This document shows, one piece after another, positions 1 to 64,000 of a stretch of 64,000 nucleotides of DNA. The stretch is from contig NW_027361937.1 of assembly GCF_039654945.1 (NCBI RefSeq), positions 9,610,001 through 9,674,000 of the forward strand. Reading direction: 5' to 3'. This DNA comes from Dendrobates tinctorius (Eukaryota). Position numbers and translations under genes: made by a program. The notes below the pieces were generated by a model, which saw only the letters and a program-made list of their open reading frames with translations, did no database searches and had not been told where the DNA came from. Position 1 is the first letter of the stretch. Each line of letters starts with the position of its first letter.

Positions 1-430
1 TTTGGAGAACCCCTGATGTGCCTAAACAGTGGAAACCCCCCACAAGTGACCCCATTTTGGAAAGTAGACCCCATAAGGGACTTATCTAGATGTGTGGTGA
101 GCACTTTGAACCACCAATTGCTTCACAGAAGTTTATATCGTAGAGCCGTAAAAATAAAAATCATATTTTTTTCACAAAAATGATCTTTTCGCCCCAATTT
201 TTTATTTTCACAAGGGTGACAGGAGACATTGGACCCCAAAAGTTGTCCAATGTGTCCTGAGTATGCCTATACACCATATGTGGGGGTAAATCACTGTTTG
301 GGCGCACAGCAGAGCTTGGAAGGGAAGGAGCACTGTTTGACTTTTTCAACGCAGAATTGGGTGGAATTGAGATCGGACACCATGTCGCGTTTGAAGAGCC
401 CCTGATGTGCCTAAACAGTGGAAACCCCCC
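1..430 (-). repeat. ~390-bp satellite unit(s) internal to the TTAA element
   Basis: CCCTGATGTGCCTAAACAGTGGAAACCCCC recurs at ~11 and ~400; reverse complement matches the units at 61432-64000. Confidence 0.85.
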
Positions 431-434
431 AATT

Positions 435-727
435 CTAACTCCAACCCTAACCCCAACACACCCCTAACCCTAATCCAAGACCTAACCATAATCCTAACCA
501 CAAACCTAACCTTAATCCCAACCCTAACCCAAAACCCTAACCCCAACTCTAGCCCTAACCCTAACTTTAGCCCCAACCCTAACCCTAACTTTATCCCAAA
601 CCCCAACCTTATCCCTAACATTAGCCCCAACCCTAACACTAACTTTAGCCCCAACCCTAACCCTAACTTTAGCCCCAACTCTAACCCTAACTTTAGCCTA
701 ACTCACTTTAGTCCAACTCTAACCCTA
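435..727 (-). repeat. Degenerate telomere-like (CCCTAA)n tract with 18-bp variant unit CCCTAA-CTTTAG-CCCCAA
   Basis: Direct reading; explains the low-complexity PN/LG ORFs 346-678 and 407-745. Confidence 0.9.
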
Positions 728-1312
728 GTGGGAAAATGGAAATAAATACATTTTTTTATTTTATTATTTTTCCCAACTAAGGGGGGGGGGGGGTTTGAGT
801 TACTATTTTTTTTATTTTGATCACTGTGATAGGGTCTATCAGAGTGATCAAAATGAACCAATAGGAAGAAATCTCCTATTGTTACTGGGTGCCAGCCAGC
901 AGATCTCGGCGGGTGCACTGTGCATGCGCCCGCCATTTTCTCCCAGAAGAAGAAGCCGGTTGCCCGGGGGACTTCAGGGGGGGCTGCAAGGACAAAAAAG
1001 GTACCGGGGGTGACCGGGGGACCAGGGGACCCTATTTCTCTCTCCTCTGATGTGTGACGATAGAGAAATTAAATGGAAAATCAGAATTTTTTTGTGGTCA
1101 CCGTAAAACCGTTAATAATGGCAATCGCAACACCGGGGCCGGTAAAAATCGACCCTAATCATGTTCTCTGGGGTCTCGGCTACCCTTGGCAACCGAGACC
1201 CCGGAGAAATTTCGACGCTCGGGGGCGCTATAACCTTAAACCTCAGCGCTGGAGTTTAAGTACCCTTAACTGCTGTCGTTAAAAGGCGTTTGGCCGGTCG
1301 TTAAGGGGTTAA

Positions 1313-1550
1313 ATGTAACTCTCATCATTCCCCCCTGCTCGTGCTAATCGCCGGCAGAGCAGGGGAGAATGACGAGAGTCGTGTTCAGCACCCGGCGCCG
1401 GGGAACAGCGCTTACTGCAACTCTTCTTCCCTGACGCCCGTCCGTGTGGTACTGATGCATCACAGACATGCCACACGTGTGCCGCAAGTATTACACACAC
1501 GGACACTGACATCTCCAGTACCGGAAATATCAGGATGTGTGAAAGAAGCC
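1313..1550. mobile_element. Right half of a PIF/Harbinger-type MITE, probably interrupted by the TTAA element
   Basis: Ends GTGTGAAAGAAGCC|TTA, the TIR type shared by other TWA-flanked MITEs here; no left arm in the window. Confidence 0.5.
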
Positions 1551-1873
1551 TTAGAGCGGGTTTTTATGCTTGGCAGCTGTCACATGCTAAAAGACGCTTT
1601 TTATTGCAAAAAATAGTTTTTGCATCACCACATTTTGAGAGCTATAATTTTTCCATATTTTGGCCCACAGAGTCATCTTTTTTTTTTCATCTACATGAAA
1701 AATGGACCAAGTTTAATTAGTGATTTTCATCAGAGTGTCATCAGATTTTGGTCAGAGTTTCATCAGTTTTTTCACTGATGAGAAAAAAAAAGTTTCTCCA
1801 CCTTCTCCTATCAGTTAGTGAAAAACAGACAGCATATCAATGGCAGCCGAATGCTGTCACATTTTTTCACTTA

Positions 1874-2055
1874 AGCCATGTTCACACGATCAGTTTTTGG
1901 TCAGTATTTTACCTCAGTACATGCAAGTCAAAATCAGGAGTGGGTGATAAATACAGAAGTGGTGATGTGTTTCTATTATACTTTTTCACTCCTGGTTGTG
2001 GCTTACAAATACTGATGTAAAATACTGAGGAGATACTGAACATGTGAATGTGGCC
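1874..2055. mobile_element. PIF/Harbinger MITE, CAGTATT family (parent of the 105-bp satellite)
   Basis: Termini GCCATGTTCACAC...ATGTGAATGTGGCC; long imperfect inverted arms. Confidence 0.75.
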
Positions 2056-2353
2056 TGACCCATAGACTTGATTTGACACTCTTATCAATAGCGGACATTT
2101 TCCCTGTGATTTTGCATGGACCACTTGATCTGAGGAAAAAACCTGACACGTGAACATAGACTGTCATAGGTGCGAGTGCTATCTGTGGAAAACTGATGTG
2201 TGAAGGCGCCCTTAGCATGTGATATATTTCATTGCATGGAGATACCAGACTGTGACTGATTGTTAATATAATAGGATTCTAATAAATGACTTTTTTTGTC
2301 CATTTTTGTCTAAAGCAAAATATATCTTGAAAACAATGGTATTTGCATATTTA

Positions 2354-2548
2354 AGTCACGTTCACACATTCAGTATTTGGTGAGTTTTTTTTACCTCAGT
2401 ATTTGTAAGCCAAAGCCAGGACTGGAACAATCAGAGGAAAAGTGTAATGGAAACACGTCACCACTTCTCGATTATCACCCACTCCTGGTTTTGGCTTATA
2501 AATACTGAGGTAAAATACTGACCAAATACTGAACACGTGAACGAAGCC
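2354..2548. mobile_element. PIF/Harbinger MITE, same family, opposite orientation to 1874-2055
   Basis: GTCACGTTCACAC...GTGAACGAAGCC|TAA; core is the reverse complement of the 1874 copy. Confidence 0.75.
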
Positions 2549-2594
2549 TAAAGGAAAACACTGAAAATGCACAAAAAATAAGGCCACGTGCACA

Positions 2595-3130
2595 ACCTCG
2601 GGGACCGGACCCCGGCCTTGCGCTTAGAACTTGGGAAGGGTTCTTCTCTAACCCTGGTCCTTGTTCTTTTATTCTCCTCACGTTCCGTACTAATCCTTTC
2701 CTTCTTATGGAGAGTCAGGCTTTCTTTCAATGTTCCTTTCTTGTGCCAGCAGACCCAGCTCACTGAGGTCGGCTGCAGCACTTCCTTCCATCCATCCCAC
2801 TCAGGGGATCTCCTTTCACAGACTGACGTCGTCAAACTCCTGTGACTAACTAACTGCCTAAATCCTATCCTCTTCCCGCTCTTTTTATGTAAACTCAGCT
2901 CCACCCACCTCCCAGCACGTTTCGTGTTCCAAGCAGGGAGCCACCAAGGGGTGCTTTTCTATAATCCAAGCAGGGAGCCGCCGAAAGGTGCTTTGCTACA
3001 CTACTTTGTGGTGTGGGATGCATGTGTTGGAGTGTGGTCAGGTGTCTTCACCTTACCTGGATGGTGGGGTACCACACCTCAGGAGGAGGTGCAGTACCTC
3101 TGTGGTGACTGAACCCTCAGGGGCGCCACA
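2595..3130 (-). mobile_element. Solo-LTR-like insertion splitting the left TIR of a third MITE copy
   Basis: Removing 2595-3134 restores GGCCACGTGCACAGACTGAGTATTTGGTGAG. CACA is duplicated at 2591-2594 and 3131-3134. Minus strand begins TGTGGCGCCCC, but the far end is not CA. Confidence 0.45.
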
Positions 3131-3179
3131 CACAGACTGAGTATTTGGTGAGTTTGTTACCTCAGAAAGTGTAAGCTAA

Positions 3180-4540
3180 AACCAGAATAGAAACACGTCA
3201 CCACTTCTGTATTTATCACCCACTCTTGGTTCTTACAGATACTGAGGTAAAATACTGACCAAGTACTGAACGTGTGCACATGGCCTAATAGAAACACGTC
3301 ACCACTTCTGTATTTATCACCCACTCCTGGTTTTGGCTTACAGATACTGAGGTAAAATACTGACCAAATACTGAATGTGTGCACATGGCCTAATAGAAAC
3401 ACATCACCACTTCTGGATTTATCACCCACTCCTGGCTTTGGCTTACAAATACTGAGGTAAAAAACTCACCAAATACTGAGCATGTGCACATGGCCTAATA
3501 GAAACACGTCACCACTTCTGTATTTATCACCCACTCCTGGTTTTGGCTTACAGATACTGAGGTAAAATACTGACCAAATACTGAATGTGTACACATGGCC
3601 TTATAGAAACACGTCACCACTTCTGGATTTATCACCCACTCCTGGTTTTGGCTTACAAATACTGAGGTAAAAAACTCACCAAATACTGAGCATGTGCACA
3701 TGGCCTAATAGAAACACGTCACCACTTCTGTATTTATCACCCACTCCTGGTTTTGGCTTACAGATACTGAGGTAAAATACTGACCAAATACTGAATGTGT
3801 GCACATGGCCTAATAGAAACACATCACCACTTCTGGATTTATCATCCACTCCTGGTTTTGGCTTACAAATACTGAGGTAAAAAACTCACCAAATACTGAG
3901 CATGTGCACATGGCCTAATAGAAACACGTCACCACTTCTGTATTTATCACCCACTCCTGGTTTTGGCTTACAGATACAGAGGTAAAATACTGACCAAATA
4001 CTGAATGTGTGCACATGGCCTTATAGAAACACGTCACCACTTCTGGATTTATCACCCACTCCTGGTTTTGGCTTACAAATACTGAGGTAAAAAACTCACC
4101 AAATACTGAGCATGTGCACATGGCCTAATAGAAACACGTCACCACTTCTGTATTTATCACCCACTCCTGGTTTTGGCTTACAGATACTGAGGTAAAATAC
4201 TGACCAAATACTGAATGTGTGCACATGGCCTTATAGAAACACGTCACCACTTCTGGATTTATCACCCACTCCTGGTTTTGGCTTACAGATACTGAGGTAA
4301 AATACTGACCAAATACTGAATGTGTGCACATGGCCTAATAGAAACACGTCACCACTTCTGGATTTATCACCCACTCCTGGTTTTGGCTTACAAATACTGA
4401 GGTAAAAAACTCACCAAATACTGAGCATGTGCACATGGCCTAATAGAAACACGTCACCACTTCTGTATTTATCACCCACTCCTGGTTCTTACAGATACTG
4501 AGGTAAAATACTGACCAAATACTGAATGAGTGAATGAGGC
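3180..4540 (+). repeat. 105-bp MITE-derived tandem array (~13 units) with 210-bp A/B higher-order period
   Basis: TGGCCT(A/T)ATAGAAAC starts at 3281, 3386, 3491, 3596, 3701, 3806, 3911, 4016, 4121, 4226, 4331, 4436. Each unit ends in the MITE TIR plus TAA/TTA. Confidence 0.95.
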
Positions 4541-5974
4541 CTGAGCAAAAAAGGCATTCAGGGTAAATTATTCTTCTTTTCTTGATGAACACATGCTCAC
4601 AGTTCATTTGCATTAATACAGAGTTCTCGAGGGCAGAAAACACTGGAAACCTTCGTATTTGTCTCATTTCCATTCTTTCTGTTTCTAAACCTGCCACAGC
4701 CAATTTGATGGGATTTACACGCAGGACAGACATAGGAATCTGTTACTCTGACCCGTCTCTTGTGCTCTTGTTTTGCTTGAACTCTAGAATATAACAGCTG
4801 CTGTCTCCGGTGCCCTACAGAGATCCATTCCACATCGCCTGCCTAGCAACTAACCAGCACAGTCACCTTGCTCTTGCATCAGACACAATAGGACAAGTGG
4901 CTCTTCATGGAATACTTTTAAAAGTGAACAACAGGAAATATTTAACATATATTTTCTAACTTATTTTTTTAAATACACAGTTTGTAGCTCAGAAGGATAG
5001 CAGACAATCAGCTGTTTTCCTCACCCATTGTATATGGATTGGAGCAATGTACAGTTAATACTTAGGGCACCCTCTTATCCGGCGTAGAACAATTACCTAT
5101 TACCAGTGCCAGCATGCTTGGAATACTGGAGCAGATTTAATATTGTGTGTGCATTGACTTTGGCAGAAAATGAGGATGCTTTTTTGGCACACATAGTCTT
5201 GTCTCGTTTTAGACCTACTTATTATGTGATGTGCCTTCATGGGATGTGCATGGCTTGACTGGAAAGGTGAGTATGGTTTAAAATGCGACGTTGTGCCAAA
5301 ATGCACCAAAATTTAGACATAAAGTAGGCCAGCCAAGAGGTGGTGTAACCCTTACAGACTCCGTGCACAAACTTTACAGTTGTGAAATGGTATAGAAAGA
5401 AATCCAAAAAGGTATTGAGTATGGCTGGATCAACGAAAGTGTTAGCAAAATCTTCTGAAGGCCTTCATATACATTAGACTAAAGTCGGCTGAACCCTTTG
5501 AGAACATTTGGGCGCCCTGGTAAGTCAGTCCAACTTTAGCTCCCTTGACTTTAACATGGTTAAGGATATTTCTTGGCGTGGCTTGATATTACTAATGGGT
5601 GCAGATGCGTAGTTCGGGGCTCTCTGCATACTTTGTCAAAATGCGCCTGGTTAGATCTTGAGATTGAGTAAAGGACATTCGGGATACCTAGTCTGTTTTA
5701 TTACAAGACTTGTACTCTACTAACATATGGTGCAAAAATCATCTGTGAAAGAAACAGATACTTGTTGATGGACTAAATGCTGTTTATTCCTTTTCTTATT
5801 GAAGCCGTCTGGACTACAGGGTGGAGAGGGGGAAGGTGGGGGACTTTGTTTTTTTGTTTAATGTTTGTATTATTATCTTAAAAATGCATCATTAAATGTT
5901 ATCTGATTTTAAAAAAAAAGGTATCTGAAGCTGCTGATATTGGAAGGTCATTCAACAATCTAATGTCTTTGTTC

Positions 5975-6570
5975 ACAAAACATGTTAACTAAATACTGTA
6001 TATTATTTTCATGTACTATGCTATTTTTTTACTGTAGGGTATTTGATCATTATGCTTCTGTTTTTGTTTTTTTCTGTTCAGTGGCCAGTGTGAACATGCG
6101 CTTATACGCTGCATGCACTCCAGTTTCTATCCCAGTTCATACCTTTGGGTTTTTCCTGTTTGCATTATGTGCATATAATGATTTGGACGGGCTTTTTCTT
6201 GAGCTGGGTATTATTTATTTGGTCTCTCTCGGCTGTGTGTCCACTAATTGGGCTCAGTCCATCTCAGCCCTTACATATACATGCATGTCACTTGACAAAC
6301 GGTAAGGTTTTAATATTAGAGTTAGAACTGTCCCAATTACGGTCACCTTGAATAGGTAGGATGGCTTTCGCTTTTTTTTTTTTTTAAATCAAAAATCATG
6401 TTAACTAAATACCTTATATTATTTCATGCACTATGCTATTTATTTAGTGTACGGTATTTTATCATTATGTTTCTGTCTTTGCTTTTTTTCTGTTCAATGG
6501 CCAGTGTGAACATGCGCTTATACGCTGCATGCACACTAGTTTATATCCCAGTTCATACGTTTTGGGTTTT
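5975..6570 (+). repeat. Element with ~175-bp direct repeats (5975-6153 / 6391-6570); probable non-autonomous Penelope-like remnant
   Basis: Both copies contain CATGTTAACTAAATAC...GGCCAGTGTGAACATGCGCTTATACGCTGCATGCAC...CCCAGTTCATAC. Motifs are shared with 36000-36790 and 54985-55430. Confidence 0.55.
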
Positions 6571-6735
6571 TATCTAATGTTTATGAAGCCTCCTGAGTCT
6601 TCCCCCAACAGATGATGCTAGGGAAGAGAAGGATCGGAAAGTTGGAATTAGAGCGGCCAATCCTTCTGTTCCTATTTAAAAGACAAGTTCACTCAGCTGA
6701 GTGCTATGTCTATGGGTCTTTTAGATATCTGTTCT

Positions 6736-7014
6736 CAGGATCAGACTGGGGTGCCAAGGGCCCATCAGTAGCAGTGACCCTGGAGGCCCTTCTGCTTCAT
6801 GCAAATTACTCTCATTTACAAACTTGCCTTTGCTTCTATATAACAATATATTAGACAGAATATTAAATGAATGATGAGATGCTGTCATGGTTTGTACATA
6901 GCAAATCATGATAATTGTGCCAACTGTTGCTTTTATACAGAGTTGGGGGGCCTTCTCCTGTAATGGGGCCTACCGGGGGATTCACCTGTTCTCCTGGAGG
7001 CAAGTCCGAGCCTG
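6736..7014. mobile_element. hAT-type MITE
   Basis: CAGGATCAGACT...AGTCCGAGCCTG termini; 8-bp TSD TCTGTTCT/TCTGTTCC. Confidence 0.65.
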
Positions 7015-7304
7015 TCTGTTCCCATTATTAATATTATAAACTCAGTCCTATCCAATCATTTTGATATTTTGAAAGTAATTATTAATGTTCCTTATTGGTT
7101 TAGTTGCCCAAAAAATGTACTATGATTATAAGTGTTAAAAAAAGTCAAACTCCTTATAGGTTTGAGCTGTTATTTGTGGGAAAACCTGGCAGTTGGTATC
7201 TATTTCCCAGAACCATTGTGCCATGTCCATTTAAATCAGGGTTGTCTGTGTAATCCAGGGCAGGTCCCCAGAGCAAGAGACACTGTAATGCTGCCGATTG
7301 ATCA

Positions 7305-7609
7305 GTGCAGATTTTGCAAAATCCGCAGGTCAAAAGACCTGCGGTTTATCTGCGGATTAGCCTGTGGTTTTGCCCTGCGGTTTATCACCTCTACAATGGA
7401 GGAGATGGTAAACCGCAGCGGAATCCGCAGAAAGAATTGACATGTCAATTCTTTCTGCGAAATAGAAACCGCAGCAAATCCGCACCGTCTGCACTGCGGT
7501 TTCCATTTCCCATAGGATATTACGGTACTGTACACCGCAGCAGTTTGGATCCGCAGGGCCGAAACCGCTGCGGATCCGCAGCAGAATCCGCAGCGTGTGC
7601 ACACATCCT
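7305..7609. mobile_element. Harbinger MITE, CCGCA/TGCGG family (left end lost)
   Basis: Ends GTGTGCACACATCC|TTA; homologous to 13555 and 49160 copies. Confidence 0.7.
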
Positions 7610-7826
7610 TACTGCTCTCCACTCAGTCTAAAAAATGGAGGTCCTGAACTGAGGACCCATGCACTAATTCCGAAATTCCTAATCATGCATATTATAGACC
7701 CTCCAAACTCGGCAACCCCTTTAACAAGATCTGATTGACATTGTCATTATACTGATCAATTCAGTAAACGTATTTTGCCAGTTGTATCGGTGATTTTACA
7801 GCAGGACTAGTGAGATATATTACTAA

Positions 7827-8231
7827 GGGTCCCGTTACATTTAGCGATGCACCAGCGATCCTGACAACGATACGACCTGGTCAGGATCGCTGGTGCATCG
7901 CTAAATGGTCGCTAGTGAGCTGCCAAACAGACAGATCTCCCCAGCGACGCAGCAGCGATAAGAGATCCGTCGGCGGTCGCTCTTACCTGTCACACCGTAG
8001 CGATGACGAAGACTTCCGCCTGCGTCCATGCGTCACTAGTCGGCGCCAGCGGGACGCCAAGGAGGAGAAAATGGCCCAGGACATTTGAGCACGATCAGCG
8101 ATGTCCAGTGGGGGGCCGATCGGAGGTACGTGTCACATGTAGCGAGATCGCTAGCGATATCACTGTTGCGTCACAAAATCGGTGACGCTTTAGCGATATC
8201 GCTATCGATATCGCTATGTGTAAAAGGCCCC
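7827..8231. mobile_element. Harbinger MITE, AGCGAT/ATCGCT family
   Basis: TAA|GGGTCCCGTTACA...TGTAAAAGGCCCC|TAA; 3-bp TSD. Confidence 0.85.
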
Positions 8232-9378
8232 TAATAAATGTACGGGTTATGTTGCTTTGGTACTATAGTCACAAATGCTCAGAGACGCCACCGGACTTTG
8301 CTTGGTGACTTTTTCACAGTTACATGTAGCCTTAGGGTTATATTGTAAGTTAATTAAATCACTATGTTAATTGGAGACCCCATACACATACAGATTGAGT
8401 TTACTAGAGAGGTATTCTGAAAAGCAGCTGCTATTTGTTGGACAGGTAAATGAGCCTTCCAGACTGCGCATTTGTATAGAAAGCTGTTACCACTGTGAAT
8501 CCCGCACTAGGTGGAGCTGCAATATTTGTCTTCCAGCGGGGGAGCACTGTCACTGCACTGTAATAATGGCTAATTTTCACTTCGCAATGTAAAAGTAAAA
8601 TATATAACAAGAAAAGTTTGACTTTTTGGTTTCAGCAGAGAAAAATAATGTTTGCAGGAATTATACCAAACCTATATTCTACTACATGTAGCAGCAAAAA
8701 GAATACAAAAGTCCCATTTTAGACAAGAAATGCAGTGTTCATCAAAATTCGTCATTTACTTTTTGATAATTAAGTTGGTATTCCTTATTTTGTTGTTGTT
8801 TTTAATAAAGAATGGCTTAAACTATACAGAATCGAAGCGAGAAAAATTGTTGCACTTGAAAAATTATGGAAGAATTCTCTCGTACGGCACTTTCCCCATA
8901 CGGCCTTGTGCACATGCCGTGGAGATTTTCTGCTGAAAAATCAAAATGCGATATCTGCATAAAATATTTTGGCAGATCTGTTGCATGAGTCCTAATAATA
9001 ATCCATGGAAAATAATTTTCAAACAGGTGACAATATCCTCTGAATGTTGGTTCCTACTGGTATACTTTTGAGCCAAATTGTTGACGTATCAATTCTCTAA
9101 AACCATATCAGATCTTCCAATCTATGCATGATTTTTTGGCAGCATGTGTATGTCTCGTTTTTTGAACCCCAGTCACATGCAGAAGTGGCGTTGTGTAGAA
9201 AAAGCATTAACGGGAAAACATCCTGTTGCCTATATAATCGGAAAATGCTCGTTAATCGGGTGAAATGATCTTTTTGTGGTGCACAAAAGATCGTCTTTCT
9301 CAGTAGCACATCAGCTTGCGCAAATGAGAACAATAGCAGCCTATACATAACTGATCGATCTATAACAGCCATCCGATG

Positions 9379-9649
9379 TAGTGATGAGCGAGTATACTCG
9401 TTGCTTGGGTGTCCTCCAAGTATTTTGGCGTGCTCGGAGATTTCGTTTCTGTCATGATTTGCGGCTGCTGGACAGGCTGAGGAATGCCTGTTTGTTAGGG
9501 AATCTCCACATGTATTCAGGCTGTCCAGCAGATGCAAATTGTGCAGCTGATACGACAAAATCTAAATCTCCAACCACACCGAAATACTCGGAGGACACCC
9601 GAGCATGCTCGGGAAACCCCCCAGCAACGAGTATACTCGCTCATCACTA
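9379..9649. mobile_element. hAT-type palindromic MITE (TAGTGATGAGCGA termini)
   Basis: 27-bp perfect TIR TAGTGATGAGCGAGTATACTCGTTGCT; 8-bp TSD ATCCGATG/ATCCGGTG. Confidence 0.85.
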
Positions 9650-10755
9650 ATCCGGTGTAAACAGGCTAGTAAATGACCACTGATCAGGAAACAAGCAGCT
9701 GGTCAGCAGTCATCAGTGTCCCAGGTTGGCCCGTGTCATCAGACCCTCAGTTTCTATATTTTGTATAGCTTGTATCATATTGATTACAATTCTGTCTTTA
9801 TACTTGGGGGTCCAGTGGGTGGTCCTATTTATTGACTGGCAGATGAGCATTCATACTGAGATATCTTGCAATCATATCAGTCCACCCACTAGACTCATAA
9901 AGATAACTAGAGCAGACCTTTCCATGTATGAATTACAACGTCTATAGTTTTCTGTGAAAAATGTCCTTGTATTTCAGTCCACTGTGATCATGCTCCTCTA
10001 TGAAGCCGGTAGAATTATATAACATTTTGGTTGTGATTGGCTCCCTTTAAAGTGACAATCCACTGATCATAATTTTTCGAGCATTGATCCATAACGACTG
10101 TACTCTCTTGATAAACGCCTGGAAAAACATACTGCAAAAATTGAATTTCGTTTATTTTTTTCGTGTGCGATGCCATCGGTGTTGTGGTCACAAAACTCAC
10201 ACATTGTCCTAATTGCAGAAAAGCAATTGATTACTTTCCCGTTGTCACACCGTGTCAACATCATGGGCGATTTAACAACTCATCAGTTTATACAATAGCA
10301 AGCGACATTTTTTAATACATGCGAAAAAAAAAAATAATTTTACACTATGGAAGTGAAACTTGAATAAAGACGTTTGCATGGGACTTTTTGAAGTGGGAAT
10401 TTCTTCCTTTTTTAAATTCCGCTCTAGAGCTAAACAGGTCACTGGCGTGAAATAGGTTAACCCCCCCTTCTCCTCCTCCTCTGTGAGCTGTGTGCAGGGC
10501 AGGTTCCAGCTCTCTACAAGCCATTAGATGGGGGAGGATGTACTGGGAGTGGAATCAGATTACACATCCTGCCTGGGAAGGGAGAGCCTGACTCACAGGG
10601 AAGGGGGGAGTCTACTATCTGGCCACTTTGTCAGATCATTGCTTAGTGATCACAGCAGCACATCCAACAGGACTGGGGCAATCAACAAGTCGGTAGACTT
10701 CCCATTCACTTCAGGTAGACTTTCCTACTGGACAATGTGAGGGGAGACATAAAAA

Positions 10756-10766
10756 ATGGCTGATAG
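10756..10766 (+). CDS. Putative first coding exon (M-A-D-R split codon) of the ARHGAP39-like gene
   Basis: AAAATGG Kozak context; ATG GCT GAT AG followed by consensus donor GTAAGT at 10767. Phase 2 matches acceptor tgtag|G at 44697, giving [14 protein letters not shown]. In-frame TGA at 10738-10740; lies in a repeat-free block. Confidence 0.7.
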
Positions 10767-12514
10767 GTAAGTACAGCAGCAGCCTGTTGTGTGATGTCAG
10801 TGTGTGTGTGTCACAAAGCACAACACAGAGTTGTGTGACCGGGGCTGATCGTCACCGAGGCCTCACTTGTATCTTGGGTATCTTACATTTTAAGAAAACC
10901 CAAATCTCACAAGACTTTTCGAAACCACTCCGCTACATCGTGACGAGTCTTCGCGAAGAGCCGCGTTTTATTCATTGTTGTCACTTATTATAGATGGCGG
11001 TGCGTGTGAATGTTAGTATGTACCTGGAACAGAAGTTTTCTCAAAGTGGCCATTAATTCAGATAATAAATAAGTCTGTAATGATAAAAGCGTTGGCTCTG
11101 ACCGAAGATCTGTTTAATTGATTGCGAACAAAACGTAGGCATTCCACACCGAGGACAATGCTGCATATTAAGGTGCAATTATTTGCTCCAGTATAAAGTT
11201 TGTCCCATTGTTCCGATAAAAAGGGAAGTCTCTTTTGTGCGGTAAGCTTTGGTTCTGATACAGCTGATCACGGCTGAATCTACTTTATATTAGATATGTG
11301 GCGTCCTCCGGCATTATCACTGTGACATGACATGAGTCAATTAGAAGTTCTGTTGAAGAGAGTCCAACATCTAGATGGAGTTGCAAGTGACTTTCCGCTC
11401 ACAAATTTCAGTTGTATTGGTGTTTTTGGACATGTCCTCTGTGCTTGATGGGCCGTGACAGACTTGGGGAGGGGGTGATTTGAGCTTGGCAGCTTTTGGG
11501 GCTGAATCCTACATGTGGGATTTGAATTTGATCTGTATAAAAACAGCAGCTGCAAAACTCTTTAAATGAGAGGAGCGTGAACTGAGCAACAGGCAGGATT
11601 TCAGGACTCTACTGTATCTTGTTAAACAGGCTCGGGCTAATCGCTTTTGCTTCAAAATGTAATTGTCACACTTTCCATTTTGGCTATGAGTTTCCATTCT
11701 TTTTAACCTTACAGAATGTGTAGATACAATTCTGTGTTTTTTTTTTGTTTTTTTTTACGCTTTACTTTTTCTTTTCTTTCATACCTTTTTTTTTTGTTTC
11801 CTCTTTAGCATTGCCACAGAATGGGATCCATGTGTTTCCATGACGTCGCTTCACCTTACCAAACATGATAAAATCCGCACTATTTGCTTATGGCGGAATA
11901 CGTCTAGTATCACACAGTAATTTAGCTATGATTCTGGTGTCTACAATTTAAGGGGTTTCTGTCATCTTTGTTCCTCAGGAGAGCTTTCCTCTGCCTCCCA
12001 TCGTCCTCTTTGCCAGGGGGTGGTGTTCTCCTGAAGATTGGCCATCATATTCCACCTCCAAACTGAACGTTTTCCCATTCTGGTAGCAGAGACAGATTTG
12101 ACTGTGTAGCATAGGAGAAGCACAGGTAGACTGAAGTTGGTTCCAGAGATCTAGCCACCTCAAAAGTCCCCATACACATTATACTAATGTGACCAGAAGC
12201 CACCGGTATTAGCCGGCTTGGAGAACAGTTTAATATGTATGAAGGCCTCCTGACTCTCTCCCAATCGATGCTGTCTAGGGATATAAGGATACGGCCTGTC
12301 TGATTTTGGACTGTCGTTCCTTTTGTTTTCGGAGAGATAACCTTCCATTACAAGAGTCTGGCAGCCGCTCTGTCATGGAGAACACAGGCGCATTTGGCAA
12401 AGCGTGTGCTTCTGTGTATGGAGGTGTTGGAGACGTTAGCTGCTGGCCAAACAATTAGCGGAACCATCGCTTGGCCAAACGGTCTCTTTTTTTTTTTTTA
12501 TGTGGCCCCTGTAA

Positions 12515-12891
12515 GGGTACCGTTACACTTAGCGATGCCCCAGCGATCCCGACAACGATATGGATCGCTGGTGCATCGCTAAGTGGTCGCTAGTGAGCTG
12601 CCACACAGGCAGATCTCACCAGCGACATAGCAGCGGTCGTGGGTCGCTACTTACCTGTCAGACGAGGCGATCCTGATGTCCTCCCGCCCATGTCCACGTG
12701 TCGCTCGTCGGCGCCACAGGAAGCCCAGCAGGAAGCGCCTGACGAGAAATGGTCCAGGACGTTCTCGCGCAACCAGCGATAACCAGCGGGGGAGCCGGTC
12801 GGAGGTAAGTATCAGACATAGCGATATCGCTAGCAATATCGCTATAATATCGCTATGATTGCTAGCGATATCGCTATGTGTAATGGGGGCT
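12515..12891. mobile_element. Harbinger MITE, AGCGAT family
   Basis: TAA|GGGTACCGTTACAC...GTGTAATGGGGGCT|TAA. Confidence 0.85.
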
Positions 12892-13554
12892 TAAGGTAAC
12901 TGGGTGCCCTACACTACGAGCTGTACACAATAAAATTATAGATCTCTACATTCGTGAAAACTGAGATGAGTTTTAATAAGAGGTAAATTGCTGAGTTGGT
13001 TGTTTTTTTAAGCACTGTATAATTTTCTCATTGAAAATGAGACAACATTTTGAATTCATGTTCACACATCCATTTTTAAGCCTTGGACCCTTGGATTTCT
13101 GCCTCAGATTTGCTGCAGATCTGATGTTGTGCTTGCAACTTAGCTGTACAAGGAATAGCTCACTTGTCATTTAATGAGGCTAAATTAGGTGAAAATGCTA
13201 TTCAAAGCACTGGCTCGTGCACAGTTCTGTCTGAGGGTCCCATCCACTTCCCAAAATACACATGCATGCTAGAAAAACTCCTATAGCGACGGACAGAAGG
13301 ATTCAACTTCTTGATCCTTATGTCTTCGGATAACTGCCATTGGTGGAGAGTTGGGAGGCCTCCATATTCATTACATGAGGGGCTGACCTTACCAAAATCA
13401 CTGGGTTCAGGTACTATACTGTACATTTAATGTGTATGACTACCATAATTCTCAGTGTTTCCTAGTCATTTGCATAGTAAGAAATTTGATACGGAATCCT
13501 TGCCAAAACAAGGTAAATCCCCCTCCATTCTGGTATTCCTGTTGTTCCTTGTTA

Positions 13555-13849
13555 GGGTATGTGCACACGTTGCAGATTTGTCTGTGGATCCGCAGCAGTT
13601 TTCCATGGGATGTACAGTACCATGATATCCTATGGAAAACAAAAACCGCTGTGCACATGCTGCGGAAAATTCTGTGTGGAAACACAGCGGTTTATTTTCC
13701 GCAGCATGTCAATTCTTTGTGCGGATTCCGCAGCGTTGTTACACCTATTCCATTCTAGGAATCCACAGGTGTAAAAAGGCATGCCAAATCCGCAGATTGC
13801 GGATTCTGCAGATTCCACGCGAAAAAATCCACAACGTGTGCACATACCC
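13555..13849. mobile_element. Harbinger MITE, CCGCA/TGCGG family
   Basis: Perfect TIR GGGTATGTGCACACGTTG; flanks TTA/TAA. Confidence 0.85.
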
Positions 13850-15690
13850 TAAATTCTCCTGCAATAATGACATACCATCTATGTGTACCTGATCATTGGT
13901 GGTGATACTTGCAGGTCGCTAGTGACATTAGCTGCATCGATCAGATGTGTATAATCGGTATAGGTTGGCATAGTCATTACAGGACAATTAACAAAGTCCA
14001 AAAGTTATTTTATCAGTGTTTCACATTCCCTGCTTTAAAAGATTTTCTGGGCTCAGAAGAAATTTCTGCAGTCAGTCTATGTGACTACATATTGCCAAAC
14101 CGTGCACAGTGTCAAGATTCCCCTCTACTTCCAGTGAGAGTGAGTAGTCTCATAACTGCATTATTGTATTCAAAGAAGCAGATGAGAATCTAGTCGGCAT
14201 GTGATCACAATCACATATTTATGGTCACACTGCTGCCCACACGCGCTGAAGCATTGGGAAATCCTGACAGTGTGCACTGTCACAATGTGGCAATCTGCAG
14301 TGACATAGATTAACTGTAGAGATTTCTCTTAAGCCCAAAAAACCCTTTAAGTCTATTTTAAAAAAAAAATTTTTAACAGCCCATTAAATTGATCAAAATT
14401 AATGCTGTGCAAAATCAGCACTAGTGTCCTATCATTGCAACGTTAGATCAAAATATAGTCCCCTTATTCTAATGTCAGCTCCTACAGTCTGTGAATGTTT
14501 TGTTTTATTTTTTTGCATATGTCTCATCCAAATGAATAGGATACTAAGGCCCCCCCATACACATTAAGGTCAGCATTTCCCACTGATATTGGCAAGATTA
14601 CCATAGTTAACCCAAACAGATGATGCCAAGGGAAAAAAGGATTGGCAGGTTGACCTCAAATGCAGGATCCTTTTGTTTCCGCAGGAGATAAGCTGCTGCC
14701 AGAAAGCTGTGGAGCATATGTCCCACTGCTATCTACGGTGAATTAGCCCCTTATATGCTCAATGTAACCATGTCATTCAATTCAAAGAAGCTTTATTGGC
14801 AGGACCAAATAAACATTAGTTTTGCCAAAGTATGTGTACAGTAGGGAATAAGGAGTAGGAAATGTGGGGATAATGGGTGTGGACTGTAGGAACAATGGAT
14901 GGGGCACAGACTAAGGAAGTCCATGGCATATCATGGTTGTCTTTCTCGCAGCCTATTACTCACTCACATACCGCACTGCTATCTCCACTGCTTTCTCTTC
15001 TTCCCCCCAGCAGGATATATGTTTTCTCTTCCTCCTTCACGGAGCTGAAATCCGGAAAGAGATCGGATAGCCTCCTGAGGTGAGTGTCCCTCACTGCTGA
15101 GTATTTGTTGCAGTGTAGCAGGAAGTGGGTCTCATCCTTGAGGGCCTCCAGGTCACCGTGTGGGCACAGTCTGTTCTCCCGGGGCTTGTAACTCTCTGTG
15201 CAGGCCAACCTCGATGGCCAGACTGTGGACACTGAGTCTATACCGGCTCAGGATCTGTTGGTCTCTGGGGTCCGAGAATTTCTCCAGATATGGAGCCATT
15301 CTGTAGTGTCTCTGTAGACTCTGGTACATGGTCAGTTTCTGAGAGCTGCTGATCTCGGTCTTCCAGTCACTGACGTACCTCTCCTGCCCGTTGTCTACTA
15401 TCTTCCTGATTCTGGCTTTTGTCAGGTTGCTTTGGATGATGGTTCGGTCAGGTTGGGTTTGGGTGAGCTGTTCCAGGGGTCCTGGTTTGTGGGGACCACC
15501 TATGTGTAGCATGGATTTATGGTGATGGGAGCTTGGGTTGCTACTCTGAAGGTGAGCCTGAAAGGACAGCACCCTCTTCAGGACCGCTAGGTGCAATGGG
15601 AATCTGCCCAGCTCAGCCCGGCAGGCATTGTTGGTGGTGCTCCAATGGACCTGGAGAAGATGTTTACAGAATTCCAGGTGGAATATTTCT

Positions 15691-16178
15691 TTTGAAGACC
15701 AAAAAAGACTACTTAAAAAAACCTCTTAGAATAATCACTGTTAAATATATTCAATTTTATTTACTTGTATAGACACCAACAAGAATTTTTTAAAAACATA
15801 ACAATAAGAAAACATAAGATAAAAAACTAGAGGTAGCAGGTCAGCATACACAGTAGGAAATATATGGGGTTATAATCCCAAAAGCATGATGTATCAGGGA
15901 TATGGAAGGCAGAACAGAAACAGTTGTTTAATTAAAAGTGCAGTGCATATGTGCATATTATTCAATTTAAGTCTGCTATGCCCATCATTCCAGAAACTCA
16001 TATTATATGTAATCCATTACATAGAAATCAGGAGTAAAACATCATGATCAGTAAAGAAACATAAATTGCACAGTGCAAATTTCATCCTGAAAGTGACTTA
16101 ACCATCAAAGTGAAGAGTTCAGTGAACTACTGACCTGAATTCATACTGTGCATGCGGGCGCTGCCACCTCACACTCCA
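15691..16178. mobile_element. AT-rich insertion in the LINE, probably a truncated retroelement
   Basis: Interrupts WDSSPTE|IFHLEFCK; flanked by 11-bp near-direct repeat GGAATATTTCT/GGAATACTTCT. Confidence 0.5.
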
Positions 16179-16377
16179 GGAATACTTCTGTTGGACTGGA
16201 ATCCCACTTTTTTCAGGTTTTCTTGGAGACCTTTCTCAGTTGGTGACAGCAGCAGTAGGTCATCTGCATACAGCAAAAATTTCACCTAGGAGTCATGGAG
16301 TGTGAGACCTGGTGCTGTGGAAGATTCCAAAGCGGTGGCCAGCTCATTGATGTAAATATTGAAGAGCGTTGGACTTA

Positions 16378-16752
16378 AGGCCCTTTTACATTTAGCGATG
16401 CACCAGCGATCCCGACCACGATATGACTCGGTCAGGATTGCTGGTGCATCGCTAAATGATCGCTAGTGAGCTGCCAAACAGGCAGACTCACCAGCGATGC
16501 AGCAGCGATATAGCAGACGATATTTACCTTTCAGACGCGGCGTTGAAGACGTCCTCCCGCCCGCCACCACGCGTCGCTCGTCGGCGCCAGCTGTAAGCCC
16601 AGCAGGAAGCGCCCGACGAGAAATGGAGCTGCGCGATCAGCGATGGACAGCGGGGGAGCCGGTCGGAGGTAAGTATCACACATAGCGATATCGCTATAAC
16701 GTCACAAAATCGGTGATATTGCTAGCGATATCGCTATGTGTAAAAACCCCCT
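16378..16752. mobile_element. Harbinger MITE, AGCGAT family, inserted in the LINE RT QGCTLSP motif
   Basis: TTA TSD; removal restores CAG GGC TGC ACC CTA AGT CCA on minus. Confidence 0.85.
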
Positions 16753-19119
16753 TTAGGGTGCAGCCCTGTCTTGTTCTGCTGGAAATCAGCCATTCTTCTA
16801 CCATTCACACTCACGCTGAAGCAGTTCTCGGTGTAGGAGCTTTTGATGACATCATAGGTCTTTCCTCCTATTCCGCTCTCCAGAAGTTTCCGTAACAGGT
16901 TCGGGTGCTACGCCGAGCCAATAGCCTTTCTAAAATTCACAAAACAAGCGTACATTTTCCCATGCTTTGTGTTGTAGACGTGACTCTTAATGAGGCTGTG
17001 TAGGCTGTAGATGTGGTCGGTAGTGCGGTGGCTTGGCATGAACCCTGCTCGACTTTTGCTGAGGATGTTATGCTCGGTGAGGAAATTAAGGATCTTTTTG
17101 TTCAGGAAGCTGTTGAACAGTCTACCCAGGTTACTGCTGACACATATTCCTCTGTAGTTGACAGGGTCGTATCTGTCCTCACTCTTGTGAATGGGTGAGA
17201 TGAGGCCTTGATTCCAGGTACAAGGGAGGTAGCCAGTACTCAGCGCAATATTGAACAGTTTAATTGCTGCCTGTATTTCCGGTGAGCTGTATTTCAGCAT
17301 TTCTGGTGGGATTCCATCCGGGTCACTGGCTTTTCTATAACTTATGGAAGAGATTCTCTCTCTGTAACTTCCTGTAGTGTGATTTGTGTACCCAGTGGGT
17401 TTTGGAAATGTTTGACTTTTTTTCCTCCATTGCTTTTAGTTTTTCCGTTATGTTTTTCTGTTCTTGGTTTAGTTCTTCCTTCGGGATGTCTTTGTAGATG
17501 TCTCTGAAGTACTGAAGCCAGATATTGCCATTTTGGATATGGATGTTGTTTTTCTCGCTTTTTGTGCCCATGTGGTACGACAGTTCCCAGAAGGAGTTGT
17601 CTTGGAGGGCGTCTTGGAGTTGGTTAAGTTTGGTGATGTAACTGCTTCTTGCTCTTGAGAATGGTTATGTATTGCCATTGTATGGTTTCGTAGGCATCCC
17701 TCAGACCCGGATGATTGGGGTCTCTGTGTTTCCTGTTTGAGGCTGTTCTCCGGGTCTTCCGTACGGCTTTACATTCTCTGTCAAACCAACCATTGGTCTG
17801 TTTTTCTTTTGGCCTTTTATAGTTGACTTTTTTAAGGTTGGACAATTCGGCCATGGTGTAGAAGAATATATCATTGAGGTCTTTTGTAGCTTGGTTCACT
17901 CCTTCTGGGTTAGGCTTGTAGTTGTAGAAGTGGTGGAGCATCTCCTGTGTTCTGGGTCTGCTGAGAGACTCTTGATATTTTATTGCTGACGTCTTGGACC
18001 ATTTATAGGATGGAGGCAGGTTGAAGAGGACGCTCTGCTGAGGCTTTTGTGCCAATGGTTTCTTTGTAGATTTCATGTATAGGAGAAGTTGGCTGTGATC
18101 TGACAGGTGCGTGTGTGGGGTGACTATGAAGCCGCCGATATTTACCATGTCCATATCTGTAATAGCGTAGTCTACTACACTCCTTCCTACATGGGAGTTT
18201 AATGTATATCTTCATAGGGAGTCTCTCTTGGTACTGTCATTAAGGATATCCAGTCCTAAACTTCTACATAGGTTCAGGATCTTTTTGCCACTTTTGTTGA
18301 CTATAGTGTCGTAGCTGTTTCTCTCCTTGTGTACTGAGTCATGGCCGTCAGTCTCTGCTCCAAATATGTAGATGTTTCCATCCGTGGTCAGAAAGTCTTT
18401 TTCTCTCCCAGTTCTTGCGTTGAGGCCTCCAAAGATGAGAACTTTGCCCAGGGCCTGATAATGGGCGGCTTCTCCTTGTAAGATCTCAAAGCTCTCTGGA
18501 TTGAAGTAGGGTGACTCTGGTGGTGGTATATAGGTGGCACGGACATAGACATCAGACTGAGTGATGAGGATGGAGCTGCTGATTCTAAACCATATGTGAC
18601 TGACTCCTCTCTTCATCGTTTTGATGTACTGGTTGAGTTCTTCTTTATGCCAGATCAATATTCCTCCTGAGCAGCTGCCCTGTTTAATGTTTTTATTTTT
18701 CAGGGCAGGGACACAGATTTCCCTGTATCCGATGGGCACCAGGGATTCGCTTTTCGCCCTGGTCCATGATTCTAGGAGAATCTGAATGTCTATGTTTTTC
18801 AGTCTTTGTATACAATCTGGGTCATTTGTTTTACAACCAAAGGCCGAGGTGTTCAGGCCTTGGATGTTCCAGCTGCTAATTTAAGTGAAGTCATTTTTCT
18901 ATGTCACTTGTGTGTGTATACCTTGTAATGAGTGTCGCTGTGTAGGACACACCGGATCTCTGGCTGTTCTATTAATGATGTTGGTTCCATCCAGTCACAT
19001 TAGTTTCCTGCACAATGTGTTGTGCATTCTTCACATGTATGCTAAAAGATTGACTTTTTGGTTAAGATACTATGTTAGTATCCCACAATTGTGACTCCTC
19101 TCAGTTATTCTTTTTTAAT

Positions 19120-19278
19120 ACAGTTGCAAAAATTTCTACATTTCTGTTTTTTTCAGTCAAGATGGGGTGCAGAGTGTACATTGAGAAAGAAAATGAACTT
19201 TTTTGAATTTACCAAATGGCTGCAATGAAACAAAGAGTGGAAAATTTAAAGGGGTCTGAATACTTTCCATACCCACTG
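19120..19278. mobile_element. Tc1-like terminal (IR/DR) fragment
   Basis: Ends GGGGTCTGAATACTTTCCATACCCACTG|TA, typical Tc1 CAGTG terminus with TA. Confidence 0.65.
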
Positions 19279-19369
19279 TATATAGTCTGCAAGAGTCATT
19301 TATGGACATAGCAGTCTGTTGGCCTATACATTTACCTATGTCCAGCAGACTGGTTCACATTGTCCTACT

Positions 19370-19540
19370 CAGTGGAGGACACAGACGGAAGAGGGCCCCT
19401 ATGCAAGAACATTACATAGGGCCCTATTAGTGTCTGTAGTGTCAACAGAACCTGCTTGCTGATTTTGATGGTAGAAGTGGACCCCTTATCTCTTGGGCTC
19501 CTGTGCAGCAGCACACGTTGCAACAACATGTCTGCCCCTG
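19370..19540. mobile_element. hAT-type MITE
   Basis: CAGTGGAGGACA...TGTCTGCCCCTG; 8-bp TSD GTCCTACT/GTCCCACT. Confidence 0.7.
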
Positions 19541-20623
19541 GTCCCACTAATTATACTCAGGACACAAATGTAAACCTAGCCCTAATAAAGAATTTTAGAT
19601 GTTTGTTTATCACATCTCCATTGACAAATTTATGTGGCGTACCATGTTTAATGTCCATAGAGGCAGCACCACAAACCAGCTACCTGGTGGATTTTCAAGT
19701 CTCTCTGATAGAATTGATATTTTGATGATGCATCTTGTGACCAGATGTTCCCTTTTGCTTTATGAATGGCCCCTTAAGCAATGTTTCAGTGTGTATCAGG
19801 GTTCATGTGACAGGAAATGATTGGTAACAGTATCTGTGCCCCCAGCCTAGCGTTACATGGGCAACATTGTCTAATCTGTCTGACACCCTCCAATGGATTT
19901 TCTTATGTCTAACCATGCTGACATGCAGCCAGATGTGACATTTGCTGTTTGAGGAGTTTTGGCCTTGACTCTTCCAGTAGGCCATGTTTTTAAGTCACTT
20001 CATTGCAAAATATAGTATGAGCTTTTTTTGGGGGGTCAACCCATGGTTGAAGCAGTTGGTATACTTCTCTGTTATTGTGATTATTTTATGTACTTTCAGA
20101 CAATATATAATAAAACCTCTCTAAAAGACCATACCCCCTTAGCATTACCAGATTTCCTGTGGCGGATTTGAAGTGCCACCATATATGATCCATAACGACC
20201 GCCTTCTTTGAGAAGACTTCCGCCCTAGAAGACCACCTTTTAATGCAGCTTTACCTGGTTGCTGTATGTATTTTCCATAGTGCACAGGAAGGAGAGGTGG
20301 CGGAGGTTGAGTAACCTTTTAGGCAATATCAAATATGGTGGTATATTGCATAAACTTACATCTGCAGTGTCTCTTCAGCATGGGCACATTTTACGTTGAA
20401 AAATTTTAGATTTTTTTATTTGACGAGTTGTGCAGACATATCATTAAATCGTGGTCTTATTAATATATGTACAGAAGAGACCACAACCACATCATGAGGG
20501 ATAGCATCGTATTTCTTGTTAGGATTGCTCGCGTTCTGTAGATGTCTGCTTTATATCGGAGGTGAATAACACAAAAATGAATTATCTTGAAATTTGTCTG
20601 ATTAGGACAACATCGTTGTGTAA

Positions 20624-21002
20624 AGGTACTGTCACACTTAGCGATGCACCAGCGATATGACGCGGTCAGGATCGCTAGTGCATCGCTAAAGCGGTCGCTA
20701 GTGAGCTGCCACACAGGCAGATCTCACCAGCGACATCGCAGGGGTCAGGGGTCGCTACTTACCTGTCACACCAGGCGATCCTGCGTCCTCCCGCCCGGCT
20801 CCACGCTCGTCTCTCCACAGGAAGCGCCGCAGGAAGCTGACGACGAGAAGCGGTCCTGAACATTCTCGCGTGATCAGCGATAACCAGCGGGGGAGCGGGT
20901 CGTAGGTAAGTATCAGACACAGCGATATCGCTAGCAATATTGCTATAACGTCACAAGTTATAGCGATATTGCTAGCGATATCGCTTAGTGTGACAGGCCC
21001 CT
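20624..21002. mobile_element. Harbinger MITE, AGCGAT family
   Basis: AGGTACTGTCACACTTAGCG...CTTAGTGTGACAGGCCCCT; TWA flanks. Confidence 0.85.
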
Positions 21003-21689
21003 TTAGTGAATGAGAAACAACTGATTTGACCCTGATACCAAGTACTAGGTGCTGTCTGTCTCTTCTGCAGAATTCCTGGGGCCGTATTATTCATATTCCA
21101 GCATGCCAAGTCTTGTCTGCTACGTACGCCTCTCCTGTCCTGTGTGCTTTTGTCTGCAACGTTGCTTATGAACTATGAGCGCTCGACTAACCATAAATAT
21201 ATGTCATGAATAGAAGGACTTGAGTCTTTGTCGCTCCACCTGTGTTTGATATTCACCTTTTTCAATTCTGTGTTCAAAGAACTATGGGCAAGACCCGGAA
21301 ATGGCCTAGCCCCTAATATAACTGCATTGACCCTCTTACTTAGGTATACAATATATTTGGCGTTATTGTCCTACTCAGCGACTGTTGATGTGAAAACTCA
21401 TATATCAGCATGGCGAAATGTCTGAGTGGTTGAATAGGTTTTGTCGGTGGACACAATGGTCTGATTGCCCCTGTGTGACAATGGGATCACTCTTACATCT
21501 AGTAGAAGTGGTTATTTATGGTTGAAGTTTTTCATCATTGTTTTTTTTTTTTTTGCCTAGTATGGACAATTCACATGCAAGCATTCATTTCTGTATTATA
21601 GCCTCTTGTTACTGAAGCATTTCAGTCCTGCATTTAGAATAGTCAAGTCTCATCAGACAGACCTGAGACGATATTGATACTATATGTTC

Positions 21690-21850
21690 TAGATAGAATG
21701 TAAGTCCGCAAGGACAGGGTCCTCTCCCCTCTGTACCAGTCCGTCATTGTAAATTTGTTTACTGTTAACAATATCTATTACTTTGTATGTAACCCCTTCT
21801 CATGTACAGCACCATGGAATTAATGGCGCTATATAAATAAATAATAATAT
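21690..21850 (+). mobile_element. L2 / L2-tailed SINE 3' end
   Basis: TAGAATGTAAG..CAGGG..GCGCTATATAAATAAATAATAAT tail, shared with 59080-59353 and the L2 at 23495. Confidence 0.65.
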
Positions 21851-21993
21851 TAATCTAATTTTATAAGTGGAAGCCTAATGTGCTCATAACCCTTCTTGTC
21901 ATATTTTATGTGTAAGTCAATTGAATTAAAGGAGTGGTCTGAAATACGAATAAATTTTCATCGTAAATCCCTTTTCAATGCCATAATCTTTAA

Positions 21994-22873
21994 GGCTATG
22001 TTCACACGTAGTGGAACTCTCGCGGAAATTACCGCAAGAATTCCGAATTCCATTCCGCGGGAATATCACATTTTAAATTCCCACGATTTTCCCGCAGTAA
22101 AACTAGCATTTTGCAAGTGTAATTAGCTTGCAGAATTGCTAGCGTTTTCCAAGCGATCTGTAGCATCGCTTGGAGAACTGATTGACAGGTTGGTCACACT
22201 CGTCAAACATAGTGTTTGACGAGTGTGACCAACTTTTTACTATTGAGGCTGCCTATGCGGCATCAATAGTATAAGATAGGATGTAAAAAATAATAATAAT
22301 AAAAAAAATATTGTTAATCTTACCTTCCGGCGTCACGTGCAGCCTTCCCGCCTCTCTCCACGCTCCCGTTCCCAGTAATCCTTTTGCGAGAATTACCGCG
22401 ATGACGTCCGTTCTCGCGGTCATTCGCGATGACCACGAAACTTCGTGATCCCGCGAGAACGGACGTCATCGCTCGCAAAGGATTACTGGGACCGGGAGCG
22501 TGAAGAGAGGCGGGATGCCGGAAGGTGAGAATAACATTATTTTTTATTTTAAATTCTATTTTTTACAGGGATATGGTACCCAAAGCCCGGAGGACAGTCT
22601 CCTCTCCTCCGCACCGTGGGTACCATCCACAAATGTTCTGCTTACTTTTCGCATGGTGTGCACAGCCACATGCGGAAAGTAAGCAGAACAATGCATTCCT
22701 ATGGGTGCGGGATCGCCACGATTCCGCTAAATTAATGAGCATGCTGCGTTTTTAACCGCGAAGCGATTCTGCTGCGGTAAAAACCGCAGCATTAGCACAG
22801 CATTGCGGAATCCCATAGGAATGCATGGGATGCTTATTTTTCGCGGTTAAAAACGCCACATGTGAACATAGCC
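21994..22873. mobile_element. 880-bp non-autonomous Harbinger element with nested internal hairpins
   Basis: TAA|GGCTATGTTCACA...TGTGAACATAGCC|TAA; internal palindromes at 22188-22233 and ~22300-22545. Confidence 0.85.
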
Positions 22874-23029
22874 TAACTGTTTTCTAATATAGTTTAATTC
22901 AAAATTCCATATCCTTCCCTCACCACACTATGAAAATGGTTTCCCTTTTTCTTCCTACCTCCTTTTAGATGACTCTTTGTTTGAAAATCCCAGTGCATGT
23001 TGGGATACTTAAAAGAAGCGTCATCAGGG

Positions 23030-23492
23030 AACAGAGGTGGCACCACATTTTAAAAAAAAACATTGAAAACAAGGAGCAAGTTCAGAGAAGATCTACCAGG
23101 ATGGTGAGAGGACTGCAAAGTATGTCCTGTGAGGAACAGCTAATGGATCTGGGAATGTTTAGTTTGCAAAAGAAGAATGCTAAGAGGAGCCTAGCTGTCT
23201 ACAAATATCTGAAGGGATGTCAGTGTAGAGCAGTGTTCCCCAACTCCGGTCCTCAAGAGCCACCAACAGGTCATGTTTTCAGCATTTCCTCAGTTTTGCG
23301 CAGGTGTTTGAATTCTTGCCTGTCTAGGTGATGCAATTATCACCTGTGCAATACTAAGGAAATCCTGAAAACATGACCTGTTGGTGGATCTTGAGGACTG
23401 GAGTTGGGGAACACTGGTGTTGAGGGATCATCATTATTCTCATTACACATTGAAACACGATAAGCAACAATGGAATGAAATTAAAAGGGACA
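23030..23492 (+). mobile_element. CR1 LINE 3' fragment
   Basis: KKNIENKEQVQRRSTRMVRGL...LGMFSLQKK...YKYLKG matches the CR1 ORF2 C-terminus; interrupted by a hAT MITE and an L2. Confidence 0.75.
23231..23416. mobile_element. hAT (Charlie-type) palindromic MITE
   Basis: TIR CAGTGTTCCCCAACTCC; 8-bp TSD GTGTAGAG/GTGTTGAG. Confidence 0.85.
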
Positions 23493-23494
23493 CG

Positions 23495-24955
23495 ATAATA
23501 ATAATTTTTATTTGTATAGTGCCAACATCTTCTGCAGCACTTAACCATTAAGTAGGGACATATACAGAAAGTAAATTAAATACAAGGTAAGACAGATTAA
23601 ACAATTACATTAGGAATGAGGGCCCTGATCAAAAGTTTATAGTCTGCAAGGAAATAGGGGGACACAATAGGTGAAAAGTTATTCTTATTTCAGGTCCAAT
23701 AATTATTATTAAATAGGGATTTACATGCATGCTTCGGTCATCAGCCCATATGTTTAAGTGCAATTATTGAGTGTAGTTATCATGTGCATGGAAGCATTGG
23801 AGATAGATGAACAGGAGGGAGCAGATGCTGAATATTATTTAGAAGGAGGGGACAGGGAAGGGTTAGGTTAGTGAGTTCAGGTGATGTTCTTGTTTAAAGT
23901 GTTTTTAAAGCACAATATAAAGCGTGGGGGCTAGGTATCAGTTGGATGGTCTAGGGGAGTGCATTCCAGAGAACTGGCGCAGCATGGGAGAAGTCTTGGA
24001 GACAGAGGTGAGAGGTTTGGATTATGGAGGATGATAGTTTTAGGTTAGTTTCAGCATGTAGGGCATGTGTAGGGCAATAGACAGATATGACAGAGGAGAT
24101 ATAGGGTGGAGCAGAACTGTCGAGAGCTCTGTGGTTGAAAAATATGAGTTTATATTTTATTCTGTAGCGAATGGGTAACCAGTGTAATGACTGATACAAG
24201 GTGAAGGCATTGGTGAAGTGGCTGTGCAGAAATATGACCCTGGCTACCGCATTCTGGACGGATTGGAGAGGAGAAAGTTTGGTTAGAGGGAGACCGATCA
24301 GAAGAGAGTTGCAATAGTCCAGGCGAGAATGAATAAGAGCAACAGTTAAGGCCCCGTCACACATAGCGACTCACCAGCGATCCCGACAACGATATCAACG
24401 TGTCAGGATCGCTGGTGAGTCGCTACATGATCGCTGATGAGCTGTCAAACAGACAGCTTCACCAGCGATCAGGACCAGCGACGCTGACCGCGAGGCGTCG
24501 CTGTGTACTTTAGTTACCAGCGTGCTGATGCAGTGAGCTGGTAACTAAGGTACACAGAGGGTTTCTAAGGGACGTGCGTCACTTAGAAACCCGATGTGTA
24601 CCTTAGTTACCAGCTCCCTGCATCAGCGCGCTGGTAACTAAGGTACACAGAGGGTTTCTAAGCACAGCGCAGTGCTTAGAAACCCGGCGTTTACCTTAGT
24701 TACCTGCTGATCGCTGGTCTCCCGCCTGTCACACGCAGCGATGCGTGCTGGCCAGCGGGAGACCAGCGACCAAAAAAATGTCCAGGGCTTTCCTACAGCG
24801 ATCAGTGATACCGGCAGGGGGGCCGGTCGCTGATCGCTGTCACACACAGCGATCTCGCTGGTGAGATCGCTGTTACGTCACAAAACTTGTGACTCAGCAG
24901 CGTTCTCGCTAGCGAGATCGCTATGTGTGACGGGGCCCTAAGAGTTTTAGCAACT
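23495..24955 (-). mobile_element. L2 LINE 3' fragment
   Basis: ALIHSRLDYCNSLL...LHWLPIRYRIKYK...APVLWNALP; (ATT)n tail at 23495; interrupted by a MITE at 24349. Confidence 0.85.
24349..24938. mobile_element. Harbinger MITE, AGCGAT family (long subfamily with TTTCTAAG/CTTAGAAAC repeats)
   Basis: TIR GGCCCCGTCACACATAGCGA; TWA flanks. Confidence 0.85.
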
Positions 24956-26398
24956 CATTATTGCTAATCTGACCCGACGAGAGGACATGCTGTCATTGTG
25001 CACATTACACAGTGCACAAGGACTAGCTCAGCCCCTGAAATGAAGGACACTGATGATGCTTTATTTCAGAGAGGGGTCAGGGGCTGCAGCAGTGACTGCA
25101 GAATCTGCCCTTTGATGATGCTTTGTTTGCTTATCCCAGCATGCACTGGGATTCTCAAAGCGACCAGGAATGAAGTAGGAAAAAAAGGAAAAGCAGTTCG
25201 TGTACGGTAGTTAGTGAAGAGTATGGAATTTTGAATTGTAGTATATTAGAATATAGTTTAGATAGATTATGGTATTAAATAGAAATGGATTTATGGTGAT
25301 AATTAGTTTATATCTGAAACTATGGTATCTCTTCAACTTTTAAGAAGCTTTTTGTTGTCCGCAACATAATGTCATGCTCATATGTGGTCAGCACCATTGT
25401 AGAGTCCATCAAGAAGGATTGGATAGTTGGAATTCCAACTTCGGATTTGTATTCAGGGCACAAAAGTCGCTGCTAGAAGCATCTGGCAGCAGCTTCCTCC
25501 TCCCTTCTTGTTCAGAACCCATGAATGCTCTTCCAAGCTAAGCACTTGTGTAACGGAGAGTTGGGAGGAAAGAACGTGTGTATGGCCGGCTTTATAGGCT
25601 CTTAAGATCATTAAGTGTCCTTTTTTCTGTCTGTTTAGACAGGTCAATGAGCATTCATTGTCCAAAGAAAGATCACTGATACAATGGTTCTGTGCCTATA
25701 GAATATAATATTATTTGCATCACATATTATTTATTCATGGGATTATGTGCTGCTGATGATCACTTTTTTAAGCCAGCTTAAAAATTGTTGCACCCAACAA
25801 ACCATCATTTTGCTCAGACATAACGTACCAATATCCTTGATTATTGGCTCATGAAAATGGGTTATTGGTCCATGAGTGAGGCATGACATTGTAGGAAGAG
25901 GATTGGGTATCACAAAAGCATATACTTATAGGTAATGCATAGTAGCCAGTTAGATAATGCTATTTGATTTTGTGGATTGGGGAGTGGTCTCAAGGGGGGG
26001 AGGAGATTCTCAGTTGATTTGTTTTTAACGAAAAGAAATAGGACTATGCACATTAGGTATCTGCCTGCCATACTGATTACAGCTGGACAGTCCACCTGCA
26101 GTGTATGGGGACTTCCCAACTGTTTCCTGAAGGCCGATATCGGGGAGGTGGGGTTGACTTCTTTTTGCTTTTGTTATGTGTAGTTTGGGGAGGGGTGTTG
26201 CATCATACCGATCAGTGGATTACCTCCATTTCCCCATTCAGAACACTTAGGGTGAATTCACATGCTGCCGATTTTGGTGCATATATTTCTGCCACTGACA
26301 ATCAGTTCCTGCTGTTCTATGTGCACAGAATATCTTGTTATAGGGAGCACATCCTTTGTTTCCACAGGACAATGTGCTGGCGATGGCAATGTGCTCAC

Positions 26399-27378
26399 TA
26401 GGGTGACCGGATCTCATATGGGGGGGAAAAAATGTTGGAATCTTGTCCCTCTGGACCCCACAAAACGATTCCCCTTTCCAGATATTGAGATAGCCAAAAT
26501 TTGAGCTCGATCAAACGACGTTAACCCGTGCTGCTCGTCGCTCAAAGTGTGAAAAAATCCAAATTGTTTTTTTAAGATGTAGGTATTTTGCATAGTCTGT
26601 TAGACTATAAAGAATGTGACAACAACATTGCAGAAATAGCCCTGACCAAATTTTCGAACCATTTGTGGTATTTGAATGCAGAGATGGTGGGATTATCGTT
26701 TTTTGATCCCACCATTACAGACAATGAAAAGTTGTTAATGGCTAATAAATTGCTCAGTAGCACAGATGAACCATCAGAGCACGCTAACCTACATGAGTTG
26801 ATAATTTTACATAGTTATCTAATCTATTCTAGAGCTTTTGTTAAAGTAGTTTTTGAAACGTCAGAATATAATGCTCGGCATTTGCTTACAACTTGCAGGA
26901 CATATTGCTTTTGTTCTTCATCTTTTGTCAGAAGGTCGTTAAAGTCGGTTACTTCCTACCTCTTTTAATTTTTCTTTCCTAACTTTTGGATTTACAACCC
27001 TAGCGTGCTCTGATGGTTCATCTGTGCTACTGAGCAATTTATTAGCCATTAACAACTTTTCATTGTCTGTAATGGTGGGATCAAAAAACGATAATCCCAC
27101 CAACTCTGCATTCAAATACCAAAAATGGTTCGAAAATTTGGTCAGGGCTATTTCTGCAATGTTGTTGTCACATTCTTTATAGTCTAACAGACTATGCAAA
27201 ATACCTAAATCTTAAAATACCTCAATTTGGATTTTTTCAAACTTTGAGCGACGAGCAGCACGGGTTAACGTCGTTTGATCGAGCTCAAATTTTGGCTATC
27301 TCAATATCTGGAAAGGGGAATCGTTTTGTGGGGTCCAGACGGACAAAATTCCGACATCGATTTTTTGCGGTCACCCTA
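26399..27378. mobile_element. Fold-back hAT-superfamily (hATm-like) deletion derivative with transposase fragments in both arms
   Basis: TIR TAGGGTGACCG; perfect 8-bp TSD GTGCTCAC (26391-26398 / 27379-27386). ~390-bp inverted arms encode IALTKFSNH(L/F)WYLNAE(M/L)VGLSFFD; the loop encodes TDFNDLLTKDEEQKQYVLQVV...ALE* on minus. Confidence 0.85.
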
Positions 27379-30300
27379 GTGCTCACTCATCAGGTGTCTG
27401 CAGGCCTGTTTGGAAAAGATGAAAATTGGGAACAAACGTTCCTATGAAGGCTTGTTTCCTGATTATTGGCCTGACAAAATGAGTCCATCTAGGATTGTTT
27501 CAGATGAATGGGGCAGTTGCAGGACTATATCCCCATAAAAATAACGCAGACCATTTGAACATAACTTTGTTCGGATTAGACAGCATGATTGGAGGTGTTC
27601 ACCTACCACTAGTCCAGGACATTTTATGGCCTGTTTAAACAAGCCGACTAGAATTCCATGTGCACAGAACGATCGTTAATACAGTTGTTATGAGCTCGTA
27701 GAATATCATGTTATTGGCAGCAGATCACATGTCTACCTGCTTAAAAATCCTAGCACCCAATGAGCAAGCATTTTGCGCATTTGGCGGATGTTTAGACCAG
27801 CCAATTGCTTGGTACAAGCGTACCTAAACGTTCCTTCAACAATTACTGGACCGTCTAAATTGGCCCTCCGTGTATGGGAGAGTCGTTAGGAATAGCTGTC
27901 AATCTGAATTGTATACCCAGACTAAGTACAATGTATCGCTAATAAATGGATTGTATATTTTTGTAATCCTAAGCCAAATTCATTATTAGTTGTGAGACTT
28001 GTATACTCTTTCAGTGGAAGATACAGTACATATTGAACTTGCATTCGTTAGCAGTTTCAGAACTCGCTGCCAGAAAATCAGAAAATGGGGGTAAGAAAGG
28101 TTACCTAGTAAGACTTTTCCTATTCTTGAAGTCCTATTGATTATATTATAAATAATATAGATTTATATGTGATGTAAAATAATGACCAAATAAAATTGTA
28201 GCAACTCTTCTTTTTCTATAAAATAGTATGTAACTGTATGCAGTATATTTTCATGCTATCTTCTCTTTATTTTTTTTCTTCTCTCTGATTTTTTCAGCTA
28301 AAGCTTATAAATATATAAAGTGTAGCGGGAGAGTGCAGACTCTGAGATGTTTGTAAAATGCACATTCCTGGCACAGGATGCAACTTTCTAATATCTTGGG
28401 AACGTTCCCAGGGTCTCACTGATTTGTCTTCTGGCTGGAGAGTAGCCTGAAGTTTAAAAGAAAAGAAAAAAGGAAACTGGGCTATTTGTGGCTTTTTAAT
28501 TTATTTTATTTTTAATCCCTACTTGATGTTTATAGCGAGGTGCGCTAGGCACAATCATGTACAGATGCACGCCACATTTTTTAATGGATGAATATCCAAG
28601 AGAGTTGAGTTCAATAGTTATTTTATTTCTTATGATGTGTGCGTAATGTGTTTTAATGGATGATTAGGGTAGAGAGGTTCCTATAGATAACAAACTCTTC
28701 AAATGGAGCAGGTCCAGGTAATTAACAGTGGTCCCCAAAAAGAAGACAGCACTGTAGGTGTCTGGAAGACTCTAAAGTAGATAACCGTCAACCTAGCGAT
28801 AGGGAGAGAGAGCAGCCGGTAGAACTATCTCCCATACACATGAGTGCTTGCACTGCTGAGAGCTCCTATGTTCTGTGTGAGAGAGCCATCCCTACCGGTG
28901 GCTTCTCTCAGAGAACCAGCAGTCTGAAATTGAACTATGCTGGATCCTTATTTCCCCCCCCCCCCCCCCCGATAATCATCTGTTTGGGGCCCACATGCAC
29001 ATTAGATTGTCAGACAAACCAGTCTGTATTGTCCGGATAGGCCAACGTTGGTCGCATGTGCATGGAAGCCTTTATGTCCCTCTCTGTATGGCAATTAAAA
29101 ATGTCTGAACATACTTATTGGGGAATGAGGGACAAAGTTTCCTTATTTGAGAAGTGTACAAAATGTGTGGTCAGGTTAAACATTTGTTTGTACCGCTTTG
29201 ATTTGTTTATTGGACACTGATTAGCAACTCTAATTGGCTGCTAATTTTATCCACAGTTATCTATTATCTATGGACACCTAAAGGAAGTAATAATCAAGAT
29301 TATATTAGCTACACAACGAGATTGCCGAGACTTCTGAGCGCATTCACACCATCAAAGAAACGAACCATTTACATGATAAATGTACTGTTACAGCTATGAA
29401 AATGTATATTTGTATAGTGTATTGTTCAGCTGCAGTTCCTGGGTTAACTATTGTGAATGCAGCCTATATACTATTGTACTTGTTCATTACGCTTGTCAGA
29501 CAGAATATTAGTTCCACCATTTTCCATTCATTCTATATATATAGTTTGGCGTATGTGTAAAATGTTGCCTGCAGCAACTGTGGTATGTGCCATTCAGCAG
29601 AGCAAGGGCCACAGAGATATCCTTGTTTCAGCTTGTGTAATGGCTGGTTTGTGAGGTTTTTGGTTAACAGAATAGTATTTGTCTGAGTATTCTCTTCTTT
29701 TTCTGCATAGTAAATCACAGACAGTATGAATGTGGCCCTTGAAGCCAACTAAACCTTAATCGTTCAGCTTATTCATCAAGCTCGTAATGTGATTTAACAA
29801 TGTTTCTGGAGAACCTGAGGTTTTCAGAATTGTTTCTGGAGGTTTCCAGACCTAGAAACACAGTATGTTAGGTAACTATTGTTGTTGAATGTGCACAGTT
29901 TTCTGTATTTTCTATCGGTAATATCAGAACTGTGGTCTGCTACTTCAAAACATGAAAAAGTTTTCAGAAAACACAAGATTGATAGCAACTATCCATCAGA
30001 AATCAATGAAACTCAAAGCAGATGGCCAGATGTCTCACCGACACTGAACATGGTGCTCACCCTTGAATCCTGATGGGATCAGAAGCTCTTTTTGCAGACC
30101 CCAATATTAGCCTAGTCCTTGTGTCAGAAGAACTTGGCCGTATCTGCCCAGCTTTAGATAAACATCAAGATTGCGATCAAATGACTGGTGAACCTCTGTG
30201 TTGGTACTAATCGCCAGGGAAGGCATAAGACATATGAACACAGGAAAAACTGTGCAATGTGAATATTTAGGGTAATATGGCAAGGACAAATGTAACCACC

Positions 30301-31204
30301 TTAGCAGCAATAGTCTAGTATTCAGCCACATGGGGATAAACTGTTAACCTTATAAATACATCCCATTTCATGTGGGATTTTTCTTTCCAAGTAGATTTTT
30401 TTTGCACAGTGAGTATGATGGAAATTTTGATTTCTTAGGCATCTGTTCCGCCTTAGACAACGACTGGCGGCTGCCTGCACACTAGGACGCCAGCCGAGTT
30501 CTTGTTTCTAGATAGATTTTTGGCTGTGACTTCCATCATGTTGGAGTATTTGTGCATGGTTGGATTGTCCACTGTGCCAGGATAGGAATAGAACTTGCAT
30601 ACTTGGGTCTTACTAGAAAATGCCTTTGGTTAGGAAGCTTTTCTGAAGCAGAGGGTCTGCTTGCCAGGTATCCATTCCATATGTCTACTCCTAATGTTGT
30701 CATTGCTTTGTGTGTTTTTAAGTAACCAGTGGCATCTATTATGTAGCACTTGTAAGCATGTTCTCTGTGGACAATCTCCGATGGCAAGTGAATGCTATAC
30801 TAAGACTGGCAGAAAACTAATGCAATTTGATTCTTTCCATTTGCTTTGAAAACATGGCTCACCATTTGCCTATGATACTTGATGAGCTAACGTGTGCTGT
30901 AATGTAATGAGTTTCCCTTTGTTGAACCTCAAGGACATACCATATTTCCAAACTTCTTTGAGCTTGCTTCATATTGCTGGTAAATCACTTATATTTTATT
31001 TTTACATTTTCAGATCTGATAAATTAAAAAGTGTGTTTACAATTTTGAAGATAAATTTTAACAGTGAATACATTTACATGAGGTTCAGGGTGGGTCGTAT
31101 TTTTTTTTTTTGAGCATATTTGATAAAGCTTTTACATATTCAGAATGATGTATTATATATTTGTGGCCAAAAGTTTTGAGACTGACACAAATTTAGCAGT
31201 GTTA

Positions 31205-31515
31205 GGGTCCCATTTCACTTAGCGATGCACCAGCGATCCCGACAACGATACGACCTGGTAGGGATCACTGGTGCGTCGCGCTAGTAAGCTGCCAAACAGA
31301 CAGATCTCTTCAGCGACGTAGCAACGATCCAGCGATCAAACACAGCGATGCATGCTGGCCAGCGGGACGACGAAAAAATGGCCCAGGACATTCCTGCACG
31401 ATCAGCGATATCCAGCAGGGGGGCCGGTCGCTGCTGCGTGTCACTTGTAGCGAGATCGCTGTTGCATCACAAAATCGGTGACGCGCTAGCGATCTCGCTA
31501 TGTGAGACTGGGCCT
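31205..31515. mobile_element. Harbinger MITE, AGCGAT family
   Basis: TTA TSD; TIR and AGCGAT sub-repeats. Confidence 0.8.
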
Positions 31516-31665
31516 TTAGACAAAAATGGAAGTGAGACCACTCCCTTTGATGAAAAGCAACTACACACATGAATGGCCTCAGGATGCGTTACTGTTGGCA
31601 TAACACACAGCGCTCACCTTTTCTTCTCCAGACAATCATTCTTCCAGATGTCCAAAACAGTCTAA

Positions 31666-32250
31666 AGGCCCCGTTACACACAGCCATATCGCTGGCGAGA
31701 TCGCTGATTTTGTGACACATCAGCGATCTCTCCAGCGATATCGCTGTGTGTGACATCCAGCAGTGACTGGCCCCCCCGCCGGGTATCGCTGATTGTGCTG
31801 GATCGTCCTGGGCCGTTTTTTCATTGCTGGTCTCCTGCTGGCCAGCACGCATCGCCGCGTGTGGCAGCAGGAGCCAGCGATCAGCGACGCTGCACGCTGG
31901 TATCCAATGTAAACATCGGGTTTCTAAGAGCCGGGTGGCTCTTAGAAACCCGATGTTTACCACGGAAACCAGTGTCATGCTGATATCCAACGTAAAGAGC
32001 GGGTTTCTAAGAGCAGCGCGACTCTTAGAAACTCGCTGTTTACCTTGAATACCAGCATGACACTGGTTTCCAAGGTAAACATCAGGTTTCTAAGAGCCGT
32101 GCGGCTCGTAGAAACCCGAAGTTTACGTTGCATACCAGCTTTCTTGCTGGTCCTGATCGCTGGAGGGGCTGTCTAACGATGTCCCAGCGATCCCATTCAT
32201 GTCGGATCGTTAGTGGGATCGCTGGGACATCGTTATGTGTAACGGGGGCT
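31666..32250. mobile_element. Harbinger MITE, AGCGAT family, long subfamily
   Basis: TAA|AGGCCCCGTTACAC...GTGTAACGGGGGCT|TAA; three internal hairpin repeats. Confidence 0.85.
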
Positions 32251-33475
32251 TAAAGGGGGCTTCATCAGAGATATTGCTTAACAGGAAGAGCAGGGATTGG
32301 CTTGAAGAAGACTGGGGGGGCGTTATTTTTTCTAAAGTCCCCTTCAGACTATTTGAGACATTTGGAAGAATGATTGGAGAAGAAAAGGTGAGTGCTACCA
32401 TGAATCCTGTGTCCTGTGCAAACAGTAAAGCATCTGGACTCCAATAATGTGTGGAGATATTTTTCATCCACGGAGTGGGCTCAATCACAATTTTGCCTAA
32501 GAACACTGTCATGAATAAAGAATAGAATTTAAACATCCTCCAAGAGTAATTTTTTCCAACGATCAGAAGCAATTTGGCACCAAAAAATGCTTTTTCCAGC
32601 ATGATGGAGCACCATTTCACAATGAAAAAGTGATAACTAAGTGGTTCGGTGAACAGAACATCAAAATTTCGGGTCCAAAATTAACCCTTTTATAAAATCC
32701 AATATTTCAAAATTTGAAATCCCCTAATAAATTATTTTTGCTTACATTTTTTTTTTTTTTTTTACCGCAATCCATTTCTTTGACCTCTCTGTTTAACTGT
32801 TCAAGACTTTATGACCAGCACCATGTATTACACCTGAGGCACCAAATCTTCAAAAATGGTTACTGTTATTGGACAGAGGATAAAAAAGAAGATACCAGGA
32901 GTGTGGAAGACTCAGATTTATATTTGACTTTGCCAATAGATAAACTGTAACACATTAATAGAAATATATCATCAGAAAGTGATCTGCAATTTAAATAAAG
33001 TTTTTATATTAAACTATTAAAAGTTATCTTCCCTAATTTATTTTGTAATTTATTTTTATTAATTTCACTTTCTAAATAAAAAAAATAAATTATATACGCT
33101 TGCAATTTTTAATTTGGCCAGTAATAATAATATGAAGAAGATACTTCTGTACAGATCATGTTTTAGTACTTATCTCCTTATCAGCACACACAGGATTAAA
33201 TTGACAGATAACACCTTTATAGAAAACACTGGATAATACAAACTGACACCATTCACAGCAGGTGATTGTCACAGCTCACCTCATGCCCCCCATGCACAGT
33301 GACCTCTGCACAGGTGACCAAGCATGTCTATAATAACAATAAATAATAAATAATTGCTTTCATAATCATATTTAGAAAATGAAAAATAACTCTAGAATTA
33401 GAAAATACAAGCATTAGAAAAAGGGTTTCATCATCTGGCTTTAATTAAAAAACTAGTATAGGTAATAAATTTCCT

Positions 33476-34430
33476 TCAATATCAATCAAATCGCCAAGTA
33501 CATATTACATATATACAAGGAATTCTTTGTGGCAAAGAGGCAACATAATATATAACAACAGATACAACAAGTAACATCTAACAAGACAGATACAGTATAT
33601 AGTCTACACATGACGATTTAATTGTTGAACAGAGAGTGGATAGAAGCTGTTCATATGGCGGTTGGTGCTGCATTTGGGGACTCTGAAGCGACGTCCTGAA
33701 GGGAGTAGTTGGAATGAGGAGTGTCCCGGGTGAGAGGGATCGGATGAAATTTTCAATGCGTGGGATCGAATACTCTTATCATAAAGATCCTGGATTTTAG
33801 GCAGGGGGGAGCCTATAATTCTCTCTGCTGTTCTGAAAGTCCTTTGTAAGCGGAGTTTGTCATGCGCAGTGGCTCCCCCATACCAGACTATCAGAGAGGA
33901 ACAAATCACAGATCTGATGACAGCATTAAAGAATAAGATCAGCAGATTCTTAGACAAACCATATCTTTTCAGCTGACGCAGGAAGAACATCCTCTGTTGT
34001 GCTTTTCTTATAACAGCATCCACGTTTTTCCCCCATTTAAGATCATGAGAGATGATAACACCAAGGAATTTGGTCTCTGTGACCCTAAGAACCACTTCGT
34101 CATGGATGTAGATTGGAAGTATCTCATGTTGATCTTTCCTAAAATCCACAACCATCTCAGCAGTTTTTTTAGTGTTGAGTACAAGATTATTGGCTTTACA
34201 CCAGTCACATATTCTTTCCACCTCACTCCGATACAAGTCTTCAGCATTTCCCCTGATGAGACCAATCAGCGTCATATCATCGGCAAATTTCAAGATTTTT
34301 ACTGAGTCTGCTGAAGAGATGCAATCATTCGTATAGAGAGAAAACAGTAACGGGGACAAAACACACCCCTGAGGTGCCCCGATGTTTGTGACCAAGGTGT
34401 CCGAAGTGAATGGTCCAACTTTTACACTCT
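33476..34430 (-). mobile_element. 5'-truncated Rex1/Babar LINE; open RT C-terminal frame 33604-34395
   Basis: GAPQGCVLSPLLFSLYTNDC, KFADD, LNTKKTAEMVVDFRK, KFLGV, DPSHPGH..F.LLPSGRR; GATT/GATTT tail at 33476-33492. Confidence 0.85.
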
Positions 34431-34759
34431 TTTACACACTTTTACAATATCAAACATCTGCATGAGGATTCATGAGCATGAAAGTATGGCCCTCAGCATC
34501 ATGTACTCCAGTGGTCACCAAACTTTTTTTAACGTTAATCTCTGAGAGATGGTTGTGAACTTGTGAGCTATGTCCAGTGCCATCCCCCCATCCCATATCC
34601 GATGGGACACCACCTTGAGTCCTCCATTACCAGTGTAACAGTAAAGTTTCCCCACAGAAGACATACAGACCATCTTTTGGTATTCCCGCATCATGCACTC
34701 CCACCATGTTATGACATCCAGCTTCAGGCTAACTGGAAGAAAAGGAATATACATCACTT

Positions 34760-34800
34760 TTGTAACGTTTCGGTTTAATAGTAAGACCTTCATCAGTCCA
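34760..34800 (-). ncRNA. Candidate minimal type-I hammerhead ribozyme motif
   Basis: Minus strand CTGATGA-a-GGT[cttactattaa]ACC-GAAAC-GTT; intact core, palindromic AACGTT, weak stem I. Confidence 0.45.
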
Positions 34801-35031
34801 ATTGCTATTTAGATAGTTATATAGATGGTGGGACGGAATAAAACGCAATATAGAAAATGGATAAGTGCCTAAACAATGTGTGCACCATCATCCTATCTTC
34901 AGCTTACCCTATTTATCTCTCCTTCATGGCAAGCATATGCCCAGCCATATCTACTCTGCCATCTAGGCCACTTACAGAAGTCACTATCTGTTGACCTTCT
35001 CTTCATAGCTGCTTCCAAGACCTGGTGCTAA

Positions 35032-35528
35032 AGGCCCCATTACACAGAACGATGTCCCAGCGATCCCACCAACGATCCGACATGGATGGGATCGCTGGGA
35101 CATCGTTAGGCTGATCGCTGGTGAGCTGTCACATAGACAGCCCCTCCAGCGATCAGGACCAGCGAGCAAGCTGGTTTCCAATGTAAACATCGGGTATCTA
35201 AGAGCCGCGCGGCTCTTGGATACCCGCTGTTTACCCTGGAAACCAGAGTGCACGCTGGTATCTAAGGTAAACAGTGGGTTTCTGAGAGCCGCGCGGCTCG
35301 TAGATACCCGATGTTTACATTGGAGTCCAGCGTCGCTGATCGCTGGTCTCCCACTGCCACACGCAGCGATGCACGCTGGCCAGCGGGAGACCAGCGATCA
35401 AAAAACAGCCCAGGACAATAGTGCACGATCAACGATACCCGGCGTGGGGGTCGGTCGCTGATCCCCGTCACACACAGCCATCTCGCTGGCGCGTCACAAA
35501 ATCAGTGATCTTGTGTGTGACGGGGCCT
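35032..35528. mobile_element. Harbinger MITE, AGCGAT family, long subfamily
   Basis: TAA|AGGCCCCATTACAC...GTGTGACGGGGCCT|TAA. Confidence 0.85.
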
Positions 35529-35999
35529 TAAGGCATCAAACTGGCTGACAGTCACTCATCAGGGGCCCATAAGCCACATGTGGCTCCCGAACCACAGATT
35601 GGGGACCCCTTGTACCCTCTACATACCACCTTCTCCCCAGTCATTCCCACACACGTCGGTCTATTTAATGACACTAGCGGGATCAAAACCGCAAAACAAA
35701 TCTTTTCTTAAAATAGAGAAACTCCACACTCACTGAAAATATCTGTGTTCACGTTCACAACGCATATTTTTAGAATCTGGCATGAGAGGGAACCTGAGTA
35801 CCTAGAGATGACCAACACAAACACAAGGAAAATATGCAAACACTATGAATATGTAGCCCTAATTGGCTTCTAACCCATGGAAACATTGCTTCGGTGGACA
35901 GTATGGAATATCAAGTGAGGAGGAAGAATAGACTATAATGTTAGCCTGTGTCAGGACAGATCTGCCGCATCATTCTGCAATGAGACTGGTTGTCATCCT

Positions 36000-36790
36000 A
36001 TAAAGCACATAAAAAACCCAAGAAACAAACAAAATGAGCAAATACCCTATAGAATGTTAATACGTAAATAGATATACTACATGTAACTAACATAAGGAAC
36101 TTAGTTAACACTATTTTGATAAAAAAGTGTAAAAGCCTCCTACCACGACAAGGTGTACCCTTGGGACAGTGTAAAGGGCATGTCACACTAAGAGATATCG
36201 CTAGCAATATCGCTATAACTTGTGACGTTATAGTGATATTGCTGGCGATATCGCTATGGCTGATACCTCCGACCGCTCCCCCGCTGGTTATCGCTGATCG
36301 CGCGAGAACGTTCAGGACTGTTTCTCGTCGTCAGCTTCCTGTGGCGCTTCCTGCTGTGACGATGAGCGACGCGTGGAGATGGGCGGGAGGACGTCAGGAT
36401 CGCCTCGTCTGACAGGTAAGTAGCGACCCCCGTCCCCAGCGATGTCGCTGGTGAGATCTGCCTGTGTGGCAGCTCACTAGCGACCACTTAGCGATGCACC
36501 AGCGATCCTGACCGCGTCATATCGCTGGTCGGGATCGCTGGCACATCGCTAAGTGTGACAGTACCTTTATTCTGTCTCTAGTATTAAAAACTTGTAATAG
36601 GATAGTATCATCTTGATTGGGTACACCTTGTCGCGGTGGGATGGATTTTACACTTTTTTTTAAATTTATTAAAATAGTGTTAACTAAGTGCCCTATGTTA
36701 TTTACATGTACTATTACTGTTCACTTACTACAGAACATTTGCTCATTTTGTTTTTTTTGGGGAGTATTTGTCCATTACACATTACACATT
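36000..36790. repeat. ~165-bp inverted repeat pair (36000-36160 / 36619-36775) of a dispersed, probably Penelope-derived family
   Basis: AAAATGAGCAAAT...TTAGTTAACACTATTTT...GACAAGGTGTACCC versus its reverse complement on the other side of a MITE. Confidence 0.65.
36175..36566. mobile_element. Harbinger MITE, AGCGAT family (opposite orientation to the 20624 copy)
   Basis: AGGGCATGTCACAC...GTGTGACAGTACCT; TWA flanks. Confidence 0.85.
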
Positions 36791-37568
36791 GCACATATAT
36801 CAATTTTGGTTTTGCTATAAGACACATAGTTGTAGATGCATATACACAGAATAACCAAGATAACACTTGCTCAAAAACTCACAATTATTTCTCAGTGAAG
36901 GCTGTGAACATGCATCAATTTCCCCAAATCACAAAATCAGATGTGGAAGAGTTAAACCGATCCCTACAGGAATAGAAAGTCTAAAAGCAATAAATCCTTT
37001 AAACAGTTCTGCCAGATGGCTTCAGTGTTAAATAGTCGACAATGCTAAACGAACATCTAATCCCACATCTAAAACCAACGTATAGTAATATTTTTACATA
37101 TGGCAGTCTTTCCAAAGGTTTTTAATAAAGCCAAAATTGAATGTCTCGGTGTTTTTTGTAATTCACACGTGAAAGTTAAATCCAGATGAGGCTTTATATG
37201 TTATGGATAATTGTTACATTTTCTTTGGCAGCTTTAATAAATCTTGACCGAAAAACAAACCACATAGAGTATTTTCTAAAATAATAGAACGCAGAGCTAT
37301 TTTAGATGGCACAGTCGTTAACTTGGTACTCACGTGCGCGCAATGGCAAAATGATACTTTAATTCTTCAGTCAGCGCTGGATGAAAATGACTTGTTCTCT
37401 GGAAACAGCACAAAATAATAATTTTCTTACAGCCTGTTCTTGTTTTGTTTGTGTTCATTCAAAAGACTTTACATAATTGCTAGTAATGAGAATTTTGTTT
37501 CACACTCGCATTATAACAGCATACAGTATTGGGCCTCAGTTATGCCCTCTGCACTTAGCTATATATAC

Positions 37569-37713
37569 NNNNNNNNNNNNNNNNNNNNNNNNNNNNNNNN
37601 NNNNNNNNNNNNNNNNNNNNNNNNNNNNNNNNNNNNNNNNNNNNNNNNNNNNNNNNNNNNNNNNNNNNNNNNNNNNNNNNNNNNNNNNNNNNNNNNNNNN
37701 NNNNNNNNNNNNN
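37569..37713. other. Assembly gap (145 N) next to a (TA)n run
   Basis: N run. Confidence 1.
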
Positions 37714-38467
37714 TAATTTTATCTGTAATTGTTAGTTGGGGGAGTCAAGGCCAGCATTTGTATTTGTTCATAGACCAGGACTGAAGTCTTAGTTAATGAT
37801 AAACCTACTGAGTAAACACGATCACATGCTGTTAATATACACAATGCAAAATGTTGGCCCCTGATATCAAAAGGTAGAACGTGTATGATGAGAGTCCAAG
37901 GTACAGCAGGCAAAATGAAACCATAGCACCTGTCTAGTTTTAAAGGGGCAAAATCCAAAGGGATAGGGCCTACATAAATGGCACTTCTATACATCAAAAA
38001 ATCCAAAACGAAAAGAGAAGTAATGCCATAAAATCAATAGCCTTTATTATAACAATCATATAAACATAAAAACACTAAAAGGAGATACATGTCCAATGCC
38101 ACCCAATAAGGAAAGTGCATATATTGCCTCCTGTCAAACAAACACCTCAGCAGAGCATACAGTACATAGATATAGACGTAGTGCAATGGCGGCAAACATG
38201 CATAAATGCTCCACTAAATGTTTCTGTAAGGCACTCTATAAATGACACAATATTCACACCAGTTTGCACTAATATAATCCCTGTGGAAAAATATCTCACA
38301 AATAAGTAGTAACCCACAACAATGCTCAAGGTAGAGTGTAACTAATCACTCAGAGTTACTAGTACTCCATGCATATATAGATGTAAATGAAAAAATGGCT
38401 CTCAATATACATGTATCATAAAGATTACAAAGAAGAGAGACCTATAATGTTATCTAAAAGGTACATA

Positions 38468-40065
38468 CAGTGGGGAAAAAAAGTATTTAGTCAGTCAGCA
38501 ATAGTGCAAGTTCCACCACTTAAAAAGATGAGAGGCGTCTGTAATTTACATCATAGGTAGACCTCAACTATGGGAGACAAACTGAGAAAAAAAAATCCAG
38601 AAAATCACATTGTCTGTTTTTTTTTTCATTTTATTTGCATATTATGGTGGAAAATAAGTATTTGGTCAGAAACAAAATTTCATCTCAATACTTTGTGATA
38701 TATCCTTTGTTGGCAATGACAGAGGTCAAACGTTTTCTGTAAGTCTTCACAAGGTTGCCACACACTGTTGTTGGTATGTTGGCCCATTCCTCCATGCAGA
38801 TCTCCTCTAGAGCAGTGATGTTTTTGGCTTTTCACTTGGCAACACGGACTTTCAACTCCCTCCAAAGGTTTTCTATAGGGTTGAGATCTGGAGACTGGCT
38901 AGGCCACTCCAGGACCTTGAAATGCTTCTTACGAAGCCACTCCTTCGTTGCCCTGGCGGTGTGCTTTGGATCATTGTCATGTTGAAAGACCCAGCCACGT
39001 TTCATCTTCAATGCCCTTGCTGATGGAAGGAGGTTTGCACTCAAAATCTCACGATACATGGCCCCATTCATTCTTTCATGTACCCGGATCAGTCGTCCTG
39101 GCCCCTTTGCAGAGAAACAGCCCCAAAGCATGATGTTTCCACCACCATGCTTTACAGTAGGTATGGTGTTTGATGGATGCAACTCAGTATTCTTTTTCCT
39201 CCAAACACGACAAGTTGTGTTTCTACCAAACAGTTCCAGTTTGGTTTCATCAGACCATAGGACATTCTCCCAAAACTCCTCTGGATCATCCAAATGCTCT
39301 CTAGCAAACTTCAGACGGGCCCGGACATGTACAGGCTTAAGCAGTGGGGCACTGCAGGATCTGAGTCCATAGTGGCGTAGTGTGTTACTTATGGTAGGCC
39401 TTGTTACATTGGTCCCAGCTCTCTGCAGTTCATTCACTAGGTCCCCCCGTGTGGTTTTGGGATTTTTGCTCACCGTTCTTGTGATCATTCTGACCCCACG
39501 GGGTGGGATTTTGCGTGGAGCACCAGATCGAGGGAGATTATCAGTGGTCTTGTATGTCTTCCATTTTCTAATTATTGCTCCCACAGTTGATTTCTTCACT
39601 CCAAGCTGGTTGGCTATTGCAGATTCAGTCTTCCCAGCCTGGTGCAGGGCTACAATTTTGTTTCTGGTGTCCTTTGACAGCTCTTTGGTCTTCACCATAG
39701 TGGAGTTTGGAGTCAGACTGTTTGAGGGTGTGCACAGGTGTCTTTTTATACTGATAACAAGTTTAAACAGGTGCCATTACTACAGGTAATGAGTGGAGGA
39801 AAGTGGAGACTCTTAAAGAAGAAGTTACAGGTCTGTGAGAGCCAGAAATCTTGATTGCTTGTTTCTGACCAAATACTTATTTTCCACCATAATATGCAAA
39901 TAAAATGAAAAAAAAACAGACAATGTGATTTTCTGGATTTTTTTTTCTCAGTTTGTCTCCCATAGTTGAGGTCTACCTATGATGTAAATTACAGATGCCT
40001 CTCATCTTTTTAAGTGGTGGAACTTGCACTATTGCTGACTGACTAAATACTTTTTTTCCCCACTG
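38468..40065 (-). mobile_element. Full-length Tc1 (DD34E) transposon, ~205-bp TIRs, TA TSD
   Basis: TA|CAGTGGGGAAAAAAAGTATTTAGTCAGTC ... reverse complement|TA; TIRs nearly identical. Confidence 0.97.
38685..39698 (-). pseudogene. Tc1 transposase with a premature TGA after codon 288
   Basis: Paired-like HTH N-terminus; [24 protein letters not shown] (34 residues between D and E). The frame continues past the TGA at 38832 to ...ANKGYITKY* at 38685. Confidence 0.92.
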
Positions 40066-40369
40066 TAAATTACTGAGTGCAGCGGTACAGATATACAGGT
40101 CTCACACTGTGTGCCAAAAATCAGAGCATATGTAGAGTGGTCTGGTAAATAGTATATTGACCATCAAGCCCCAACCAGGTCTACCTACATACAAAGCAAA
40201 GTGCAGCAGCACAGATATATAAATCCAACACTAAGTGCCAAAAATCAGAGCATATGTAGGGCGGTTTGGTAACCAGTATACTAACCATCAAGCCCCAGCC
40301 AGGTCTACCTACTAACAGTAAAGTGCATAGTGCATACACGAGAACATACAACTTTATTGAGCACAGATC

Positions 40370-40408
40370 CCCGATGCGCGTTTCGCTCTAGCTTCGTCTC
40401 AGGGGGGT
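40370..40408 (-). ncRNA. Degenerate minimal type-I hammerhead ribozyme in the Penelope pseudo-LTR
   Basis: Minus: CCCC-CTGA(GA)CGA-A-GC[TAGA]GC-GAAAC-GCGC-ATC-GGGG. CCCC/GGGG stem I; 2-nt insertion in the core and G>A at the GUC site. Confidence 0.6.
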
Positions 40409-41171
40409 GAGTAATATGGCTATAGGTCTTGTGTGCCCTTAAATAGCCCCTCAGTCTGGGATAATTACCTCACAGGCCTGCAGTATCTGGCGTGTGACGC
40501 CGCCATTGGGCGTGCCCGCCCACAGCTCCGCCACTCCCCCGTCTGACATGTCAGAACAGGGAGGAAGCAGGAAACCGCTCAGGACGCCGCGTCCCCATGG
40601 TAACACACCTCACCACGTGACCTCGCCGTCAGCCGCTTGGCCACGCCCCCATCCACCGTGTCAGGATAGAGAAGCCACACAAGCAGGCCAGGCGGACGAT
40701 GCCACAAAGTGAGAGCCAGAAAACCGCATCCACATGTGTGCACACCGCCCTTAAGAGTATAAACATAGATAATATCAGTGCACAATGTCTTTTTTTATTT
40801 TGCAGTGGTACTTAAGATATATGAAAGAACCGCATACATATGCACACATGCCTATCTATGTATAAGACTAACAAAAAATGTAAAAATTATATATATAGCA
40901 CGGTGTGCATCCAGGCCCACAAGTATTAACCAGACAAACACAAGCTTAGTATAATGCTATATGAGAAAAAGAGTATATATATATATCTAAATATGTCGCT
41001 CCCAATGTATTAGGCCCTACATAGGGTACATAATACCCACACTATCTTCATATGTATAAAATAGCATCTAAGCAATTCTACCCTCTAGGGATACACAAAG
41101 AGAATATATATCAACTATACAAAATTACTAATAACAAACATTATATGCACTGAAATATATGCTACAAAATA

Positions 41172-42070
41172 CACTCACTGGCCACTTTATTAGGTACACC
41201 TGTCCAACTGTGTGTTAAGACTTAATTTCTAATCAGCCAATCACATGGCGGCAACTCAGTGCATTTAGGCATGTAGACATGGTCAAGACAATCTCCTGCA
41301 GTTCAAATCGAGCATCAGTATGGGGAAGAAAGGTGATTTGAGTGCCTTTGAACGTGGCATGATTGTTGGTGCCAGAAGGGCTGGTCTGAGTATTTCAGAA
41401 ACTGCTGATCTACTGGGATTTTCACGCACAACCATCTCTAGGGTTTACAGAGAATGGTCCGAAAAAGAAAAAAAATCCAGTGAGCGGCAGTTCTGTGGCC
41501 GGAAATGCCTTGTTGATGCCAGAGGTCAGAGGAGAATGGGCATACTGGTTCGAGCTGATAGAAAGGCAACAGTGACTCAAATTGCCACCCGTTACAACCA
41601 AGGTAGGCAGAAGAGCATCTCTGAACGCACAGTGCGTCGAACTTTGAGGCAGATGTGCTACAGCAGCAGAAGACCACACTGGGTACCACTCCTCTCAGCT
41701 AAGAACAGGCATCTGATGGCTACTTTCAGCAGGATAATGCGCCATGTCATAAAGCTCGATTCATCTCAGATTGGTTTCTTGAACATGACAATGAGTTCAC
41801 TGTACTCAAATGGCCTCCTCAGTCACCAGATCTCAATCCAATAGAGCATCTTTGGGATGTGGTGGAACGGGAGATTCGCATCAGGGATGTGCAGCCGACA
41901 AATCTGCGCCAACTGTGTGATGCCATCATGTCAATATGGTCCAAAATCTCTGAGGAATGCTTCCAGCACCTTGTTGAATCTCTGCCACGAAGAATTGAGG
42001 CAGTTCTGAAGGCAAAAGGGGGTCCAACCCGTTACTAGCATGGTGTACCTAATAAAGTGGCCAGTGAGTG
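41172..42070 (+). mobile_element. Internally deleted Tc1-superfamily element, DD36E (Incomer-type)
   Basis: TA|29-bp perfect TIR CACTCACTGGCCACTTTATTAGGTACACC|TA. N-terminus MGKKGDLSAFERGMIVGARRAG from 41320; deletion at ~41709; shifted frame FQQDNAPCH...SPDLNPIE has 36 residues between D and E. Confidence 0.9.
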
Positions 42071-42420
42071 TATATTACATGTATTACATTCACTATGCTC
42101 AAAAGGAGAGATTACATGGAAACATAACAATGTTCCACACAGTTTCATCTTCTTTCCTGTTTCCCAAAGAGAACTTTTCAATCCAGAGTAGTCACCATGG
42201 AAATCCCAGGGTACAGACTTCCCTTGCCCCATCATACTCAGTTCTTCACATCCTTACACCTTTTCTTCATAGGGACATACAGTAATAATCCATCTCTCCA
42301 GGGAGCAATCCTAGTGACCGGAACCATCACCACCACGATATTCCCAGATAGCCCAATATCAAAAAATCTGAAAAACAGACTACATATTAAAATTCTAAAA
42401 GAAAACACCATAAAACCACA

Positions 42421-42815
42421 CTAAAGGAAGGGGGCAAAACTCAGAACCTCATTGAGGCCTTTCGGTTGCACTGAATCTATTCTATATATCCATTGTGTGT
42501 CTACCTGTGCCAGTCTTTTTCTCACATTTCCGCCTCTTTGGTCCACATGGATTTTATCAATACCCATTACTCTCAATAATTTGGGATTACAGTCATGCAC
42601 TGCACCTTAAAATGTTTGGGTAGGGGTTTCAAAATTGTGCTGTCATTTATTTCGCATGCATTTTTGATGTCCCTATAGTGTTCTCTGACTCAAGCTTTCA
42701 ATGGTCTCGAGGTCATCCCTACATAAATTTTCATGCACGGGCATGTTGCATAATATACTACTCCCGTTGTATTGCATGTAATGTGTTGAGTGATGTCAAA
42801 TGTTTTCTTTCCATC
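42421..42815 (-). pseudogene. GIY-YIG endonuclease remnant of the Penelope-like element
   Basis: HITCNTTGVVYYATCPCMKIYVGMTSRPLKA*VREH...WIYRIDSVQPKGLNEVLSFAPFL*; one stop, one frameshift; absent from the ORF track. Confidence 0.9.
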
Positions 42816-42898
42816 AATGTAAATATATGATTGTTATAATAAAGGCTATTGATTTTATGGCATTACTTCTCTTTTCGTTTTGGATTTTTTAGTTTTAA

Positions 42899-43253
42899 AG
42901 GGGACCTGTCACCAAGTCAAACGTGATCATTTGTTGCTCTTACTTTACTCCCACTGTTCCCCTGAGTATTCTATTGATTTTCTTTTTTAAATCCATCATA
43001 CAGTTCCGTAGATATGGACTGCTTTAATTTGGTGCTAATTGTTATGGTCTTTATCATGGGGGCGTGGCTCACAGGATTCTGTGGGGGGGGTGTCATTAGG
43101 CTGCTCGGTATAATTACTCACTGAGCAACGCCCCTTTGTAAAGACCATATAAAAAAGGTTCTGGAACCATACTAAAGAAAAACAAAATACTCAGGGAAAC
43201 AGCAAGAGTAAAAACAAAAAAGTGGTCGTTTTTGATCTGGTGGCAGCTTCTCT
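42899..43253. mobile_element. T2/Kolobok-type MITE
   Basis: TTAA|AGGGGACCTGTCACC...GGTGGCAGCTTCTCT|TTAA. Confidence 0.8.
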
Positions 43254-44296
43254 TTAAAGGCCTCTCTAATACGCATCTACTCTGGCGGACATTAGTACAT
43301 TTATTAATTTGCCGTGATAGTGTTCTTTAGATTTGTGTGTAACATCCCTAAACCAGAAAAGTGGATTCCACACTTGGGGTCTGGGTATTTAGGGCTAGGT
43401 TAGCAGCTGAATCTTGCCTAGCTACTGACTATGTATCCTGATATTATGTATTGAACGATCGGTATTTGTTGCAATTAGACAGGTTTATTAAGGTATCACT
43501 CGTAAAATGGCTGATTTTCCATTGAAAAGGCTAGCAGAAGTTAAGAGGCAAAGCATGCAAGAGGTACAAGATGGTTGTATTGTTCTTCACCCATTTTAAC
43601 TACAATTGATGGCTAATACAACCCTAAAACTTCTGAACCGTTTATTTCCTGTGGTATTAGTTGGATTGGTCTACCAGAGGAGCCTCTAAAGGGCTCAGGC
43701 TCTGACATACAAATGTAACCCACCAACCTGACGTTTCGGCATTTGTGGGCAAGCCGTTGCCATTAGGATATCTTTCTAATGAGATATGCCCTATGTGTAA
43801 GAGATTGTGACGCATTTATAAGTGGACTTGTACAGGTTCTTTATGGTTGTAGCTTGGCCTTCAGAATCATCTCAGATGAGTGCATGGAGCCTCAATCTCG
43901 CACTGATTATGGGTTCCAGAACCCATAAGGAAACATCTGTATACTTGTCTGCTCATATAGGCCAAAGCGCTGACTTTTTTAGTAATAGGAGACAGAGTTT
44001 AGTGTCACATTCCTTTTATCTAAACACGGAAACTGATCGCGTAGCAGAGGGTCATTCTGACATTGTTTTGACTGCGGGACAAAAGCTTGGATTTCTCAGT
44101 AATCCTTTTCATGAGTGAGAACCGCCATCTTGGAAACATGATATTCGTCATAAGTACCACGATCTGTGCTTTTCTACTGTATCTTAATTTATTAAACTGT
44201 AGATATTGGAGTTGTTCATGTAAAAAGATCAGCGATATCACCTGAAACTACAGGTAACACTCAAGCCTAAGATTTAGAACGTATTAAAGCATCTTG

Positions 44297-44384
44297 TCCG
44301 GTCCATCCAAGAGCTGGAAGTAGTATCCCAGGCTAGACTATCCGGTCCATCCAAGAGCTGGAAGTAGTATCCCAGGCTAGACTA
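44297..44384 (+). repeat. Perfect 44-bp tandem duplication
   Basis: TCCGGTCCATCCAAGAGCTGGAAGTAGTATCCCAGGCTAGACTA x2. Confidence 0.95.
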
Positions 44385-44439
44385 TGCACACAGTTTGATC
44401 TTGGATGGACAAGACTTTGGAGGGGGATGGGGTGTCTGA

Positions 44440-45126
<687 letters not shown>

Positions 45127-45407
45127 TAAGCAATTATTAATAATGGTCACGTAGTGCCAACCTACCTGTCACTAGAATGTCCTTTAATCTTTACTAAGGC
45201 AGTAGTATTTCTTACTCACTATTTCTCTATGGGCACTTTATTATGGATACATATACAACGGATCCATCACATGGACATGTAGGTGTGCATAGTGCTATGC
45301 TGCATTACAGTACGTAAGTGTTGTGAGGCTGCAAGTCCTTTCATATATCCGAGACCGTGTAAAGAATCACCAGCGGGAGAGCCGTTGTGTGTCCGAAGAC
45401 ACAATAA

Positions 45408-45797
45408 GGCTACTTTCACATTTCCGTTTTGAAGCATCAGGCGCGATGCGGCAAAAAATGTAAAAACCGGATCCGGCGCCTGCTGCCACCGGATCCGGCT
45501 TTTTTCCCATAGACTTACATTATCGCCTGATGGCCATGCGGTGTGTCCGGCTTTAGCCGGAAACGGCAAAAAATGCCTGTCCGGCGTCTGCAAAAAACGT
45601 TCCATGCAGCGTTTTTTGACTGCGCCGGACCGCTTTTTTGCAGAGCGCATGCCCGAAGACTCTCTTTCCCTCTCCCTCTCCTGTACCGTATCCGGCAAAA
45701 ACAGATGATCCGGCGGGCTGCGGCTTCTACCGGATCCGGTTTGACAACTTTTCGCCGCAGCCCGCCGGATTTAAAATCCGGAAATGTGAAAGTAGCC
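45408..45797. mobile_element. Harbinger MITE, CCGG-rich family
   Basis: Perfect 19-bp TIR GGCTACTTTCACATTTCCG; TAA TSD. Confidence 0.88.
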
Positions 45798-46080
45798 TAA
45801 AGGGTTTTTTTTCCAGAAAAAATGGCAATTTGTGTAATAGGATTAAAAAGCCACATTACCATTATACGTGATAAACTGCCATCACCTTTGTAGGGTAAGT
45901 ATGGCTTATGGAATATTTATAGTATTTACTGGTACGGGACCACCGGAACATTGGTGATGGACTGTGGGCGATTTAGCAAGGGAGTTATTTTATTTCATAA
46001 TCGCTGACCTTTTAATCCCAGTTGAAGTTGCACTGAGAAGTGAATGAAAACATATTGTGTCTGTATTTGTTTTCTCTTAA

Positions 46081-46385
46081 AGGGGTTACCCGGCCTTGGG
46101 GTACAAATCTGCAGTCTCCCTGTGACTGCAGACTTGTGAATCCTCACATCCCGCACACTGCACGCTGCAAGGATTCTCAGTATGTGATTTGCATACTTCC
46201 AGCCACATTACAACTAGACTGTGCCCAGCCTTGCTGAATACACTTGCATCTAGTCTGTGTGTGACTATATGAATGCAAATCACACTTTTACAGTCACACA
46301 CCTACCAGTTCCAGCATCGGCACCAGAAGATCCTCACCGTGCAGTAAAATGACTGCTGACTTGTAGCCAAGGCTGGACAACCGCT
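46081..46385. mobile_element. T2/Kolobok-type MITE
   Basis: TTAA|AGGGGTTACCCGGCC...GGCTGGACAACCGCT|TTAA. Confidence 0.75.
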
Positions 46386-46544
46386 TTAATATTTAATGGG
46401 CAGTACAATATAGGAAACTTCCTTATGTAGAGAGCACAATCACTCCAGCTCCAAGTCGTAGCAACAGGGACAGAAAACAAGACAAGCTGTATATCAAATA
46501 ATCTGCAATTGACCCTAGATGATCTGGAGATTAAAATGTAATCG

Positions 46545-46575
<31 letters not shown>

Positions 46576-46857
46576 ATCAATAGTACACAAGGAAATCAGA
46601 AACTCTGTAATATATCTTATTCCTCCTGGACTGATCATGCATTCTTAAAATTGCTAATTCCTGTGTGAAATCTGTCCTCAGTGAATACTGATTTTTCCCA
46701 TTACTGAGATCAAAGCTGACAGTTGGTGTTTATAAAGTTCTATAGAGAACAAGTAGCAGAAAGTTTGTGTCGGTCTCAAGCTCCTCCACACTCTGTAAAA
46801 TTTTATAGACTCCAAGATACCCATAAATTGTCACATTTTAAAGATATGGGTGATTAC

Positions 46858-46954
46858 TAGTGATGAGCTATTAATCAGCCGAGAGACATGCAGCCGCAGG
46901 GACTCAAACATATTTTCCGAGCACACCTTATCCCAGCACGTTCGCTCCTCACCA
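46858..46954. mobile_element. 97-bp hAT mini-MITE (TAGTGATGAGC family)
   Basis: Perfect 8-bp TSD GTGATTAC. Confidence 0.75.
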
Positions 46955-47031
46955 GTGATTACTTCTCTAGATCGTTCTTCAGCTTTGGAAACATCCACAC
47001 ACTACTTACTGTAGCTGCACAAGCCAGAAAT

Positions 47032-47103
47032 CACACACACATGCGCACGCACATACACACATGCGCACGCACATACACACATGCACACGCACATACACGC
47101 ACG
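47032..47103. repeat. Alternating purine-pyrimidine minisatellite (20-bp unit ACACACATGCGCACGCACAT)
   Basis: Direct reading. Confidence 0.85.
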
Positions 47104-47526
47104 CTGTGACTCGTTCTTCAAGACTTAGCAAATACACCACAAAAAAATAGTTTATTTAGCAAACTGGCAAATGGGATGTGATAATGACACCCTTTATGGC
47201 TAACAGATGTTTGATGCCTTCCCAACTGTACTTGAGCCTGGAGACTACATCAGATCACTGATAAACCAGAAGTTTATTTTTGTTTCTTCACATTTTCCCT
47301 TCATTGCCTGAAAATGAGAATCCAATTGTCTGCTTCTACAATTTATTCACACCCCCCTGTAAAAAAAAAAAAAAAAAGTATAGCAAACAAAAGAATAGGA
47401 GGCAGGGGTTATTGAGCTGGATCTGCCTAAAGCAATTAAAGTGATGCTCTGTTTTAACACTTTAGGTGTTATATAACTGTGTTCCAGAGCAGCAGCGGTG
47501 AAATTGGGGGCAGCATTGCCGTCTTA

Positions 47527-47894
47527 AGCCATGTTCGCATGTCCAGTAATCATCCGTTAGAACAGACCACGCAGCAATTCATTGACAACAAAAGTTGTCC
47601 TCCTGAAAAATACTGATTTTAACATGATCCTTTTTTTTTTTTTTTTACATCGAAGTCTATGGAAAACGGATCCGTTATTAGCCATCCGTTTTTCTTTCAT
47701 TTGAAAAAGGATCCGTTTTTTGCTTATTGGATCAGTTACAAAAGCAAGAAAAGCAAGAAAAAAAATGGATCCAGTTGAAATCAGTTTTCTTTAGCTGGAC
47801 AAAAACCTGTGTCTGCACATCTTTTTCTTTGTCAAAGCACGGATTGGTGCTGGATCTGTTCTAATGGATGATTACTGAACATGTGAACAGAGTC
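47527..47894. mobile_element. Older Harbinger MITE (GGATCC-rich)
   Basis: GCCATGTTCGCATGTCCAGTAATCATCC...GGATGATTACTGAACATGTGAACAGAGTC; TTA flanks. Confidence 0.65.
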
Positions 47895-48294
47895 TTAACC
47901 AACAGAAACAATTACTATGAAGCCTTTGACAGTCGTATTCACAAGTCCCTCTGGTGCTGTACTATGGAGCAGTAGGCATGGCATTTTGAGGTATATGCTA
48001 CCACCAGACAGCACAATATAATGGATGTGTTATTACTGCCCTACACTACGTCTAGGGAAGAACAGCACTATGGGGGCTTATCATGGCTGATTATAATTCT
48101 GAACATGTATGAGCTTAATACAACTTCATACCTGAGTTCGCAACTTACCACTGACTCATGTGTAAAGCAAGAAGTTGTGTGACTTGAAGTTGCAAGGCAT
48201 TACATAGTAACAGGGGTTAGGTGCCACCTTACTGGGAAAAAATGTCACAGAAGTTGCTGTTTAGACTGTGTAAGGGGGTGGAATGATACTATTC

Positions 48295-48298
<4 letters not shown>

Positions 48299-48345
<47 letters not shown>
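48299..48345. repeat. (CT)n microsatellite
   Basis: Direct reading. Confidence 0.95.
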
Positions 48346-48347
<2 letters not shown>

Positions 48348-48504
48348 AATGTTCTTAATTTTTTTTAATAACTTGGTGATACTGCTACATGTCATCATGT
48401 ATTATCACCCAGAATTAATGGTATTGCCACACTGTTATATGTGTAACCATTTGCTGCAAATATGTTGAGTTTCATTGTGTAATGCTATGTTTCAGATAGG
48501 GGAA

Positions 48505-49578
48505 GTGTAGTGCACCCTTTGGAGACTAGAGGGGTGCACTCTAGTTTATAGAGCTCTTAGTAGGATAGGGTTAAGTGTAGGAGGGGCTGCCAGGAGTTAA
48601 GGTTAGATCAGACAAAAGTTAGTTGAGACGGGGCCAGGGTGCCCGAAGTGTCCACATGGGCTTTAGGCCCAGGACGACACAGTAGTCACGCAACCTGTAG
48701 TGAAGCGAACCCCAGCCTGCCACAGCTACGATAAAGGAAAATCAGCGGGCTAGTACAGTGTGAGAAGATTCAGGATGTGGCACCTCATTGCTTGGGAAGA
48801 AACTCTGGGAGCCGGGACGAAACGGTCCAGGGACCCCAAGGAAGCAGTGAGAGCGTACAGTAAGGACGTGGTGCGAAGTCAGCAGGCAGCACAGAAGGGC
48901 AGAAGTCGCTTACAGCGGTTTTATACTCCGAAGATTAATGATCTTGTGTCTGGGGTGAAACAGACCAAGGGAAGCATACCCATAGTAAGGCTGCACAGAG
49001 AATATGTCGAAGAACCATCAGGGACGGTCCGATCCGGGCCCGCGCTTTGTGACCATGAAAGTAGTGCAGGGAAAGAAAAGGAACATTGTTTTGTAGAGCC
49101 TGTTATAAAGAATGTGAAGTCTATGGATGCGCTGTGCAAAGAAACCAGTTAAGATGTTAGGGTATGTGCACACGGTGCGGATTCTGCTGCGGTTCCGCAG
49201 TGTTTCTGCAGCTGCGAGTCCGCAGCAGATTCTGCTGCGTTGTACAGTACCTTTATTTCCTATGAAAATTAAAAAACGCTGTGCACATGCTGCGGATTTT
49301 TCCACACTGTTTTGCTGCGGTTTACAATCCGCAGCATGTCAATTGTTTGGTGCAGAAACGCTGCAGTTTTACACCTCATCCATTACCTGCGGTTTTCTCT
49401 CCAAAATCCGCACACCAAAAAAACTACGTGTGCATATAGCCTTATTGTTGAAGTTGAATTGGACTGTCTCAGTTTCTTCTGGCCAATTTGGAGAGGATCT
49501 CCCGCAGCAGAAAAGGGAATCCGAAGAAGTTGGGCCTGAAGGCACAGGTATGCTGACAAATGGTGAATGTGATATATT

Positions 49579-49610
<32 letters not shown>

Positions 49611-49680
49611 AGGAGAGGCCAGGACACCAGAGCCCCGATGTCCTCGTCTATGACTACGGTCCTGGCCGAACCTTACAACT
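48505..49680 (+). mobile_element. Possible solo-LTR-like repeat interrupted by a MITE
   Basis: Starts TGTAGTGCACCC, ends ...CCTTACA; GC-richer than flanks; no TSD found. Confidence 0.3.
49160..49441. mobile_element. Harbinger MITE, CCGCA/TGCGG family
   Basis: TTA|GGGTATGTGCACAC...GTGTGCATATAGCC|TTA. Confidence 0.85.
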
Positions 49681-50588
49681 GCACTTTTAAAGATTTTGTC
49701 TACTTAGCTTAAAACATGTCGAGAACATTGCTTATGTTTTTTAGAATAATTTAGAATATTCACTTATATAGCGCCATTAATTTCCACAATGTATAATAGA
49801 TAACCTTATCACTGCCCCCATTGGGGCTCAGAATCTAAATTCCCTATCAGTAGGTTTATGGAAGGAAACTGGGGTATCCAGAGGAAACAATAATGTCCTT
49901 TGAGCCCAGGACCCTAGTACTGCAAGGCTACTGTGCTAACCTCTGAGCCACCAGGCTGTACTGACCAGTAAAGATCCTGCCGCTCCATTACTGCCTCCCT
50001 GCTGGTCTATTTTTAAAGTGACGTCACATCTATAACACGTGACCCCGCTGCCAATGACTGGGTTTGGTGGTTTCATGTCGTCTACCTCATCATCACTGAT
50101 GAGTCCATTAATCAGTAACATGCAAACATATAGAAAAACAATCTGGCCCGCATGCTTGTTAAGTGAAATAGGGTCCAATGGTAGGAACCAGATGAACCCA
50201 CAAAAATCAAAATAGTAGACAAAGGCACTCAGGCATTTTGAAGAATATGTATTCATTTGAAGAACATCATATGTATTCATATGAAGACAGCTGCACACTA
50301 GATACCTTGAAAATTTCTTCCCATGTCGTAGACGTGACTAACATGGATCAAAGCTTCTGACTGCTGTGAAACTGAATTCCCCAACGTTTTATGAAAGGAA
50401 AGTTCTAAAAACAGGGAAAATATTGAGATCTTTTCACACTTAACTGTTTTTGTCGACAAGAAAAAATAATTCTCAAATTTTTTTCTCCATTGAATGACTT
50501 TCTACAGAGACCTTCTGATTCTCACAGACTCTGAATTTGGAGGATGGTGACAGATTTTCCTCACGGAGAAGATAGTTGCTCACTATAA

Positions 50589-50772
50589 GGCTGGGATCAC
50601 ACATGCGAGAAACATGGCCGAGTCTCGCATGTTAATACCCGGCACTGCCGCCGGCACTCAGGAGTGCAGCTCCATGTATTGCTATGCAGCCGCACGCTCC
50701 GCTCCTGAGTACCGGCAGCAGTGCCGGTTATTAACATGCGAGACTCGGCCGTGTTTCTCACATGTGTGATCC
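50589..50772. mobile_element. Near-perfect palindromic Harbinger MITE
   Basis: GGATCACACATGCGAGAAACA...TGTTTCTCACATGTGTGATCC; arms pair over ~75 bp. Confidence 0.85.
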
Positions 50773-52041
50773 TTAGTTGAGCTGTTCTTTTTTAACTTTT
50801 TGTAGCTCATAGAAAACTACTGCTGTATTCCTGACATTGCTTCCTACAAGGACAACTCGCAGCACATTTTGGCAGGACATCTATTACCATGAAATGTAAC
50901 ACTTGGCAAGAGACGAAAACCAAGCAATATTTAAGTTAACATTGGTGTGTCGAAGGTGGAGGGTTTGGTCTCTGGTGTATAGAGACATTGTAAGGGAACC
51001 ACACATTTAAGCCTCCAGGTCCTTGCTCCTGTGCAGGCTTGTAGCTGAAGGGCCTTCGTTTCACACTTGTAGATGCAGATTCGTGGTCCGTCTCTTATGC
51101 ACACAGAAAATGCCCAGCTATCTCGCTGGCGGGGACACAAAACATGGCCTGAATAGAGCAGCTGTTGCTGGATTCCGTGCAGTCAGCAGATCGAAGTGTT
51201 CAGATCTCACTCCCTTCTTACAATGGATTCTTTCATGAGCAGCTTGTAAAGTCCATCCAAAGGGAGGTCAGACAGCTGCAGCATTGTCTACTCTGGAGCG
51301 GCTGAGGAAACTTCTCAAGAGTTTTTTCAGATATCGCTGTCCAAAACCAGACTTCCAAGATTACCAGAGTGATCTAAAAATGTATTTTCATTCAAATTAT
51401 TTTGAGGGAAAACACTAGTAGAACATATTATTACTATAATATTTATTATGCTTCCTTATACTGTATATATAGCGCCAACATATTCCACAGCACTTTACAT
51501 ACATTTTCATCAATGTCTTCATTGGGGCTCACAATCTAAGTGACCTATCAGTATGTCGTTGGAGTGTGGGAGGAAACCCGTGCAAACATGGAGAAAACAT
51601 GCCTTTTTTTCAAATTTTCCTCACGATTTCTAAAGTTTGTTAGGTCAGACCAAAAGTCTCCATTTTTTTTAATCTTGGAAACCACATTGAAAGCGTTGCT
51701 CAATATGGACTTTTATGGCAGAATTAATTGATATGCCCAAACAGTGCAGCCAGTGTGGATTCACCTCCTGCTCTGTAGCTATCTCACCTAAGTCCCCCAT
51801 ACATAGGAACGCTCTACCTGACCAAGCACTAATGTGTTCTCTATTTGAGAGCCTCTGCCAGTCTCTAGTAGTGGCCTTTCTCCTTAGGATCAAAAGGATC
51901 CACCAATGAAAATCGGATGTGCTTCAGCCTCCTCTCTCCCCCACTGCATCATCTGTTGGGAGGACTCCATACTCATGAGATTGTCCTGCCTTTGTCGGGA
52001 TGTATGGCCAATTTTAGTCTAACGTGTATGGGGGGCCTTAA

Positions 52042-52789
52042 AGGGAGCCTGTCATGTAAAAAAAACCCGCCATTATTCTGCAGGTTCATAGCATTCTGAC
52101 ACCGTGTGGCCGCTGTACTTCGAGCCCTGCCGGTAGGAAATTAACTTTATTCCTCCTGGTAGCCTCTGACTTTCAGTCACTACTCCATGCATAGAGAGTG
52201 GCGTGCAAAATATATAATGAATCCCAGTTGCGAAAATAATTTCTAGACCAAAATACATGCATTTAAGTTAAAAATACAACTTGTCCCCAAAGGTGGCTGA
52301 CCCATTTATGTGTTCTACAATATATTCATTATGAGAATCGTTGGTGTCTAAGGTCAGAGACAATTCACCAGTGAGCCGGCTGTCAGTCAGTGTCGGGCAT
52401 GGTTACAGCTGCTGTTCACTGAGCAGTGACTGAATCCACGCCGGCCACCCCTCTGTGACTGAAAGCCGGAGGCTGCCAGGAGGGAATAAAGTTCATTTCC
52501 TCATGGCAGCGGGGCTCTCGGTGCTGGTGCCAGGCAGCTTCAGAATACAATTTACCTGTAGATTAACTGCGGATACAGCCGCCGCTCACTATACACAGAG
52601 CGGTGACTAAACTTGCACCGGCACCACCTCTGTGACTGAAACCCAAATGCTACAGGGAGGAATACAGTTCATTTCCTCCTGGTGGTGGGGCTCTAAGTTC
52701 TGATGCCAGGCAGGTTCAGGATGCAATTAACCTGCAGGTTAACCCCATATCTGCAGGTCAATAGTGTTTTTTCACATGACAGGTTCCCT
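52042..52789. mobile_element. T2/Kolobok-type MITE with internal ~175-bp tandem duplication
   Basis: TTAA|AGGGAGCCTGTCATG...CATGACAGGTTCCCT(c)TTAA; 52400-52570 resembles 52575-52745. Confidence 0.8.
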
Positions 52790-54984
52790 CTTAAGCCTGT
52801 CTGCTGTATTTGGTGCACTTTGACTTTTCTGTCCTGCATAAACCTGACCTTTGCTATGTGTTAGCATACTCCTGTGCGCCCTCCAGTTTTTAAGGACAGG
52901 TGCTGGACAGGAGCCATGAGCACAGAAATAGTTCCTGGTCTGTGTCCTAACAGAGGCGTGCAGCAGGTGCGCTGAGTAATTTAGTATGAAGAGAAATATG
53001 AATCAGAAGTGACAGCTGTTATTTGTTGGTGGAGATGCCATCTTGGACTCGTCTTCAAGGCACAATATATGTTTGTGGGATAGGAGACCATATGTGTATG
53101 TAGTAATGCATGCGGTGGCAATGGAATGACCGCTCTTGTGACAAATAGTTGTTTTCATTTTTCTCGTATAGCATTTAAAACATTTCCAATCTTTTTTTCC
53201 TTACTGTTTGACTCACAGTCATCTCATATTAACCCATTAGACAAGTAAAGAAAATTCTCTGGTGCTTCTAATCCATATCAGCCCCAAACCGAGGGCTTTT
53301 AGGCCAAATCTAAATGTCTTGAGATATAAAATTAAAAGGAACTTATCGGCAGGATTTACCCCTATAAAGCGCTTCTACCACCATTTGTCACCTTAAAAGT
53401 TTTTTGTAAAGTTAAATCCATGAGTCCTTTAATCCTCTGGTGCGGATACAGATTAGCTAAGGGTGCATTTACAGTGGCGGACGTTAACAGCGATCAAGGC
53501 TGTTTAGACAAGCCGATCGCATTTTCGTGTGCATGGAACGATGCTTAATACGATCGTTCTTTGTCCATAGAACATCATGCTATTGATGAGAAGCCATTCT
53601 AGGATGAAGCTCAAGTGACCATTGGAGGTAACTAGAGTGGCTCCTTATTCCCTATCCACACGACGTATTGCTTACTTATTGTTACAGATGTTTCTGCTTT
53701 CAGGCAGCAGCAATTTTCCAGCAGTTTTTGTTGGTGTCAGTGTTCCCCTAACATTCCATGTCACTCATGCCGTGATCTCACCAGTCATTGCAGTCTGGAA
53801 AGGAAGATTGCCTGGCCACGGAGTCACAAGAGTCCAATATATAGATGACATTATAAGAAAAGAAGATAATGCAAATGACCATTGAACTTTCAGTCTATAC
53901 GTATTTTACTGCAGTTATAGCTTTGCGGTAGGGAATATTATCGGTGAATAGACAATCCAATATTATCAAGCAAAAAACAGTATCTCAAGGTGTTAAGGTT
54001 AAATAGTTTGCAAGAAAATTGTTTTTAATGTAAGAAGCCAAAATTATTATTTTGAAAAGAAAGAGGAAGTTTTGCCGCATGTGCTTTAACTCTGGCTGCA
54101 TTTACCCAAAAACGAGAACGGGACCCTTCCCCTGGTTCTGCTTATAAATAAGCTTCCAGCTTGTCAGATGACCATCTTAGTGTCACATGATGGAACTTAC
54201 GGTTTTGTATGTTCTCTGGTGACCTAGAAAACTGTAAATGTGGGGGATGATATTTGTATTTTGATTTCTCCATTTTTCACATATGATTGTGTCAGTAATT
54301 GACAAATAGGATTTAAGGAGCAATTTCTGCAAATTAAAATACATCAAGTAACAACGTTCCCTTTTTTGTGGATTCTGTTCCATAGCTAACACAAATTGTA
54401 GTAAAACAAATCTGCCTAAAGGCGTATGTCAGACCGTCGGGATACGCCAGCTCTTTAACATCCTGAACCCCTATGGTTCTACTGAACGGAACATATGTGG
54501 AACCCTGTAGTGAGAAATATTCAATTTAATAGTGTTGTGGATGAGCCTTATGATACTACTGTCATCCAGGGAATAAAATGCAGCCTATTAAAAAAAAAAA
54601 ACCTTATAAAGTTATCATTATTTTACTTTTTTTTTTTTTTGTATATAAAACAATAGTAAACATGAAAATAAGAAACTTAGAATATATTACAATCTTTCAC
54701 TCTATAAACTCCGTATTCATTGGTAAAATATGTATTAGGTGAAGATAGATGCCCACATTTCTGACAAAGGAGATGACAATTGGTGCTCATAAGATTCTAT
54801 GGAAAGGGGAGGGAAGATGAGGAAGAGCTAGAGGTCAACACAGACATTCCTCTGCAAATTTTCCTGAAATGACGGGTATCCTTTAAAACACAAAGCTAAG
54901 TGAGCTAGAACAAGTGTTGGTATAAGTGCAGTGTGTAGGTGCCCATTCACACTGTGGTCATTTAACAGGCATTCAACCTAGTAT

Positions 54985-55430
54985 AAAAAATGAGCAAATA
55001 CCCTGCAGTAAGGAAATAAATAGGGTAATCAGTTGACAATATTTTTATCAAAAGGGCGTAAAAGCCATCCCACTGCGACAAGGTACAGTCAATGAGGATA
55101 GATCCTAAGTTTTGTAGTTACTTCCTATGTGCCCGCAGGCCACAAGATAGATGAGGACAGAGCAGGACCCAGATCTGACTGTTTTGCACATGGCCAGAGA
55201 AAGCTATATAGGCAAGATGAACAGCCCAAAATGAGGGAGCCACAGCCCTATATGTACAAAGTACAAAAAGCTAAAGCAAAACTTAAGAACTGTAAAACAC
55301 ACCCTTCATCAGGTCATTTACAATTTGTCAATATGAGAGTCAATGACTGCAAAACTGGAGAGCCACACTTCTTGTCACAAAGATTCCTCCAAAAAGCAAA
55401 TATAACAAAAAGTAAAAACAATGGATGAAG
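54985..55430 (-). repeat. Copy of the dispersed family seen at 5975-6570 and 36000-36790
   Basis: AAAATGAGCAAATACCCT...GTAAAAGCCATCCCACTGCGACAAGGTAC. Confidence 0.55.
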
Positions 55431-56547
55431 TGATTAGCAGCGTGGTATCTCTGTTCTAATTCTGTAATTTTCTTATTTTATGTGGATTTACTATTCATAA
55501 ATTTAACTTGTTTTCATAGGGAACTCCTTAATCACTAATCCACAGGATAGGTTATTTCTTCATGATCAGTGAGGGTCCGACCTCTGGGACTCACACTGAT
55601 CGGCAAAACGGGGCACTATTATCCTCTTTAGAACAGAGCAGTAGTGTAAATGTCTGATTGTCTTCCCATTGATTTCCCTATGGTGCTGCACCCATTTTTT
55701 TTTAACACGGGTCCCATAGAGAATGAATAGAGTCGCGGACTTGAAACCCACCTGCCTCCTTGTGTTTTCACCAGACGCCCCTTTTTTGAAATATATATGC
55801 TCCTCCCCTGAAGGGGGAAACTATCCAGGCGAAACCTGACCTTAAAGAACAGAACGTATTTTTTTTTTTTGGTGTGACTTTATATTGTGTTTTATAACCT
55901 GAGTACGTTTTACTGCTTATTGTGCAGGTGCACAAATTCTGGATTGCGAAATCATACACTTTTTGTATGTTAATGGAAAAAAATAGATGATGAAGGTATA
56001 TCATAACACTATATAAACCGTGTTGGCTGATCTGTGGGCCGCTGACATGCGCCTAAGTGGTGATGTATGGCAGGAAATCATCCTGTCCATGGTTTACGTC
56101 TTAGCGGTTCTCAACGTCCTGTTTACAAAATTCAAGATCTGCTCAAAGCTATGTATAAAAGACCTTGCTCCATCAAGGACCTTTTCACACATGACTTGTA
56201 GCTAATTAAGTGAATAGTCAATGATCTATTGACTGCTCACTGATTAGCCTTTGATTTCTGACCATGGGAAAAGTCATATTGTAAATGCAGTCAATATTTA
56301 GGAGCCTATCAATTTAATAGTAAATTATTATTGACACTAAGTATTTCTGTCGCCGGTGACTTGTTAGCCTAACTAGTGTATATTGGTTGGGCTGATTATT
56401 CACAGAAGAAAAAAACAATAAAAAAAAAACATTTTGCTTTGATGTGAGGACCAAATTCATCCAATCAAATGAGTGGCTCCATGGAAAAAGCAACATACAG
56501 ATGCCATCTACATTACATCCATGTGCTCTCCGTTTTGCTTTGAAAAT

Positions 56548-57105
56548 GGCTAGGGTCACACAACCGTTTTTCTCTCATCTGAGAACATCGGGGCGATCAT
56601 GCTAATCACGCTCTGATCAGACGATTATCAAAGTGGGATCCAATTTTCTTGGCGTTGGAGAAGCAAAAAGTTTCTCCACCTTCGCTATATTGTCTGTCTG
56701 TGAAAATCGGACCACACTCGGATGTCATCCAAGAGCGGTCCGATTTTTCCACGGACCCACAGAGTTGAATGCGCGAGTGCCATATGTTTCTTGGAGGCAA
56801 ATTGTGAATGCATGCAGGTAAGAGGAAATAATCAAGACGTGCACAGCCCCATAGAATAACATGGCGACAAGTGCCATGTGTGAAAATGACAGATGGCACT
56901 CGTCCAATTTTTACGGTCGCGTGCAAGAACCCTAATGCTGAGGGAAAACCTCCGTCAGATTTTTGTCTTTTTTTCATACATGCAAAACAGACAACACATG
57001 GAGAGAAAAAAACAAACGTGGGGACGAAAATGGGTCTTGCACAGTAATGAAAATTGGTCCTATTTTTTTTTGCTTATGAGAAAAAAACCGAATGTGAATT
57101 CAGCC
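56548..57105. mobile_element. Older Harbinger-type MITE
   Basis: GGCTAGGGTCACA...TGTGAATTCAGCC|TAA. Confidence 0.6.
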
Positions 57106-57409
57106 TAAGTTTACCAAATTTTACTGCCGTTAAAAATGAGTAATTTTGTAAGAAACACATTCTAAGAAAATGCTGAAATCTTACTGTTCTCATTTGGCTA
57201 CTGGAAGCATGCCACTTCCTGAGCGTGCTAACAATGGGTTGCCACCGCACCGTTCTCTACTCCTGAGGTGGAGTTGTTTCTATGCAGGAATAATAAAAAT
57301 GTTACACAGAACAGGCCACATCTACCAGATCCACTCTCTTCCCAGCGGCCCTAATACCATGCAGGGTTTTCACGGTCGTCCTGCACAGTATTGGGCTAGT
57401 ATTCTGTGC

Positions 57410-57750
57410 CTGGGTTGCCAACCATCCAGAAATTCCAGGGCAGGCCGTAAAAATAGGACACCTTTTTGACCTGTCTATCAAAAAAAAAAAAAATTGAAGG
57501 CGTCCGTGAGGTTTCTATGAACATGAAGGAGAAAAATGATGATGATTACAGTGCAAGCACTCAATATTTTACAAGTCACAGTGAATGCAGCCAATGTCTT
57601 AATTTCAGAATTATTGTCTATAGTCATGCATCACTGATAATCAGAATGATTTATTATGGTTTTCCAATGTGTCTGTAAAAATATTGCCTGTCCATGATTT
57701 TTTTTTTATAAGCTGTTCAGTAAAAATAAAAAGTAGAGTTGGCAACCCTG
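57410..57750. mobile_element. hAT (Tip100-like) MITE
   Basis: C(T)GGGTTGCCAAC...GTTGGCAACCCTG; TSD TTCTGTGC/TACTGTGC. Confidence 0.75.
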
Positions 57751-57907
57751 TACTGTGCCCCTGCATTGCCTTATAGTAATATTGTGACATTACCACTCTG
57801 AAGTCTCAGCTTTTCCAACCTTGTAAAATATATTAAAGATTCAGTTGCAGTAGCGAAGCACTTTTACAGCCAGTTGCAGGTAATGCCAGTTTTCCATGGA
57901 CCACTAC

Positions 57908-58212
57908 AAGGGATGATTGGACCCGTGAACTTTCAAATTCATCGAGTTCAACCGAACTTTTGTCCCAAAGTTTGGATCGGGTTCCAGAACTCTACCCTAA
58001 CTCGAAGCCATAGAAGTCAATGCGGACCCGAACTTTGGTGCTGTAAAAGGGCTATTAAATGGTCGTAGTAAGGGCTGGAGGTCTCTCTCGCACTCCGCAA
58101 CACAGCTCTCCCGGAACTCCGAACACTAAAACTGAATTCCGGGAGGAGCTCGTGTTTGGATTTCAGCACCGTATGAACCCTGAACTTTACAGTTTGGGTT
58201 CACTCATCTCTA
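57908..58212. mobile_element. hAT MITE (TAGAGATGAG family)
   Basis: Perfect 8-bp TSD ACCACTAC. Confidence 0.75.
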
Positions 58213-59079
58213 ACCACTACCCTAAGTAGCAGCTTATGCGCAATATGGGTCAATGCAAATCTAGCAGTTTATTATCATTCCAGAGGGAAGTCTTGCACAA
58301 TGCTGACTCTTTGTATGTGTAATGCTTAATATGTACAGTGTCGTTCCAACCAGTAATTAGGATTTGCATTAGGACATATTCCACTCTCGCCCCCTCCGTT
58401 TTTTGAAGATTTATTCTAATTCTTTACAGCACACATACAGATTTTATGGCAGGTAACCTTTGATTTCCCAGTTTTGTATTTACTCTAAAATTCTTTTGGA
58501 TTTACTTAGTGCTAATGTTAAGAATGCCTAATCCTGCTCCTGGGTGACCTCAAAAACCTGGATTTCCTGTTTCTGCTAATCACTGCAAGTAATTTATTAG
58601 CTGCTTAAAGTCTAACTTGATTATTTTTCTAATGATGTTTGAAATATGTGGGAAAGAACAATTCCCTCTAATCTATACTTTAAGGAACTATTGTTATTGC
58701 CGATAACGGTGCACGATATATACTTTGGTGGTTCTCAAATTCAAGATGTTCTTGATTTAGCTCCCGAGACCCCTAGCAGATGGCTAAAGGAAGCTGCATC
58801 CAGCCAGACATATCTCTTAAAGTAGCCATGTGTATTGCATGGTGACCAATCAGATTAATTGGCATTAATGGAATAGATGAACGACCCCAGTCTGCCAGAG
58901 CAAGATTCGGTGAAGCCGCGTAGATTTTAATTATCCGGTTTCTTTCCGTACTTGGAATCCTTCCGCTGGTAAATAGAGAGAGAAATTCCTATTTTATCAC
59001 TATTTCACGCAAGTTCTAGTTAAGAAAGTGAAAATTTAGAGATGTCATTTTTAATTCCCCGCATCGTGTTCCCACGTGC

Positions 59080-59353
59080 TTTATGCCTCCATTAGCCCTC
59101 TGTATCTGTACTGTTACACACTTAACGTTATGGCTGGTCCATACAATCAGGGCAATTGTTACCACCCACCTTTCGTGTCTACCTCTTTCCTTAGACTGTA
59201 AGCTTGCGAGCAGGGCCCTCATTCCTCTTGGTATTTGTTATAATCTATGTGATTATTATTATGCTGTAATGTCTATTGTCTGTACAAGTCCCGTCTGTAA
59301 TGTAAAGTGCTGCGGAATAAGTCGGCGCTATAGAAATAAAATTTATTATTATT
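59080..59353 (+). mobile_element. L2 / L2-tailed SINE 3' end
   Basis: TTAGACTGTAAGCT..GCAGGG..GCTGCGGAATAAGTCGGCGCTATAGAAATAAAATTTATTATTATT. Confidence 0.7.
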
Positions 59354-61002
59354 AAGTGACTTATCGCTGTCAAACAGTACCAGAACTGCGTCCCCTTGAC
59401 AATCGAGACAATTGTTAACACCTCACCGAACAAGCGGTGCAGCCGGCACAAGAGCGCACGGTAGTGGAAATATTGACTCTGCGCACTAAAAATAAATTGT
59501 CCACTTCTGATGAATGGTGCTAATTCTGGGAAGGCCTCCGGAGCGGCAGCCGCTCAAGCCAGTCTTTTATGTCAGTGCGTCCGAGCTAAACATAGAAATA
59601 ATTAAACAGCAGCTTAGGTTTCAGTAAATTTGTTCCAGTGGATGTGGCCAGGAGAAATCAAGAAAGCAAGTTATACTTTATATATTTTTATATGCTAGTT
59701 ACCTGTTGTCTGAGCAATGAGGTGTACATGTAATAAATATTGTGCCAAATAATCTATAATTAACAATGTTTTATCACATTTGGGAGTTTTGCTTGAGAAA
59801 CTACCGAATTACAAGAGATAATCACTATATGTGCAACCGGTGCATTTGCATAGTGAGCCAGTATGTAAAAGCAGCTTGTGTTGTCTATTGCATTACATGT
59901 GTTATTAGCTGATGAATGATTTAGGGAATGTCTAGAAATGACCTAAAAAACTACTGCGGATTCTGTTGTGGATCTATACGTGGATTATGTTTCAGATTTT
60001 TTGCGTATTTCTTCCTAAGCATTGTTGTGACGGGTGAAACCCATAGTGAAAATCTGCAGAAAGGAGTGCCGTTATGCAGATTTTTAACATCTACAGTGCA
60101 GATTTATTTCCTCTCAGAAAATATCTACACACATATTCACTTCTTTGCTGCTACTGTCATCTGTTGCATATTTTCCATCTGTAAATCAGGAAGTAAAATC
60201 TTAAGCAAGTTTGTAACTTGTGAAACTGGCCATACTGGAAGATGGTTAACCCCTTCACGACCTATGACGCCTACGTAGGCGTCATGAAAAGCAGTGCCCA
60301 AACGACCTATGACGCCTACGTAGGCGTCATGCTATAAATAGCCCCCCTGCGGGTCGGGTGACCGGGGTCACTGAAAGGTCACCCGACCCGCACTCAAAGG
60401 ACCCTTCAGAGTTAACACCTGGGGGTGTGGCTTAGCCCCCACGTGCCTACGATCGCTCTGATTGGCTGTTAAAAGTGAAACTGCCAATCAGAGCGATTGT
60501 AATATTTCACCAATGAAAATTGGTGAAATATTACAATCCAGCCATGGCCGATGCTGAAATAGCATCGGACATGGCTGGACACCGAGACCCGACCCCCCCC
60601 ACACCGACTGACGGCACCGATCGGCTGCCGCCACCTTCTGACGGCACCGATCGGCAGCCGCCGTCATGATCTGCCCCCCCCGCCTTCTCTCCTCCCCCCC
60701 AGCCCTCCGATCATCCCCTCTCACCCTCCGATCACCCCCTCACCCTCCTTTGTGCCTCCGATCTCCCGCTATCCGTCCCGGTGTCCTGCCGTCCAGCGTC
60801 ATGGGCGCCGCCATCTTGCAAGATGGCGGGCGCATGCGCAGTGCGCCGAATCGAATCTGCAATGCTGCAGATTCATTTATTTTGATCACTATGATAAACT
60901 TTCATAGTGATCAAAATAAATAAAAAGTAAATCACCGCCCCCTTTATCACCCCCATAGGTAGGGACAAATAATAAAATATTTTTTTTTTTTTTTTTTTTC
61001 CA

Positions 61003-61420
61003 TTAGGGTTAGGTCCAGGGCTAGGGTTAGGGTTAGGGTTAGGGTTGGACTAAGGGTTAGGGTTGGACTAGGGGTTAGGGTTGGACTAGGGGTTAGGGTT
61101 GGACTAGGGGTTAGGGTTGGACTAAGGGTTAGGGTTGGACTAAGGGTTAGGGTTGGACTAAGGGTTAGGGTTGGACTAAGGGTTAGGGTTGGACTAAGGG
61201 TTAGGGTTGGACTAAGGGTTAGGGTTGAATTTAGGGTTAGGGTTGAATTTAGGGTTAGGGTTGGAATTGGGATTAGGGTTGGGGTTGGGATTACGGTTAG
61301 GCTTGTGGTTAGGGTTAGAGTTGGGATTTCGTTAGGGGTGTGTTGGGATTAGGGTTGTGGTTAGGGTTATGATTAGGGTTGGGATTAGGGTTAGGGGTGT
61401 GTTGGCGTTAGGGTTGGAGA
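61003..61420 (+). repeat. Telomere-like tract: TTAGGG plus ~10 copies of the 18-mer TTAGGG-TTGGAC-TA(A/G)GGG
   Basis: Direct reading. Confidence 0.95.
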
Positions 61421-61431
61421 TAGAATTGAAA

Positions 61432-64000
61432 GGTTTCCACTGTTTAGGCACATCAGGGGCTCTCCAAACGCGACATGGAGCCACCATTTATTCCAGCCAA
61501 TTTTGCGTTCAAAAAGTCAAACGGTGCTCCCTCCATTTCGAGCCCCGACGTGTGCCCAAACAGTGGTGTACCCCCACTTATGGGGTATCAGGGTACTCAG
61601 GAAAAATTGCACAACAACTTTAGGGGTCTAATTTCTCCTGTTACCCTTGGGAAAATAAAAAAATGGGGGCGAAAATAATTATTTTTGTGGAAAAAAAAGA
61701 TTTTTTATTTTCACGGTTCTGCGTTATAAACTTCTGTGAAGCACTTGGGGGTTCAACGTGCTCACCACACATCTAGATAAGTTCCTTGGGGGGTCTAGTT
61801 TCCAAAATGGGGTCACTTGTGGGGGGTTTCCACTGTTTAGGTACATCAGGGGCTCTGCAAACGTAACATGACGCCCACAGACCATTCCATCAAGTCGGCA
61901 TTTCAAAGCGTCACTACTTCCCTTCCGAGCCCCAACGTGTGCCCAAACAGTGGTCCCCCCCCATATATGGGGTACCAGCGTACTCAGGACAACCTGGACA
62001 ACAACTTTTGGGGTCCAATTTATCCTGTTACCCTTGTGAAAATAAAAAATAGTGGGCTAAAAATCACTTTTTGAGGAAAAAAAAATATTTTTTTATTTTC
62101 ACAGCTCTGCGTTATAAACTTCTGTGAAGCACTTGGGGGTTCAAAGTGCTGACCTCACATCTAGATTAGTTCCTTAGGTGATATAGTTTCCAAAATGGGG
62201 TCACTTGTGGGGGGTTTCCACTGTTTAGGTACATCAGGGGCTCTGCAAATGTAGCATGACGCCCACAGACCATTCCATCAAGTCTTCATTTCAAAGCGTC
62301 ACTACTTCCCTTCCGAGCCCCAACGTGTGCCCAAACAGTGGTCCCCCCCCACTTATGGGGTACCAGCGTACTCAGGACACACTGGACAACAACTTTTGGG
62401 GTCCAATTTATCCTGTTACCCTTGTGAAAATAAAAAATAGTGGACTAAAAATAATTTTTTGAGGAAAAAAAAATATTTTTTTATTTTCACGGCTCTGCGT
62501 TATAAACTTCTTTGAAGCACTTGGGGGTTCAACGTGCTCACCACACATCTATATTAGTTTCTTGGGTGATCTAGTTTCCAAAATGGGGTCATTTGTGGGG
62601 GGTTTCCACTGTTTAGGTACATCAGGGGCTCTGCAAACATAACATGACGCCCACAGACCATTCCATCAAGTCGGCATTTCAAAACGTCACTACTTCCCTT
62701 CTGAGCCCCAACGTGTGCCCAAACAGTGGTCCCCCCCACATATGTGGTACCAGCGTACTCAGGACAAGCTGGACAACAACTTTTGGGGTCCAATTTATCC
62801 TGTTACCTTTGTGAAAATAAAAAATAGCAGGCTAAAAATTTATTTTTTGAGGGAAAAAAATATTTTTATTTTAACGGCTCTGCGTTATAAACTTCTGTGT
62901 AGCACCTGGGGGTTCAAAGTGCTCACTATGCATCTAGATAAGTTCCTTAGGGGGTCTAATTTCCAATATGGGGTCATTTGTGGGGGAGCTCCAAAGTTTA
63001 CGCACACAGGGGCTCTGCAAACACAACATGGTGTCCGCTAACGATTGGAGCTAATTTTCCATTCAAAAAGTCAAATGACGCTCCTTCCCTTCTGAGTCAT
63101 GCCGTGCGCTCAAACAGTGGTTTTCCCCCACATATGGGGTACCAGTGTACTCAGGACAAACTGGACAACAACTTTTGGGGTCCAATTTATCCTGTTACCC
63201 TTGGGAAAATAAAAAATAGCGGGCTAAAAAATCATTTTTGAGGAAAAAAAATTATTTTTTTATTTTCACTGCTCTGCGTTATAAACTTCTGTGAAGCACT
63301 TGGGGGTTCAAAGTGCTCACCACACATCTAGATAAGTTCCTTCGGGGGTCTAGTTTCCAAAATGGGGTCACTTGTGGGGGAGCTCCAATGTTTAGGCACA
63401 CAGGGGCTCTCCAAATGCGACATGGTGTCCGCTAACGATTGGAGCTAATTTTCCAATCAAAAAGTCACATGGCGCTCCTTCCCTTCCGGGCCTTGCGGTG
63501 CGCCCAAACAGTGGTTTATGACCACATATGAGATATTGATGTACTCAGGAGAAATTGCCCAACAAATTTTAGGATCCATTTTATCCTGTTGCCCATGTGA
63601 AAATGAAAAAACTGAGGCCAAATAAAATTTTTGTGAAAAAAAAAAGTACTTTTTTTTTTTACAGATCAATTTGTGAAGCACCTGGGGGTTCAAAGTGCAT
63701 ACTATGCATCTAGATAAGTTCTTTGGAGGGTCTAGTTTCCAAAATGGGCTCACTTGTGGGGGAGCTCCAATGTTTAGGCACACAGGTACTCTTAAAACAA
63801 GACATGGCAACCGCTAAACATTCAAGCATATTTTACATTCAAAAAGTAAAATGGCGCTCCTTGCCTTCTGAGCCCTGCCGTGCGCCCAAATAGTGGTTTA
63901 TGACCACATATGAGGTATCAGTGTACTCAGGAGAAATTGCCCAACAAATTTTAGGATACATTTTATCCTGTTACCCATGTGAAAATGAAAAAACTGATGC
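61432..64000 (+). repeat. ~388-bp tandem satellite (>6 units)
   Basis: GCAC(T/C)TGGGGGTTCAA at 61741, 62129, 62517, 62902, 63296, 63678. Confidence 0.95.

What the first reader, a model, noticed from the sequence alone, without database searches (positions are those of the whole stretch)
60250..64000. piggyBac-type DNA transposon that carries telomere-like repeats plus a satellite, present twice in the window
Seen: both window edges (1-1308 on minus, 60250-64000 on plus) show the same modular order: TTAA|CCCCTT(A/C)ACGACC terminus, ~600-750 bp of hairpin-rich subterminal DNA, a 300-400 bp TTAGGG-variant tract, then a ~388-bp satellite. The tract-to-satellite junction is the same in both (GGTTTCCACTGTTTAGGCACATCAGGGGCTC), while the subterminal sequences have diverged. 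Established: Xenopus Tx1D/Tx2D elements are TTAA-flanked and carry ~400-bp internal tandem repeats. Inference: the telomeric tract is an integral, conserved module of the element. That would make it a cut-and-paste vehicle for interstitial telomere-like sequences, possibly recruiting TRF1/TRF2 or forming G-quadruplexes.
Basis: partly seen in the sequence, partly recalled or inferred. Interest (0 to 1): 0.75.

Follow-up and report, generated by a model that had tools for sequence, protein, structure and literature searches.

The report
TTAA transposon carrying telomere-like repeats
Both window edges hold a partial copy of a very abundant frog jumping-gene family that inserts at TTAA and carries a decayed block of chromosome-end-type repeats followed by a ~390-base tandem repeat, so such repeats can be scattered by transposition; elements of this general kind are already known.

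Summary
Both window edges show TTAA|CCCCTT(C/A)ACGACC, then a palindrome-rich subterminal region, a degenerate TTAGGG-like tract and a 388-bp tandem array, in that order.

The two tracts descend from one ancestor. Their last ~85 nt share non-canonical variants, and both arrays start in the same phase with the same unit subtype.

Contigs from public runs support a mobile unit:
- The flank is single-copy and depth rises 10^3-10^4-fold at about 60250.
- Another copy ends exactly at the TTAA.
- In a related species the orthologous flank runs 39 nt past the TTAA without the element.

- No far end, target-site duplication or transposase was found, so "piggyBac" rests on TTAA plus a 13-nt C-initial terminus.
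- The modules differ in abundance by orders of magnitude, so the element is a mosaic. The satellite and tract end far outnumber this terminus.
- The tract is only 27-38% canonical TTAGGG.
- TRF binding and G-quadruplex formation are untested.

The closest known cases are Xenopus Tx1D and Xmix/Xstir. The scan had already noted this family on other DNA of the same genome (s1-382805, s1-381451, s1-369680). I rate it a new variant of a known kind, of moderate interest.

The parts
60246..60249 (+). TTAA next to the right copy's terminus (presumed target site)
   Evidence: In one search the orthologous contig of organism B aligns up to 60249 and then continues unlike the element. Another organism-A copy aligns from 60246.
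60250..60262 (+). 13-nt terminus CCCCTTCACGACC of the right copy (R)
   Evidence: 2 hits, 0.01 expected; identity with the left copy (L) starts here.
60258..60332 (+). Subterminal direct repeat: two copies of ACGACC + a 22-nt perfect palindrome (60264-60285, 60309-60330). Candidate transposase-binding sites.
   Evidence: -26.6 kcal/mol, z -9.3.
60446..60582 (+). Three consecutive perfect or near-perfect hairpins containing CCAAT boxes. This module is far more abundant than its neighbours in all three organisms.
   Evidence: I3-I5.: -59.2 kcal/mol, z -18.9. CCAAT motifs; depth about 300k against 27-92k beside it in X1, and 670-840k against 2-5k in X11.
60546..60846 (+). C-rich, CpG-rich segment (GC 67-70%, CpG o/e 0.93-1.08). 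Mostly specific to the R subfamily.
   Evidence: 60650-60799 is low or absent in organisms B and C. Contigs of another organism-A sample (X5) are near-identical, with 2-5 differences in 123-153 nt.
60820..60845 (+). Block conserved between R and L (22 nt, 60823-60844) that matches YY1 (AAGATGGCG) and NRF1 (GCGCATGCGC) consensus sites
   Evidence: high depth in all three organisms.
60872..60924 (+). Conserved 20-bp-stem hairpin (TTTTGATCACT...)
   Evidence: -17.5 kcal/mol, z -8.3. The L counterpart keeps pairing with a different inner stem.
60925..61002 (+). Poly-C / A-rich / T-run spacer before the tract
61003..61431 (+). Degenerate TTAGGG-like minisatellite with an 18-nt higher-order unit. 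The G-rich strand reads away from the terminus.
61432..64000 (+). Tandem array of about 388-bp units running off the window. Unit 1 is type I, units 2-4 type II, unit 5 intermediate, units 6-7 type III.
   Evidence: 'goes back 390-393' joints in three organisms.
1309..1312 (-). TTAA next to the left copy's terminus
1296..1308 (-). 13-nt terminus CCCCTTAACGACC of the left copy (L)
915..936 (-). Conserved 22-nt YY1/NRF1-like block, left copy
811..857 (-). Conserved hairpin, left copy
   Evidence: -13.3 kcal/mol, z -5.7.
427..728 (-). Degenerate TTAGGG-like tract, left copy, with a 24-nt higher-order unit
1..426 (-). 388-bp tandem repeat, left copy (1.1 units, type I), running off the window

Best explanation
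These are the same-type ends of two different insertions of a non-coding (non-autonomous) cut-and-paste DNA transposon family of a frog genome.

The family inserts at TTAA. It ends in a 13-nt C-initial terminus followed by subterminal repeats and palindromes. I infer that it is mobilised in trans by a piggyBac-type transposase encoded elsewhere.

Its inherited interior is modular. In order it holds a variable, subfamily-specific subterminal segment, a conserved YY1/NRF1-like block, a conserved hairpin, an A/T-rich spacer, a decayed telomere-like minisatellite, and a ~390-bp tandem-repeat array.

The telomere-like tract was acquired once, in an ancestor of both subfamilies. It has since turned over in place by slippage or unequal exchange, which explains the different 18-nt and 24-nt higher-order units. 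The 390-bp array likewise expands and homogenises locally.

Each transposition therefore seeds a new interstitial telomere-like site together with a satellite array.

Shown: the boundary, the TTAA, high copy number, presence in three species, probable absence at the orthologous site in one relative, and common descent of the tract.

Inferred: the transposase family, the far end, and that whole units including the arrays move.
For: (1) The terminus pattern occurs twice against 0.01 expected. R/L similarity begins exactly at TTAA and the flanks are unrelated.

(2): the flank 59600-60199 has single-copy depth (4.45 in X1), and the bin 60200-60274 jumps to 15,546, with higher values further in. 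X1 record 2 (a 1785-nt contig) matches only 60246-60549 and then runs on unlike, so it is a third copy bounded by TTAA. X7 record 25 (organism B, single-copy depth) aligns to the flank up to 60249 and has 39 more letters that do not match the element, consistent with an empty or precisely excised site.

(3) The tract is inherited. Its last ~85 nt are about 88% identical between R and L, including shared non-canonical variants. Its first units are shared. It sits between the same conserved modules. Contigs cross the tract-to-satellite junction in another organism-A sample and in organism C (records 20, 11, 12). In most genomic copies the junction reads as in L (G at 61406, GG at 61430-61431).

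(4) The first satellite unit of R is closest to the first unit of L (0.86), and both arrays start in the same phase.

(5) All TTAGGG-like sequence in the 64 kb lies inside the two copies.

(6) The terminus length (13 nt), the first C and the subterminal direct or palindromic repeats fit the published piggyBac-like architecture (PMC5381638). Kolobok termini (AG/AGGRR) do not fit (PMC6004289).

(7) The R-type subterminal DNA appears as near-identical contigs (2-5 differences in 123-153 nt) even in a 21-million-letter run, and its CpG o/e is about 1 against 0.55 background. Both point to a recent burst.
Against: - No opposite terminus occurs in the window, so neither inverted termini nor a duplicated TTAA is shown.
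- No piggyBac transposase is present in the window and none could be tied to this terminus.
- Position 4 of the terminus (C) lies outside the published piggyBac motif.
- Summed contig depth differs by orders of magnitude between modules. In X1 it is 8-90k for the terminus and subterminal region, about 300k for the triple hairpin, about 0.3-0.8M for the tract end, and up to 7.7M for the satellite. The proportions also differ between species. Many tract/satellite copies therefore cannot belong to R-type elements and may not lie in any element. The tool warns that these depths are not copy numbers.
- The subterminal-to-tract junction (60965-61055) was masked by the reads tool, so continuity there in other copies is not shown.
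- The empty-site reading rests on one contig whose overhanging letters I could not see.
Confidence: 0.62

Rival explanations
1. This is a satellite with a conserved 'head', not a currently mobile composite. The ~390-bp satellite, its telomere-like leader and the YY1/NRF1 block + hairpin form the real repeated unit. That unit spreads by unequal exchange, segmental duplication or reinsertion of extrachromosomal circles. The TTAA/CCCCTT terminus is a relic of the old transposon in which the satellite was born, or of a MITE family that lies next to array heads. Whole units no longer transpose, or never did.
For: -: the satellite and tract end are about 10-1000 times deeper than the R-type terminus.
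- In organism C the terminus bins are only 0.3-1.8k while the block, tract end and satellite reach 0.5-16M.
- Most sequence preceding a unit start is another satellite unit (loose ends at 61432).
- The subterminal DNA between the terminus and the conserved block is unrelated in R and L.
- No far end was seen.
Against: - Two diverged copies both have the same 13-nt terminus plus TTAA in the same orientation, 360-560 nt upstream of the conserved block. That is very unlikely by chance.
- The repeat boundary is sharp at TTAA in three copies, and the element is absent at the orthologous site of a relative.
- The R-type segments have thousands-fold depth with near-identical contigs, which fits a recent dispersed burst.
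- The excess depth of the satellite is expected anyway if each element carries many units and several terminus subfamilies exist.
Confidence: 0.22
2. It is the same kind of element but belongs to another TTAA- or TWA-targeting superfamily (Kolobok/T2-MITE, PIF/Harbinger as in note s1-381451, Sola or an undescribed group) rather than piggyBac.
For: - No transposase is linked to the element.
- Position 4 of the terminus deviates from the piggyBac motif.
- TTAA targeting is not unique to piggyBac (PMC6004289).
Against: - Kolobok and T2-MITE termini start with AG/AGGRR, whereas this one starts with CCCC.
- All three copies seen have T at position -4, so the site reads TTAA and not a 3-bp TWA.
- A first C, a terminus of about 13 nt and subterminal direct or palindromic repeats are the piggyBac-like pattern.
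Confidence: 0.12
3. The tracts are independent telomerase additions at repaired breaks, or the window edges are true or former subtelomeres.
For: The repeats are TTAGGG-like and lie next to a satellite, as at many chromosome ends. Break repair is the textbook origin of short interstitial telomeric sites (PMC9693754).
Against: - The copies share non-canonical variants and the same position between the same modules.
- The junction is present in very many contigs of three species.
- The two copies are inverted around 59 kb of ordinary, transposon-rich, single-copy-flanked DNA.
- The tract is more canonical near the terminus and more degenerate towards the satellite.
Confidence: 0.02

Closest known systems
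Tx1D / Tx2D of Xenopus laevis (non-autonomous piggyBac family; PMC4494074)
   Same: A frog, non-coding, TTAA-associated element with short inverted termini. From my memory of Garrett & Carroll 1986 and Garrett et al. 1989 (not checked here), its interior is mostly two kinds of ~400-bp tandem repeats. The present array likewise shows ordered subtypes of ~388-bp units.
   Different: No Tx1D sequence was at hand, so homology is untested. As far as I know, no telomere-like tract has been described for Tx1D. No Tx1L-type LINE insertion was seen here. The host is a different frog lineage.
Xmix / Xstir of Xenopus (T2-MITE, Kolobok superfamily; PMC6004289)
   Same: A TTAA-targeting non-autonomous frog element whose internal segment was amplified into tandem repeats that 'ride' on the transposon and become a large repeat family.
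   Different: Kolobok termini are AG/AGGRR, not CCCC. The Xstir units are short. There is no telomere-like tract.
Heterochromatic and short interstitial telomeric sequences of vertebrates, frogs included (reviews PMC9693754 and PMC6410037; Pipa carvalhoi, PMC6803351)
   Same: Degenerate TTAGGG arrays away from chromosome ends, typically next to satellites and transposons. [quoted passage not shown]
   Different: In those reviews the transposon route is a proposal based on neighbourhood. Here the tract lies at a fixed offset inside a bounded element and is shown to be inherited between copies.
Telomere-bearing elements (TBE) of Oxytricha (Tc1/mariner; bioRxiv 10.1101/2025.03.17.643836, seen)
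   Same: DNA transposons that carry telomere-type repeats as a fixed part.
   Different: In TBEs the repeats sit at the very ends of an autonomous ciliate element. Here a long degenerate tract lies ~750 nt inside a non-coding vertebrate element.

Membership tests
piggyBac superfamily (non-autonomous member) | TTAA at the insertion site | tested here: met
   TTAA directly precedes the terminus in R and L. A third copy aligns from 60246, and the orthologous contig of organism B aligns up to 60249. Duplication on both sides could not be checked.
piggyBac superfamily (non-autonomous member) | Short TIR (12-19 bp, mean 14) starting with C; first six bases C[C/A/T][C/A/T][T/G/A][T/A/G][T/G/A] (PMC5381638) | tested here: inconclusive
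   A 13-nt terminus is shared by R and L and begins CCCCTT. Five of six positions fit, and position 4 is C. Inverted repetition is not shown because no far end is available.
piggyBac superfamily (non-autonomous member) | Two inverted termini, each flanked by a TTAA target-site duplication | not testable with these tools
   Both copies run off the window. No reverse-oriented partner terminus lies within 64 kb. No frog genome could be searched.
piggyBac superfamily (non-autonomous member) | A cognate DDD transposase with the same termini somewhere in the genome | not testable with these tools
   The nine longest of the 16 ORFs of 130 aa or more in the window, scanned against Pfam, gave only Tc1/Sleeping-Beauty-like transposase, reverse transcriptase and WW-domain hits. 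Earlier-note searches for piggyBac transposase returned nothing.
piggyBac superfamily (non-autonomous member) | Precise excision or an empty site that keeps a single TTAA | tested here: inconclusive
   The organism-B contig (X7 record 25) matches the flank to 60249 and continues 39 nt unlike the element. The overhanging letters and the far flank are not available.
Kolobok / T2-MITE | TTAA target with termini starting RR (AG, AGGRR) (PMC6004289) | tested here: not met
   The terminus starts CCCC.
   Three of three copies have T at -4, giving TTAA. TAA is contained in it, and without the far end the length of the duplication is unknown.
Tx1D-like composite element | Interior made of ~400-bp tandem repeats inside a TTAA-flanked non-autonomous element | tested here: met
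   The 388-bp array starts 1186 nt from the terminus, with at least 7 units in three ordered subtypes. This shows resemblance in architecture only. Sequence homology to Tx1D was not tested.
Break-repair interstitial telomeric site (telomerase addition) | Independent addition of telomeric repeats at unrelated sites, with no shared variant pattern or shared flanks | tested here: not met
   R and L share non-canonical variants and the same flanking modules. The junction is multi-copy in three species.

The most novel reading that the evidence does not exclude
The element is a dispersed TERRA-like transcription unit. A CpG-rich segment ends in a conserved YY1/NRF1-type block (60820-60845; also 915-936 in the diverged copy) and is kept at high copy in three species. 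It lies ~160-180 nt upstream of the G-strand of the telomere-like tract, in the same orientation as a subtelomeric promoter relative to a telomere. It could therefore drive UUAGGG-like RNA, and satellite RNA behind it, from thousands of interstitial sites. The 11-26 TRF-type half-sites per tract could also draw shelterin to them.
Probability: 0.08. Interest if true: 0.75.

Novelty: new variant of a known kind. Interest (0 to 1): 0.45.

Why it matters
Frog karyotypes often show (TTAGGG)n FISH signals away from chromosome ends, and these are commonly read as relics of fusions or repaired breaks. The reviews list transposon-borne telomeric repeats only as a possibility (PMC6410037, PMC9693754).

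Here a bounded, TTAA-inserting, very high-copy element carries an inherited telomere-like tract together with a satellite seed, in at least three related species. If a genome-wide census confirms this, three things follow:
- Interstitial telomere signals in these frogs should not be used as fusion markers.
- It would give a concrete route by which one transposon family spreads both a minisatellite and a major satellite.
- It would supply thousands of natural sites for testing whether degenerate telomere-like DNA binds shelterin, stalls replication or breaks.

The architecture itself (a non-autonomous TTAA element with internal tandem repeats) is known from Xenopus, so the gain is incremental.

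Tried and rejected
1. Fetching other copies through proteins. Two ORFs of the element, the tract/satellite junction ORF and the recurrent 68-aa satellite ORF, found no homologue.

2. Exact-pattern scans with two conserved satellite strings found nothing: metagenome contigs (two scans), viral contigs and prokaryote genome contigs.

3. Rfam gave only sub-threshold chance hits to the hairpins. No tRNA- or SINE-like origin was seen.

4. The satellite is not derived from the subterminal region; only A/T-run matches appeared. No piece of the element occurs between 1320 and 60200.

5. The classic Tx1 papers and Christensen 2000 are not held. The Tx1D repeat structure is therefore quoted from memory.

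6. No held paper prints the terminus or the satellite strings.

7. The true-subtelomere and telomerase-healing readings are rejected (see rival explanations).

8. Kolobok is rejected on its terminus.

9. Depths were not converted into firm copy numbers, because the tool states they are summed contig depths.

It masked 60965-61055 as a repeat, so that junction stays unverified.

11. The organism names are coded and I did not try to decode them.
Full report
WHAT IS THERE

The window's right edge (R, + strand) and left edge (L, - strand) each start with TTAA followed by a 13-nt terminus. In R this is CCCCTTCACGACC at 60250-60262. In L it is CCCCTTAACGACC at 1308-1296. The 17-nt pattern occurs only at these two places in 64 kb, against 0.01 expected. 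In a pairwise alignment the similarity begins exactly at the TTAA, and the outside flanks are unrelated.

Behind the terminus, R has 753 nt and L about 580 nt of subterminal DNA. R holds seven inverted repeats. They include two copies of ACGACC + a 22-nt perfect palindrome right behind the terminus, and three back-to-back hairpins at 60446-60582. L holds two inverted repeats.

Most of this DNA cannot be aligned between R and L. The last ~200 nt before the tract can, and they are collinear:
- a 22-nt block at 60823-60844 / 915-936, found nowhere else in the window;
- a 49-nt hairpin at 60872-60924 / 811-857, whose inner stem differs in sequence between the copies yet still pairs;
- a poly-C/A-rich spacer.

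THE TRACT

R 61003-61431 and L about 427-728 are telomere-like rather than telomeric. Only 38% (R) and 27% (L) of the bases lie in canonical TTAGGG, and the longest perfect runs are 18 and 12 nt.

R is dominated by about ten copies of an 18-nt higher-order unit (94% matches in TRF). L is dominated by a 24-nt unit. The two tracts nevertheless share their first units. More tellingly, they share their last ~85 nt at about 88% identity, including the same non-canonical variants. [quoted passage not shown] This excludes independent telomerase additions.

All 28 matches to a TTAGGG dimer (up to 1 mismatch) in the window lie in these two tracts.

THE ARRAY

TRF reports period 388, 6.6 copies at 85%. 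Resolved in register, R has seven units:
- unit 1 (61432-61824), which is closest to L's first unit (0.86);
- units 2-4, a second subtype (0.90-0.95 among themselves);
- unit 5, intermediate;
- units 6-7, a third subtype.

Both arrays start in the same phase. The informative facts are therefore the shared phase and the homologous tract end in front of it. The unit is unrelated to the subterminal DNA and matches no Rfam family.

EVIDENCE FROM PUBLIC RUNS

Contigs were laid on 59600-61830 at 80% likeness or better. X1 is organism A, probably the source sample. X5 is another sample of A. X7 is organism B and X11 is organism C.

(a) The flank 59600-60199 has single-copy depth: 4.45 in X1, about 4-6 in X7 and about 12-16 in X11. 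The bin holding 60250 jumps to 15,546 in X1 and 6,786 in X7, and depth rises further inside.

(b) A 1785-nt contig of A matches only 60246-60549 and then runs on unlike. This is a third copy, and it too is bounded by the TTAA.

(c) A 629-nt single-copy contig of B aligns to the flank in two pieces (59674-59975 and 60033-60249, about 93% identity). It ends the match exactly after the TTAA, although 39 more of its letters follow. The element's first bases are therefore not there. This fits an empty site or a precisely excised one. I could not see the overhanging letters, and the far flank is outside the window, so I call it probable, not proven.

(d) 'Goes back 390-393' joints show the satellite is tandem in all three organisms.

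(e) Contigs cross the tract-to-satellite junction in X5 (61332-61465) and X11 (61373-61545, 61373-61524). More than 118 contigs per run cover 61430-61431, and nearly all read GG there, as in L.

(f) Abundance is far from uniform. In X1 the summed depths are:
- 55-92k at 60275-60424;
- about 300k over the triple hairpin;
- 8-27k at 60575-60799;
- 76-87k over the conserved block and hairpin;
- 4-9k at 60950-61099, partly masked by the tool at 60965-61055;
- 0.1-0.8M along the tract;
- 0.9-7.7M in the satellite.

In organism C the terminus bins are only 0.3-1.8k. The triple hairpin, the conserved block, the tract end and the satellite reach 0.5-16M. The tool warns that these figures are not copy numbers, so I use them only for order of magnitude.

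(g) The R-specific segment 60527-60792 appears as near-identical contigs (2-5 differences in 123-153 nt) even in a 21-million-letter run. Its CpG o/e is about 1, against 0.55 for the window. Both suggest a recent burst of this subfamily.

INTERPRETATION

The best reading is that these are ends of two separate insertions of a non-autonomous, TTAA-inserting DNA transposon family. Its inherited interior contains a telomere-like minisatellite and a ~390-bp tandem array.

The family is a mosaic. The terminus and a core (block, hairpin, tract, first satellite unit) are shared, while the 360-560 nt between them are subfamily-specific.

The excess of satellite and tract-end sequence over this terminus means one of two things. 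Either many further subfamilies exist and arrays are long, or much of the satellite now lives outside elements. That is the main rival reading (a satellite with a conserved head, confidence 0.22).

SUPERFAMILY

Published piggyBac-like elements have TTAA targets and TIRs of 14 +/- 2 bp starting with C. The motif is C[C/A/T][C/A/T][T/G/A][T/A/G][T/G/A]. They often have subterminal direct or palindromic repeats (PMC5381638). This terminus fits in length, in its first C and in five of six positions, and it has such repeats. Position 4 is C.

Kolobok/T2-MITE elements also target TTAA but end in AG/AGGRR (PMC6004289), so Kolobok membership fails. A Harbinger reading (note s1-381451) is not favoured, because all three copies show TTAA rather than only TAA.

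With no far end, no target-site duplication and no transposase, piggyBac membership stays a well-motivated inference.

COMPARISON WITH WHAT IS KNOWN

- Tx1D of Xenopus is described as a non-autonomous piggyBac family (PMC4494074). From memory, and not verifiable in the held papers, its interior consists of two kinds of ~400-bp tandem repeats. The ordered subtypes here resemble that.
- Xmix/Xstir shows tandem repeats 'riding' on a TTAA-targeting frog MITE.
- Reviews of interstitial telomeric sequences list transposition by mobile elements as a possible origin, supported only by neighbourhood (PMC6410037; PMC9693754; PMC6803351).
- No held paper contains the terminus or the satellite strings.

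The scan itself has already reported the same kind of element on other pieces of this genome. The notes are s1-382805 (its follow-up reached a similar conclusion), s1-381451 and s1-369680. I treated them as leads only.

FUNCTION CLAIMS

The tracts contain 26 (R) and 11 (L) YTAGGGTTR half-sites. G-quadruplex-type motifs number 3 and 2 with loops of 7 nt or less, and 10 and 5 with loops of 12 nt or less. Protein binding or G4 formation is therefore possible, but nothing here tests it.

The conserved 22-nt block matches YY1 and NRF1 consensus sites. In R it ends a 300-nt CpG-rich segment, about 160 nt upstream of the G-strand tract. That suggests an internal promoter reading into the tract, which I list as the low-probability novel case. 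No RNA data could be consulted, because the single run search was used for DNA.

VERDICT

This is a new variant of a known kind, a non-autonomous TTAA element with internal tandem repeats that here includes an inherited telomere-like module. Interest is moderate (0.45).

Noticed in passing
window 60446-60582: Three consecutive near-perfect hairpins with palindromically arranged CCAAT boxes (-59 kcal/mol as ssDNA, z -18.9). Their contig depth is 3-400 times that of the DNA on either side in all three organisms. This looks like a separate hyper-abundant module or a nested MITE inside the element.
   Followed up: partly
window 3186-4532: A 105-bp tandem repeat, 12.9 copies at 92% identity, about 1.9 kb from the left copy's terminus. 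It is unrelated to the 388-bp satellite.
   Followed up: no
window 24502-24708, 31893-32139, 35158-35318: Three short tandem arrays (periods 83-93 nt) whose units are related long palindromes built around ...GGGTTTCTAAGAGCCGCGCGGCTCTTAGAAACCC.... Probably a hairpin-forming MITE-like family present at least three times in the window.
   Followed up: no
window 38832-39698 (-) and 41320-41844 (+): Tc1/mariner (Sleeping-Beauty-type) transposase ORFs with HTH_SB, HTH_Tnp_Tc3_2 and DDE_3 domains. The first is 288 aa and looks partly intact.
   Followed up: partly
window 33604-34395 (-): A reverse-transcriptase fragment (RVT_1) followed by an ALKBH8_N-type match. Likely a LINE remnant.
   Followed up: no
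window 44563-45129 (+): A 188-aa ORF with a WW domain (E 1.5e-10). Possibly an exon of a host gene, which would place the window in or near a gene.
   Followed up: no
window 37569-37713: A run of 145 N (assembly gap or masked stretch).
   Followed up: no
window 59976-60124: Part of the single-copy flank just left of the insertion is missing or unalignable in the relatives. There is a 57-nt gap in the organism-B contig, and depth is about 0 at 59975-60124 in organism C. This suggests an indel or another lineage-specific insertion beside the element.
   Followed up: no
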